Shown here one piece after another: positions 1 through 64,000 of a DNA stretch of 64,000 nt. Below the pieces are notes generated by a model. The model ran no database searches. It had not been told where the DNA came from and saw only the letters and a list, made by a program, of their open reading frames with translations. Source of the DNA: Heteronotia binoei (taxonomy: Eukaryota); NCBI RefSeq assembly GCF_032191835.1, contig NC_083237.1, forward strand, positions 1,612,001 through 1,676,000, read 5' to 3'. Positions within the stretch are counted from its first letter, which is position 1; each line of letters opens with the position of its first letter. Position numbers and translations under genes: made by a program.

Positions 1-409
1 GGTCAGTTGGACCCCCTCAAGGAGAGATGGAGGTTCCGCTATGTGGTGCCCAAGAGGGGCGGGGGGAAGCACCCTGCAGTCTGCATTGGTGCCTGCGGAG
101 CTTTTCACGAAGTGAGCAGGGACACCGTGAAGCAGGGCTTCTTACTGGCTGCCCTCATCCAAGTGAAAGGGGTTTCCACTAGAAAGTGAGGACTGGTGAG
201 CAGCAACTTGGCTTTCCTTAATTTCCACTCCCCCTTCAGGCTCTCCGTCCTCCCAGGAGGTGTGAACAAGGGAGGTGTTCTGTTTGGTCTGCCTCCTGAG
301 GCAGCTGTTTTGCTTCCATCTCTTGGCGTGGTGGTCACCACCCCTTCTCAATACTCCAAAAGCATCCATAGGCTCAGAAAGGTTGGGATCACATTGTTGT
401 TAGGCACCT

Positions 410-1310
410 CCAAGGTCATCTAGTCCAACCCCCTGCACAAGGCAGGAAACTCACAAACCCCTCCCCCTAAATTCACAGGATCTTCATCGCTGTCAGATGG
501 CCCTCTAGCCTCTGTTGAAAAGCCTCAAAGGAAGGAGAGCCCACCACCTCCCGAGGAGGAAGCCTGTTCCACTGAGGAACTGCTCTATCAGAATCATAGA
601 ATCCTAGAGTTGGAAGGGACCTCCAGGGTCATCTAGTCCAACCCCCTGCACAAGGCAAGAAACTCACAAACCCCTCCCCCTAAATTCACAGGATCTTCAT
701 TGCTGTCAGATGGCCATCTAGCCTCTGTTGAAACACCGCCAAGGAAGGAGAGCTCACCATCTCCCAAAGAATCCTAGAGTTAGAATTCTAGGGTCATCTT
801 GTCCAACCCCCTGCACAATGCAGGAAACTCACAAACCCCTCCCCCTAAATTCACAGGATTCTCATTGCTGTCAGATGGCCATCTAACCTCCGTTGAAAAG
901 CCTCCAAGGAAGGAGAGCCCACCACCTCCCGAGGAGGAAGCCTGTTCCACTGAGGGACTGCTCTGTCAGAAAGTTCTTTTTAACGTTTAACTGAAAACTC
1001 TTTTAATTTCAACCCGTTGATTCTCTTCCAACTTCCTGGGGCAACAGAAAACAACTCTGCACTATCCTGTATAGGACAGCCCTTCAAGTACTTGAAGATG
1101 GTGATCCTATCACCTCTCAGTCATCTCCTTTCCAGGCTAAACATGCCCAGCTCCTTCAACCTTTTCTCCTAGGACCTGGTCTCCAGACCCCTCACCATCT
1201 TCATTGCTCTCCTCTGGACACATTCCGGCTTCTCTATATCCTTCTTAAAATGTGCTGCCCAAAATGGAACACAAGACTCTACGTGAGGTCTCACCAGAGC
1301 GCAGAGTAAA
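410..1310 (-). mobile_element. CR1 LINE 3' fragment with its ~180-190 nt terminal segment repeated three times
   Basis: ORF2 C-terminal remnant ([30 protein letters not shown]) and three copies of the gaatcctagagttggaagggacc...gaggaagcctgttccactgagg unit. Confidence 0.8.
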
Positions 1311-1530
1311 GTAAAGATTGGAGAACCCCCAGGATAGATGGCGATGAGAGTGTGGAGGGGCAAGGGGCGAGGAACATGCAAAAACGTTCTTTTGCAGCAA
1401 CAGGGAGCTGCAGAGACAGCTGCTGGAACAGTCCCCTGAGAGAGGACAGGCAAGGTGGGCTGCTCACTCTGCCTGCAGCCCTGCTGGGAGAGGGAAAAGG
1501 GGGGGCTGTGTGTCTCAGACACCAGCTTAC

Positions 1531-4500
1531 CTGAAAGGGAACCTGTTAGCGATGCTGTAGGCCATGGTGCCGGTGATGGCCAGGAGCTCCAGCAGGATAG
1601 AGTTGAAGTTCAGCCCCTCGGCACTCTTGGCCCCCACGATCTTCAGGATCTGGGGAAGCTTCACTGCACAACGGGCAGGAAGAAGCAACAGTTAAGTGCT
1701 CACAAGCCACTCCCACAGCTTCTCTCCGCTACCACCCAACTGTCTCCTCCAGGGGAGAAAGGGCCTAGGATCCTGTTCCTCACCTGGTCAGACAGTAGCA
1801 GGCTTTGCCCCAGAGGAGAAAAGGTTTTAATCCTTTTTACTGTCCAGCCTCATATCTGAGGACAGGTTCATTCTGGGTAACCACCCTCACCATGTTCAAG
1901 CCAAAGGGAGATTCCTGGCTTCCAGATCTCCCTATTGGTTTTGATTATCTGCTCCTTGGCTCAAGAAGAAGACAATCGCAAGATTTATTCCCCGCCCTTC
2001 TCTCTGAATCAGAGACTTAGAGAGGCTCACAATCTCCTATATCTTCTTCCCCCACAACAGACACCCTGTGAGGCAGGTGGGGCTGAGAGAGCTCTCCCAG
2101 AAGCTGCCCTTTCAAGGACAACTTGTGCAAGAGCTATGGCTGACCCAAGGCCATTCCAGCAGCTGCAAGTGGAGGAGTGGGGAATCAAACCCGGTTCTCC
2201 CAGATAAGAGAACTATGGCTGACCCAAGGCCATTCCAGCAGCTGCAAGTGGAGGAGTGGGGAATCAAACCGGGTTCTCCCAGAAAAGAGAGCTCTGGCTG
2301 ACCCAAGGCCATTCCAGCAGCTGCAAGTGGAGGAGTGGGGAATGAAACCCGGTTCTCCCAGATAAGAGTCTGTGCACTTCACCACTACACTAAACTGGTT
2401 CTCAGGTGAATCACTACCTTTTCTTTGCCTACTAAGGGATAACTTGTTAAAATGTCAGTGGGGGTTCGCGGCAGAGGTACTCTCCCCAGGCTCTCCAGAT
2501 GTTAAACACCTGAGGTTCACATGGATTTAGCCTCAGCGTCTGAGGTCTATTTTGAACTGTTGGTAGTTTAATGCTTGAAATTGATCCTCATTGTGAAGGA
2601 TTTCTTGAAGAACAAAGATCCTTTTGGCTGTTGCCCTACAAGAGAGTTGTTAGCCTGCGGAGGGGGTCTCACAAAGTCACACTTGGTATGAGCAACGGGA
2701 GGGGGGGGGACGTCACAAACATTTTTTCACGAACAGAATGCTGGGAGACGTCCTCAGAGGTTAGTTTTCCGTACCCCTCAACTGCGGCAGGTGCGTCTCC
2801 CCCTCCCACTGAGCCTCTCCGGGGCTCTCTAACCTACGTGCAATCCAAGTGACCCTTCTGGCGGGGGAAGGTTTACGTGCTCCTACCCATGAGTGAGCCA
2901 GCAATGATCGCAAATCCCAGTCCCTTGCTGATCAGGATCTTGAGGCATGGAACTAAAAAGAAAAAGAAAGGGGAAAACGTCACTGGCTGCCACTGCTGTT
3001 CTCGACTGACTGTACAGCAACACTGCAAGAGAGGACACAATCCCAGTTTTGCTCATGGCAGCCAAGAAAGAGCAACTCTTTCTCAGGGGTCTCTGGAGGG
3101 ATGCCAGTCTCCGGGTGGAACACAGAGATCCCTGGAATTACAGCACATCTCCAGAGCTCAGTGGACTCTTATGGCATGCACCCCAGTGAAGTCCCTGACC
3201 TCCCCAGGTGCCATCCCTTCATCTCCAGTTTCCCAACCCAGATCTGGCAACCTTCCCATTCCCCACTGTTAGCCTGAGGGACCTGAGAAGCCCAGCTCTC
3301 CCCAGCTTTCCCCTGTGGCAGGACAGGCAGAAATCCAACAGACTGAGGCTTCACCTGCTATATGTCTGCATCTCAGGCTGCTCACCAAAAGCAGTGCCGC
3401 CAGAGGTGGGGCTGAGAGGTACCCCCCCCCCCCCCACACACACACCAGGTTCTGCAATACGAGAACTCGTGGGTGCTCCATGAAATTGCTGAGCAGTCGG
3501 GTTAGAATGGATAAAAGGAAGTCCTTCACCCAAAGGGTGATTAACGTGCAATTCACTGCCACAGGAGGTGGCGGTGGATACAAGCATAGACGGCTTCAAG
3601 AAGGGGTTGGATAAATATCTGGAGCAGAGGTCCATCAGTGACTAGTAGCCACAGTGTGTTGTTGGAACTCTCAGTCCGGGGCAGTGATGCTCTGTATTCT
3701 GGGTGCTTGAGGGGGGGCACAGTGGGAGGGCTTCTAGTGTCCTGGCCCCTCTAATGGATCTCTTGATGGCACTTGGTTTTTTTGGCCACTGTGTGACCCA
3801 GAGTGTTGGCCTGGAGGGGCCACTGGCCTGATCCAACATGGCCTCTTTTATGTTCTTATGTCTGGGGCAGTGACGCTCTGTATTCTTGGTGCTTGGGGGG
3901 GCACAGTTGGAGGGCTTCTAGAGTTCTGGCTCTACTGATGGACCTCCTGACGGCACCTGGTTTTTCTGGCCACTGTGTGACACAGAGTGTCAGCCTGGAG
4001 GGGCCATTGGCCTGATCCAATATGGCCTCTTTTATGTTCTTATGTCTGGGGCCAGTGATGCTCTGTATTCTTGGTGCTTGGGGGGGGCACAGTGGGAGGG
4101 CTTCTAGTGTCCTGGCCCCACTGATGGACCTCCTGATGGCACCTGGGTATTTTGGCCACTGTGTGACACAGAGATCTGGACTTGATGGGCCACTGACCTG
4201 ATCCAACAGGGCTTGTCTTATGAACGAAATAACTCCCATCCTAGCCCACCCCCTGTCCCGGCTGGAGCCCCACAACTAGCCCCTCAGTATGGCTGGATTC
4301 TGGAAGGGATGTGTTGCAGGGCTGCTAATGGGGCGAGATCTGCCCTAACAGCCCACTGGGGCGTCCTTGGAGGGCACACCGCCCAGCCAGGCAGCCCAAC
4401 GCCCAGCCTCAAGTCCCAGAGGCAGCAGGCCGCGGGGAGCCACTTCCGCCTAGAAAGCCCCGCGAGGGGTCGCCACAAGCAACGCAATTGCTGTTTTTAT

Positions 4501-4820
4501 CCTCAGGGAGCAGAAAGACAGCAAGAAACATTAAAAAAGGGAAGCCTGGGGACACTTCCGCCCCGTTCCAACATGGCGGGAAGAGCTGCGGCATCACTTC
4601 CGGCCCGCCTCCTTCCGCCCTCGCCCAAGATGGTGCCCGCCTGCCCTTCCGCCCCGCCGGCGGCGTTGCCATAGCGACGCTAGCTCTCCTGCCCCGGCGG
4701 CCGGGCGGAGGGAGGGAGGGACTCACTGTGCAAGAAGTTGAGCCGCAGGAAGAGCTCGTCGTAGCAGCTCTCGGGGAGGAGATGCGGGACCAGCAGGCCC
4801 TTCGGCGCCAACGACGCCAT
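1531..4820 (-). CDS. MPDU1: Mannose-P-dolichol utilization defect 1 (PQ-loop protein), exons 1-3; remaining exons not found in window
   Basis: Exon1 4820-4727 ([31 protein letters not shown], donor GTGAGT), exon2 2952-2887 (66 nt, [22 protein letters not shown]), exon3 1663-1531 (133 nt, [44 protein letters not shown]). All GT-AG, phases chain in frame, first PQ motif present. In-frame upstream ATGs (4865, 4886) make the exact start uncertain. Confidence 0.93.
1962..2400 (-). mobile_element. tRNA-derived Squam3-like SINE with an internal 79-nt module in three copies
   Basis: A/B-box head (TGGTGTAGTGG; GGGTTTGATTCCC) on minus; ggctgacccaagg at 2138, 2217, 2296. Confidence 0.8.
3440..4220 (+). 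mobile_element. CR1 3' end with ~184-nt 3'UTR unit in three copies
   Basis: ORF2 tail ([22 protein letters not shown]) followed by repeated 3'UTR ending TTATGTTCTTATG. Confidence 0.8.
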
Positions 4821-5130
4821 CTTGGCAAGCGGGGAGAGCCGAGCGGCGGAAGCGCCCGCCTCCATCTCGCCACACCCCGCGCCCATGCGCCCTGAGAGGC
4901 CGCCGAGATCCCCGCGCATGCTCAGACGCCTCCCGATCCCGCCGCGCCCAGCCGCCCGCTTGGTCAGGTAAGTAGGCCGCTTTGCATCTGTGCGCATGCG
5001 CGCTGTGCCTACAGCGGTCCCGACCGTCGCCGAAGGGGGCGCCGCAAAACAAGGCCGTCTGCGCGCATGCGCTGTCCGCTCAGGCCTGCCTGCCTTCCTT
5101 CCCGCCTCCCAGTTTGGCCAAGGGACAAAA
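4400..5130. promoter_or_regulatory. CpG-island bidirectional promoter shared by MPDU1 and the HARBI-like gene
   Basis: Very GC/CpG-rich. NRF1-type GCGCATGCGC at ~4992 and ~5063. YY1-type motifs at ~4816 (AAGATGGCG on minus, over the MPDU1 ATG) and ~5127 (AAAATGGCCG over the HARBI-like ATG). The two ATGs are 310 bp apart and divergent. Confidence 0.8.
4968..5112 (+). other. Predicted 145-nt 5'-UTR intron of the HARBI-like gene
   Basis: Consensus donor CAG|GTAAGT at 4967/4968; pyrimidine tract GCCTGCCTGCCTTCCTTCCCGCCTCCCAG ending at 5112, 17 nt before the ATG. Confidence 0.7.
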
Positions 5131-6479
5131 TGGCCGCCTCATCTCAGCAGCCATCTTGGGCCACCAGCCACAGCCAGGAAGCTCAGCTGCTGGCCACGCT
5201 GGGCCGTGGCACCGTGGCCTTGTGTCTCCTCTACTACGCCCGCCTGCAGCGAGGACGGCGCCTGCGTGAAGCTGCCCGCCGCCAGAGGGTCGCCTCCCAC
5301 CACCGCGCCCAGGCCCGGTCCCGCCAACGCTTCTCCTTGCTGTGGCTCTGCCAGATGCTGGCCCGAGCCCCGGGCACGGCTGGGGCTTGCCAGGAGGCCC
5401 ACGGCGGAGGGGGCAGGATGCCACGCTTGCTGCGGGAGCGGCGCCTGTGGAGCAAAGCCCGGAGCTCGGCCTTCTGGGAGACGGTGCGAGCCAAAGCCTT
5501 CAGCCCGTGGGAGTGGGTCGACAACTTCCGCGTGGCTCCTGCCACCTTCGACTACCTCTGCGCCCAGTTGCGGAATGCCATTCAGCGCCGGGACACTAAC
5601 ATGCGCCGGGCCATCCCAGCAGACGTGCGCCTTGCCATGACCCTCTGGCGCCTGGGGGCCTGCACCGAATACCGGGCGGTAGAGCAGCTCTTTGGCGTGT
5701 CACGCTCCACCGTCTGCAAGATCCTGCGCGACGTCTGCGAGGCGGTCGTGGCCATCCTGACCCCGCTGTACGTGCGCCCTCCGGACCCTGCCGAAGTGGC
5801 TGCCGGGAATGGCTTCCCCCTGCCCCAGCTGGCCGGAGTCCTGGGATCCCTCCACGTGCCCATCCGCGCACCCAATGAAAACGCCGCCGGCTACTACAAC
5901 CGCCACGGCTGGCATTCAGTGGTTGTGCAGGCTGCGGTGGATTCCCGTGGCTGTTTCTGGGATATCAACGTCGGGTGCCCTGGCAGGGTGACAGAGCCGC
6001 AGGTCCTGTGCACATCTGAGCTGTATCAACGAGCTCAAGAGGGTGAACTGTTCCCAGGCGCGTCCCAACCTGTCAGGGGAGTCCAGGTGCCCCTCTATCT
6101 GCTGGGCAGCTGCTCATACCCTTTCCTCCCTTGGCTCATGCGTCCCTATCGCAACGCGGCTCTCACGCCAGCCCAGCAGCGCTTCAACGAGTATGCAGCC
6201 GCTGCACGGACGGTAGTTGGGGTGGCCTTCGGACGCCTGCGAGGGCGTTGGCGCTGCCTCACTAAGCGCAACGATACAGACGTCTCCTTTCTGCCGACCC
6301 TCATCGCCGCCTGCTGCACCCTCCACAACGTCTGCGAGGCCCGGGGCGACGTCTTCCAGTCCGGCTGGATGGAAGAGGAAGAGGAGCAGCTGGAGGAACA
6401 TCCCTTCGATGACGGGGAGGAGGAAGACGTTGAGGCGGTGGAGATCCGGGATGCGCTGGCCTCAGCACTGAGGGGCTAA
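5130..6479 (+). CDS. HARBI1/ALP1-like Harbinger (PIF/Harbinger DDE_Tnp_4) transposase-derived protein, single coding exon, 449 aa from ATG 5130
   Basis: Uninterrupted ORF with Harbinger motifs: NFRVAPATFDYL, RLAMTLWRLG, HTH LFGVSRSTVCKI, YNRHGWHSVVVQAAVD, YPFLPWLMRPY, AFGRLRGRWRCL, ACCTLHNVCE, acidic tail ending IRDAL. ATG context aaaATGG lies 18 nt after a strong acceptor at 5112; the ORF-track start at 5067 is inside the predicted intron. Confidence 0.9.
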   Translation: MAASSQQPSWATSHSQEAQLLATLGRGTVALCLLYYARLQRGRRLREAARRQRVASHHRAQARSRQRFSLLWLCQMLARAPGTAGACQEAHGGGGRMPRLLRERRLWSKARSSAFWETVRAKAFSPWEWVDNFRVAPATFDYLCAQLRNAIQRRDTNMRRAIPADVRLAMTLWRLGACTEYRAVEQLFGVSRSTVCKILRDVCEAVVAILTPLYVRPPDPAEVAAGNGFPLPQLAGVLGSLHVPIRAPNENAAGYYNRHGWHSVVVQAAVDSRGCFWDINVGCPGRVTEPQVLCTSELYQRAQEGELFPGASQPVRGVQVPLYLLGSCSYPFLPWLMRPYRNAALTPAQQRFNEYAAAARTVVGVAFGRLRGRWRCLTKRNDTDVSFLPTLIAACCTLHNVCEARGDVFQSGWMEEEEEQLEEHPFDDGEEEDVEAVEIRDALASALRG

Positions 6480-7885
6480 CTGGAGAAGCGAAGGCTGTGG
6501 AGCCAGTCGAGTGGTACCTCTCGGTGGATTTACGGGGCCGGCGTCTGAGGTTTGCAGCAGCAGGGAAATAAGCCTCTGTGGAATCTGAAAGCCTGCCCCT
6601 CCCTCTGGAGATAGTTTGAGAGGCCTGCAGGCAAACAGCTAGAGTTGAATCCGGTACCACCTTAGATAAGAGCAGAGGAGAAACGCTGCCCCTAAGCATT
6701 ATCCTGCTCTGTTCAAGCTGATAACATTCTGCATCCTGAGCCCCTTCTTGGCAAGATCTGCCTGGGAGAGAAGGACTCGGGGGGGGGGGATCTCCGTTCC
6801 AACTTGTATCTGATGAAGGAAGCTTGGCGTCTGGAAAGCTCATGCCTGGGAAATCTGGCTGCTCTCGCAGGTGCTGCTGGAGTCCCATCTAGCTGAACCA
6901 ATTAGAAGCTTTCGTTTTATCTAGTTTGCATTCCCACCTCCTTGACAGCAGCTCTGCCCACTCATCCTCCCCCCCTCCCGGTACAACAGAGGAGCTGAAG
7001 GTAGAAGGCAAACAGCAGGACCTTCTAAAATGTCCGGAGGGCTTTGGGGGCAGGGGAGCTGGGAGGGACAGGGGGTCTTGTGCCTGGAAGGTACAGAGCG
7101 CTGCCCAGTAAAACGTGTCATCCTTAGAGGAAGAGCTCGTCCCTTGTCTGTCCACTGGAAGCTGCCCCATCCACATTTTTACCTTTCTTGCTCATCAGTT
7201 AATTGGAGCCATTTTGACTGCCAGGTTGAACCTTGGAGTGCTGGAAATTGCCAGAGCCTCTGGGCTTGGGTACCTTTTGCTGACTTCCCACCCTCCCACT
7301 CCCTTTATTCTTTTTGTTTGTAAGTCTCCTTTTGTCATTGTAGAATGATGTATCTTACAGGGGGATGCCGAGTTCTTGAGACTGAGCTGTGAGTTCCCTG
7401 CTGCGCTCTTCTTCCCTCTGAAACAAACTCATTCAGGGGCCTTCAGCAAACCCTTCCTCCTCTTGCAGCCTTGGCCTACCTTGCAGGGCTGTGGTCAGGA
7501 GTCCAACAAAAGACTGGCTGCAAATTGTTCCGACCCCTGAAAGAGGGGCATAAAAGTCAGCTCTTATTATAGATGGTGTTCTACTTAGATGGCATTTTCT
7601 GTTTCTTAGTTTGGCGGGCGGCGGGCAGGAGAAACTGAATAACTTGCAAGAAATACTCAAAAGCCAAAAGTCATCTAATACAAAATACCATTAAAACTCA
7701 GCTAATAAAGAAAGGCAAGCAACATTTTTCCAAAATCACTTCTCAAGTGCTTGAAATAAGACGTAACACAACAGCAGGTATCGTCCTGCTACCTTGGGGA
7801 GAGAATATCAGCGGTTTCTCTGCTGCCACACCCTCCAGTTGCAGGGCTAGCCCACCCTCCCGCATTTGAAAAGCCACCCCTTTGC

Positions 7886-8246
7886 TTAGAAGAAGAAGAA
7901 TTGCAGATTTATACCCCGCCCTTCTCTCTGAATCAGAGACTCAGAGCGGCTCACAATCTCCTATATCTCCCCCCCCCCCAACAGACACCCTGTGAGGTGG
8001 GTGGGGCTGAGAGGGCTCTCACAGCAGCTGCCCTTTCAAGGACAACTCCTATGAGAGCTATGATTGACCCAAGGCCATTCCAGCAGGTGCAAGTGGAGGA
8101 GTGGGGAATCAAACCCGGTTCTCCCAGATAAGTGAGCTCTGGCTGACCCAAGGCCATTCCTGCAGCTGCAAGTGGAGGAGTGGGGAATCTAACCCGGTTC
8201 TCCCAGATAAGAGTCCACGCACTTAACCACTACACCAAACTGGCCT
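7886..8246 (-). mobile_element. Squam3-like SINE
   Basis: Same consensus as the other copies; (GAA)n tail. Confidence 0.75.
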
Positions 8247-8572
8247 ATCCCCCTTGGAGAATGTGGATGCCCCATTTCAAGGCCTTTGGTGGGGTGGAGC
8301 CACACAATGGCCAATGGCTGGGGCTGATGGGAGTTGTAGGCAAAAAACATCTGGAGAGCTACCACTGGCCACCCCTGACCTAAGCGATGATTCAGGCCTC
8401 TTGTGATTGGCAGAGTGGGAAGACCCGGCTGGAGGAGTCCCCTCCACAGGTGCACCAGCACCTCCCAGTCCTGGGCGCATTCCCACAGAAGCCAACCTGC
8501 TCAGCATGGCTTACTCGCAGGTAAGTGTGCAAAGGAGCAATGCCTGCAACCCTGTGCCTACTTACTTGGGAG

Positions 8573-8762
8573 CAACGTTCCCTCTAAGCCGCAGAGTCTT
8601 GTGAGCAAAGAAATCTACTTTGTGAGCTACTGGCGCTAAAGTTGTGAGCTGCATAAATTGTGCTCCGGGGTCCTCCTTCCTGAGCTAAGACAAAAATGTG
8701 TGAGCTGGAGGCTAAAAAATCTGTGAGCTAGCTCACGCTAACTCAGCTTAGAGGGAACACTG
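8573..8762. mobile_element. hAT-type MITE, 190 bp
   Basis: TIR CA(GT/AC)GTTCCCTCTAAGC at both ends; perfect 8-bp TSD CTTGGGAG (8565-8572, 8763-8770). Related copies at ~22417-22612 and ~43840-44040. Confidence 0.85.
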
Positions 8763-9337
8763 CTTGGGAGTAGACCCCAGTCACTTCAGTACGACTGACT
8801 TCTGTGTAATCAGGCAACAGATCCGGGGGGTACAGTCCCTTGCCTGTCCGGCGGAAGAATTAACTCCATGATGGTTGGATCGTCTTGTTCGTGGCTGAAC
8901 AGACGGTGGCTTTGGATCTCTTGCAATACACACTACTACATCTCCCCCCCCCCCCCAAAAAAAAAAAGCAAACCCAACAACAACACACAGATACATCTCG
9001 CTTCCTTTCTTCCTTCAGTTCTTTGAATTGAACAACAAATGCAACGTTGGGATGCATTGAGCGGCTGGAGGGCCTGGAGGCAAATGGGGTCTTCCCTGTA
9101 GCTTTACTGTGGGGTCGGAAGCAGCAGAACACAGTCTGAGTCCAATTGGCGGCACCTTGAAGGCCAACAAGGTTTTATTCAAGGTGTGAGTTCTCCCCTG
9201 CGCATTCACTTCCTCAGAGACAAGGACATGGAAGTCCCCAGTCCATAACATACAGGGTGAGAGTGAGCAGTGAAGCTGTATACAGTATGATGAAGATGTT
9301 TAATAGATTCAGTGACATAACAGGAATAACAAGAAGA

Positions 9338-9719
9338 TGATGTTATTGGATTTATATCCCGCCCTCCACTCCAAAGAGTCTCAGAGCTGCTCACAATCTC
9401 CTTTCCCTTCCTCCCCCACAACAGACACCCTGTGAGGTGGGTGGGGCTGGAGAGGGCTCTCCCAGCAGCTGCCGTTTCAAGGACAGAGTCTCAGAGCAGT
9501 CTACAATCTTCTTTCCCTTCCTCCCCCACAACAGACACCCTGTGAGGTGGGTGAGGCTGAGAGGGCTCTCACAGCAGCTGCCCTTTCAAGGACAACCTCT
9601 GCCAGAGCTACGGCTGACCCAAGGCCATTCCAGCAGCTGCAAGTGGAGGAGTGGGGGATCAAACCCAGTTCTGCCAGATAAGAGTCCGCACACTTCACCA
9701 CTACACCAAACTGGCTCTC
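9338..9719 (-). mobile_element. Squam3-like SINE with duplicated tail
   Basis: Matches family consensus. Confidence 0.75.
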
Positions 9720-10171
9720 TTAGTTTACGAAGTTACTCAGTTCTGCCAAAGCCACCCAGTAATCTTCAAACTCATCTCAATGGCTCTCTTAGTTTACGTG
9801 GTTACCATTTGTTGGGGTATAATTTGGGTGGGGGGGGGGGAAGCCTAGCGCAGGAGATAAAGATGTCAAAATTGGAGAGTGATGGGCAGCTATAGCCTTA
9901 ATTGTGGAATGCTGAGAGCAGGGGCTCAGTTAATGACTTTCAGCGTTCCACAAGGAAGGTGATTTTCATTTCATTTAGTCTGTAGCAGGGTGCGTGCACA
10001 AAGCAGCTTACGCCTGCAGGAAAACGTTTGTTGGTGTTCAAGCTGCCCGTTGGCTCCAGCTTTGTTCTGGTATTCCCTGATGTTATCCAGAGAGGGGCAC
10101 AGTTCCGGTTCTTTGCTGTCCCCTCGGCCCAGGGGAAGCTCCGCGGGTTGGTGCCCGCTGGCCGAGGCTCC

Positions 10172-13100
10172 TTAGAGGGTTTCGTACCCCACGTGGCTCC
10201 GCCTCCGTCCCACCGCGTAGGCCACCAGGACGATGACGATGAGAAGGACAATGATCACGATGACGACGATGGGCACGAGGAGTGAACGCCGCTGCTCCTT
10301 ACAGACCTCCGCTGGAAAAGGAAGCAAGGTGTCAGGGAAAAGGAAGGCAGGTCGAAAGGACTGAAGCTTCCCTCTGGCTAATGGCTAGGTTTTCAAAATG
10401 GCGGCCCTGGGAGAGCCAGTCTGTGCTCGGCCCTTGGTGTGTGAGGGGGAAAGAGAGGCCATCAAGCAAGTGCTCCAAGACAGGCTTCTGTAGGAGGGTT
10501 AAAGGTCAGACCGGAAGCAAGGGTTGAGGCTGTTGGGGGAGAGGTCACACCTTAGCCATTGAGATGAGTTTGAAGATTACTGGGTGGCTTGGGCAGAAAT
10601 GAGTCACCTCAACCTCTGAGACAAGGCAGTATTTTCATTGCCGGGATATGTACGGAAATGGAGGGCAGAAGAGACATTCCACGAGGCTGCTGGTGACGCA
10701 GAACTGAAGGGTAGCAAACATTCTGGACGGGGGGGATGAGCGGTGACCGAGCATCAGAGCGGCACCCAGATATGGGTGGGTCTCGCCAGATCTGAGCAGT
10801 CAGGTTGGAACGGATAAAAGGAAGTCCCTCTTCACCCAAAGGGTGATTAACACACGGAATTCACTGCTGTAGGTAGTGGCGGCTACAAGCATAGCCAGCT
10901 TCAAGAGGGGATTGCATAAGCATCTGGAGCAGAGGTCCCTCAGTGGCTATTAACCACAGCTTATCCTTGGGACTCTCTGTCTGGGCAGTGATGCTCTGTT
11001 CTTGGTGCTTGAGGGGAGGGGCACAGTGGGAGGGCTTCTGGTGTCCTGGCCCCACTGATGGACCTTTTGATGGCTCCTGGTTTTTTTGGCCACTGTGACA
11101 CAGAGTGTTGGACTGGATGGGCCACTGGCCTGATCCAACAGGGCTTCTCTTATGTTCTTATGTGACACAGAGTGTTGGACTGGATGGGCCACTGGCCTGA
11201 TCAAACATGGCTTCTCTTATGTTCTTATGTCTGGGGCAGTGATGCTCTGTATTCTTAGTGCTTGGAGGGCAAAAGTGGGAGGCCTTCTAGTGCCCTGGCC
11301 CCACTGATGGACCTTCTGATGGCACCTGGGTTTTTTGGCAACTGTGTGACACAGAGTGTTGGGCTGGATGGACCATTGGCCTGATCCAACAGGGCTTCTC
11401 TTATGTGACACAGAGTGCTGGACTGGATGGGCCATTGGCCTGATCCAACAGGGCTTCTCTTATGTGACACAGAGTGCTGGACTGGATGGGCCATTGGCCT
11501 GTTCCAACATGGCTTCTCTTATGTTCTTATGTGCCACAGAGTGTTGGACTGGAGGGGCCATTGGCCTGATTCAACAGGGCTTCTCTTATGTTCTTATGTG
11601 ACACAGAGTGTTGGACTGGATGGGCCATTGGCCTGATCCAACAGGGCTTCTCTTATGTGACACAGAGTGCTGGACTGGATGGGCTATTGGCCTGATCCAA
11701 CATGGCTTCTCTTATGTGACACAGAGTGCTGGACTGGATGGGCCATTGGCCTGATCCAATATGGCTTCTCATATGTTCTTATGTGCCACAGAGTGTTGGA
11801 CTGGAGGGGCCATTGGCCTGATTCAACAGGGCTTCTCTTATGTTCTTATGTGACACAGAGTGTTGGACAGGCTGGGCCACTGGCCTGATCCAACAGGGCT
11901 TCTCTTATATTCTTATGTGACACAGAGTGTTGGACTGGATGGGCCATTGGCCTGATCCAACAGGGCTTCTCTTATGCTCTTATGTGACACAGAGTGTTGG
12001 ACTGGATGGGCCATTGGCCTGATCCAACAGGGCTTCTCTTATGTTCTTATGTGACACAGAGTGTTGGACTGGATGGGCCATTGGCCTGATCCAACAGGGC
12101 TTCTCTTATGTGACACAGAGTGCTGGACTGGATGGGTTATTGGCCTGATCCAACATGGCTTCTCTTATGTGACACAGAGTGCTGGACTGGATGGGCCATT
12201 GGCCTGATCCAATATGGCTTCTCATATGTTCTTATGTGCCACAGAGTGTTGGACTGGAGGGGCCATTGGCCTGATTCAACAGGGCTTCTCTTATGTTCTT
12301 ATGTGACACAGAGTGTTGGAAAGGCTGGGCCACTGGCCTGATCCAACAGGGCTTCTCTTATATTCTTATGTGACACAGAGTGTTGGACTGGATGGGCCAC
12401 TGGCCTGATCCAACAGGGTTTCTCTTATGTTCTTATGTGACACAGAGTGTTGGACTGGATGGGCCATTGGCCTGATCCAACAGGGCTTCTCTTATGTTCT
12501 TATGTGACACAGAGTGTTGGACTGGATGGGCCACTGGCCTGATCCAACATGGCTTCTCTTATGTCCTTATGTGACACAGAGTGTTGGACTGGATGGGCCA
12601 TTGACCTGATCCAACATGGCTTCTCTTATGTTCTTATGTGACACAGAGTGTTGGACTGGATGGGCCATTGGCCTGATCCAACATGGCTTCTCTTATGTTC
12701 TTATGTGACACAGAGTGTTGGACTGGATGGGCCATTGGCCTGATCCAACAGGGCTTCTCTTATGTTCTTATGTGACACAGAGTGTAGGACTGGATGGGCC
12801 ACTGGCCTGATCCAACAGGGCTTCTCTTATGTTCTTATGTGACACAGAGTGTTGGACTGGATGGGCCACTGGCCTGATCCAACAGGGCTTCTCTTATGTT
12901 CTTATGTGACACAGAGTGTTGGACTGGATGGGCCATTGGCCTGATCCAACAGGGCTTCTCTTCTGTTCTTATGTGACACAGATTGTTGGACTGGATGGGC
13001 CATTGGCCTGATCCAACAGGGCTTCTCTTATGTTCTTATGTGACCCAGAGTGTTGGACTGGATGGGCCACTGGCCTGATCCAACAGGGCTTCTCTTATGT

Positions 13101-16100
13101 TCTTATGTGACACAGAGTGTTGGACTGGATGAGCCATTGGTCTGATCCAACAGGGCTTCTCTTATGTTCTTATGTGACACAGAGTGTTGGACTGGAGGGG
13201 CCATTGGCCTGATCCAGCAGGGCTTCTCTTATGTTCTTATGTGACCCAGAGTGTTGGACTGGATGGGCCAGTGGCCTGATCCAACAGGGCTTCTCTTATG
13301 TTCTTATGTGACACAGAGTGTTGGACTGGATGGGCCACTGGCCTGATCCAACAGGGCTTCTCTTATGTTCTTCTCTCAGAAGCTAATCAGTATCAGCTCT
13401 GTTTAGTATTTGGATGGGAGACCACCAGGGAGGATGAGGGCAGCTCTGCCTCTGAACACCTTGGAGACCCCAAGAGGTGTTGCCATAAACAGAACCTCTC
13501 CACCACCACCACCACCAGGCATCAGTGCCCAAGGGTGCACACGAGGGGGAAGCCTCCCTTTTGGGGGGGGGGGCATACGGCCTCTTTAAAATGATGCAAG
13601 AGTACAGTGGTTGTCTCACCTTCCCCAAATTTTCCACCTTGCAGCTCAAAGGCCTGGACTTGCTCATTCAGGACATGAAGGCGAAAGTCTCCAGCGAGGG
13701 TCAAAGTGCGGTTTCGGCACTGGTAGCTGTGCCCGAGGGAGGCCTCAAACTCTTGGAGAGAGGAAGCGTCTGCTCCAAAGGACATCTCTGGGAAGGGAAA
13801 GGGAGGCCGTGAGGCTCTGGCTGAGGACTGGCTCAGAGGCTGAGTTCCAGGCAGAATCCGGCACCACCGGCTGGCCCCCCAGCACCTCTGTTCAGTGCAG
13901 TAGGCGGTCCGGGGGCTCTGGAGCTGGCCAACCTCAGTTCTGGTGCCCCCCAAGCTTTTAAAGAAAGTGGGTGGGGCTTAGATAGGGTTTCTCCCCAGCA
14001 AATCTTGTGATTGGCTGTGCTGACCTTTTTAAAATGGCAGCAACTACCCTGACAGCAGAAAGATCTTCACTGTACGACTGAAGGTAAGAACTGGCAGCCA
14101 TTTTGTGCCCACGACGCTGTCTCTGAATCCCAAAGGCGCTAGCTGGCTCCGAAAGGTTGAGGAACCCTGGCCTAGTGGCTTGGCTTTGCGCCTAGGAGTC
14201 CCGTGAAGAGATTTTAGGCAATCTCCCAGGCCGACCCCCACCTTACATGGGGATTGTAAGGACGGAATGTGACCAGTCCTTGCTGCAGCCAGTTCACCCT
14301 CTGCATAAAGGAGATTCTTTGGGGCTTGTTGCAGTTCTGCAACTTTTGAGTCCCCCTCTAAATGTGCAAAGGGACAGAAATGAGAAAAGGCTGGGATTTA
14401 GAATCCTTCCAGAGTAGAAAGAAACCCATGCACAGACAACGCTGGAGCAAAATGGGCAGGTTTTTAGGCTCCCCCTGGGAACAGGTAGAGCCGGCATCCA
14501 ACTCAAAGCTCTCAAAGCCGGGCGGAGACCTGCCTGTGGACCTTGCTCTCAAGTGCCTTCAGCCCGTGAACTGTTTCTAAGGGAGGTCAGCTAGCTGATG
14601 CTGGGGGCTGAAGGGCCAGAGATCGAGAGCCAAAGGAGAAGCAAGCAGATCTCGGCGGGCTGCAGTCGGAACCAGAAAGGCCCCCTCCTGGACCGTTCTG
14701 CTCTGCTACGGTTCTTACCCCTCCGCTCCATACGAGTGTTGCAAAAGCATTCTCTCTGGCCAGGCCAGGCAAAACTCCATCCATCCAACAGACTTCTCAT
14801 TTGCAACAAAAGGTGGGGGCACCCTTCCCCCCAAAGCCCCTCACCTGTTGCCTGCATGAACTGGTAGGTCAGGTTGGCCTGGACTCTGCTCAGGTAAGAC
14901 GTCCCTCTGGTTTCATTCTGCGGGAGAGAAATCTGGGTTTTCTTCTGTGGGAGGGTTGGCATCCCGTGCCAGGAATCAAGCATTCTGAAGAGAGCTGCAC
15001 CCAGTGGAGGCGAGGCATGCGTATGAGAGGCCCAGGGCGCTCCCCGGGGGAAATACAGACAGGCCTGATGTTTGGGGGGCGGGGGAGGGAGATGTACAAG
15101 GAGTTGCCTCTTACTGAATCAGACCCCCTCTTGGTCCATGAAAGCGTTGTCTACTCAGATTGGCAGCGGCTCTCTCTCCAAGGTCTCAGGTGGACCTTAG
15201 CCGCAGATGCTGCCGGGGATTGAACCTGGGTCCTTCTGCATGCCGAGCAGAAGTTCTTCCGCTGAGTCATGGCTCCTTCCCAAAGAACACGCAAATGAGC
15301 AGGCTTTACCCTGAGTCAGGCCATCTAGGTCAGTCTTGCCTACTCAGACTGGCAGCGGCTCTCCAGAGTTTCGGGCAGAGAAAGGTCTTTCGTATCATAT
15401 CCTTTCAACTGGAGATGCTGCTGCTGGAGATTGAACCTGGGACTTTCTGCGTGCCAAGCAGAGGCTCTTCCACTGAGCCATGGCCCTCTCCACGGGGAAT
15501 TTGGATTTTAAGCAACGGGATACATTCATGGGGCAAAAGATCGTGGCAGGGAAACGGCAGGCCCCCGGCCAATACTGGTCCTGAGGCAGAATCCCTGGCA
15601 GCCTGAACCCAGAAGGCATCGTTCAGGATGGCGTGGAAAGAGGGTTGTCTGTGCCTGAGCCACGGCTGCCTGCTGAGCTCGCCCTTCCAGCCGCAGACAA
15701 GGCACTTCCAAAGCCATCAGTGAGTGAGTCAGTCTGTGTTCCTTCCCTCTCCACCGGTCCGATGACCTTCCGCGCCCCCAGGCTCACTTGCTCGAGTCAC
15801 CTTCAAGCAGGAATTGTTTTTTGTGGCGGAGCCGGTTGTTGGCTTGAGGCCAGTGAACCTCCAGGTTTAATGGGGGAGCAGTGTAGATTTGGGCCAGTCC
15901 TGACGCAGAAGAAGAGGTTGTGGACTAGCAAGGCCAGGTAGCCAATTTGCCCGGTGACCCCCCGCCCCTCCACTTGAACATGTCTCCTCAGACTCACAGC
16001 CTGGCCAGCCTGCTCCAGGACAGCATGCAAACCCTAGAGTGCCACAGTACAAATCAGTTGCGCAAAAACAAAAAAGCTGTGGAAAAATAATGAACGGCTA

Positions 16101-18742
16101 TCGAAGAAAATTTTTTTTAAAATAAATCAATTTTCCAAAAGCGGTTCACAAATATATAAAGTACAAAGTGCGGAGAATAAAGCTCCCAAGGAATTTCTGT
16201 GCCATGCGGGGCGTTTTGTGATGTTGTCTCTTTGACAAAGGAATCTTCGGAAAAAGTATTCCGGGCGGCTTTACTGTCAGAGGCTACTGGCTGCCCACTC
16301 CCAGTATAAAGCTGAACTGAACGATGCAGCTTTTCTCTTGGCTATTTTGAAAATGAGAAAAATGCTCATGAAATAATCCACCCGGAGGCGGGCGAGTGCT
16401 CCAGAGGCGCTCGAAGTCTGAAATTGACAAGATTGCACGGGAGATTTCTTTGGAACTTTATTCTCCGCACTTTGTACTTTGGAACTGGAGGACTTTTGTG
16501 CATTTTGTAGTAAGATGTATTTGGGAACTGCTTTTGAAAAATGGATTTATTTAAAAAAAAAATCTGCTTGTTTTTGTTTTTGCGCAACTGCTCCGGGATA
16601 GCAACGGGCATCTGAGTCAGGGTGTCTTTTGAAAAAGTCCCCAAGCTCTGTGCCAAGAAAGGGGAAGTTCTGCTGCTGAGATGCCAATTAAGCAGGCACA
16701 CGTCTCGGTCATGCCTTTTGCGGGGTGAGTCAGCAGCCCGGAGGAGGCTGAGAGGCCGGGAGAGGGAGGGGTTCTGGCCTGCCTGGTCTGGAGGAAGTTT
16801 CCCTCTTCCCTGAGCTATCAGGGCTTCCTGGTGAAAGTGATTGGCAAGGCGTCCAAGACCGAAAGTGGGAGGGATTTCCTGTGACCCCACGAACATGTGT
16901 GGAACTCACTGCCACAAGGTGCTGCAATGACCGGTCGCTTGCGGGGCTGTGAAAGGTCTCCATGACTGCTGAAGGAAACCTCCCTGTTGTTCTTGCTGGC
17001 TTTTACGTTTGGCCACCTGGAGACGGGGAGCTGCCATGGGGTGGATCAGACCGTCCAAGTCTGGCTTGGCTTTTCTGATGGTCGGGGGCTCTCCAGGGTC
17101 TCCTGGGTCCTTTTCAACTGGAATACTGCTGCTGGGGGTTGAACTGGGGACCTTCTGCGTGCCGAGCAGATACTCTGCAGCCCCTTCCCTCAATATGCCT
17201 TGAGTCTTGTTTGGGAAGGTGGACTGTAACTGAGTCGGGAAGCAGTTATTCCCGGGGTGGGGGGGAGGCGGTGTCCTTCAGGCCCTTCTGGGGGCACCGG
17301 GGCAGAAGCCCAGCCCCTCACTGTCCCGTCAATACCCAGAGGTTAAGCCGAGCCCTCCTGGCTGTGCCCAAGTGCCAACCATCCAGCTGCGATGGAGAAT
17401 TTCCTCTGCTTCCCCCTCTCCTCCCACCCCCTGTGCATCCTGTCTCTCTCCCCCCCCCTCGCGGTACCTTTTTGAAGACGAAGACAAGGGAGCCCTCCGG
17501 AAAGCGCAGCCGGAGCGTGGCCTCCTGGCTGGAGCAGCCCCCCGAGGTGTTGGTATGGTTGGGCTGCACCGCAAACATTCCCCAGAGCTGGCGGAGGAAA
17601 AGAGAAGGTCAGAACCACCCCAGAGGCCATGCTTGGCACTCCCTCCCGACGTGGTCAGAGCCTTGGTGGCCACGAAGGGCGGCACACGAGACTTGCAGGG
17701 CAGAGAGCACCAGGGGCCGCCTCCTCTACTTCCTCCCCCCCCCAGCATCTTCCTTCCTGCCCCCTGCTTGTCTAAGGGTCTTTCCTTCGCCCACACAGCC
17801 TTTCTCTGAAGGCACCGTTGCTCTAAACTGCTGGGCACCGCCGGTAGTGGAGTCCTGTGCAGACGAGGGGGCCAGTGAGAGGGCAGACACGGAGGCAGAA
17901 CGTCAGGGCAATGGGGGCTGCCCCCTCTGGCCTGGTGCCCACAGTGCCCCAACCTCAGTACCCGGCATTCCTCGCTCAACTGCAGGTGCCCCTTTGCCCA
18001 GCAGAGCGCCTTGACCCATTGCTTCGATTCCCCTCTCGTGCCAGGCCAACCCACAGCCCCTGCCCAGTGCTTACCAATTGCTTAGCCTTGCTGGTGTACT
18101 GGACTTGGAGCTGGAGGCCTGCTACCAGCCGCATGCAGGCGGCGGACCCGTTCCGGACCACGTAATCGCCCACGGCCACAAGGGGTGAGTCTGTGGGCCA
18201 CGGGGCTGTAGTGACGATGCTGGGGTGGGGGGTGGGGGGATGGGGCGTGGTGTGGTTGACTGGCCTTGTCGTGAGAACGGAGGTGGTATGATTGGTGGGG
18301 TGGTGCGTGGTGTGATTGGCCGGACGGCTTGTGGTGTGAAAGGGGGTGGTACGATTGGTGGGGTGGTGCGTGGTGTGATTGGCCGGACGGCTTGTGGTGT
18401 GAAAGGGGGTGGTACGATTGGTGGGGTGGTGCGTGGTGTGATTGGCCGGACGGCTTGTGGTGTGAAAGGGGGTGGTACGATTGGTGGGGTGGTGCGTGGT
18501 GTGATTGGCTGGCAGCGTGGTGTGATTAGCGGCATGTGTCGTGGGATGGTGCGTGGTCTTCGGATGGCGGGTGGTGGACGGTGTCGTGGTCTTGGTAAAG
18601 GAGGGCAGCAGCGTGGCGGCTTTTTTCCTACGGGGGCAACTCGGGTCTGCTGGTTCGATGCCAGAACACAGCGAGTCCCCAGGAGGCCCCGGCCTCTGCA
18701 AGAGCCCCTGCGATGCCGCTTCGTCCTGACTGGAAGCCCAGA
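10172..18742 (-). CDS. CD68: CD68/macrosialin (LAMP family), exons 2-6; signal-peptide exon 1 not located
   Basis: Exon2 18742-18075 (668 nt, CPRRKKAATLLPSFT, mucin domain, start of LAMP domain), exon3 17587-17468 (120 nt), exon4 14917-14845 (73 nt), exon5 13787-13620 (168 nt), exon6 10311-10172 (TM helix plus GYETL* lysosomal GYxxPhi motif). GT-AG with compatible phases; position between EIF4A1 and MPDU1 matches human synteny. Confidence 0.92.
10795..13372 (+). repeat. CR1 3' fragment expanded into a ~2.3 kb minisatellite of 59/67-nt units (CD68 intron 5)
   Basis: Unit TGTGACACAGAGTGTTGGACTGGATGGGCCATTGGCCTGATCCAACAGGGCTTCTCTTA(TGTTCTTA), roughly 33-35 copies; matches the 3' terminus of the CR1 at 57301-59430. 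Confidence 0.92.
16055..16590. mobile_element. Foldback/MITE-like element with ~145-nt imperfect inverted arms
   Basis: Arms 16055-16200 and 16440-16590 begin CAGTTGCGCAAAAAC and share AAAGTACAAAGTGCGGAGAATAAAG in inverted orientation; no TSD recognised. Confidence 0.55.
18287..18510 (-). repeat. Coding tandem repeat, 63-nt unit (ANHTTHHPTNRTTPFHTTSRP), 3 copies plus a partial, in CD68 exon 2
   Basis: 63-nt period read directly (gtgcgtgg at 18303, 18366, 18429). Confidence 0.9.
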
Positions 18743-18907
18743 CTGGAAGGAGAGCAACAGAGAGGCGGTCAGCAGGCCACGTGGGCTTCACCCCGGCCAC
18801 GAGAGGGGCAATGCCTCAGAACTGGTCACAGCCTCGGTGTCCCCACCTCCCATCTCCTGCTGCTGCTGCTAGATTTGAATCCAATTGGTTTTTAGAGACC
18901 AACTAGA

Positions 18908-20110
18908 CCGGGGTGGCCAAACTTGCTTAACGTAAGAGCCACGTAGAATAATGTCAGATGTTTGAGAGCCTCGAGACAGGGAGAGAGGAAGGAAGGAAGG
19001 AAGGAAGGAAGGAAGGAAGGAAGGAAGGAAGGAAGGAAGGAAGGAGATATTGGATTTATATCCCGCCCTCCACTCCGAATCTCAGAGCGGCTCACAATCT
19101 CCTATGTCTTCTCCCTTCACAACAGACACCCTGTGAGGTGGGTGGGGCTGAGAGAGCTCTCACAGCAGCTGCCCTTTCAAGGACAACTCCTACGAGAGCT
19201 CTGGCTGACCCAAGGGCATTCCAGCAGCTGCAAGTGGAGGAGTGGGGAATCAAACCCAGTCTCCCAGATAAGAGTCCACACAGTTAACCACTACACCAAA
19301 TGGGGTCTCTAAGAAGAAGATATTGGATTTATATCTCACCCTCCACTCCGAAGAGTATCAGAGCGGCTCCTAATCGCCTTTCCGTTCCTCCCCTAAAACA
19401 GACACCCTATGAGGTGGGTGGGGCTGAGAGGGCTCTCACAGCAGCTGCCCTTTCAAGGACAGAGACTCAGAGTGGCTTACAGTCTCCTACATCTTCTCCC
19501 CCCACAACAGACACCCTGTGAGGCGGGTGGGGCTGAGAGGGCTCTCACAACAGCTGCCCTTTCAAGGACAACCTCTGCCAGAGCTCTGGCTGACCCAAGG
19601 CCATTCCAGCAGCTGCAAGTGGAGGAGTGGGGAATCAACCCCGGTTCTCCCAGATAAGAGAGCTCTGGCTGACCCAAGGCCATTCCAGCAGTTGCAAGTG
19701 GAGGAGTGGGGAATCAACCCCGGTTCTCCCAGATAAGAGAGCTCTGGTTGACCCAAGGCCATTCCAGCAGCTGCAAGTGGAGGAGTGGGGAATCAAACCC
19801 GGTTCTCCCAGATAAGAGTTCGCACACATAACCACTACACCAAACTGGCACTGGAAGGAAGGAAGGAAGGAAGGAAGGAAGGAAGGAAGGAAGGAAGGAA
19901 AATAGATGAAGGATGAGGGAGGGAAGGAGTGGTGGAAAGAAAGCAAGTTCAACTTTAAATGCATCTTCAAGCTGCTGGCTGGCTTGGAGCAGTGATTTAA
20001 AGAGAGAAATGCCTTCTCCAAGCCAGCCAACAGGGTGGTGGGGGGTTCAAGAGTCACACAGTATATGTGAAAGAGCCCCATGTGACTCCCAAACCACAGT
20101 CTGGCCACCC
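18908..20110. mobile_element. hAT-type MITE (TIR GGGGTGGCCA) interrupted by a Squam3-like SINE cluster (19047-19848) inserted in a (GGAA)n tract
   Basis: TIR-like ends at 18908 and 20110; (GGAA)n on both sides of the SINE cluster. Confidence 0.65.
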
Positions 20111-20516
20111 CTAAACTAGATTATCAGGGCCAAGCTTCCAAGAGCCAAGACTCCCTTCAGCAGAGGCAGAGTGATTAAAAAGTAGCATGCCTGGCCAGAG
20201 GCTGGAGCGATGGCCACCGGCAGCCTTAAAAGGGGATTCTATTCATGGCTCCCAGGCAGGGTGACGAAAAGGAACCTCCATGTTCAGAGGCAGTCAACCT
20301 CTGCACCCCACCACCACCAGGGGAAGCCCTTGGACCCTGTGCCCTGTTGCTGGCCCTCCAGAGGCACTGGTTGGTCCCACCGTGTGGAACGGGAGACGAC
20401 TAGATGGACCCTCCCTGGCCTGATCCAGCAGGGCTCTTCTGATGTTCAAATAGCAACGGATATTTCAGTTCCTTCTTGTATCTGACAGAGGAAGTTTTGA
20501 CTCTCCAAACTGGCAA

Positions 20517-20878
20517 GAGCCAGTTTGGTGTAGTGGTTAAGTACGTGGACTCTTATCTGGGAGAACCGGGTTTGATTCCCCACTCCTCCTCCACTTGCAC
20601 CTGCTGGAATGGCCTTGGGTCAGCCAGAGCTCTCTTATCTGGGAGAACAAGGTTTGATTCCCCACTCCTCCTCCACTTGCAGCTGCTGGAAAGGCCTCGG
20701 TTCAGCCATAGCTCTCATAGGAGTTGTCCTTGAAAGGGCAGCTTCTGGGAGAGCGCTCTCAGCCCCACCCACCTCACAGGGTGTCTGTTGTGGAGGGTGC
20801 GGGCAAGATAAAGGAGGCTGTGAGCCGCGGCTGAGATTCGAAGTGGAGGGCAGGATATAAATCCAGTGCCTTCTTCAT
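20517..20878 (+). mobile_element. Squam3-like SINE in plus orientation
   Basis: GAGCCAGTTTGGTGTAGTGGTTAAG head through GGATATAAATCC tail. Confidence 0.8.
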
Positions 20879-23479
20879 CATCTCCAAAGTTCATACCCCA
20901 AAGTTCTTGCTGGTCTCTACGGGGCTACCCAGCTGGCGTTGGCCTCTTCCACTTCAGCCCGACAGAGCTGCCCAGGTCAAGTCCCTCCACACACCTCCCC
21001 ACGCCCGGCTCTGATGAAAGGGGGTCCCCAGAAGAACACAGGGACGAGGAAGCTGCTTGGTCTCGAGGAGCAGGAGAGGAGGAGGCTGCGGCCCTGGGGC
21101 GAGGGGCACTTGAGGTATCTGTTACCAGGCAGAGGCCACAAGCTCTCTTCAGAGGGAGGTGAGGGTGCCGAGGCCCCGTCTCCTCCCCTCGGCCCCTGTG
21201 GGCAAGAGAAGGGGTGCCGCCTTGCCTGGAAGAGAGGGAGAGCTTCTCCAGCGCCAAGTGGCAAGCAGGTGCCGGGACTGCTCTGAATTCAATTCACTTT
21301 CGATTCCCTCTTCTGTGCTGTTGCAGGAGACCCCCCCACCCCCCCATGCCGCTCTTCCAAGGAGGCCAAAATCTGAAATCCAACCCACCTGCAAGGAGGC
21401 AGCTGCTGGCCCCCCAAAGAGCCAGCCACACGGCCACCCTGGGCGGGAACATCTCCTCGGGCTGCCTTTCCCTCGCTTCTGCTGTCCTCTGCCTGCTCGG
21501 GTCTGGGAGCTCTCGAATTGGGGAAGGAAGTGACACAGGCCGGCCTGACTAGCAGGTGACTCGGGCTGCAGCATTGCCCAACTCTTGTAGCCATGGGACT
21601 CTGGCAGGCCGGGAGGGAGGGACTGGTTCCACTGGGGATTCCTGGCAGGGCACCTTTTAGGGCTCATCGGCCCGTGGCCACCTTAGCCCAGAGGGTGAGG
21701 ACAGATGACCGCTGGCTGGCACACAATTCGGCAGCTTTAAAAGGTCATTTGTAAAATGGAGGAGCGCTGGCTGGGAAAGAGTCACATGTGGCTGGGGGCA
21801 CTCCCACTGGCTGGCGCGAATAGAGGCGAGGCGGTCGCTCTTCCTGCCTTGAAGAAGACATTGGATTTATATCCCGCCCTCCACTCCAGAGAGTCTCAGA
21901 GCGGCTCACAATCTCTATCTCCCTTCCCCACAACAGGCACCCTGTGAGGTGGGTGGGGCTGAGAGGGCTCTCCCAGCACCTGCCCTTCAAGGACAACCTC
22001 TGCCAGAGCTCTGGCTGACCCAAGGCCATTCCAGCAGCTGCAAGTGGAGGAGTGGGGAATCAAACCCGGTTCTCCCAGATAAAGAGTTCGCACACTTCAC
22101 CATTACACCAAGCTGGCCGTGGAAGCCAGAATGCCAGCCTCAGTGGGCCAAGAAGAGGGCCCCGCTCTATCCTGGAGCCTGAGAGACAAGGAAAAGGGAG
22201 CCGCGTCTCACAGGGACAAAGTACAGCGGGGGTCTCCGGCAGCCCCTCAGGCCCCAAAAGGCCTTTGGCTCCCCCGCCCACCTGTTACTGACATATTGCT
22301 ATTTCTATCCCATGGGAACTCAAAGCAGCTTGCAATGTTATGCCGCCCTCTTCCATTTTCTCCTCACAACCAGCGCCCTGCGAGGTAGGTTAGCTTGGAT
22401 GAGGGTGTTGTGTGACCAGCGTTCCCTCCGAGCTGTGGCGTCTTGCGAGCAAAAATTCTACCCTGTGAGCTGAATGGCGTTCTAGGTTGTGAGCACCTGC
22501 ACCAGTCCGTTCGCTGTGGGGCTGTTTTTCCTCGTCTGACACAAAACCGTGTGAGCTGGAGGCGAAAAAATGGTGCGCTAGCTCACAGTAATTCAGCTTG
22601 GAGGGAACACTGGTTGTGACTGGCCCAAGTGTGTGTAGGGGGGGGGGTCTGAGCCTGGATTTCCGGGACACCCCCACCCCCCACATGTTAAGTACCGTCC
22701 TGCTTCCACCTCAAGGCAGCCAGTGAGTCAGGGGGCCTCGGCCCTTTTGAGCCTATGCAGCCAAACCTCGCCCCCCCCCCCCCAAGGCTGCCCGGAAATG
22801 ATGGCTGCAGCTTCTCTTCAGTCGCACAGCACAGCGCCTTGTGATGGGTGGGAAATGCTGCCATAGCAATGCTTTTTAAAAACCTGTCCAGCCAATCAGA
22901 GCGCCAGTCGTCTGTCATGCACCCCCCACCTGGCTCTGCCCTCCTGAAAACCCTTGGTGGGCCCCAGGAAAGGGGGGGGGGGCTCTGTTAACAGCTTGGC
23001 AGACTGGAGGGCTGCGGTTTCCTCTGCTCAGTTCATCCATCTGGTATTGGGGCTTCCTCATTCTCAGCTGCCTTCCCCTTTTCATGTGATCAGTCGGAAG
23101 TGTCCCCTAGTCCAGCCCCCTGAACAATGCAGAAACTTCACAAATACTGCCCCCCCCCCACATCCCCAGTGACCCCTGCTCGCTGCCCAGAAGATGGCCC
23201 AAAAAACCCTCCAAGATCCCTGGGCAAATTGGGGACCAGCAGTCTCCTGGATGTGTAAGGAAGGGCCATGAGAACTGAGCACTGGTGCAGCCCTTCCTAA
23301 GTTCACAGGTGGCCATCTAGCCTGTTTATAGACCTCCAAAGGAGGAGAGCCCCCCACCTCCCAAGGAGGAAGCCTCTTCCACTGAGGAACCGCTCTAACT
23401 GCCAAGTTCTTCCTAATGTTGAGCCAGAAACTCTTTTGATTAAATCAACTAGAACGATTCAAGGTTTGGAACACTTTCC

Positions 23480-24105
23480 CTAAGAAAGGTTAAAACGCTT
23501 GGGGCTGTTTAGCTTGGAGAAATGTCGACTGCGGGGTGACATGAGAGAGGTTGATAAGATTATGCACGGGATGGAGAAAGTAGAGAAGTCCTTTTCTCCC
23601 TTTCTCACAATACAAGAAGTCGTGGGCATTCGATGAAATTGCTGAGCAGACAGGTTAAAACAGATAAAAGGAAGTACTTCTTCACCCAAAGGGTGATTAA
23701 CATGTGGAATTCACTGCCACAGGAGGTGGTGGCGGCCACAAGTATAGCCACCTTCAAGAGGGGTTTAGATAAAAATATGGAGCACAGGTCCATCAGTGGC
23801 TATTAGCCACAGTGTGTGTGTATATATAAAAAAATTTTGGCCGTGTGACACAGAGTGTTGGACTGGATGGGCCGTTGGCCTGATCCAACATGGCTTCTCT
23901 TCTGTTCTTATGTGACACAGAGTGTTGGACTGGAGGGGCCATTGGCCTGATCCAACAGGGCTTCTCTTATGTTCTTATGTGACCCAGAGTGTTGGACTGG
24001 AGGGGCCATTGGCCTGATCCAACAGGGCTTCTCTTATGTTCTTATGTGACCCAGAGTGTTGGACTGGAGGGGCCATTGGCCTGATCCAACATGGCTTCTG
24101 TTATG
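23480..24105 (+). mobile_element. CR1 3' fragment ending in four 67-nt terminal repeats
   Basis: ORF2 tail plus the same unit as the 11-13 kb array. Confidence 0.8.
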
Positions 24106-25689
24106 TCTAGATCCTTCTGAAAATGTGGCGCCCAAAATTGAACACAAGACTCCAGAGCAAAGCAATACTGTCACTTCATATGATCTGGACACTATACTCC
24201 TGCTGATACATCCCAAAAATTGGATTTGCCTTTTTCTACTGTACTTTCCTATCATTGCTGTCTGTGACCAAAGTACAATAACCTGTTAATGCTTTTGCAA
24301 CAAGCCTGTAAGGTAGGCCAGGCAGGGTGGCACCATTTAGCCCAAGGCCCTCCGGTGAGGGTCCTTGCAAGGAGAACCCCTAGAGGTTAGCCCCTTCCCC
24401 TTGTTTCCTCTGCAGGGGCTCTAGCAGAGGAAGCCCCCCCCCCAAGTCAGTCCTTTACCTGCAGGCGTTGGGGCTGGTATCTGGGGCTGTGCTCACCTTC
24501 CTATCAAGGCAGACCCTGCCAGATCTACCTGGTCCTCCTTTGTCCAGCAGTGGGTCTTTGGCCAAGAAAGGTCTTCCCCAGCGCTGGTTTGGAGGGTGAC
24601 CTCAGGACCCCTCCCTGTTCTAGCGCAGGGGTGGCCAAAGTGTTGCTTGAGAGCCACATAGAATAGAATCCTAGAGTTGGAAGGGACCTCCAGGGTCATC
24701 TAGTCCAACCCCCTGCACAATGCAGGAAACTCACAAACCCCTCCCCCTAAATTCACAGGATCCTCATTGCTGTCAGATGGCCCTCTAGCCTGTTTAAAAA
24801 CCTCCAAGGAAGGAGAGCCCACCACCTCCTGAGGAAGCCTGTTCCACTGAGGAATTGCTCAACATTAGGAAGTTCTTCCTAATGTTGAGCCAGAAACTTT
24901 TAATTTATGTGGCTCTTGAAGCCCCCCCCCACCTCTTCTGCCAGCTGGCTTGGAGAATGCATTTAAAGTTGCTTTCTTTTCACCTCCCCCAGTGTATTTT
25001 CCTTCCTTCTTTCCTTGCGGCTTTCAAACATCTGAGGTTTGTCTCTTGCGGCTCTCAAGCAGCTGGCGTTATTCTATGTGGCTCTTACCTCAAACCAAGT
25101 TTGGCCACCCTGGTTGTAGCGTGGGCTGCGGCCTTCTCTGAATTCACATCTTATGCCCTCCCCCAGGGCCCGTTGTCTCAACCACCAGGTAGAGAAAAGC
25201 CTAACCCAGCATGTGCCACCTTCCTTAAGACTACTGAACCGGCCGGTGCTGTCAGGTCACAGCTGACTCTCAGCAAATCCAGAGGGGCTTTCAAGGGAAA
25301 AGACAAGTAAGTGGCTTGCCATTGCCTCCTTCCACCAAGCAGCCCTGGGGTGGAGATTCCAAGCTACCAGGCTATGCCAGGGGCTCTTGGCACCCTTTCC
25401 AGGTCTTCTCCCACCCCCCTCCACAAAACCCATCATTTCTTTGAGCAGCTCATCTCTCCCACCCTCCCTTCTGCCTTTAAGCCAGCAGACTCTTGGTCCC
25501 CTGGGCAGATTCGATGCCTGCCCCTTCTCTGGTGTGCGCTGAGGACTCTGCTCTTCAACAAGGGAAGGGCAGAAACACCTGGGAGCTCAGGCAGCAACTC
25601 CGGAAGGTCTGTAGCCCGGGCTCCCCGCTCAGCGCATTGCCCCCTTTTAACAAAGACCACCCAAAGCAGCTGAGTTTTTCAAGATCACC

Positions 25690-25695
25690 TTTATT
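25690..25695 (-). terminator. EIF4A1 distal polyadenylation signal AATAAA
   Basis: tttatt on plus strand at the end of an AT-rich 3'UTR-like segment. Confidence 0.55.
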
Positions 25696-26246
25696 TTGGT
25701 CACTGTAACTTTCCTTTTGAATAAATAATAGCTATACAAAAAAGTAAGGTTGCACGCACTAATTTTTTGCCATATGAAAAAAGTTTTCAATTTTTTTTTA
25801 AAAAAAGCATGGTGGGAAAAGTTTCGTTCTCATATGGAGGGAAGGTCTCTTGGCAATTTGTTTGAACCGCTGATTTTAGGCAGGGAGAGAAGAAAACCAT
25901 GACTCTTAGTGAGGTAGGTTTTAGATTCTCAAGCTTTTTTTTCGTTAGCACCACAATTCTGGCAAAGGTCGATTCCAAAGACTACAAAATCTCTCTTGTC
26001 ATTGTGCCGGGGGGGGGGGAGCAACCCAGCCAAGAGGAGGAGAGAGCTGAAGCCGGGGGGGGGCTCCAGCTCCTCCATCCACTCCCCCTGCCTGACCTCA
26101 GGGGGCCGCTGGGCTCCCGCGGTTGAGGGGGCAGCTGGACAACCGAACTACAAGATGAAGTCACGAGGGAGAAGGGCAGAGAAAGACAGAAAAAGCGCCA
26201 GGAAAAACACTAAAAAGGTTTCATTTTTGCCTCCAAAAAAGTGACA

Positions 26247-26252
26247 TTTATT
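26247..26252 (-). terminator. EIF4A1 proximal polyadenylation signal AATAAA
   Basis: tttatt on plus strand, ~90 nt after the stop codon. Confidence 0.5.
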
Positions 26253-26342
26253 CAAAAGGCAAGAAAACTCAAAAGTAGAAACGGGGGGAATTCTGTGCCC
26301 CGAGGGGGGTGGGTGAGCACAGCAGCCCCCCCTAGAGGCAGC

Positions 26343-35639
<9,297 letters not shown>

Positions 35640-35662
<23 letters not shown>

Positions 35663-36200
35663 TCTGGGTGGAAAGTCTTGGCCCCGCCCGCCTCGCGCCG
35701 CCTTATAACGGCCGTCTGGCGCCCGCCCACTGCTGCCTTCCCATTGGCCAGCTTCCTCGCTCCCGCCTTCCCTCTCCTCTCCCTTGATTGGTCCGCATGC
35801 CCCCTCCCTCCTCTCCTTCCACCCCGCCCCCCACGGACCGGCTTCTCTCCCATTGGCCTTCCCGCCGCATCACGATGACGCCACCCGCACGGAGCGCGCT
35901 GATTGGGCTCGGGCTTCCGAGGGCGGGTTGGGCGGAGGCCGTGACGCAAGCGCGCCAGAACGCAGAGGGAGGGACGGAAGGGCGCTGCGGTGACGCAGGG
36001 AGGACGCCGGCGACGGATTGGCCAGCAGGCGGATCAATTGGACGTGGGCTCAGCCAATGAAGCGGCGGCCTTTGAAGGAAGGGCGAGGAAAGCCCACGTG
36101 GTGGGGCCTCCATTGTCGGGGGAAGGGAACCGCGGGCTCGGCCGCAAGGGCCCGCCAAGGGCCCCTCCACACGCACACGGGAGCGCCCGGCGGGAGGGCG
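35640..36200 (-). promoter_or_regulatory. EIF4A1 CpG-island promoter: TATA box, CCAAT cluster, E-box
   Basis: TTATAA at 35703-35708, ~40 nt from the ATG; repeated ATTGG/CCAAT at ~35743, 35787, 35852, 35902, 36017, 36054; CACGTG at ~36096; GC box GGGCGG. Confidence 0.75.
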
Positions 36201-37634
36201 CGAAGGCCTCGCCCTGGGGACCCGGGAAGGCCCTCGCCCTCCTCCCCTCCCGCGCCCCTCGGCCTAGCTGGGCCTCGCCCTCCGACAGGCCCGGCCCTCC
36301 TCCCCTGGGCAGCGGACTCCACCGCTCCAGCCCCCGCAGCAAGGAGGACTCTGCCGGCTGGGCAGGCCTGGGGGCGGGCCGAAGTGGAGCTCGGCCTTCC
36401 AGCCTTTGCGCAGCACAGGCCTCGGGCCTGAGGCAGAACCCACCGCCCAACCCACGTGGCACGCCTGCCCCCACCCTAGCAGAAGCCAGCGGGGTCCATT
36501 CCCGCAAACCGGGGGGGGGGGGGGGGAGGGCGGATTTTAGGCAGGGGTTTGGGGAGGGGAAGGACCGGGGTAGGGCACTACGCCATGCCCCCCCCCACCT
36601 CCCACAGCAGCCCTTTTCTCCAGGGGAGGTGGAATCAAGGACCCCAGCAACGCCTAAGCGCGCAGTGTGGTCTGGAGATCAACTGTAAAACTGCGACATA
36701 GCTACCTTCTCTCCCCTCCCCCTCTAAGAACAATGGCAACCCTACAACACCCACCCCATCCTACAGAATGCCGCCATCTATAGAGGGCCAGTCTTCCCCC
36801 CCCCCCCCCTCCAGAGTCAAAGGGCTCTCAAGCTACATTTCCCTCCTCCTGTGCTCTGCACAGGCAATGAATGCCAAGGCCTGAACCTGGACTCCCAAGA
36901 AGGGGAAGCAGGGACTCTGTGGCCCCTCCCTGCAAGGCTGCTTTGCCCCCACCCCAATAGCCGCATTTCTCCCAGCTGGGAAACATGGGGACAGGGACAC
37001 ATAGTCCTCACAGACTGATATGACTCTCCTCTCCTGTTACTCCTACCTAGTCTGTGACTCACCTCCCACTCCACACCTCGCTCTTTGCAACAGCTGAGAA
37101 AGGCCAAACATCCTGAGGGCACAGGATAGTGAGTCAGTTGCTGACAGCAGCGGCAAGTAGAGGCCAAACCTGAGCCATTTCCAGCAAAGACCAAGTTTTA
37201 GGCCAAGGACCCCTTTGCTTTGTTCCAGCCCTCTGATGGAAGAAGGGAGAGGAGTAGGGGCAGAGTGTGGTCCAGAGCACGGCATGGAAGGGCATGAGCA
37301 GTAGGGAAGCTTTTAAAAGGCTTGATGGCTGTGGCCTTGCCTATGGTGGCCAGAGAGGGTCCTTCCCCACAGCTAGGCACAAAAGCCTGTTTTATTCCTG
37401 AGAACATGAGGCAGAAGGGAAACGGTTTTGCAGGATTCAGCTGCATTACGTTAATTGTCTATAATCTGTAACCTGCCTTTTTAAAAAAAAGATGTACAAT
37501 TTCAAGCTGCTATTTGCCACCTTGAATCTAAAAAGCTGTGGCAGGAGGATTCAAATATAAAATTAAGATCCAGGTTACTACTCTGGGCCTGGGGACAGTC
37601 CACCACCACTTCCGTGCTTCTCCAAAGAATGCTT

Positions 37635-37640
37635 TTTATT
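37635..37640 (-). terminator. Likely SENP3 polyadenylation signal
   Basis: AATAAA on minus ~620 nt after the stop codon. Confidence 0.5.
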
Positions 37641-38262
37641 ACCCACAATGGCAGCCATCGTATAAAAAAAATGCTTGTTTCAGTTCTCGGCCCCAGTGTA
37701 TAAACCTGACCCCTCCCGCCACCCACCCCGCTTTTTCAACTCCCAGCCCCTCAGGGGGGAAAAACCCACACAGTATTCACTAACACGAGTAACCAACAAA
37801 GGCAAGAAAGTCAGGGGAGAAAGGGGGACTGCTGCCTTCCCCCTCTTCCTGGTCCTCATTTCAGGGCTCTATCACTTCTCTTCCGTTGCGAGCGGAGGAC
37901 TTCCAGAGGGTGGGCTCCACATACGTCCCAGTCCCTCCCCAAAAGAACCAACTCAAAGAAACTCCACCTTGGGTTAGGTTTAAATATGAAAAAGGGAGAA
38001 GAAGGGGGGGGGGGGGGAAAGACCAGGAAGAGAAAAAGATAAAGGGGAGGGGGGGGTAGACTTGGGTTAAAAACACATCCCCCCCCCGCAACAGGAGTCC
38101 ACTTGTCAAACATCAAGAGTCCCGTCACCCCAAAGTCCCCTTGCGTGCACCCCTGGGCATCAACCTTCACCAGATCAGGTGAGGCAGAGCTTTCAGGGGG
38201 CCGCTCCCAGCTCTGGGAAGGGGAAGAGGTGGTGTGTGGGGCTGAGAGGACGCAGGCCCTCT

Positions 38263-40030
38263 TCACACACTCAGCTTGCAGTGACACATCTCCTTGTACA
38301 TCAAGCGGCGGAGTTTCGGCATGTCTTGCTGTGTGAACGTGAAGGGGAGTCCCAGTCCCAAGTATTTGGAATACTGCAAACGAGAAAGAGAGAGAGAAGA
38401 GGAAACGTGGAAGTCTCAGCACCCAGGGAATAGCGGGGCGGGGTGCTTGCCTACACAAGCATCTGGCAGGAAGAAGAATTGCAGACTTATACCCTGCCCT
38501 TCCTGAATCAGGGACTCAAGAGTGGCTTACAATCTCCTATATCTTCTCCCCCCACAACAGACACCCTGTGAGGTGGGTGGGGCTGAGAAGGCTCTCACAG
38601 CAGCTGCCCTTTTAAGGACAACTCCTGCGACAGCTATGGCTAACCTAAGGCCATTACAGTAGCTGCAAGTGGAGGAGTGGGGAATCAAACCCGGTTCTCC
38701 CAGATAAGAGTCCGCACACTTAACCACTGCATAAAACTGGCTCTCAGGAAGGAAGGAAGGAAGGAGAAGACTGCAAATTTGTACCCCACCCTTCTCTCTG
38801 AATCAGAGACTTAGAGTGGCTCACAATCTCCTTTCCCTTCCTCCCCCACAACAGACACCCTGTGAGGTGGGTGGGGCTGAGAGGGCTCTCACAGCAGCTG
38901 CCCTTTCAAGGACAACTCCTGCAAGAGCTATGGCTGACCCAAGACCATCCAGCAGCTGCAAGTGGAGGAGTGGGGAATCAAACCACGTTCTCCCAGGTAA
39001 GAGTCTGTACATTTAACCACTACACCAAACTGGTTCTCTTACAATTTCCTTTCCCTTCCTCCCCCATAACAGACACCCTGTGAGGTGGGTGGGGCTGGAG
39101 AGGGCTCTCACAGCAGCTGCCCTTTCAAGGACAACCTCTGCCAGAGCTATGGCTGACCCAAGGCCATGCTAGCAGGTGCAAGTGGAAGAGTGGGGAACCA
39201 AACCCGGTTCTCCCAGATAAGAGTCTGCACATTTCACCACTACACTAAACAGGCTCTCTTACAATCACCTTCCCTTCCTCCCCCAGAACAGACACCCTGT
39301 GCGGTGGGTGGGGCTGAGAGAAGCTCTCCCAGAAACTGCCTTTTCAAAGACAACTCTGCCAGAGCTATGGCTGACCCAAGGCCATTCCAGCAGGTGCAAG
39401 TGGAGAAGTGGGGAATCACACCCGGTTCTCCCAGATAAGAGTCCACACACTTCACCACTACACCAAACTGGCTCTCCCTTGAGAACACTGGTTCAAGTAG
39501 TCCAGCTGTTGTAGACCTCTTCCCTGAAGCTCTGGCCAGGTGGTAACACCCTTGGGGGGTGGGGCGTGCCTTTAAGAAACCTCCCTCACAGTACACTTGA
39601 TCAGTACGAAAGAGCAAGAGTCCAGGAGCACCTTAAACACTAAGGATTTGTGGCAGGAGAGGCGCTGAGTTGCTTCTTCAAATACTGGAGCAGTTATTCA
39701 AGAAAGCACATCGCCTGCTGCAAAAGAGCTCCTGGACTCTGGCTCTTTTCTGCTGCTGCAGACCAACACGGCTGCCCATCCTGACCAAGAAAGCTACTTT
39801 TTATTAGTTTTCAGTTCCCCTGCATGAGAACATCTGCGGAAGAGGAAAGTGGCAGTTTGCCCAGTCCTCCAAGATTATTCTCCCTTCAAGCAGCTTTACG
39901 TTACACTTTCTGTGCACGCCACAGTTGGGAGGGGGGAGCAGGGGGAGCAAAAGCCCTGGGTCTCACCTGCAAGACGAAAGCTCCACAGTCGCTGTCGTTG
40001 TTCTGCCTGGCAATGTTCTGAGGATGACAC

Positions 40031-40062
<32 letters not shown>

Positions 40063-43000
40063 CCAAAACAATGCCAGGGCCTCATGCAATTCCAGGGCCT
40101 CGCTCTTGGACAGCTGGTTACAGCCCTGCTAGAAAACAAGGACGCCGCCTCTCAGGCCCATAACAGCCAGCTCACACTCAAGCCACAAAGCAGCAAATCA
40201 ATAAAATTAAGACCAAGTCGACAGAAACAGCTAGAGGACCGAAAGCGCATGAAATAAAGAGCAGTCTAAAATATGACAATATTCAGATTAGGAGCAGACT
40301 GTACGCCAGAGGGGAAAAAAGGTGGGCTCCTTTAGCCGAAACCCTGAGTAAAGAGCAACGTTTTGGCCTGGCACCTGAAGGAAAGAAAAGCAGGTACCAG
40401 GTTAGCCTTTGGGAGGGGGGGCACACCTAAGGCGAGGGATGCAGCCGTCCAAAGAGCCTTCTCTAGTCACCGCCTGCTTCAGCTCTGCATGAGGGGTGGG
40501 TGGGGCTGGGCCCCTGGGAAAAGGTGGCGCTTCCCTTCTGCACATTTGTTCAGTAAGCGACTCTCCCAACACTCTGCAGCCCCTCTCCTCTCTTAAAGAT
40601 CGGAGCCGCCTGCTAGCTTCGAAGTAAAATGTCACTACAGCCCAGTCAGCTAGTCTTTTAAGAGCTACTTCCATGGCCACCGTTTTTAGAATTCTGCCTG
40701 CTGCTGGTTATCACTTTAAGATCGGATTCTTAGACCTGAGCTGGGAAAAATATGACTCCTGAATCTCAGTGGCAGAAGGCAACATCAGGGCAAGGTCTAT
40801 GCTCTGTTGGGCCTCTCGAGGAACCATCTGCCCACTCTGTGAGGCAAGGTGCTGGACTACTGGTCGGATCCAGCAGGGATCCCCTTGTGTTCTTATGAGA
40901 GTCTCTGCTTCTGTGCCCTGTTGCTGGCTCGCCAGAGGAACTGGCTGGCCACTGTGTGAGACAGGAGGCTTTAATGGATGGACCCTCACCAGTCTGATCC
41001 AGAAGGACTCTTCTGATGTTCTTCTCAGGGGAAAGCCTCAGCCTCTCTGCCTTGTTGTTGGCCATCTAAAGGAACTGGCTGGCCACTGTGTGAGACAGGA
41101 GGCTGGACTAGATGGACCCTCACTGGTCTGATCCAGAAGGACTCTTCTGATGTTCTTCTCAGGGGAAGGCCTCAGCCTCTCTGCCTTGTTGTTAGCCCTC
41201 TAGAGGAACTGGCTGACCACTGTGTGAGACAGGAGGCTGGACTAGATGGACCCTCACCGGTCTGATCCAGCAGGGCTCTTCTGAGGTTCTTCTCAGGGGA
41301 AGGCCTCGGCCTCTCTGCCCTATGTTGGCCCTCCAGAGGAACTGGTTGGCCACTGTGTGAGAAGGCAGGAGGCTAGACTGGATGGGCTCTCCCTGGTCTG
41401 ACCCAGCAGGGCTCCTCTGATGTTCTTCTCAGGGGAAGGCCTTGGCCTCTCTGCCCTGTTGTTGGCCCTCCAGAGGAACTGGGTGGCCACTGTGTGAGAC
41501 AGGAGGCTGGACTAGATGGAGCCTCACTGGTCTGATCCAGCAGGGCTCTCCTGATGTTCTTCTCAGGGGAAGGCCTCAGCCTCTCTGCCCTGTTGTTGGC
41601 CCTCCAGAGGACCTCGTTGGCCACTGTGTGAGACAGGAGGCTGGACTAGGTGGACCCTCCCTGGTCTGATCCAGCAGGGCTCTTCTGATGTTCTTCTCAG
41701 GGGAAGGCCTCAGCCTTTCTGCCCTGTTACTGGCCCGCCAGAGGAACTGGTTGGCCACTGTGTGAGAACTAGATGGATCACGGTTGGATCTAGCAGGACT
41801 CTTCTGCTGTTCTTATAGGATGCAAGTCTCCCCTACGACTTCCTTCATTATCCTCGGGGTGCGGAAGGTGTACAGCTCCCAAGCAAACGCAATCAGGAGA
41901 CGATGGGGAAATCTGGACGATCCACCATTAACAAAGGGTCTGAATAGATGTAAGTTGGGGCTGTCTAAGCACTTTGCAGGAAAGGAACAGAAGGTGACCC
42001 AGGGTACCTTGGGAAGCCCCATCACCGCTCTGAACTGCCTGCTTGCCGGTCGAGCGTCACACTGCAGTGGGTGAGGAGCAGGTCCTCCCAGCTGCCGTCG
42101 CCCCCCCTCAAGAAGGATCCCGCTAGACCTTGTCACTCTGGATGGCTCCAGCCATCCTCCCTGCCTTGCATGACCCCAAGTTTCTGCCTTGCATACCTGC
42201 TGTTATCAGGCCTGTGATTTCCCTCAAGACACTTTTTTAGTTAGTCTTTAGAGCAGGGGTGTCGAACATGTGGCCCGGGGCCCGAATCAGGGCGCTCCTG
42301 TCAGGCCCCCGAGCAACTGGCTGTCATCTGCTTCCTCCTCCCTCTCTTACTTCCTTCTGCATAACAGCTCGTTTTGCAAGGCTTGCTCAGTTGCACAGGA
42401 ACTACAGAGCAAAATCCCTATTTTCTCCATTGGCTTGGGGAGGAGGGGGGTGAGAGAGCTTGTTTTACCAGGCTCTCTCAATCGCACAGCAGAGCTACTG
42501 AGCCAAGCCTCTCTTCCTTATATTGGCTGAAGCTCCTTTCTCTCCTGGTCCCCTGGAGAAGGAAGGAAAGAGCCAGAGCTTCCTTTGCCCAGTTTCCTGG
42601 ATTGCACGAGAGAGATACAAAGAAAGCAACTTTAAGACCAAAGACAGCTAATGTTTTAAGCATGTTTTAAGGTTGGGGTTTTTTTTAAAAATCTTTAATT
42701 ATGTTTGCGTTCTTTCTAAAGTTTATATCCCTGCTACCTAATCTGAAATAGGTACACGCACGGCCCAGCCCAACAAGGTCTCATTTATGTCAGATCTGGC
42801 CCTCATAACAAATTTATTTATTTATTTATTTCGATTTATATCCCGCCCTACCCCACCGAAGCGGGCTCAGGGCGGCTCACAACATAAAACTCTAACAGTA
42901 AATCAGGTTAAATACATTAATAATTAATACAGCAAAATACATAAAAACACATTTATCAATATACTATGCTACATCTTCCCTAAAAGTCGGTTTTTCAAGT

Positions 43001-46000
43001 ATTCCAAAGTTCAGATATGCTGATGTTCATGAATTTGGATATTCAGATATCGGTCAGTTGTATGCCAGCCGGAAGAGGGTTGTCTTACAGGCCCTGCGGA
43101 ACTGTCTGAGATTCCGCAGGGCCCTCACCTCCTCCGGGAGCTGGTTCCACCAACAGGGAGCTGCAATCGAAAAGGCCCTGTCTCTGGTCGCTTTCAGATG
43201 GGCCTCCTTTGGCCCAGGGATTGTAAGGAGGTTCTGAGACCCCGATCTCAGCACTCTCTGGGGAACATGTGGGGAGAGACGGTCCCTAAGGTAGGCAGGT
43301 CCTAGACCATAAAGGGCTTTAAAGGTCATAACCAGCACCTTGTACTGAACTCGGTATGCTGTCGGCAGCCAATGCAGTCCCCGTGTTTGACGCCCCTGCT
43401 TTAGGGTCTCAGTGCTTCTGCTCAATCAGCTCAAGGTGGTTTTGTCAGCTGTATCAAGAGATCCTTTGTAAAGCCACTGCTGTAGCCCCCTGCTCAGACT
43501 GGGGGGGGGGGGGGGGGTCCCTGAAATGCAATCTCAACACTTGTGTCAGGTGACTGCAGTAGGGAAGTCGGCCTTATTCACACATAGGGACACATTAAGG
43601 TAGCGACAATCTCTGAACTACTTAGATTTGACTCCCAGCAGCGCCTTAAGAAAAATTTTGAGGTATTTATTTATTTATTTCGATTTATATCCCGCCCTAC
43701 CCCACCGAAGCGGGCTCAGGGCGGCTCACAACATAAAACTCTAACAGTAATGAACTGCTGAGAGTCAAAACTTCATCAGATACGAGTCAGAAGGGAGATT
43801 TGTGAGTATTTATATCTCACCTAGAAAGTGGGAAGCGGTGGTGCAAAGCAATGAGTTAGTGTGAGCCAGCTCAGTTTTTTAGCCTCCAGGCTCACACATT
43901 TGTGTCTTCGCTCAGGAAGGAGGGCCCCAGAGCACACTCATTGATGCCGCAGCCAAATCGCTCGCTCGCAACACTAATGCCAGTCGCTCACAAAGTAGAA
44001 TTTTTGCTCACAAGACGCCACAGCTTAGAGGGAACATTGGTGCAAATTGTGCGTATTGCAATCAGCCTGATTACAGCAGAGGGGAAATGCTGGGGGGGGG
44101 GGGAGAGAATCCTGACTACTGGCAGTAACACAAGCACCCCCCCCACACTCAAAAAAGAAGAAGCCCTGCAGAGCTTAGAAAAGCCAGAGGGAAGTCACTG
44201 GGCAGACCTGAAAAGTTTCAAGCTCACTGCAAGCCCAAAGGATGGGACATCAGCTCCTGCTCAAGAGACCCCCCCCCCCGGGTCTATCTCAGGGCAGTCT
44301 GGATTCCTTTTGCAGAGAAAACCACCAGAACAGATCTCCACACACAGGGCCCCCCGCCTCACCCTCAACGTGCCACCAGAAGGATACCCACCATCTGGAA
44401 AACCCCTTTCCATCCATCTCGGAAGTCCGGCCTGTTCTTCTTCTCTGCTTCAGCCTGCAGGTACCTGCAGATGTGCTGGGGGGAGGGAGGGGGGGGACAG
44501 ACACAGCAACAGCATTCAGGCTTCAAAGGCTTCCTGCCAGATATCAGAAACAATTCCCAGCTGGAGCAACGCCCCCCACCCCGGACTGCCTGCCTCTGGC
44601 CCCTTCCCTGCAGGGCCCATGCAAGCCCCCAGTCCACACACTCCCACGCCCTGTTCAATGCAGGATCCACCCAAAGCATCCTTGACCAGGGTTCCTCCAG
44701 CCACTGCTTGACAGCTGCCAGGGAGGGGGAACTCCCCACCCCCCAAGGGAGCTGGTTCCACTGCTGAACGACTCAGACTGGAAATCCCGCCCCCTAAACA
44801 TTGAAAACCCATTATTGTAAGCCGTACCTCTGCTTTTAATAGCAAGAGTTCCCTGCCCTCCTAAATTGTGATTTTAAAAGTTCTAGAAAATTCTGGCTCT
44901 ATGTACTTTCACATACTTCATTTTTTTTGTATTTTATTTATACTGCAAGCTACCTTGAGAGCTGTAAGGGGGGGGGGGAAGCAGGTAATAAATGATTTAA
45001 ATAAACACCTGTGTTCAGTCATAAGAACATAAGAGAAGCCATGTTGGATCAGGTCAATGGCCCATCCAGTCCAACACTCTTTGTCACATAAGAGAAGCCC
45101 TGTTGGATCAGGCCAATGGCCCCTCCAGTCCAACACTCTGTCACAGAAGAACATAAGAGAAGCCATGTTGGATCAGGCCAATGGCCCCTCCAGTCCAACA
45201 GTCTGTGTCACATAAGAACATAAGAGAAGCCAGGTTGGATCAGGCCAATGGCCCATCCAGTCCAACACTCTGTGTCACATAAGAACAGAAGAGAAGCCAT
45301 GTTGGATCAGGTCAATGGCCCATCCAGTCCAACACTCTGTGTCACATAAGAACAGAAGAGGAGCCATGTTGGATCAGGCCGATGGTCCATCCAGTCGAAC
45401 ACTCTGTGTCACATAAGAGAAGCCATGTTGGATCAGGCCAATGGCCCATCCAGTCCAGCACTCTGTGTCACATAAGAACAGAAGAGGAGCCATGTTGGAT
45501 CAGGCCAAAGGCCCATCCAGTCCAACACTCTTTGTCAGACAGTGGCCAATATGTGTGTGTGTGTATATATATATACACACACACACACTGTGTGTAATAG
45601 CCACTGATGGACCTCTGCTCCAATCCCCTCTTAAAGCTGGCTATGCTTGTAGCTGCCACCACCTCCTGTGGCAGTGAATTCCACGTTAATCACCCTTTGG
45701 GTGAAGAAGTACTTCCTTCTATCCGTTTTAACCCTACTGCTTAGCACTTTCATTGACTGCCCACAAGTTCTTGTATTGTGAGAAAGGGAGAAAAGTACTT
45801 CTTTCTCTACCTTCTCCATCCCATGCATAATCTTGTAAACCTCTCTCATGTCACCCTGCCCCTTGCTGCTTCCCAGGCAGCCGGCACTCCTCTGGCCCAA
45901 GCACAGTGGCTCTTTCAGCAGCCCAGGAAATACTTTTTTGAAAAGTGCTCATAAGCCCTGCTGGATCAGACCCATGGTCCGTGTAGTCCGGCATCCGGTC

Positions 46001-49000
46001 TCACAGCAGCCAACCAGTTCTGCCAGAGGTCCAACAACAGAGCCAAGGACTTCCCCTGAGGTTGCCTCTTGGCACTGAGATTCAGAGGTGTACTGCATCT
46101 AAACATGGAGATTCCCTTTAGTCACTGTGGCTACTAGGCCATGGACAGCCTCTCTCCCAGGAATCTGCCCAATCTCCCAGGAATCTGCCCATCTAGGTCT
46201 GTGGTCATCACGACAACCTCAGGAGGCAAATTCCACCTTTTAGTCCCTTTCTGTGTAAAGACGTATCTCCTTTTGCCTGTCCTGAATCTACTGCTCAGTT
46301 TTATTGGATGCCTTCAAGTTCTTGTACGATGGGAGAGGGAGAGAAAGCTCCTTCTCCACAGTTCCTCCATCCTGTGTGTAATTCTATGGCCCTCTATCAC
46401 ACCCCCCCCCCTTGTCTTTTGTCTGAACTGAGAACTCCCAGGCTCTTCATGCTTCCCTCACAATGTCTCTTCTCTCTAAAAGATTCATCCACAGTGAAAA
46501 CCAGGGGTGGCCGAACTCGCTTAATGTAAGAGCCACATAGAATAAACGTCAGAAGTCTGAGAGCCGCAAGACATGAACGTCAGATGTTTGAAAGCCACAA
46601 GACAGGAAGGAAGGAAATATGGAAAGAAAACAAATAGATGGGAGGAGGGAGGGAGAGGTGGAGAGAGAGCAACTTTAAGTGTATTCTCTAAGCCGCCAGC
46701 TGGCACGGCAAAGCTATTGAAAGAGACACATGCCTTCTCCAAGCCAAATGATGGGGTGGTGGGGGCTTTGAGAGCCGCACAATATGAGTGAAAGAGACAC
46801 AGAGACACAGTTTGACCACCCCTGGTGAAAACGGATGCTGGCTACCAAACTGGGTCCTCTGCCTCGGGTAGCCTCCCTGGGTTCTCACAAAGCATTCTGG
46901 GCGGGGGTTTATGGAAGACCAGTTTCAAAGTAGGGTGAAAGTGCAGCCGCACTGCCTTTACCTTGGGACACCGCCGGTTGAGGGTGCGCTGGGAATCCAA
47001 GTAGGTGATCTTTTTCTTCTTCACTTCCACGCAGATCAAAGACCAGTGAACCTCCAGGTGGATTGGGATGAGAAGCAGCTCCTTGTTGAAGATGTCCACC
47101 TGCGGGGTGGGGGGTGGGCGGGGCACCATACAGACTGAGCAGCCTCCTTCCAAAGGCCCCTGGAGACTCTAGTTTCTAGTGCTGGTAGGAGGAAACTTCA
47201 CCCTCCCAAACCCCCAGAGACCGAGGGAGAGCAGACTGAGAAAGAGCTGTGGGCGGGGGGGAAAAGACGGCAGTGCCCCCTGGGCACAAGGAGGGCTCTT
47301 CGCACCAGTTCCCTGAATGTCTGGGGATCACAGTTCAGAGTGGCAAGACTAGGCCAGACCCCAGCATCTCCCCGGCCTGGAAGTGAAACGCTGAAGTTTC
47401 CTGCTGATGCCTCCACAGCAACTCCTACTGAGTGCCCATACCAACTGCAGACCCCAACGCACCCGAAAGATGGGCTCTTGGCCACAACTCACGTTTTTGG
47501 TCCAGCGTTTAACTCCCTCGTACCCCTTGGTTCGTAGCTTATCGTAGAAAAAACTGTTGAAGAAATGAACCTGATGGGGGGGGGAAATGAACAGTTTTGG
47601 CTCAGCGAAGGGAAGGGAAGCTGCCCTCGTTGCGCTTGGAGGCAGAGAGGGGCCGGGGGGGGGGGCGGGGCAAAGGAACTGGAAGGGACCTCCATGATTC
47701 ACATGCAGGCGGAGTGGCCAATTACTTCCGGTAATGTCAGAAGATCATAAAATTGGAGCGAGTCCCCCAGAAGAGAATGATCAAGGATGACAGCTGGTTT
47801 CACCAACTAGCTGAACAACGCACCCCCCCCCCCCAAAATAAAACAACTTGATATAGAGCTACTTAGGGCAGGGTCCCAAATTCCACTGAGCCTTTGGCCA
47901 CTTCGAGAATTCTGAGGACTTCACCACCAAATGGTTGCCAGGGGTCTGGGACAGATAATACACGACAGCCACGGGGGATTCGGAGGACAATCTCAAAATG
48001 CCAGGCAGCTGCAAGCTAAGCTACAGAGGCAAACATGGTGCCCTTCTTCCTGGGTTTTTCTGAAGTATGTTCTGCTCCCATAACGTGGAAGACAATCAAG
48101 ATGGGCCGTTTACATTGGGGGGGAAAGCAAATGGTTGGTAGGAAACCTATGAATGGGCACAGCAAAGGCAGTGGGAGCTTTCCCATATGGGGCCTACCGA
48201 AACATCCCAGCCTCCGGGATTCTTGCCACCCCCCCTCCCACCCCCCCCTTGGCCAGCACACTTCCCACCGGCAGCTCACCTTCTCTGGCACTGTGTCCAT
48301 GACAAGGTCCCCATACATGTTCATGACCTGCCCAGAGATGGGAGGAAATTAGGTGGCTGCATTAGATTTCTGTCCACAACAATCTCAAGAGAGTCATAAG
48401 CACAGCTGCTCCCCTTCACCAAGATGGGGCCAAAAGACGTTGGGGTCAGAAATGCCCCTCGTTGAAAACATCAAAACCCCACAAAAAACGTAAATGGGGT
48501 CAAACTGACCCTACCATTTTTAAAGCAGAAGACACAGCTGGGAATCTATAAAACCGTTTTATTTTTAAGAAAGCAATCATTGTGACTTTCCATCCCCACC
48601 CCCCAAATATGTAAAGCTGAGAAGGCAGCTCAGAGGTTTGGAAAATTTGAAGCTGAACAGTTCAGTGCACAGGTGGGCTAGGGGTTATCTAGAGTAACTC
48701 CTCCCTGTAAAGTAGAGATGATTAAATCAGAGGTTTGGAAAATCTGAAGGACAAAGGGAACCAATCAGCTCAATGAACAGGCGGCTGGGGTACTCTAGAG
48801 CACTTCCCCCCCCCCATGTAAAGCTGAGAAGGTCACTCTGAGGTTTGCAAAATTTAAAAGACAAAGGGAAGCAATTAGCTCAGGAGGGGGAGGAGTCTCC
48901 ATCAATGGAGAAAATAGAGGTTTTGCTCTGCAGCTTCTGTGCGATTGAGCAAGCCTGGCAAAGCAAGCTGTGATGCAGAAGGAAACAAGACAGAGGGAGA

Positions 49001-52000
49001 AGTAAGCAGGCAACAGCCAGTTGCTCGAGGGCCTGATAGGAGCCCTCTGGGGGCCACATTTGGCCCCTGGGCTGCATGTTTGACACCCCTGGGTTAAGGA
49101 GATTTTAAAACAAAGCAATAGAAAAGCAGAGATTAAAAAGCTGGAATGCTCTATAAAGCCAATTTCTGGAGAGGTCAATCAAATTAATAATAAAATGGCT
49201 CCTTCCAACTCTTATCATTCTAGAAGAACAAATGAAATTGATGAATAAAACTGATTTTAAGATGGAGAAGAACGTAAGGTATTTGGGTATTACACTGACA
49301 ACTATGAATTGTATGTTATTTCAAAATCACTGCATTAAGACAGGGAAGAAGATACATCAAGATGGGGAAACGCGCAGCTGTCTTTGTTGGAGAGAATGGG
49401 TGCTGCTGAGAAACACGAAGTTTTTGTGGGAGTCAGAAGGTCACAATTTGAGATTTTGTTTGGCACAGATATTTGTGGTATAAAGTTAAGGGTAATGTGG
49501 ATTTTAAAAATTATATAAAACGTGCCGTCCTGAGAATATGGAATATAAACTTAGGCTTTGTCTGTAAACACCTTTATGGCTTTCTACACAGCACGCATTT
49601 TATAGATGAGAAATAACTAAGCATAATATATTGTGACATATTAAGACTTTTCTCAAGGGAAATAGAAAATGAAACTAAAAAGCCCAGCAGGAACTCATTT
49701 GCATAAAAGGCCACACACCCTTGATGCCAAGACAGATGGGATTGCATTCCTGCTCAAAAAAGGCCTGCCAAAATATATTAACTTTTGTTGAAATTTGAAC
49801 TAGAAGGAGAATGTGTGAAAGAGTCTATGATAAAATGAGCAAAAACTTTGGACATAATATAGAAATGAAACAATGGGAAAACATGGGGAGGAAGGGCCTC
49901 AAATTTATGTTAAGCTTAACATAAATTTGAGGCCCTTCCACCTCTTTCAGACGAGGTTAAAGAGAATTTTGATAAAATGATGTAGAAGAAGATATTGGAT
50001 TTATATCCCGCCCTCCACTCCGAAGAGTCTCAGAGTGGCTCACAATCTCCTTTATCTTCCTCCCCGACAACAGACACCCTGTGAGGTGGGTGGGGCTGGA
50101 GAGGGCTCTCACAGCAGCTGCCCGTTCAAGGACAACCTCTGCCAGAGCTATGGCTGACCCAAGGCCATGCCAGCAGGTGCAAGTGGAGGAGTGGGGAATC
50201 AAACCCGTTTCTCCCAGATAAGAGTCTGCACACTTAACCACTACACCAACTGGCTCTACACCAATGGTATATGGTATGGTCACCAGAGAAATCACCTAGA
50301 GTGTATAAAAATATCTCAAATATAAGCTTGAAATGTGAACAAAATGAAGGGTTTTTTTTATCATTTATGGTGGACATATAACAAGGCTTAAAAAAAATCT
50401 GGACATAAATATACTCTAATTCAGAAGATTCTAAAGAGGCTCCCCCTTTGGGACTAACAGACAGACAGCTAGAAAAAAAATCATGGCGCTTTCTTTTTAC
50501 AGATGACAGCAGCAAGGCTAATATATGTACAAAAATGGAAGAATTCGACGTTACCCACTACAAAGGAATTTTTGGTGAAAACCATGAAACTTACAGAGAT
50601 GGCTACACTTACTTCCTTGGTTAGAGAAAAGACATTTATCTCTAACTGGAAACCCTTTATAGACTTTTTGCAGGAACCAATGAGACATGGATTTGAGGAT
50701 TAAGGGTGACAAAAAGATTAGCGGATAGGTGAAAAAAAGAGAAACTTATTTCTTTGGTACTAAGAGAGTAATTGTTGTTCATGTTTGTTGTGGAGAAAAG
50801 CAGAAGTCACTTCTTTATATTTTTTTCCCCTGTTCGTCTTGCTTTACTTTTTAGTTCTGTGATTTCTTGTTTCTTAATATTTCCATCTCTTGAGTTCACA
50901 TAGGAGATGGTGATCACTTTGGGAACGGCCCAATTCGCAGTTTCAGCTCTTTGCTACTACACTTTCCTACTGCACGACCCCCTCCCACCACGTCCGAATC
51001 CTGTGCCATACCCACACACATATACAACCCCCCCCCCCGGGGCATTTTGTTTCTTTCCCGTTGAAAGCGACCCTTCCTCACCCTCCCTGCTCGCTCACAG
51101 TACCTGATCGTTGAGCCAATTCGGCCCATAGAGTGTCTGTAGATCGTCCATAGTGAGGACGTGACGCTTATAGGTGACCCGGAACGTCCGCAGCACAGCG
51201 TTGCCCGGCATCCGCTGATAGGACTGAATCAGCTGGTGGACCATGGCTTTCCTGTAGGGTCCAGAGGGGAGAGGCACAAGGTCTTACACACTTACATGAG
51301 CCTCGGTGTGCCAGAGAAGAGACCCAACCAGCCCCAGGCACTGCTGCCAGGAGAGCAGGCCATGGAAGTGACGGCTTTCCGTTCTTGGAATTTAGAAGGC
51401 GTGAACCCCTGAACACAGGGGCATCATCTCTCTCACAGGAGTAGGAGGAGCTCTTTTCTACGGAAGACTCAGGAAGTCCCTCAAGCATAACCTAAGAATA
51501 CAAATCTGGTGCTTAAAAGGTGACATTCTGTATGTCTTTGGCATGCACACGCACATCCGTGAAGCTTACACAAGAAGCTGCCTTATACCGAATCAGACCA
51601 CCAGGGTCAGTATTGTCTACTCAGATTGGCAGCAGCTCTCCACGGTCTCATGTTACTGTGGTCACCTACTTACTGCCTGGTCCTTTTAACTGGAGGTGCC
51701 TGAGACCCTGTGCATACTAAACAGATGATCTGGCACACATGATAAACAGATGATCCTGTGGAAGGATCTTGGGAAGGGACGGTGGCTCAGTGATAGAGCA
51801 TCTGCTTGGTAAGCAGAAGGTCCCAGGTTCAATCCCCGGCATCTCCAACTAAAAAGGGTCCAGGGAAGTAGGCGTGAAAAACCTCAGCTTGAGGCCCTGA
51901 AGAGCTGCTGCCAGTCTGAGTAGACAAGACTGACTTTGATGGACCAAAGAGGGTCTGATTCAGTAGAGGCAGCTTCATATGTTCATATTAGGGGAGGGAG

Positions 52001-55000
52001 GGTGGCTCAGTGGTAGAGCCTGTGCTTGGTAAGCAGAAGGTCCCAGGTTCAATCCCCGGCATCTCCAACTAAAAAGGGTCCAGGCAAGTAGGCGTGAATA
52101 ACCTCAGCTTGAGACCCTGGAGAAAGAGCTGCTGCCAGTCTGAGTAGACAATACTGATACCAAGGGCCTGATTCAGGATAAGGCAGCTTCATATGTTCAT
52201 AAGGAATGAAGGCAACTTTAAGGGAGGGATGGTGGCTCAGTGGTAGAGCATCTGCTTGGGAAGCAGAAGGTCCCAGGTTCAATCTCTGGCATCTCCAACT
52301 AAAAAGGGTCTAGACAGGTGGGCGTGAAACACCTCAGCTTGAGGCCCTGAAGAGCTGCTGCCAGTCTGAGTAGACAAGACTGACTTTGATGGACCAAAGA
52401 GGGTCTGATTCAGTAGAGGCAGCTTCATATGTTCATATTAGGGGAGGGAGGGTGGCTCAGTGGTAGAGCCTGTGCTTGGTAAGCAGAAGGTCCCAGGTTC
52501 AATCCCCGGCATCTCCAACTAAAAAGGGTCCAGGCAAGTAGGCGTGAAAAACCTCAGCTTGAGACCCTGGAGAAAGAGCTACTGCCAGTCTGAGTAGACA
52601 AGACTGATACCAAGGGCCTGATTCAGGATAAGGCAGCTTCATATGTTCATAGATGCCCTGCTGCTGAGCTGTGGCCCTCCCCTACGCAGCTCTGAAACAT
52701 TTAACTCACAGATCTGAAGTATTTCTCCAGCACTGTGTTACAGTTCTAGGTTGCAGTAAAGCTTCCTGGCCATTAAAGGCAGCACAGGCAAGAAAGGATG
52801 ACTTGACTTCTTGTGGTCTTCCGTGGCTGCAACTCACCAGGGATACCTCCTCTCCCACAGTCACCAATGTAGGGGATGGCACTCCCCCCCTCCTTGCCGG
52901 CCCCCCAGGCAGGAACAGCTTCACCAGTCCTGGGGACCCAGCAACAGAGACTGGACAAGGCGATTCCTGTGCTCCCAAACTGATACTGGAGGGGAAGGGG
53001 AGAGGGGAAGAGAGGAGTCACACCTCTGAGGCGTGGAGAACTCTTGCTGAAAGATGTCCTCCAGCTTCTCCACCACTTCATCCGTGCTGATGGGAATGAG
53101 GCTGCCGTATGTCTGCACGAATTCATCCAGGATGTCTGGGAGGAAGGACAGGAGGAAACGACTGAGGCCAGGCAAGTCTCTCCATCAGGTGAGAACAAGC
53201 AGGGTGGGCTGAGAGAAGAGATGCAACAAAGGGGCACAGAGCAGTCCTAATGCTGAAGGATCACACACCTAAGGCAGGCGGAACTCTCAGAAGGAAGAGT
53301 GGAGGACAAGCAACTCAGACATCACTAAACCCCTGTGAAGTGGGTGGGGCTGAGAGGGGTCCTACAGCAGCTGCCCTTTCAAGGACAACACTTACGAGAG
53401 CTATGGCTGACCTCAAGGCCATTCCAGCAGCTGCAAGTGGAGGAGTGGGGGAATCAAACCTGGTTTTCCCAGATAAGAGTCTGCACACTTAACCACTACA
53501 CCAAACTGACTCTCCAATCTTGGATTGTTTGGCTGCAGAAGAGGACTGCAGCACCCAAGATGAGACAGTAACCTCTTCAAACAAAACCAATATTTTCTAA
53601 GCTATGTTTGCAGCTTCACTGAAACTGGCTCAGTTCCCACAAACAGTTCTTCACTTGTGTTTTTTGGTAATGATTTCAGATGCCTTTTCTCCCCTGTGAG
53701 AGGGCTGGGCAACAAGAGGCTAGACTGAGACTGGCCTTTGGAGAACCTGCACCCCCAGGAGACCACCAGCATCCCCCCCCCCACCCGTCTTACTTTGCAC
53801 GCAGGTCAGGTGTTCCTCCCTCAGCGGGCTGCGCTGAGCTGCCTTCTCGTCCAGCTGCTCAAGGCCACTCTCCATGGCTAGCTCTGCCTGCTGGCTCCCT
53901 GCTTCTAGCCTGAGGCCGGAGGGATCAGCCGCCCCGTCCTTGTCTCGGGGGTCGTGGAAGAGCTCCTCAGCCACATGGCCTCCGATGCTACAAACGTTGC
54001 TGATGAGGATGGTGGCATCTGCGACTACAGGGAGGGAGCACATGTCGCCATCGGGAGTGAGGGAGGCAAAGCCGTTGGGAAGGCCGTCCAGGGGGCCTAT
54101 GGGGAGAGAGGGCTTGTCAGGAGACTGAAGGTCTGACAACCACCAGGCCAAAATTTGAGTCCCGGGGCACCTTTAAGAGCATCAGAGTTTAATTTGGGAT
54201 ATAAGCTTTCGTGGGCGTCTTTGTTGGTCTTAAAGGTGCCCCTGAACCCAAACTTTGTTCTGCTGCTTCAGACCAACACGGTGGTCCACCTGAAACATCA
54301 GACGAAATATGGGATTTTATTAATGTAGAACACTAATCAGCTGCCCTTCTTCCATACAGTGCTTACAATACAGGTAAAACAGATCACATAAAATTCCACA
54401 CTACCAACATTTAAAACTGCAACATGAGATAGTTTTAATCAAATGCAGTTCTAAAAAAACGAAAAGCGAGGAGGCCAGGCCCACCTCACTGGGGATGCTG
54501 TACCACCCCTGTGGGGCTGCCACTGAAAAGGCCCCCTCTCTTGTACATGCCACACGAGCTTTTCTGACTGAGGGGACAGTCCCTCTCCCTGGGATCTCAA
54601 TTCCTTGGCAGGAATAAGTCAGAGAAGATATCCCGGCCCCAAGCCCTGTGGGGCTTTAAAGGTCAAAACGAACACCTTGAATTGGGCTCATAACAGCCAC
54701 CATGCTGGGGTCCCAGGACCCCAACAGCTGGGCCGAGCAGCAGTCCCGTTAAAGCGCTCTGCGGTAGCTGCAGCTTCCAAACCCTCTTCAAGGGCAGAGT
54801 GAATTGCAATAGTCATCTACTGGATGGCTCTCCGAACCTGCCTGGGGCAGCTCACAACCATCAAACAAAACTGACTCCGCATAAAAAAAAACCCTTAAAA
54901 AACCAAGTAAGTAATAAGGAAAATTGTTTTTTATACCCCACTCATTGAGCCCCGTGGCGGAGAGTGTTAAAGCCGCAGTACTGCAGTCTGAACTCTCTGC

Positions 55001-56676
55001 TCATGACCTGAGTTCAATCCCCAGTGGAAGCTGGGTTTTCAGGTAGCTGGCTCGAGGTTGACTCAGCCTTCCATCCTCCTGAGGTCGGTAAAATGAGCAC
55101 CCAGCTTGCTGGGGGGAAAGTGTAGCTGACTGGGGAAGGCAATGGCAAACCACCCCGTCAAAAGTCTGCCGTGAAAACGTTGTGAAAGCAACATTACCCC
55201 AGAGTCGGAAACGACTGATGCTTGCACAGGGGACCTTTCCTTTCCTTTCCTTCACTACTCAAAGCAGCCTGAACAGCTTACGATTGCCTTCCCTTTCTCT
55301 CCCCACTGCACGCAGCCTGGGAGGTAGGTGGGGCTGAGAAAGCTCAGAGAGAGCTGTGACTGGCTCAAAGTCACCCAGCTGGCTGCACGTGGAGGAGGAA
55401 AGAGGAATCAAACTCGATTCTCCAGATTCGAGTCTGCTAGTCTTTACCACCACACCACACCAGCTTCCCAATAAGACAAGCACCCTGTCCTACTGAAGCC
55501 TGTGAGTTTTAGCCTAATGACCCAGGCTTGCAGAAGGTTTCCCTGTGAACTCACGGCAGAACTGGCTGCCCCACACGTGCTCAAGAGTATATTCCTGAGG
55601 AGGCAAACACCGGTTAAAAGTCAAGACTTGGTATTAAGCGTTGTATATATCATCTCACACATTCCGAGAGAGAAGTCAAGGGCAATCATCCTTTCAAGTT
55701 TACCTCCGTCTCCATCCAGGCCGTGCTCTGCCTCTCTCAGCCTCCTAGTCCGAGGGGAGGGCTGGGCTCCCCCAGCGGTGTACTTGAGCATGGCACCTGC
55801 TTCTTCATCAATCTCCATCGCCCCGGGGTCTTTGTCAAAACTGACCCCCTGAAGCTCCACATACTGAGGATAAGGGGATGTCTCATCTATCAGGGCTCCC
55901 AGCAAACTGAGACGGGACGCTTGAGGCGAGGCTGAGGAGGCAGGAAAGGCCCCATCCAATTCGTAGTCCAGGTGGGGCTCAGAGGGGCCAGGCCGGCGCT
56001 TGGCTCCCCCCGCCGCACAGTCCTCCAGCCCTAGGAGGCAGTTTTTCTTGTAAAGGGGAAGGCGGTCATCATCGGGCTGGGAGCCAGGGGAAAGGGAGAG
56101 GGATGAGCGGGCTCGCTTTGGCCCTCCTCGCCGGCGCCCTTTGGAGGCCATCCTGCCCCACAGCTTCCAGTGGAAAGCCAGGGAGGAGCTCTTCGAGTAC
56201 AGCAGCATGCGGAAGGCCCCCAGGGCTCGCTGACGCCTGCGGCGGAAGCAGCGGCGCCTGGGGTTTCCTGGCAGCTGTGGACGCCCTCTGGGGCCAGAGT
56301 TGGTCCCTACTTCAAATGGCCAAGCTCTGCCCCCGCTCCTTGCAACCTTTCCCCGGGAAGATTTGCTCCTGGATGGGTCAGATGTGCCTCCTGCAACCCC
56401 CCAATTGGACATGCTCGGAAGATCCCACTTTCCTCCTCCGCCTCCTCCTTCGTCATCTTCTTCATCATCTTCACTGCCAGAGGACAGGGGGTCAAAGCCC
56501 AGAGGCTGCTCCTTGCCATATGCCAGGTGCCGACTCCCTTCAAAGCCACCACCGTGCTTGTGTTCTTGTTTGCCCCACTCCTGGGAAGACCTGCACAGCT
56601 TGCTTTGAGGCCCCATGGGACTGCGAAGACCACGGGACGACCCCCAGCACTTTTTGTCTTGGATGGTTTCCTTCAT
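38263..56676 (-). CDS. SENP3: SUMO-specific peptidase 3, 693 aa
   Basis: Coding exons 56676-55704, 54132-53794, 53135-53024, 51251-51104, 48327-48280, 47570-47493, 47099-46962, 44475-44392, 40017-39967, 38373-38263 sum to 2082 nt. MKETIQ start, [10 protein letters not shown] block, Ulp1 triad His (EVHWSL), Asp (YLDSQ), Cys (QNNDSDCG), C-terminus CHCKLSV*. Confidence 0.97.
38470..39476 (-). mobile_element. Cluster of about four Squam3-like SINE copies in SENP3 intron 10
   Basis: Repeated family consensus, head-to-tail. Confidence 0.8.
40735..41815 (+). repeat. Tandem array of a 134-nt CR1 3'-end unit (SENP3 intron 9)
   Basis: About six copies of ctcaggggaaggcc...gggctcttctgatgttctt; the 3' half is homologous to the 67-nt unit. 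Confidence 0.85.
42254..43398. mobile_element. hAT-type MITE (TIR CAGGGG(T/C)GTC) with a nested 5'-truncated L2 LINE (~42815-43382, minus)
   Basis: TSD CTTTAGAG/CTTTAGGG (7 of 8); L2 ORF2 C-terminus [31 protein letters not shown] and (TAAA)n tail. Confidence 0.8.
45020..45850 (-). mobile_element. CR1 3' fragment with ~8 tandem 59/67-nt terminal units
   Basis: Reverse complement of the 11-13 kb unit followed by ORF2 tail. Confidence 0.8.
46502..46824. mobile_element. Intact hAT-type MITE, 323 bp
   Basis: TIR CAGGGGTGG(C/T)C(G/A)AACT; perfect 8-bp TSD GTGAAAAC (46494-46501, 46825-46832). Confidence 0.88.
49095..50880 (+). mobile_element. Degenerate L1/Tx1-clade LINE 3' fragment interrupted by a Squam3-like SINE (49985-50256)
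   Basis: RT motif remnant VRYLGITL; C-terminal [11 protein letters not shown]...NWKPFIDFL; AT-rich. Confidence 0.7.
51773..52650 (+). mobile_element. Four head-to-tail Squam2-like tRNA-derived SINEs (a dimer duplicated with ~449-bp period)
   Basis: GGTGGCTCAGTGGTAGAGC...GGTTCAATCCC heads near 51780, 52000, 52230, 52450; copies 1/3 and 2/4 share diagnostic variants. Confidence 0.85.
54945..55250 (+). mobile_element. Full-length Sauria SINE (Squam1)
   Basis: GAGCCCCGTGGCG...GACTCAGCCTTCCATCC...GGCAATGGCAAACCAC...GCACAGGGGAC(CTTTC)n. Confidence 0.8.
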
Positions 56677-56730
56677 GGTTCCAACGTGCCTGTAAAAAGT
56701 CAGAAAAAAGGAATAAGAAAAAGCACAGAG

Positions 56731-57290
56731 GCCAGCCAGTTCCTCTGGAGGGCCAACAACAGGGCAGAGAGGCCGAGGCCTTCCCCTGAGAAGAACCTCA
56801 GAAGAGCCCTGCTGGATCAGACCAGGGAGGGTCCATCTAGTCCAGCCTTCTGTCTCACACAGTGGCCAGCCAGTTCCTCTGGAGGGCCAACAACAGGGCA
56901 GAGAGGCTGAGGCCTTCCCCTGAGAAGAACCTCAGAAGAGCCCTGCTGGATCAGACCAGTGAGGGTCCCTCTAGTCCAGCCTTCTGTCTCACACAGTGGC
57001 CAGCCAGTTCCTCTGGAGGGCCAACAACAGGGCAGAGAGGCTGAGGCCTTCCCCTGAGAAGAACCTCAGAAGAGCCCTGCTGGATCAGACCAGGGAGGGT
57101 CCATCTAGTCCAGCCTTCTGTCTCACACAGTGGCCAGCCAGTTCCTCTGGAGGGCCAACAACAGGGCAGAGAGGCTGAGGCCTTCCCCTGAGAAGAACCT
57201 CAGAAGAGCCCTACAGGATCAGACCAAGGAGGGTCCATCTAGCCCAGCCTCCTGCCTTCTCACACATCATAAGAAAAGCTTTCTGGAAGT
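56731..57290 (-). repeat. Tandem 134-nt CR1 3'-end units (about four) next to the SENP3 exon-2 acceptor
   Basis: 134-nt period (repeat ORFs at 56862, 56996, 57130). Confidence 0.88.
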
Positions 57291-57300
57291 CAAGGTAAAC

Positions 57301-59430
57301 AACATAAGAACATAAGAGAAGCCATGTTAGATCAGGCCAATGGCCCATCCAGTCCAACATTCTGTGTCACACAGCGGCCAAATATATATATATACGCACA
57401 CACATACACACACACATACACACTGTGGCTAATAGCCACTGATGGACCTCTGCTCCATATTTTTATCTAAACCCCTCTTGAAGGTGGCCATGCTTGTGGA
57501 CGCCACCACCTCCTGTGGCAGTGAATTCCACATGTTAATCACCCTTTGGGTGAAGAAGTACTTCCTTTTATCCGTTTTAACCTGTCTGCTCAGCAATTTC
57601 ATCGAATGCCCACGAGTTCTCGTATTGTGAGAAAGGGAGAAAAGTACTTCTTTCTCTACTTTCTCCATCCCATGCATTATCTTGTAAACCTCTATCATGT
57701 CACCCCTTAGTCGACGTTTCTCCAAGCTAAAGAGCCCTAAGCGTTTCAACCTTTCTTCATAAGGAAGGTGTTCCAGCCCTTTAATCATTCTAGTTGCCCT
57801 TTTCTGAACTTTCTCCAATGCTATAATATCCTTTTTGAGGTGCGGCGACCAGAATTGCACACAGTACTCCAAATGAGACCGCACCATCGATTTATACAGG
57901 GGCATTATGATACTGGCTGATTTGTTTTCAATTCCCTTCCTAATAATTCCCAGCATGGCGTTGGCCTTTTTTATTGCAAACGCACACTGCCTTGACATTT
58001 TCATATATATTGGGTCTCCTTTGTCCACATGTTTGTTCACCCCCTCAAAGAACTGTAACAGGTTAGTGAGGCAAGATCTTCCTTTACAGAACCCATGCTG
58101 AGTCTTCCTCAACAACATTGTGTTCATCAATGTGCCTACTCATTCTGTCCTTGATAATGGTTTCTACCAACTTTCCCGGTGTTGAAGTCAGACTGACTGG
58201 CCTGTAATTTCACGGATCTCCTCTGGAACCCTTTTTAAAGATGGGGGTGACATTTGCTACCTTCCAGTCCTCAGGAACAGAGGAAGATTTCAATGAAAGA
58301 TTACGTATTTTTGTCAGAAGATCCACAAGTTCAACTTTGGATGTATGCCATCCGGACCTGGTGACTTATTAGTCTTTAATTTGTCTATCAGTTGTAGGAC
58401 CTCCTCTCTTGTCACCTCAATCTGTCTCAGGTCTTTCAACACCCCTTCCAAAATTAGTGGTTCTGGAGCGGGCAAACACTTCTCATCTTCCACAGTGAAG
58501 ACAGAGGGAAAAAATGCATTCAGCTTCTCAGCCATTTCCCTATCCTCCTTCAGTAATCCTTTTACCCCTTGGTCATCCAAGGGCCCCACTGCCTCCCTGG
58601 CTAGTTTCCTGCTTCTAATAAATTTGAAGAAAATTTTATTATTGGTCTTTATGTTTTTTGCAATATGCTCCTCATATTCCATTTTTGCCTGCCTGATCAC
58701 AGTCTTGCATTTGATTTGCCACAGCCTGTGTTCCCTTTTATTAATCGCACTTGGACTAGCTTTCCACCGCTTAAAGGAGTCCTTCTTACCTTTTACAGCT
58801 TCCATTACTTTGTTAACCATGCAGGCCTTTTCTTATACCTGTTTGTGCCTTTCCTAACTTGTGGTATATATTTTATCTGAGCTTCTAGGATTGTAGTTTT
58901 AAATAGCCTCCAAGCTTCCCCAAGAGGTTTGACTGTATTTACCTTTCCTTTCAGTTTCCTCTTCACATGCCTCCTCATCTCAGAGAATTTACCCCTTTTA
59001 AAGTTAAATGTGGTTGTGCTGGTCTTTTGGGGCAACTTTCTATTTATACAAATGGTGAAATCAATAACGTTATGGTCACTGCTCCCAAACGGTGCGATCA
59101 CTTTTACATCTCTCACCAAGTGTTGGGCATTACTTAGCACCAAATCCAGGATCGCTCCACCCCTGGTAGGTTCTGAGACCATCTGCTCCATAGCACAGTC
59201 ATTGAGAGCGTCTAGAAACGCAATCTCTTTCTCACGACCTGAACACATATTGACCCCATCAATCTGCGGGTAGTTAAAATCACCTATTACGACACAGTTT
59301 TTACGTTTAGCCGCTATCTTTAATCCTTCCATCATATTATAATCATCCTCTATCTTTTGATTTGGTGGGCGATAACAAACTCCCATAGTTAAATTTCCTT
59401 TTGGGCCCTCTATTTCAACCCAAAGCATTT
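57301..59430 (-). mobile_element. 5'-truncated CR1 LINE: part of endonuclease, linker, RT start and RT C-terminus, 3' end; RT core deleted
   Basis: EN motifs VCYRPP, VIGDFNYPQI, ILDLVL, SDHNVI; KSPGPDGIHP; QHGFCKGRSCLTNL; C-terminal RRLRGDMIEVYKI; terminal TTATGTTCTTATG at 57301. Confidence 0.9.
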
Positions 59431-59819
59431 ACTTTGGTATTCAATAGGCTGCATAGCCCCCTCCAGCACACTATTGCCTAAACCACATAGCACAACTAGC
59501 CAAAGGCAACATCACCATGGCCATCACTTTTTCAGCAAAGGGCGAGGTTGCACAGGCAAGTTCCAAGAGCAAAAATGACAAGGACTGAGGAATGTACATG
59601 GAAAACCAGTGATACCTCCCTCCCTGGCAGGAGGAGCCGTAGCAGTGACACCTGAAGAACATCTTAAGTGCCCTACAGCAGGGATGGCCAACTGTAGCTC
59701 TCCAGATGTTTTTTGCCTACAACTCCCATCAGTCCCAGCCGGCATGGCCAATGGTTGGGGATGATGGGAGTTGTAGACAAAAAACATATGGAGAGCTACA
59801 GTTGGCCATCTCTGCCCTA

Positions 59820-62800
59820 CAGGATCAGACCAGGGAGGGTCCATCTAGCCCAGCCTCCTGCCTTCTCACACAGTGGCCACCCAGTTCCTCTGGAGGGCCA
59901 ACAACAGGGCAGAGAGGCCAAGGCCTTCATAAGAACATCAGAAGAGCCCTGTTGGATCAGACCATGGAGGGTCCATCCAGTCCAGCCTCCTGTCTCACAC
60001 AGTGGCCACCCAGTCCCTCTGGAGGACCAACAGGGCAGAGAGCCTGAGGCCCTCATAAGAACCTCAGAAGAGCCCTACTGGGTCAGTCCAGTGAGGGTCC
60101 ACCTAGCCCAGCCTCCTGTCTCACACAGGGGCCAACCAGTTCCTCTGGAGGGCCAACAACAGGGCAGAGAGGCCGAGGCCTTCCATGAGAAGAATCTCCG
60201 AAGAGCCCTGCTGGATCAGACCAGAGAGGGTCCATCTAGTCCAGCCTCCTGTCTCACACAGAAGCCACCCAGTCCCTCTGGAGGGCCAGCAACAGGGCAG
60301 AGTGTCTGAGGCCTTCCCCTGAGAAGAACCTCAGAAGAGCCCTGCTGGGTCAGACAGAGAAGGTTAAGAACATAAGAGAAGCCATGTTAGATCAGGCCAA
60401 TGGCGCATCCAGTCCAACATTCTGTGTCACACAGTGGCCAAATACACACACACACACACTGTGGCTAACAGCCACTGATGGACCTCTGCTCCATATTTTT
60501 ATCTAAGCCCCTCTTGAAGGTGGCTATGCTTGTGGCCGCTTGTGGTTCATCTAGTCCAGCCTCCTGTCTCACACAGGGGCCAACCAGTTCCTCTGAAGGG
60601 CCAATAACAGGGCACAGAGGCTGAGGTCTTCTCCCGAGAAGAACCCCAGAAGAGCCCTGCTGGGTCAGACAGTGAAGGTTCATCTAGTCCAGCCTCCTGT
60701 CTCACACAGTGGTCAGCCAGTTCCTCTGAAGGGCCAACAACAAGGCAGAGAGGCTGAGGCCTTCCCCTGAGAAGAACCTCAGAAGAGCCCTGCTGCGTCA
60801 GACCAGGGATGGTCCATCCAGTCCAGCCTCCTGTCTCACACAGTGGCCAACCAGTTGCTCTGGAGGGACAACAGGGCAGAGAGGCCGGGGCCTTCCCCTG
60901 AGAAGAACCTCAAGAAACCCCTGCTGGATCAGAACAGTGAGGGTCCATCCGTCCAGAGCCTTGCCTTCTCACAGAGGGGCCAGCCAGTCCCTCTAGACAG
61001 GGCCAACATAGGGCAGAGAGGCCGGGGCCTTCCCCTGAGAAGAACCTCAGAAGAGCCCTGCAGGATCAGACCAGGGAGGGTCCATCCAGTCCAGCCTCCT
61101 GCCTTCTCACACAGGGGCCAGCCACAATAGGGCAGAGGGGCTGAGGGCCCACAACAGGGCAGAGAGGCTGAGGCCTTCCCCTGAGAAGAACCTCAGAAGA
61201 GCCCTGCTGGGTCAGACCAGGGATGGTCCATCCAGTCCAGCCTCCAGTCTCACATAGTGGCCAACCAGTTGCTCTGGAGGGACAACAGGGCAGAGAGGCC
61301 AGGGCCTTCCCCTGAGAAGAACATCAGAAGAGCCCTGCTGGATCCGAACAGTGAGGGTCCATCTGTCCAGCCTCCTGCCTTCCCACACAGGGGCCAGCCA
61401 GTCCCTCTAGACAGGGCCAACATAGGGCAGAGAGGCCGAGGCCTTCCCCTGAGAAGAACGTCAGAAGAGCCCTGCTGGGTCAGACCAGGGAGGGTACATC
61501 CAGTCCAGCCTCCTGTTTCACACAGTGGCCACCCAGTTCCTCTGGAGGGTCCACAACAGGGCAGAGAGGCCGAGGCCTTCCCCTGAGAAGAACCTCAGAA
61601 GAGCCCTGCAGGATCAGACCAGGGAGGGTCCATCTAGTCCAGCCTCCTGTCTCACCCAGTGGCCAATGAGTTCCTCCGGAGGGACAACAACAGGGTAGAG
61701 AGGCTGAGGCCTTCATAAGAACATCAGAAGAGCCCTGCTGGATCAGACCAGGGAGGGTCCATCTAGTCCAGCCTCCTGTTTCACACAGTGGCCACCCAGT
61801 TCCTCTGGAGGTCCAGCAACAGGGCAGAGAGGCTGAGGCCTTCCCCTGAGAAGAACCTCAGAAGAGCCCTGCTGCGTCAGACCAGGGATGGTCCATCCAG
61901 TCCAGCCTCCTGTCTCACACAGTGGCCACCCAGTTCCTCTGGAGGGACAACATGGCAGAGAGGCCGGGGCCTTCCCCTGAGAAGAACCTCAGAAGAGCCC
62001 TGCAGGATCAGACCAGGGAGGGTACATCCAGTCCAGCCTCCTGTTTCACACAGTGCCAACCAGTTCCTCTGGAGGGCCCACAACAGGGCAGAGAGGCTGA
62101 GGCCTTCATAGGAATATAATAAGGGCCCTGCTGGATCAGACCAGTGAGGGTCCATCTAGTCCAGCCTCCTGTCTCACACAGTGGCCACCCAGTTCCTCTG
62201 GAGGGCCAACAACAGGGCAGAGAGGCCGAGGCCTTCCCCTGAGAAGAACACCAGAAGAGCCCTGCTGGGTCAGACCAGGGAGGGTCCATCCAGTCCAGCC
62301 TCCTGTCTCACAAAGTGGCCAGCCAGTTCCTCTGTAGGGCCAACAACAGGGCAGAGAGGCCGAGGCCTTCCCCTGAGAAGAACACCAGAAGAGCCCTGCT
62401 GGGTCAGACCAGGGAGGGTCCATCCAGTCCAGCCTCCTGTCTCACACAGTGGCCAACCAGTTCCTCTGGAGGTCCAGCAACAGGGCAGAGAGGCTGAGGC
62501 CTTCCCCTGAGAAGAACCTCAGAAGACCCCTGCTGCGTCAGACCAGGGATGGTCCATCCAGTCCAGCCTCCTGTCTCACACAGTGGCCACCCAGTTCCTC
62601 TGGAGGGACAACATGGCAGAGAGGCCGGGGCCTTCCCCTGAGAAGAACCTCAGAAGAGCCCTGCTGGATCAGACCAGGGAGGGCCCATCCAGTCCAGCCT
62701 CCTGTCTCACACAGTGGCCACCCAGTTCCTCTGGAGGGACAACATGGCAGAGAGGCCGGGGCCTTCCCCTGAGAAGAACCTCAGAAGAGCCCTGCAGGAT

Positions 62801-62886
62801 CAGACCAGGGAGGGTCCATCCAGTCCAGCCTCCTGCCTTCTCACACAGGGGCCAGCCACAACATGGCAGAGAGGCCGGGGCCTTCC
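59820..62886 (-). repeat. ~3 kb heterogeneous tandem array of 131-134-nt CR1 3'-end units in SENP3 intron 1
   Basis: About 20 units with variants, interrupted at ~60365-60540 by the other CR1 3' end; ends against the SENP3 CpG island. Confidence 0.9.
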
Positions 62887-63149
62887 GGGATGCTGCCTCC
62901 TGGCCCTGGGAGTCAGAATGCGAAGGTCCTTTTTGGTCGCCATGGCTGCCGGCCACGGCCCCCCCCGAGTCCTCGGATCCCCCTGTGCCTGAGTCCCACC
63001 TGCGGACCCCGCTGCCTTCTGCGCATGCTGCATCTGCCCTCACGTGCTAGCAGCCGCCCCTACACCCTGGCCAGGTAGGCCCACCACATCCGGGGCACTC
63101 CCTGCCTGAGGGCCTGAGGGGGAGGAGCCCCCTGGGGAAGGGGGCGTGG

Positions 63150-63620
63150 CCAGGGGCAGCAACGGCCGGACCCCCGCTCCGTGCAGGGCGAGGCGGCTAC
63201 GGCGGCCGAGGGGGCTCAGGGCGCGCAGGGTCGGGGGAGGGGCTCACCGTGTCCGGCGGGGAGGCCGGGGGGAGGGGCCTCTCGCTGCAGCAGCTCCCAG
63301 AAGCGCCGCCGCCTCCTCCTCCGCCGCCTCCTCCTTCCCTCAGGAGCTGCCGCCGCCACCGGCGCCGCCCAAAGGCGTCATCAGCCCGCGTCGAGGGGGA
63401 GAAGGCGGGGCTAAGAAGGAAAAGGCGCCGCGTCACTTCACCAAGCGCGTGACGTCACCCGCGCGCACCGCCTTCCCCTCCCTATCAGGGCACGCCGGCG
63501 CGGCGCGTGACGTCACGACGCAAGGGCAGCGGCTCTCTTGGGAGGGAGAGGGCGCGGCCTCGGCGTGCCTACGTCACCGCGTGACACCTCAGCGGTTCGA
63601 GTCCCTTCCCGTCTATAAAT
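63150..63620 (-). promoter_or_regulatory. SENP3 CpG-island promoter and non-coding exon 1 (donor at 63248/63247)
   Basis: Donor ACG|GTGAGC on minus; two palindromic GTGACGTCAC CREs (63449-63458, 63507-63516) plus half-sites at ~63431 and ~63571. Exon-2 acceptor at 56690/56689. Confidence 0.7.
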
Positions 63621-64000
63621 AGATTGGGCGACCATAGAGTCGGGAGGCGGAACGGCCAGCAGGGCAGCGGCTGGAGTGCAGGTGTCATCCGGAGAAGGAG
63701 GGCATGATGGGAAGCGGGGCCGCTCTGGCCGAGGGAGACCCATCTCGCTGCTCGCTGTGGGGGCGGGGCTTGGCTCTTCTGGAATGTGCGGAAAAGTCTT
63801 GCAGCTGATCTGATTCTTTGGATTCTGAAATGCAACAGCTGTTTTGAATGCAAGCTGGTTTCCCTTTATTTGCAGCCTGGATTCCTCTGACCGACACTTT
63901 AAGGTTGTTACAAGATACAAAACCAAGAGTCAGACTGTAGAAGACACTCAGTATTAACCAATCCATAAATGAAGCCTTGCCTTAAAAACTTGTTTGATTT

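What the first reader, a model, noticed from the sequence alone, without database searches (positions are those of the whole stretch)
5130..6479. Candidate domesticated Harbinger-transposase gene inserted between CD68 and MPDU1
Seen: a fully open 449-codon Harbinger-type ORF, while every other TE fragment in the window is decayed. It has host-like GC-rich codons, lies in a CpG island, and I see no TIRs, TWA TSD or adjacent Myb/SANT ORF. Known: autonomous Harbingers carry transposase plus a Myb-like gene between TIRs; vertebrate HARBI1 sits divergently with ATG13, not here; the human SENP3-EIF4A1-CD68-MPDU1 block has no such gene. Inference: a separate domestication event or HARBI paralogue that captured the MPDU1 promoter. 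It may already correspond to an annotated but uncharacterised HARBI1-like locus; I cannot check this.
Basis: partly seen in the sequence, partly recalled or inferred. Interest (0 to 1): 0.9.

Follow-up and report, generated by a model that had tools for sequence, protein, structure and literature searches.

The report
Ancient nuclease-dead Harbinger gene beside MPDU1
A jumping-gene enzyme was captured by the host at least ~350 million years ago, lost its DNA-cutting residues, and has been kept as a single-copy gene sharing a promoter with MPDU1 in reptiles, turtles and amphibians; databases auto-name it "HARBI1" or "ALP1-like", but I found no paper describing it.

Summary
Window 5130-6479 (+) is an intact single-exon 449-codon ORF for a PIF/Harbinger DDE_Tnp_4 protein. 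It lies in a CpG island, about 310 bp head-to-head with MPDU1 exon 1 and upstream of CD68. It has no TIRs, no Myb ORF and no second copy in the window.

The domestication reading is supported:
- The same MPDU1(-)|gene(+)|CD68(-) layout occurs in five other squamates and two turtles. A caecilian and a toad show the MPDU1 head-to-head pairing.
- Codon-model omega is 0.06, lowest in the transposase core.
- Twenty-one members form one clade (support 0.995): coelacanth, amphibians, amniotes.
- No mammalian member was found.
- RNA-library contigs tile the ORF and a ~1.25 kb 3' UTR.

New here: the first catalytic Asp is replaced in every member, and this window reads G/E/G for D/D/E. So the protein is almost certainly not a nuclease, despite its database name.

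It is only 21-26% identical to true HARBI1 (Xenopus and zebrafish included) and 34-44% to DDE-intact TE-like transposases. That favours a separate domestication.

The likely function is inferred, not shown: a non-catalytic nuclear adaptor that may work with a Myb/SANT partner, as plant ALP1 does.

Verdict: a new member of a known kind. It is annotated automatically, and no paper in the searched library describes it.

The parts
5130..6479 (+). Single-exon CDS (449 codons plus stop) of the Harbinger-transposase-derived gene
   Evidence: ORF. DDE_Tnp_4 E=1.3e-27. Start and stop conserved in orthologues. omega 0.062.
5172..5366 (+). N-terminal long helix (aa 15-79): a hydrophobic stretch followed by an Arg-rich stretch. 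Also present in DDE-intact relatives, so it is ancestral to this Harbinger lineage.
   Evidence: AF2 model. Alignments. 9 K/R against 1 D/E in aa 45-80. Squamate dN/dS 0.35 over aa 1-115.
5475..5801 (+). Helical HTH-like region (aa 116-224)
   Evidence: Weak HTH_Tnp_4 hit, aa 167-204, E=0.0066. Helices in the model. dN/dS 0.15 over aa 116-215.
5829..6344 (+). RNase-H-like transposase core (aa 234-405) with all three catalytic positions substituted: G239 (codon 5844-5846), E289 (5994-5996), G364 (6219-6221)
   Evidence: Alignments and triad scoring. Model strands and helices. This is the most constrained region: dN/dS 0.074 over aa 216-405.
4822..5129 (.). Shared bidirectional CpG-island promoter between the MPDU1 ATG (4821, - strand) and the gene's ATG. 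Carries GCGCATGCGC palindromes at 4992-5003 and 5061-5072, plus a partial one at 4913-4924.
   Evidence: Sequence. Inverted repeats I11 and I16. GC 0.70 and CpG o/e 1.01, with the same motif upstream of the ATG in 6 of 7 orthologous loci. An MPDU1 RNA contig reaches 5011 and the gene's own contigs start at 5170. Reading the palindrome as an NRF1 site is from my own knowledge.
6480..7730 (+). Probable 3' UTR ending after the only poly(A) signals in 6480-9000 (ATTAAA 7690, AATAAA 7704)
   Evidence: RNA-library contigs at 6405-6653, 6566-6782, 7084-7316 and 7642-7811. Poly(A) signal scan. The end point is inferred.
4727..4821 (-). MPDU1 first coding exon ([15 protein letters not shown]...), divergent neighbour
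   Evidence: tblastn with turtle and lizard MPDU1 exon fragments, 61-82% identity. Sequence and splice donor. A spliced RNA contig starts at 4727.
10175..18686 (-). CD68-like (Lamp family) gene, convergent downstream neighbour
   Evidence: tblastn exon hits at 10321-10175, 13791-13615, 14917-14828, 17605-17453 and 18686-18051. Lamp-domain genes sit in the same position in orthologous loci.

Best explanation
This is a host gene that arose by domestication of a PIF/Harbinger transposase.

Age. It dates at least to the tetrapod ancestor. It probably dates to the sarcopterygian ancestor, because a coelacanth protein is sister to the tetrapod clade.

Shown. The gene is a single-exon, single-copy ORF. 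It keeps the same place across squamates and turtles, head-to-head with MPDU1 and upstream of CD68; in a caecilian and a toad the MPDU1 pairing is seen. It evolves under strong purifying selection. It has lost all transposon hallmarks: TIRs, a Myb partner ORF and multiple copies. Every member lacks the first catalytic Asp, and this gecko-like copy reads G/E/G at the D/D/E positions. It is covered by RNA-library contigs consistent with a ~2.6 kb mRNA that starts back-to-back with the MPDU1 transcript in a shared CpG island.

Inferred. The protein cannot cut DNA. It acts through what selection has preserved: the HTH region and the RNase-H-like fold as a binding surface. By analogy with every characterised Harbinger domesticate (HARBI1-NAIF1, ALP1-ALP2-PRC2, HDP1-HDP2), the most likely role is a nuclear adaptor. 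It would pair with a Myb/SANT trihelix protein (NAIF1 or an MSANTD) and bring or block a chromatin or transcription complex at that partner's DNA sites. I give about 40% to this adaptor mechanism. I give about 90% to the domesticated, non-catalytic gene status.

Distribution. The gene appears lost in mammals. In the one bird locus examined it is displaced from MPDU1 and fast-evolving.
For: ORF and domain.

Orthologues: 93% identity (gecko) down to 44-58% (birds, amphibians, coelacanth), each on one contig.

Synteny: MPDU1(PQ-loop,-)|gene(+)|CD68(Lamp,-) in Podarcis, Chrysemys, Rhineura, Erythrolamprus, Anolis sagrei and Lepidochelys. MPDU1 head-to-head in Microcaecilia and Bufo. The same layout in the window.

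Selection: NG86 dN/dS 0.09-0.23 among squamates and at most 0.39 against the bird. The DDE core is lowest at 0.074. The GY+F3X4 codon model gives omega 0.062, with lnL -5610.7 against -6325.5 when omega is fixed at 1.

Triad: D1 is G, S, C or A in all 20 members scored, while 73 of 118 and then 90 of 93 outgroups keep DDE.

Tree: family monophyletic at support 1.0, and at 0.995 with coelacanth sister to tetrapods; topology broadly follows the species tree.

Fold: top reviewed matches are ALP1-like, ALP1 and HARBI1 at 21-26% identity. TE-like transposases are 34-44% identical.

Expression: contigs from RNA libraries cover 5170-7316 and 7642-7811 with 0-4 mismatches. There is none over MPDU1 intron 1 (4394-4590). 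A related species (~90% identity) is also covered.

No TIRs, no Myb ORF, no second copy in the window.

Literature: HARBI1 is named as the only transposase-derived Harbinger gene known in vertebrates (PMC9392472). ALP1 is a DGA-triad PRC2 accessory factor (PMC4671723).
Against: - No functional data of any kind; the adaptor/Myb-partner mechanism rests on analogy.
- RNA evidence is Logan contigs at depth 3-6 from libraries that may carry some DNA. It shows neither strand nor ends.
- Coelacanth synteny could not be checked. Its protein is nearly as close to TE-like transposases (44-56%) as to the tetrapod genes (46-57%).
- No tree with true HARBI1 sequences could be built, so 'independent domestication' rests on identity levels and fold-search ranks.
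- D2 and E3 are retained in some lineages (snake GDE, Hyla GDE), so residual metal binding in those cannot be excluded.
- The Chrysemys copy is frame-disrupted in its assembly. The bird copy is out of synteny with higher dN/dS. The gene is therefore dispensable in some lineages.
- Absence from mammals rests on protein-database searches, not on genome searches.
Confidence: 0.85

Rival explanations
1. It is the HARBI1 orthologue moved to a new place, or an old duplicate of HARBI1, and not a separate domestication.
For: Sources name it 'putative nuclease HARBI1'. HARBI1 entries are strong fold matches, TM by hit 0.79-0.82. No HARBI1 sequence was available for a tree.
Against: - Identity to HARBI1 is only 21-26%, Xenopus and Danio HARBI1 included.
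- Xenopus tropicalis also has a member of this family, P0031, so the two genes coexist.
- DDE-intact TE-like transposases of sea urchin, beetle, fish, sponge and acorn worm are much closer, at 34-51%.
- HARBI1 did not reach the best 150 of 13,256 relatives.
- The protein is 449 aa with an N-terminal helix, against 349 aa for HARBI1.
Confidence: 0.05
2. It is a transposon copy, recent or relic, that happens to be intact. Its conservation would reflect chance or selfish maintenance, not host function.
For: It belongs to a TE protein family. Harbinger elements exist in lizard and coelacanth genomes (PMC3014272 and PMC9179366).
Against: - One copy per genome at the same syntenic site in nine species (six with both neighbours, two amphibians with MPDU1) spanning amniotes and amphibians.
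- omega 0.06.
- No TIRs, no Myb ORF and no other copy in the window.
- The catalytic D1 is lost in all members, so the protein cannot maintain itself by transposition.
Confidence: 0.01
3. It is still a nuclease or recombinase that uses other acidic residues, or the partial triad kept in some lineages. The database name 'putative nuclease' would then be right.
For: The most constrained region is the RNase-H-like core, dN/dS 0.074. D2 is kept in many members and E3 in snake, caecilian, Hyla and coelacanth. The window has Glu at the D2 position.
Against: - D1 is replaced by G, S, C or A in all 20 members.
- This window and most amniotes have Gly at both D1 and E3.
- The substitutions differ between lineages, as expected once catalysis is no longer selected.
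- ALP1 shows the same pattern (DGA) and acts non-catalytically (PMC4671723).
Confidence: 0.05
4. The ORF is kept open because the DNA is constrained as regulatory sequence for MPDU1 or CD68 (a CpG island), not because the protein matters.
For: It lies in the MPDU1 CpG island, with conserved GCGCATGCGC motifs upstream.
Against: - Synonymous sites are close to saturation (dS 0.6-1.4) while non-synonymous change is 5- to 15-fold lower.
- That is protein-level selection, not DNA-level conservation.
- The bird copy stays open without MPDU1 nearby.
Confidence: 0.02

Closest known systems
HARBI1 (vertebrate Harbinger-transposase-derived gene; partner NAIF1)
   Same: Both are derived from a PIF/Harbinger transposase, carry a DDE_Tnp_4 fold with an HTH in front, are single-copy host genes, and have lost TIRs and the linked Myb gene. 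Fold match TM 0.79-0.82.
   Different: Only 21-26% identical. A different locus (MPDU1/CD68). 449 aa against 349 aa, with an extra N-terminal helix. The catalytic D1 is lost in all members, whereas HARBI1 is reported to keep DDE (my knowledge of Kapitonov and Jurka 2004; not tested here). Not found in mammals, whereas HARBI1 runs from cartilaginous fish to mammals (PMC9392472).
ALP1 / ALP1-like (Arabidopsis nuclease-dead Harbinger domesticate, PRC2 accessory factor)
   Same: These are the best fold matches among reviewed proteins. Both are transposase-derived with a broken catalytic triad: ALP1 reads DGA and this gene reads G-E-G. Both are under host selection.
   Different: An independent event in plants; 22-24% identity. 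Here D1 itself is lost. No evidence links this protein to Polycomb. The database label 'ALP1-like' reflects similarity only.
Drosophila DPLG genes and plant HDP1/HDP2 (co-domesticated Harbinger transposase and Myb pairs)
   Same: The same evolutionary route, and the same expectation that the transposase-derived part works with a Myb/SANT-derived partner (PMC9710019 and PMC5339849, listed).
   Different: No partner gene has been identified for this one. The linked Myb ORF is absent from the locus.
Active PIF/Harbinger transposases of marine invertebrates and fish (e.g. P0210, P0211, P0048, P0042)
   Same: Closest sequence relatives, at 34-44% identity to the window protein and up to 56% to the coelacanth member. 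They share the N-terminal hydrophobic/basic helix, the HTH and the core.
   Different: They keep DDE (90 of 93), and many belong to clusters of several near-identical sequences spread over several contigs. This gene is single-copy, syntenic and catalytically dead.

Membership tests
PIF/Harbinger transposase superfamily (sequence family) | DDE_Tnp_4 / Plant_tran transposase core | tested here: met
   PF13359 E=1.3e-27 (96.8 bits, cut-off 24.8); PF04827 E=1.1e-7.
PIF/Harbinger transposase superfamily (sequence family) | N-terminal HTH DNA-binding domain | tested here: inconclusive
   HTH_Tnp_4 scores 16.5 bits, below the cut-off of 27. Helices at aa 116-224 in the AF2 model. Precomputed DUF8040 hits in the orthologues.
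Autonomous (active) Harbinger element | Intact catalytic DDE triad | tested here: not met
   G239, E289 and G364 in the window. D1 is absent in all 20 family members, against DDE in 73 of 118 and 90 of 93 outgroups.
Autonomous (active) Harbinger element | Terminal inverted repeats and a 3-bp TSD flanking the element | tested here: not met
   Only short, chance-level inverted pairs, none bracketing the ORF. The TSD cannot be assessed without TIRs.
Autonomous (active) Harbinger element | Second ORF encoding a Myb/SANT-like DNA-binding protein | tested here: not met
   No Pfam hit in 10 of the 16 ORFs of 70 aa or more between the gene and CD68. Upstream lies MPDU1.
Autonomous (active) Harbinger element | Multiple copies per genome | tested here: inconclusive
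   No other copy in the 64-kb window. Each orthologue is on one contig. A whole-genome copy count for this species was not possible.
Domesticated transposase gene (operational criteria) | Orthologues at a conserved syntenic position across distant species | tested here: met
   MPDU1|gene|CD68 in 5 squamates (plus the window) and 2 turtles. MPDU1|gene in a caecilian and a toad. Not kept in the pigeon.
Domesticated transposase gene (operational criteria) | Purifying selection on the coding sequence | tested here: met
   omega 0.062. Fixing omega at 1 is worse by 715 lnL units. Pairwise dN/dS 0.09-0.39.
Domesticated transposase gene (operational criteria) | Transcription as a host gene | tested here: inconclusive
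   RNA-library contigs tile the ORF and 3' UTR but not the neighbouring intron. Depth is low, strand and ends cannot be seen, and DNA carry-over is not excluded.
HARBI1 orthologue group | One-to-one orthology with HARBI1 (high identity, no coexisting HARBI1) | tested here: not met
   21-26% identity to HARBI1 of human, mouse, rat, cow, Danio and Xenopus. Xenopus has both this family (P0031) and HARBI1 (Q5U538). HARBI1 is not among the top 150 relatives.
   The locus is MPDU1/CD68. HARBI1's own context was not verified here.
ALP1-type nuclease-dead Harbinger domesticates (functional analogy) | Loss of catalytic triad residues while under selection | tested here: met
   ALP1 reads DGA (PMC4671723).
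ALP1-type nuclease-dead Harbinger domesticates (functional analogy) | Association with a chromatin complex through a Myb-derived partner | not testable with these tools
This needs IP-MS or Y2H.

The most novel reading that the evidence does not exclude
This gene is one of several unrecognised, mostly nuclease-dead Harbinger-transposase genes in non-mammalian vertebrates. The others seen here are a bird plus caecilian family, the teleost zgc:113227, and a tuna plus ray family. It would be the missing transposase-derived partner of one of the Myb-like Harbinger genes (NAIF1, MSANTD1-4). MSANTD3 is the obvious candidate, because it is reported to have arisen in sarcopterygians, the same range as this family (PMC9392472). 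Mammals would then have lost the transposase half of a once co-domesticated pair. That could help explain why the mammalian MSANTD proteins lack a clear mechanism.
Probability: 0.15. Interest if true: 0.75.

Novelty: new member of a known kind. Interest (0 to 1): 0.55.

Why it matters
The vertebrate literature recognises a single Harbinger-transposase-derived gene, HARBI1, against five Myb-like-derived genes (NAIF1, MSANTD1-4). All of their functions are poorly understood. A second transposase-derived gene has several consequences:
- It is older than the amphibian-amniote split, catalytically dead and missing from mammals, so vertebrates domesticated Harbinger transposases more than once.
- It is a natural candidate partner for the orphan Myb-like genes.
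- It can be studied in Xenopus, Anolis or chicken-like models.
- Thousands of automatic records call these proteins 'putative nuclease HARBI1' or 'ALP1-like'. For this family both names mislead: it is neither HARBI1 nor a likely nuclease.

Tried and rejected
- PDB: no hit by sequence and none by Foldseek at E<=1e-3. No solved structure of this fold family was found.
- HARBI1 sequences: a profile word-index search with A1 and the exhaustive phmmer search did not return true HARBI1. A joint tree was therefore impossible, and I did not type sequences from memory.
- Coelacanth locus: not on record, so synteny there is unknown.
- Caecilian and toad loci: listed without DNA, so they did not enter the dN/dS analysis.
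FastTree with SH-like supports was used instead.
- Fish zgc:113227 and the Rhinatrema paralogue were tested as possible MPDU1-linked orthologues and rejected. They lie next to EMC1 and a HEAT-repeat gene.
- Frog N-terminal extensions: no Pfam domain.
- Earlier scan notes: none near this place.
- Literature: searches for MPDU1 with Harbinger, for HARBI1-like or HARBI2, and for zgc 113227 found nothing relevant.
- ESM Atlas: only generic DDE_Tnp_4 clusters.
- Complex prediction was not used. No candidate partner sequence was available, and neighbourhood alone is not a reason to test MPDU1 or CD68.
Full report
**Observation**

The window holds an open frame at 5067-6479 (+). It is the conserved start, because all orthologues begin MAA.... 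Its context is acaaaATGg.

Pfam assigns the protein to DDE_Tnp_4 (E=1.3e-27) and Plant_tran, with a sub-threshold HTH_Tnp_4 hit. The ORF is GC-rich (0.67; GC3 0.78). The 308-bp spacer upstream is a CpG island (GC 0.70, CpG o/e 1.01).

The neighbours were confirmed by tblastn with exon fragments from turtle and lizard loci:
- MPDU1-like exons lie on the - strand. The first coding exon is 4821-4727 ([10 protein letters not shown]...).
- CD68-like exons lie on the - strand between about 10.2 and 18.7 kb.

The transposon hallmarks are absent:
- No inverted-repeat pair brackets the ORF.
- ORFs between the gene and CD68 have no Pfam domain, so there is no Myb/SANT partner.
- The window holds no second copy.

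**Orthologues and synteny**

A search of 5.8 billion proteins returned full-length relatives:

| Group | Identity to the window protein |
|---|---|
| Gecko (Euleptes) | 93% |
| Other squamates | 72-87% |
| Turtles | 67-80% |
| Birds | about 58-65% |
| Caecilian | 52% |
| Frogs | 44-54% |
| Coelacanth | 51% |

No mammalian protein appeared, and each named genome hit sits on one contig or two.

Genomic context look-ups show the same layout, PQ-loop/MPDU1 (-), this gene (+, single exon), Lamp/CD68 (-), in Podarcis, Rhineura, Erythrolamprus, Anolis sagrei, Lepidochelys (two assemblies) and Chrysemys. The turtles also have a SOX15-like HMG gene beyond MPDU1. Microcaecilia and Bufo show MPDU1 head-to-head with the gene.

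The pigeon Caloenas is the exception. No MPDU1 or CD68 exons lie within 10 kb, and the upstream neighbour is a Sad1/UNC gene.

**Selection**

I used seven intact CDSs: the window, Podarcis, Rhineura, Erythrolamprus, Anolis, Lepidochelys and Caloenas.
- Nei-Gojobori dN/dS is 0.09-0.23 within squamates and at most 0.39 against the bird.
- By region among squamates it is 0.35 (N-terminus), 0.15 (HTH region) and 0.074 (transposase core).
- A GY+F3X4 codon model gives omega 0.062. Fixing omega at 1 lowers lnL from -5610.7 to -6325.5.
- dS of 0.6-1.4 shows that the DNA itself is not conserved. The constraint is on the protein.

**Catalytic triad**

In alignments with DDE-intact relatives, the motifs GAIDGTH, PGSxHDA and vvENAFGRLK mark the D, D and E positions. 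The table shows what the family has at each position.

| Position | State in the family |
|---|---|
| D1 | Gly in squamates, turtle and frogs; Ser in the caecilian; Cys in coelacanth; Ala in the pigeon |
| D2 | Variable: D, E, Q, H, N, C, or deleted |
| E3 | Gly in most amniotes; kept in one snake, the caecilian, some frogs and coelacanth |

D1 is never Asp in any of the 20 members. The window reads G239, E289 and G364.

Among outgroups, 73 of 118 keep DDE in the first set. In the second set, the closest relatives of the coelacanth protein, 90 of 93 keep it.

Loss of D1 is therefore ancestral to the family, and later losses are lineage-specific. That is what one expects once catalysis is no longer selected. 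The core is nevertheless the most constrained part, so it serves another purpose.

**Phylogeny and relation to HARBI1**

An exhaustive phmmer search of 1.84 billion representatives found 13,256 relatives. There is a clear gap in scores. Family representatives score 330-480 bits, and everything else scores 289 bits or less at 29-47% identity, apart from family fragments.

FastTree (LG+gamma) places the family in one clade, with support 1.0 among 138 sequences. With 188 sequences the support is 0.995, and coelacanth is sister to tetrapods. The topology broadly follows the species tree.

An AlphaFold2 model (pLDDT 78, pTM 0.70) shows a long N-terminal helix, a helical HTH region and an RNase-H-like core. 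Among reviewed proteins it best matches Arabidopsis ALP1-like and ALP1, then HARBI1 of six vertebrates, all at 21-26% identity.

Three points argue that this is not HARBI1 and probably not a HARBI1 duplicate:
- Xenopus and zebrafish have their own HARBI1, and Xenopus also has a member of this family.
- DDE-intact TE-like transposases are far closer, at 34-56% identity.
- HARBI1 did not reach the top 150 relatives.

I could not obtain HARBI1 sequences through the tools, so no joint tree was made.

**Expression**

Two RNA-seq runs of one organism hold contigs matching the window with 0-4 mismatches. They lie at 5170-5328, 5388-5656, 6062-6403, 6405-6653, 6566-6782, 7084-7316 and 7642-7811, at depth 3-6. 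There are none over MPDU1 intron 1 (4394-4590).

A 1,101-nt spliced MPDU1 contig ends at 5011. A run of a related species (~90% identity) also covers the ORF.

The only poly(A) signals between 6480 and 9000 are at 7690 and 7704.

Together this suggests a ~2.6 kb intronless mRNA whose start lies within about 100-160 bp of the MPDU1 transcript start, in one bidirectional CpG-island promoter. The spacer carries GCGCATGCGC palindromes at 4992 and 5063. The same motif lies within 400 bp upstream of the ATG in six of seven orthologous loci. I know this motif as the NRF1 consensus, which is my own knowledge.

Contigs cannot show strand or ends, and some DNA carry-over is possible. I therefore rate transcription as likely, not proven.

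**How it probably works**

Shown:
- a host gene under purifying selection;
- no transposon ends;
- a dead active site;
- retained HTH and core folds;
- an Arg-rich N-terminal helix, also present in active relatives;
- an acidic C-terminal tail (17 D/E in the last 44 residues).

Inferred: a non-catalytic nuclear protein that uses the transposase fold as an interaction surface. Three precedents support this:
- In Harbinger systems the transposase binds a Myb-like protein that brings nuclear import and DNA targeting. HARBI1 binds NAIF1 (PMC9392472, citing Sinzelle 2008).
- ALP1, with triad DGA, is a PRC2 accessory subunit (PMC4671723).
- HDP1/HDP2 and the Drosophila DPLGs repeat the pattern.

The most likely mechanism (about 40%) is thus an adaptor paired with a NAIF1/MSANTD-type protein at chromatin. 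MSANTD3 is reported to have arisen in sarcopterygians, the same range as this family. That makes it a candidate partner, but the link is speculative.

**Comparison and novelty**

The gene meets the operational criteria of a domesticated transposase. It fails those of an active Harbinger element and those of HARBI1 orthology. It resembles ALP1 in kind (nuclease-dead) but arose independently.

Databases already annotate it automatically, as 'putative nuclease HARBI1', 'ALP1-like' or 'uncharacterized'. The searchable literature names HARBI1 as the only transposase-derived Harbinger gene of vertebrates and says nothing of an MPDU1-linked one.

I rate it a new member of a known kind, of moderate interest.

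**Limits**

- Coelacanth synteny, whole-genome copy number in the source species, mammalian absence at the DNA level and any function remain untested.
- The nearest sister lineages also lack D1: tuna plus ray, then starfish plus tick. They may be deeper orthologues, separate domestications, or drawn together by long-branch attraction.

Noticed in passing
L003:9500-12500 (Chrysemys picta): The turtle Chrysemys copy reads through only in pieces across three frames, and its gene model is 383 aa. The Lepidochelys copy is intact. This is either an assembly error in a GC-rich stretch or lineage-specific decay.
   Followed up: partly
L002:1-21266 (Caloenas nicobarica): The pigeon orthologue is an intact ORF, but no MPDU1 or CD68 exons lie within 10 kb and a Sad1/UNC gene is upstream. 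It has a deletion over the D2 motif, the longest branch in the tree, and dN/dS of 0.2-0.39. A Columba model (P0037) is even fused to the Sad1_UNC neighbour.
   Followed up: partly
P0065 cluster (birds), P0208 (Rhinatrema): A second conserved Harbinger-derived family lies outside this one. It has 103 bird sequences (triad DNE) and a caecilian protein (GNE). In Rhinatrema the gene is multi-exon and head-to-head with a 301-aa HEAT-repeat gene. It also looks undescribed.
   Followed up: partly
L009:10001-11302 (Brienomyrus), P0053/P0205: The teleost gene 'zgc:113227' is a DDE-intact Harbinger-type protein next to EMC1. It is not MPDU1-linked, and no paper in the searched library mentions it.
   Followed up: partly
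P0071 (Thunnus, Pampus), P0090 (Narcine): These are the closest sisters of the sarcopterygian clade (support 0.94) and also lack the first catalytic Asp (GSD, GED). They may be deeper orthologues, which would date the gene to jawed vertebrates. Synteny could not be checked.
   Followed up: partly
P0064/P0199 (Asterias), P0193 (Ornithodoros): Starfish 'ALP1-like' genes with several isoforms, shared by two Asterias species (triad GDD), and a tick protein (GAS) group near the family. They are possibly independent invertebrate domestications, or a long-branch artefact.
   Followed up: no
P0017, P0020, P0031, P0052, P0306 (frogs): Frog orthologues are 560-630 aa because of an N-terminal extension of about 110-180 aa with no Pfam domain.
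   Followed up: partly
window:4000-4390, 7750-8900, 9320-9720: High-copy, SINE-like repeats flank the gene. RNA-library contigs pile up on them at depths of 10^4 to 10^5, with many variants.
   Followed up: no
window:5067-5129: An in-frame upstream ATG at 5067 would add 21 codons. It lies inside a GCGCATGCGC palindrome and has no counterpart in orthologues, so it is probably not used.
   Followed up: yes

Follow-up and report, generated by a model that had tools for sequence, protein, structure and literature searches.

The window, a 64,000-nucleotide stretch of Heteronotia binoei DNA, contains a gene derived from a Harbinger transposase at positions 5130..6479, present as a complete single-exon CDS that encodes 449 amino acids followed by a stop codon; it lies on the plus strand, as do all the protein features given below. 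The start was placed at the methionine at 5130, which is shared with the starts of the orthologues; the list of open reading frames gives 5067. The neighbours of the gene are MPDU1 and CD68, and no Myb ORF adjoins it. Its start and that of MPDU1 (ATG at 4820, minus strand) diverge from a GC-rich interval of 309 bp (4821..5129; GC 0.68–0.70), which, given the conserved head-to-head layout, is a putative promoter region common to both genes. As for the hallmarks of a mobile element, no convincing TIRs were found flanking the ORF, only short imperfect pairs that were taken as chance.

Compared with the Pfam profile DDE_Tnp_4 (PF13359), the 449-residue protein scored 96.8 bits (1.3e-27) against a cut-off of 24.8, the match covering residues 240–400 (5847–6329) and profile positions 3–158 of 158. 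This score, which exceeds the curated threshold, assigns the predicted protein to the PIF/Harbinger transposase superfamily. The whole transposase architecture is kept: a long N-terminal helix is followed by a helical region with a putative HTH, then by the RNase H-like core and the acidic tail. The Arg-rich N-terminal helix (residues 15–78; 5172..5363; 13 K/R) was delineated from the AlphaFold secondary structure; its structural matches were coiled coils only, and the modelled helix is a candidate element for partner binding or oligomerisation. The helical region (residues 114–224; 5469..5801) was recognized by its model helices and its conservation, identity reaching 94% to Podarcis and 60% to the caecilian. 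An HTH had been proposed here in a sequence-only reading of this DNA; the region is indeed helical and highly conserved, but the Pfam HTH_Tnp_4 match on residues 167–204 remained below threshold (16.5 bits; cut-off 27). The RNase H-like transposase core (residues 225–404; 5802..6341) was defined by Pfam, AlphaFold and structural matches. Alignment with the orthologues confirmed the earlier statement that the family motif GSxHD (GSVHD) has become GRVTE (5982..5996): its His is T or S in those orthologues that align there, and its Asp is retained in most of them, Glu occurring only in the window and in one other sequence. The two blocks described as kept were found, AFGRLRGRWRCL at residues 366–377 (6225..6260), conserved and seen both in the sequence and in the profile alignment, and CCTLHN at residues 395–400 (6312..6329 in the sequence), whose N400 is invariant in 108 relatives. 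The acidic C-terminal tail, also noticed earlier, spans residues 405–433, of which 14 of 29 are D or E, and is followed by a C-terminal helix (434–449), the two together covering 6342..6476.

Structure prediction of the protein alone, which had been suggested as a check, gave a confident DDE-transposase-like fold (AlphaFold pLDDT 88.8) with the topology beta1-beta2-beta3-alpha-beta4-alpha. The best structural matches obtained with VIA-align were the transposases of piggyBac (Z 9.5), Tn5 (9.0), Tn4430 (8.0) and ISCth4 (7.9). A Foldseek search against the PDB returned nothing at E<=0.001, its best rows being mostly DDE transposases and integrases, and a sequence search of the PDB found no relatives at E<=1. 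As modelled, the core has an RNase H-like, transposase-type fold.

The central claim of the sequence-only reading was that all three DDE catalytic residues are replaced, each at a named codon. These codons are GGA for G239 (5844–5846), aligned with the first catalytic Asp and lying in strand beta1; AGC for S327 (6108–6110), aligned with the second catalytic Asp and lying just past strand beta4; and GGG for G364 (6219–6221), aligned with the catalytic Glu and lying within the long helix 347–373. All three are read in frame with the ORF 5130–6479 (+), and from their positions in the predicted secondary structure we infer that the residues cluster in space. The register was checked in three ways, by a MAFFT alignment of 178 relatives, by a DDE-intact profile HMM and by Pfam DDE_Tnp_4. 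In the MAFFT alignment 75 of the 178 relatives carry D-D-E at exactly these columns, and among the 137 sequences that lie outside the orthologue clade, 96 have the first D, 106 the second D and 100 the E. The HMM, made from the 75 DDE-intact relatives alone, scored the window protein at 428 bits and set G239, S327 and G364 exactly on its D, D and E columns, pairing GaiDgthipi with GVLGSLHVPI, lilGDsAYp with YLLGSCSYP and aRvvVEnAFgrLKgrW with ARTVVGVAFGRLRGRW; posterior marks were at their top throughout, except at one small gap that lies outside all triad motifs. In the Pfam profile, position 2 corresponds to the first D in three DDE-intact relatives, and the window match begins at position 3, that is at residue 240, which therefore puts G239 on the D. 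The three methods agree, and formal alignment places no acidic residues at the catalytic positions, so that the claim is borne out down to the codons. The triad columns lie at the 54th, 86th and 96th entropy percentiles, the Glu column (G364) being the most variable of the three, and their flanks are conserved.

DDE enzymes work by an established two-metal chemistry in which the D, D and E bind metal, and because these residues are replaced the protein would be unable to cut or join DNA. It might be imagined that the protein is still an active nuclease and relies on acidic residues such as D272, D279 or E289 in the vicinity of the former active site, as family-conserved acidic residues persist in the core. 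However, residues of this type accompany the triad in DDE-intact relatives and are thus not replacements for it, and the position of E289 is taken by D, N, Q or H in other orthologues. The canonical positions, moreover, are occupied by Gly, Ser, Pro, Arg or Ala in freely varying fashion, and the GSxHD His is gone; we therefore regard continued nuclease activity as highly improbable.

Forty tetrapod orthologues form one clade in the careful tree (support 100/99), and none of the 41 sequences of the orthologue set, in which the window protein is counted, retains an intact DDE. The first-Asp column reads G in 31, A in 4, T in 4 and S in 2 of them, and D in none; among the orthologues the second reads G, S, P, R, A or C, with D solely in the caecilian. 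At every locus examined in squamates (lizard, snake and amphisbaenian), in the turtle, in the frog Hyla and in the caecilian Microcaecilia, the gene stands head-to-head with MPDU1, and CD68 lies downstream of it at all four amniote loci examined. The order MPDU1/gene/CD68 of Podarcis, Erythrolamprus and Rhineura is that of the window, and the turtle locus reads SOX15-MPDU1(-)/gene(+)-CD68(-). Usable locus records were available for six genomes, and each of these yielded the gene at one place, always in the same position. The gene is thus immobile, syntenic across distant species and transposase-derived, and the best explanation is that its fixation between MPDU1 and CD68 preceded the amphibian/amniote split. 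When turtle MPDU1 and CD68 were compared by tblastx with the pigeon locus, only short matches were obtained, which were read as spurious, and it is the tree alone that makes the bird sequences probable orthologues. No mammalian orthologue was found, the 47 matches coming from squamates, turtles, birds, amphibians and some fish, and in an exhaustive search all top clusters bearing a source name were non-mammalian; these absent database matches suggest that the gene was lost in mammals.

Full-length ORFs are intact in six species, from gecko to pigeon (the window and five others), and the NG86 dN/dS ratios between intact ORFs were 0.09–0.14 among squamates and 0.17–0.39 against turtle or bird. 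Bird orthologues evolve faster (0.29–0.39) and have altered flanking motifs; constraint across the orthologues appears not to be uniform. The ratios point to purifying selection on the protein despite the lost catalytic residues, and evolution treats the three triad positions as free, in contrast to the remainder of the protein, which is under such selection. These data also bear on the possibility of a private decay, in which the window would hold a dying transposase copy or pseudogene, its frame open by chance or by an annotation artefact. Nothing was left in its favour after testing; the 'putative nuclease HARBI1' label hides the triad loss. The absence of an intact DDE from all 41 sequences shows that the substitutions are shared among orthologues, as the earlier reading had asked to be checked, and lends private decay no support; it is refuted by the intact ORFs of six species, by dN/dS of 0.09–0.39 and by the 40 orthologues in a 100/99 clade, the synteny being conserved as well, and we give it practically no credence.

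The triad reads S-D-E in the caecilian, G-P/S-x in frogs and G-G/S-G in amniotes. From this series, loss of the first D appears to go back to the tetrapod ancestor; the other two triad residues, both retained in the caecilian, were lost later, independently and in parallel. The triad loss noticed in the sequence-only reading is accordingly real, but it was stepwise, and the earlier reading has to be corrected in this respect. The orthologues thus show in what order the active site of a transposase was eroded after exaptation. The first Asp is also missing from a group of fish genes labelled 'ALP1-like' (Narcine, Solea, Oryzias and Thunnus), whose triads are G-N-D and G-D-D. These genes are conserved from ray to teleosts, but are multi-exon, with common intron positions, and have other neighbours. 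In a quick tree the ray and teleost clade was nearest to the tetrapod clade (SH-aLRT 97), whereas in the careful tree support for the fish/tetrapod sister grouping falls to 75/4. In view of this support, of the other neighbours and of the introns, we claim neither orthology with the fish genes nor a pre-gnathostome loss of the first Asp. One doubtful possibility is that the tetrapod gene arose as a relocated copy, without introns, of the ray/teleost gene, which has introns and lacks the first Asp; if so, the loss of catalysis would date to early jawed vertebrates.

HARBI1 keeps its DDE and is located elsewhere than the MPDU1–CD68 interval. The term 'HARBI-like', which had been applied to the protein, is an annotation label and does not denote orthology; HARBI1 orthology is improbable, since the gene lacks the DDE, lies at the MPDU1–CD68 locus and has no mammalian match. 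HARBI1, whose partner is the Myb-like NAIF1, is likewise a vertebrate host gene that arose from a Harbinger transposase, and it has the same Pfam domain; it is described as conserved from fish to mammals (PMC9710019, PMC9392472), whereas the window gene has neither a mammalian match nor a DDE. No bona fide HARBI1 was found among the relatives that could be named. The nearest of these all come from animals (sturgeon, coelacanth, cyprinid, killifish and damselfly), the nearest DDE-intact relatives being fish, coelacanth and insect transposases. By these comparisons the gene would be neither HARBI1 nor an orthologue of plant ALP1. It nevertheless resembles ALP1 in being Harbinger-derived, immobile and conserved, with the triad substituted and the fold kept. 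ALP1 has DGA in place of DDE and is part of PRC2; its early-branching relatives still have an intact triad, the loss having come later (PMC4671723), which parallels the caecilian S-D-E versus the amniote G-G/S-G. However, ALP1 loses two triad residues and the window gene all three; ALP1, unlike the window gene, has known PRC2/ALP2-type partners; and the two domestications appear to be independent. Arabidopsis HDP1/HDP2 and Drosophila DPLG are, like the window gene, instances of recurrent exaptation, although in other lineages and as separate events, and in these the transposase has been taken into chromatin complexes, where it acts as a partner without catalysis and, in most cases, beside a Myb-like protein (PMC5339849, PMC9710019). 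A literature search covering vertebrate Harbinger domestications, HARBI1-like and ALP1-like genes and the MPDU1–CD68 locus found no description of the gene, which is apparently an undescribed, independent vertebrate domestication of a known kind. In public annotation it is called 'putative nuclease HARBI1', and 'ALP1-like' is likewise an automatic label; a protein atlas search yielded nothing beyond family names.

The notion of a pseudo-nuclease that keeps the Harbinger fold, put forward in the sequence-only reading, is thus upheld in that the triad is replaced in register, the gene is single-copy, syntenic and under purifying selection, and the predicted fold is confident. It is very probable that the gene is conserved, catalytically dead and selected for a non-catalytic role. 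The best overall explanation, which we consider likely, is that a PIF/Harbinger transposase was exapted as a host gene, the product of which would most likely be a non-catalytic nuclear adaptor. With the triad lost and the fold kept, the protein would work by binding and not by cutting, and the analogy with ALP1/ALP2, HDP1/HDP2 and HARBI1/NAIF1 suggests that binding is the property under selection. The HTH/core surface would contact DNA or chromatin, and the N-terminal helix would bind a Myb/SANT-type partner; in the systems described, the Myb partner contacts the N-terminal end of the transposase (PMC9392472). This specific mechanism, an adaptor working with a Myb partner, is proposed by analogy and only tentatively.

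Alternatively, a protein that retains the architecture for DNA binding and oligomerisation without catalysis might serve as a dominant-negative brake, protecting the genome by poisoning the transpososomes of active Harbingers or by occupying their ends or their Myb partner. This seems distinctly unlikely. Conservation at the same place in squamates, turtles, frogs and the caecilian outlasts the activity of any single transposon family, and the slow, steady divergence (dN/dS about 0.1) bears no sign of an arms race. Furthermore, relatives outside the orthologue clade, DDE-intact transposases included, share 27–44% identity with the window protein in the alignment, which makes mixed complexes or end recognition unlikely.

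A sub-case of the preferred adaptor explanation is that the protein is an accessory subunit of PRC2 or of another chromatin complex, joined in the manner of ALP1 or HDP1 through a Myb-like partner. The common superfamily, the similar triad loss and the similar retention of the fold speak for it by analogy (PMC4671723, PMC7282668, PMC5339849), as does the existence of the vertebrate Harbinger-derived Myb genes MSANTD1-4, for which the literature examined names no transposase-derived partner (PMC9392472). However, the gene was probably domesticated independently from animal elements and is probably not an ALP1 orthologue, and mammals, in which no orthologue of the window gene was found, still have the MSANTD genes; this sub-case is therefore unlikely. 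A broader combination, which we offer as a doubtful possibility, is that this is a second ancient Harbinger-transposase gene of amphibians and sauropsids, lost in mammals, whose product partners one of the MSANTD1-4 Myb proteins. Catalysis would then have been given up step by step, and the gene together with an MSANTD protein would form a DNA-targeting chromatin module.

In two papers of 2022 (PMC9392472, PMC9710019), HARBI1 is listed as the sole vertebrate gene to derive from a Harbinger transposase. The gene analysed here adds a second one, which is at least tetrapod-old, strongly constrained and provably without a catalytic triad. It would represent a natural case of separation of function, because its function would need the fold and not the chemistry. 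The naming of such proteins as 'putative nuclease HARBI1' is flagged as a systematic annotation error. The gene is present in tractable species (Xenopus, chicken and Anolis), so that its function is directly testable.

Expression would probably be broad, driven from the CpG-rich promoter common to the gene and MPDU1. Near-identical RNA-seq contigs tile positions 5170–7811 at low depth and are absent from bins 4334–4667, within an MPDU1 intron; RNA contigs of an intronless gene at such depth may represent DNA carry-over. Logan contig L009, which holds a full orthologue, was rejected as a transcript, being collinear with MPDU1 exons across an intron and thus genomic-like. In line with purifying selection, 15 of the 17 listed differences of a related species' RNA contig (X4) fall in third codon positions, and the remaining two alter CTG Leu codons synonymously by a C-to-T change at the first position.

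The open frame at 5067–6479 on the + strand of the ORF list reduces to a single coding exon, 5130–6479, encoding 449 amino acids, since orthologue starts match the methionine at 5130. The product matches the Pfam PIF/Harbinger transposase domain DDE_Tnp_4 with 96.8 bits (cut-off 24.8) and Plant_tran more weakly; no solved structures related to it by sequence were found. The sequence-only reading had proposed that its three catalytic residues are replaced while the fold is kept. Direct reading of the codons gives G239 (GGA, 5844–5846), S327 (AGC, 6108–6110) and G364 (GGG, 6219–6221), all on the + strand, and three independent routes agree in placing them on the columns of the first Asp, the second Asp and the Glu, respectively. 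In a MAFFT alignment of 178 relatives pooled from both protein searches, D-D-E occupies exactly these columns in 75 sequences; among the 137 outside the orthologue clade, the first column holds Asp in 96, the second Asp in 106 and the third Glu in 100. A profile HMM built from the 75 triad-intact relatives alone aligned 395 residues of the window protein with 428 bits and top posterior marks all along, save one small gap outside the three motifs, and its consensus (GaiDgthipi / lilGDsAYp / aRvvVEnAFgrLKgrW) sets D, D and E over G, S and G. Finally, the first Asp corresponds to position 2 of the Pfam DDE_Tnp_4 profile in three intact relatives, and the local match of the window protein opens at profile position 3, residue 240, which puts G239 on the Asp.

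The change of GSxHD to GRVTE was also borne out by the orthologue alignment: in the orthologues aligning there, Thr or Ser takes the place of the His, and most keep the Asp, Glu occurring only in the window protein and one other sequence. The AFGRLRGRWRCL and CCTLHN blocks are both present, as is the acidic tail (14 of 29 residues are Asp or Glu). The putative HTH region is conserved and helical in the predicted model, and its match to Pfam HTH_Tnp_4 is below threshold.

A word-indexed protein search returned 47 relatives, none of them mammalian, the close ones coming from geckos (Euleptes, 93%), lizards, an amphisbaenian, snakes, turtles, birds, a caecilian and frogs. The tetrapod sequences form one clade (support 99 with FastTree, 100/99 in a careful IQ-TREE analysis), and the gene holds the same position in every locus that could be read. 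In the window it lies between the exons of MPDU1 (~1527–4818) and CD68 (~10172–18250), neighbours being named from Pfam families (PQ-loop, Lamp2-like, HMG box) and gene order. The sea turtle order is SOX15, MPDU1 (−), orthologue (+), CD68 (−); MPDU1/gene/CD68 recurs in Podarcis, Erythrolamprus and Rhineura, and in Hyla and Microcaecilia the orthologue stands head-to-head with MPDU1. An intact triad is found in none of the 41 sequences of the orthologue set. The first position is Gly in 31, otherwise Ala, Thr or Ser, and never Asp; the second is Gly, Ser, Pro, Arg, Ala or Cys, with Asp in the caecilian only; the third is Gly, Ala, Gln, Lys, Arg, Pro, Met, Val or Asp, with Glu in four sequences. 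By group, the series reads S-D-E in the caecilian, G-[P/S/A]-x in frogs, G-G-G in turtles, [A/T/S]-[R/G/C/A]-x in birds and G-[G/S]-[G/A/E] in squamates. Orthologues therefore share the loss, and a private decay of the gecko copy is ruled out by the tetrapod clade, the common locus and the lack of any intact triad. Most simply read, the series places loss of the first Asp in the tetrapod ancestor; the second Asp and the Glu would have gone later, independently in frogs and amniotes, because the caecilian retains both of these and amphibians are monophyletic.

Coding sequences are intact in all six species extracted (gecko, Podarcis, Erythrolamprus, Rhineura, Lepidochelys and Caloenas), and Nei–Gojobori dN/dS is 0.09–0.14 among squamates and 0.17–0.39 in comparisons with turtle or pigeon; a pseudogene is refuted. 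Bird orthologues evolve faster (Caloenas nicobarica, dN/dS 0.29–0.39 versus reptiles) and show changed flanking motifs, H242 becoming Arg and SYP after the second triad position becoming GDP or RDP; at the Caloenas locus MPDU1 and CD68 were not confirmed as neighbours. The former catalytic columns fall at the 54th, 86th and 96th percentiles of column entropy within the domain, while their immediate neighbours G236, G326, P331, A366 and L370 are nearly invariant, and conservation is equally high in the helical/HTH region and in the core (94% and 94% identity to Podarcis, 60% and 61% to the caecilian). This pattern argues that selection keeps the fold and surfaces, not the chemistry. In the block at 6312–6335 (residues 395–402), N400 never varies among the 108 aligned relatives, whether their triad is dead or intact, and C395, H399 and C402 each recur in at least 90% of them, which suggests that the block is kept for a purpose other than triad catalysis, perhaps structural or metal-binding.

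An AlphaFold model with the 108-sequence alignment as input (pLDDT 88.8, pTM 0.77) comprises a 64-residue helix (residues 15–78), a low-confidence linker, a helical region (residues 114–224) and a β1-β2-β3-α-β4-α core. G239 lies inside β1, S327 just past the last β4 segment and G364 on the long helix 347–373; as assigned from secondary-structure positions, the predicted sites are the canonical D/D/E places of RNase H-like transposases. Foldseek gave no match at E ≤ 0.001, its top rows being mostly DDE transposases and integrases. A full VIA-align scan matched piggyBac (Z 9.5, 235 aligned), Tn5 (9.0), Tn4430 TnpA (8.0) and ISCth4 (7.9) across residues ~127–414; the N-terminal helix matched generic coiled coils only.

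In DDE enzymes, three carboxylates hold two metal ions. Since Gly, Ser and Gly replace them here, at sites that vary freely, catalysis by the window protein is excluded with high confidence, and residual catalysis via other residues is very unlikely. The protein still has its helical/HTH region and core surface, both conserved, together with the acidic tail and an N-terminal helix rich in Arg. In Harbinger systems, according to the passage of PMC9392472 that cites Sinzelle 2008, a Myb-like protein attaches to the transposase at its N-terminal end and supplies DNA specificity and nuclear import. Two dead plant Harbinger transposases are subunits of chromatin complexes: ALP1, with the triad DGA, of PRC2 (PMC4671723, PMC7282668), and HDP1 of a histone acetyltransferase complex (PMC5339849). 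By analogy, the window protein might serve in the nucleus as a non-catalytic adaptor alongside a partner of Myb/SANT type, which we tentatively consider the likeliest of its possible roles. That it acts as a brake on active Harbingers seems unlikely, as fixation at one locus across lineages far outlasts any one transposon family and identity to relatives outside the orthologue clade, intact transposases included, is only 27–44%.

The gene is not a mobile element, having no flanking terminal repeats, no linked Myb ORF and one syntenic position. Nor is it HARBI1, as far as triad, mammalian presence and named relatives can tell: the triad is absent and there was no mammalian hit. Orthology with plant ALP1 is unlikely, because the nearest named triad-intact relatives of the window gene are animal sequences, namely multi-copy transposase ORFs of sturgeon, coelacanth, cyprinids, killifish and damselfly; the names 'ALP1-like' and 'putative nuclease HARBI1' were assigned automatically. 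Two papers of 2022 name HARBI1 alone as transposase-derived in vertebrates (PMC9392472, PMC9710019), and our literature searches found no description of the window gene, although public annotations do predict it, with misleading names. Dead domesticated Harbinger transposases are already known as a kind.

A clade of ray and teleost 'ALP1-like' genes also lacks the first Asp (G-N-D in Narcine, G-D-D in teleosts). Unlike the single-exon window gene, these are split into three or four coding exons and have other neighbours; their intron positions are common to them, near residues 260–270 and 300 in Solea, Narcine and Thunnus. Their placement as sister to the tetrapod clade has SH-aLRT 97 in a quick tree and only 75/4 in a careful one; the tetrapod gene might be their relocated intronless descendant. 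The fish gene, too, appears to be an old Harbinger-derived gene with impaired catalysis. Four further relatives (P0061, P0043, P0041 and P0065) form a separate clade, D-D-E in birds and turtles and G-D-E in a caecilian, whose 90% cluster counts 103 members spread across birds; this seems to be one more Harbinger-derived host gene, conserved in sauropsids and amphibians and separate from the window gene. A single-locus 'ALP1-like' gene of Asterias rubens/A. amurensis (several isoforms, G-G-D) may be an independent echinoderm domestication.

In two RNA-seq runs of one study, near-identical contigs tile 5170–7811 at depth 2–6; depth is zero in bins 4334–4667, within an MPDU1 intron, and a 1.1-kb contig ends on MPDU1 exon 1 (4727–5011). 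A third run, from another species, gave contigs ~90% identical; in one, 15 of 17 listed differences fall in third codon positions and the other two are synonymous first-position C-to-T changes in CTG Leu codons. These data fit transcription at a low level and a long 3′ UTR, and are not proof, because no intron interrupts the coding sequence and the support consists of contigs. Within 4720–5130, the start codons of MPDU1 (4820, −) and of the window gene (5130, +) are separated by 309 bp at GC 0.68–0.70, into which the MPDU1 exon 1 contig extends as far as 5011. A donor-like CAG|GTAAGT (~4966–4973) and a pyrimidine tract with AG ending at 5112, both on the + strand, would fit a candidate 5′-UTR intron, across which no spliced read was seen; similarity to other squamates 5′ of the ATG begins at 5111. 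The intervals 4000–4333 and 7841–8842, with summed contig depth of 1e4–6e5 in all four RNA runs, other species included, and many variant contigs with internal joints, behave as abundant interspersed repeats.
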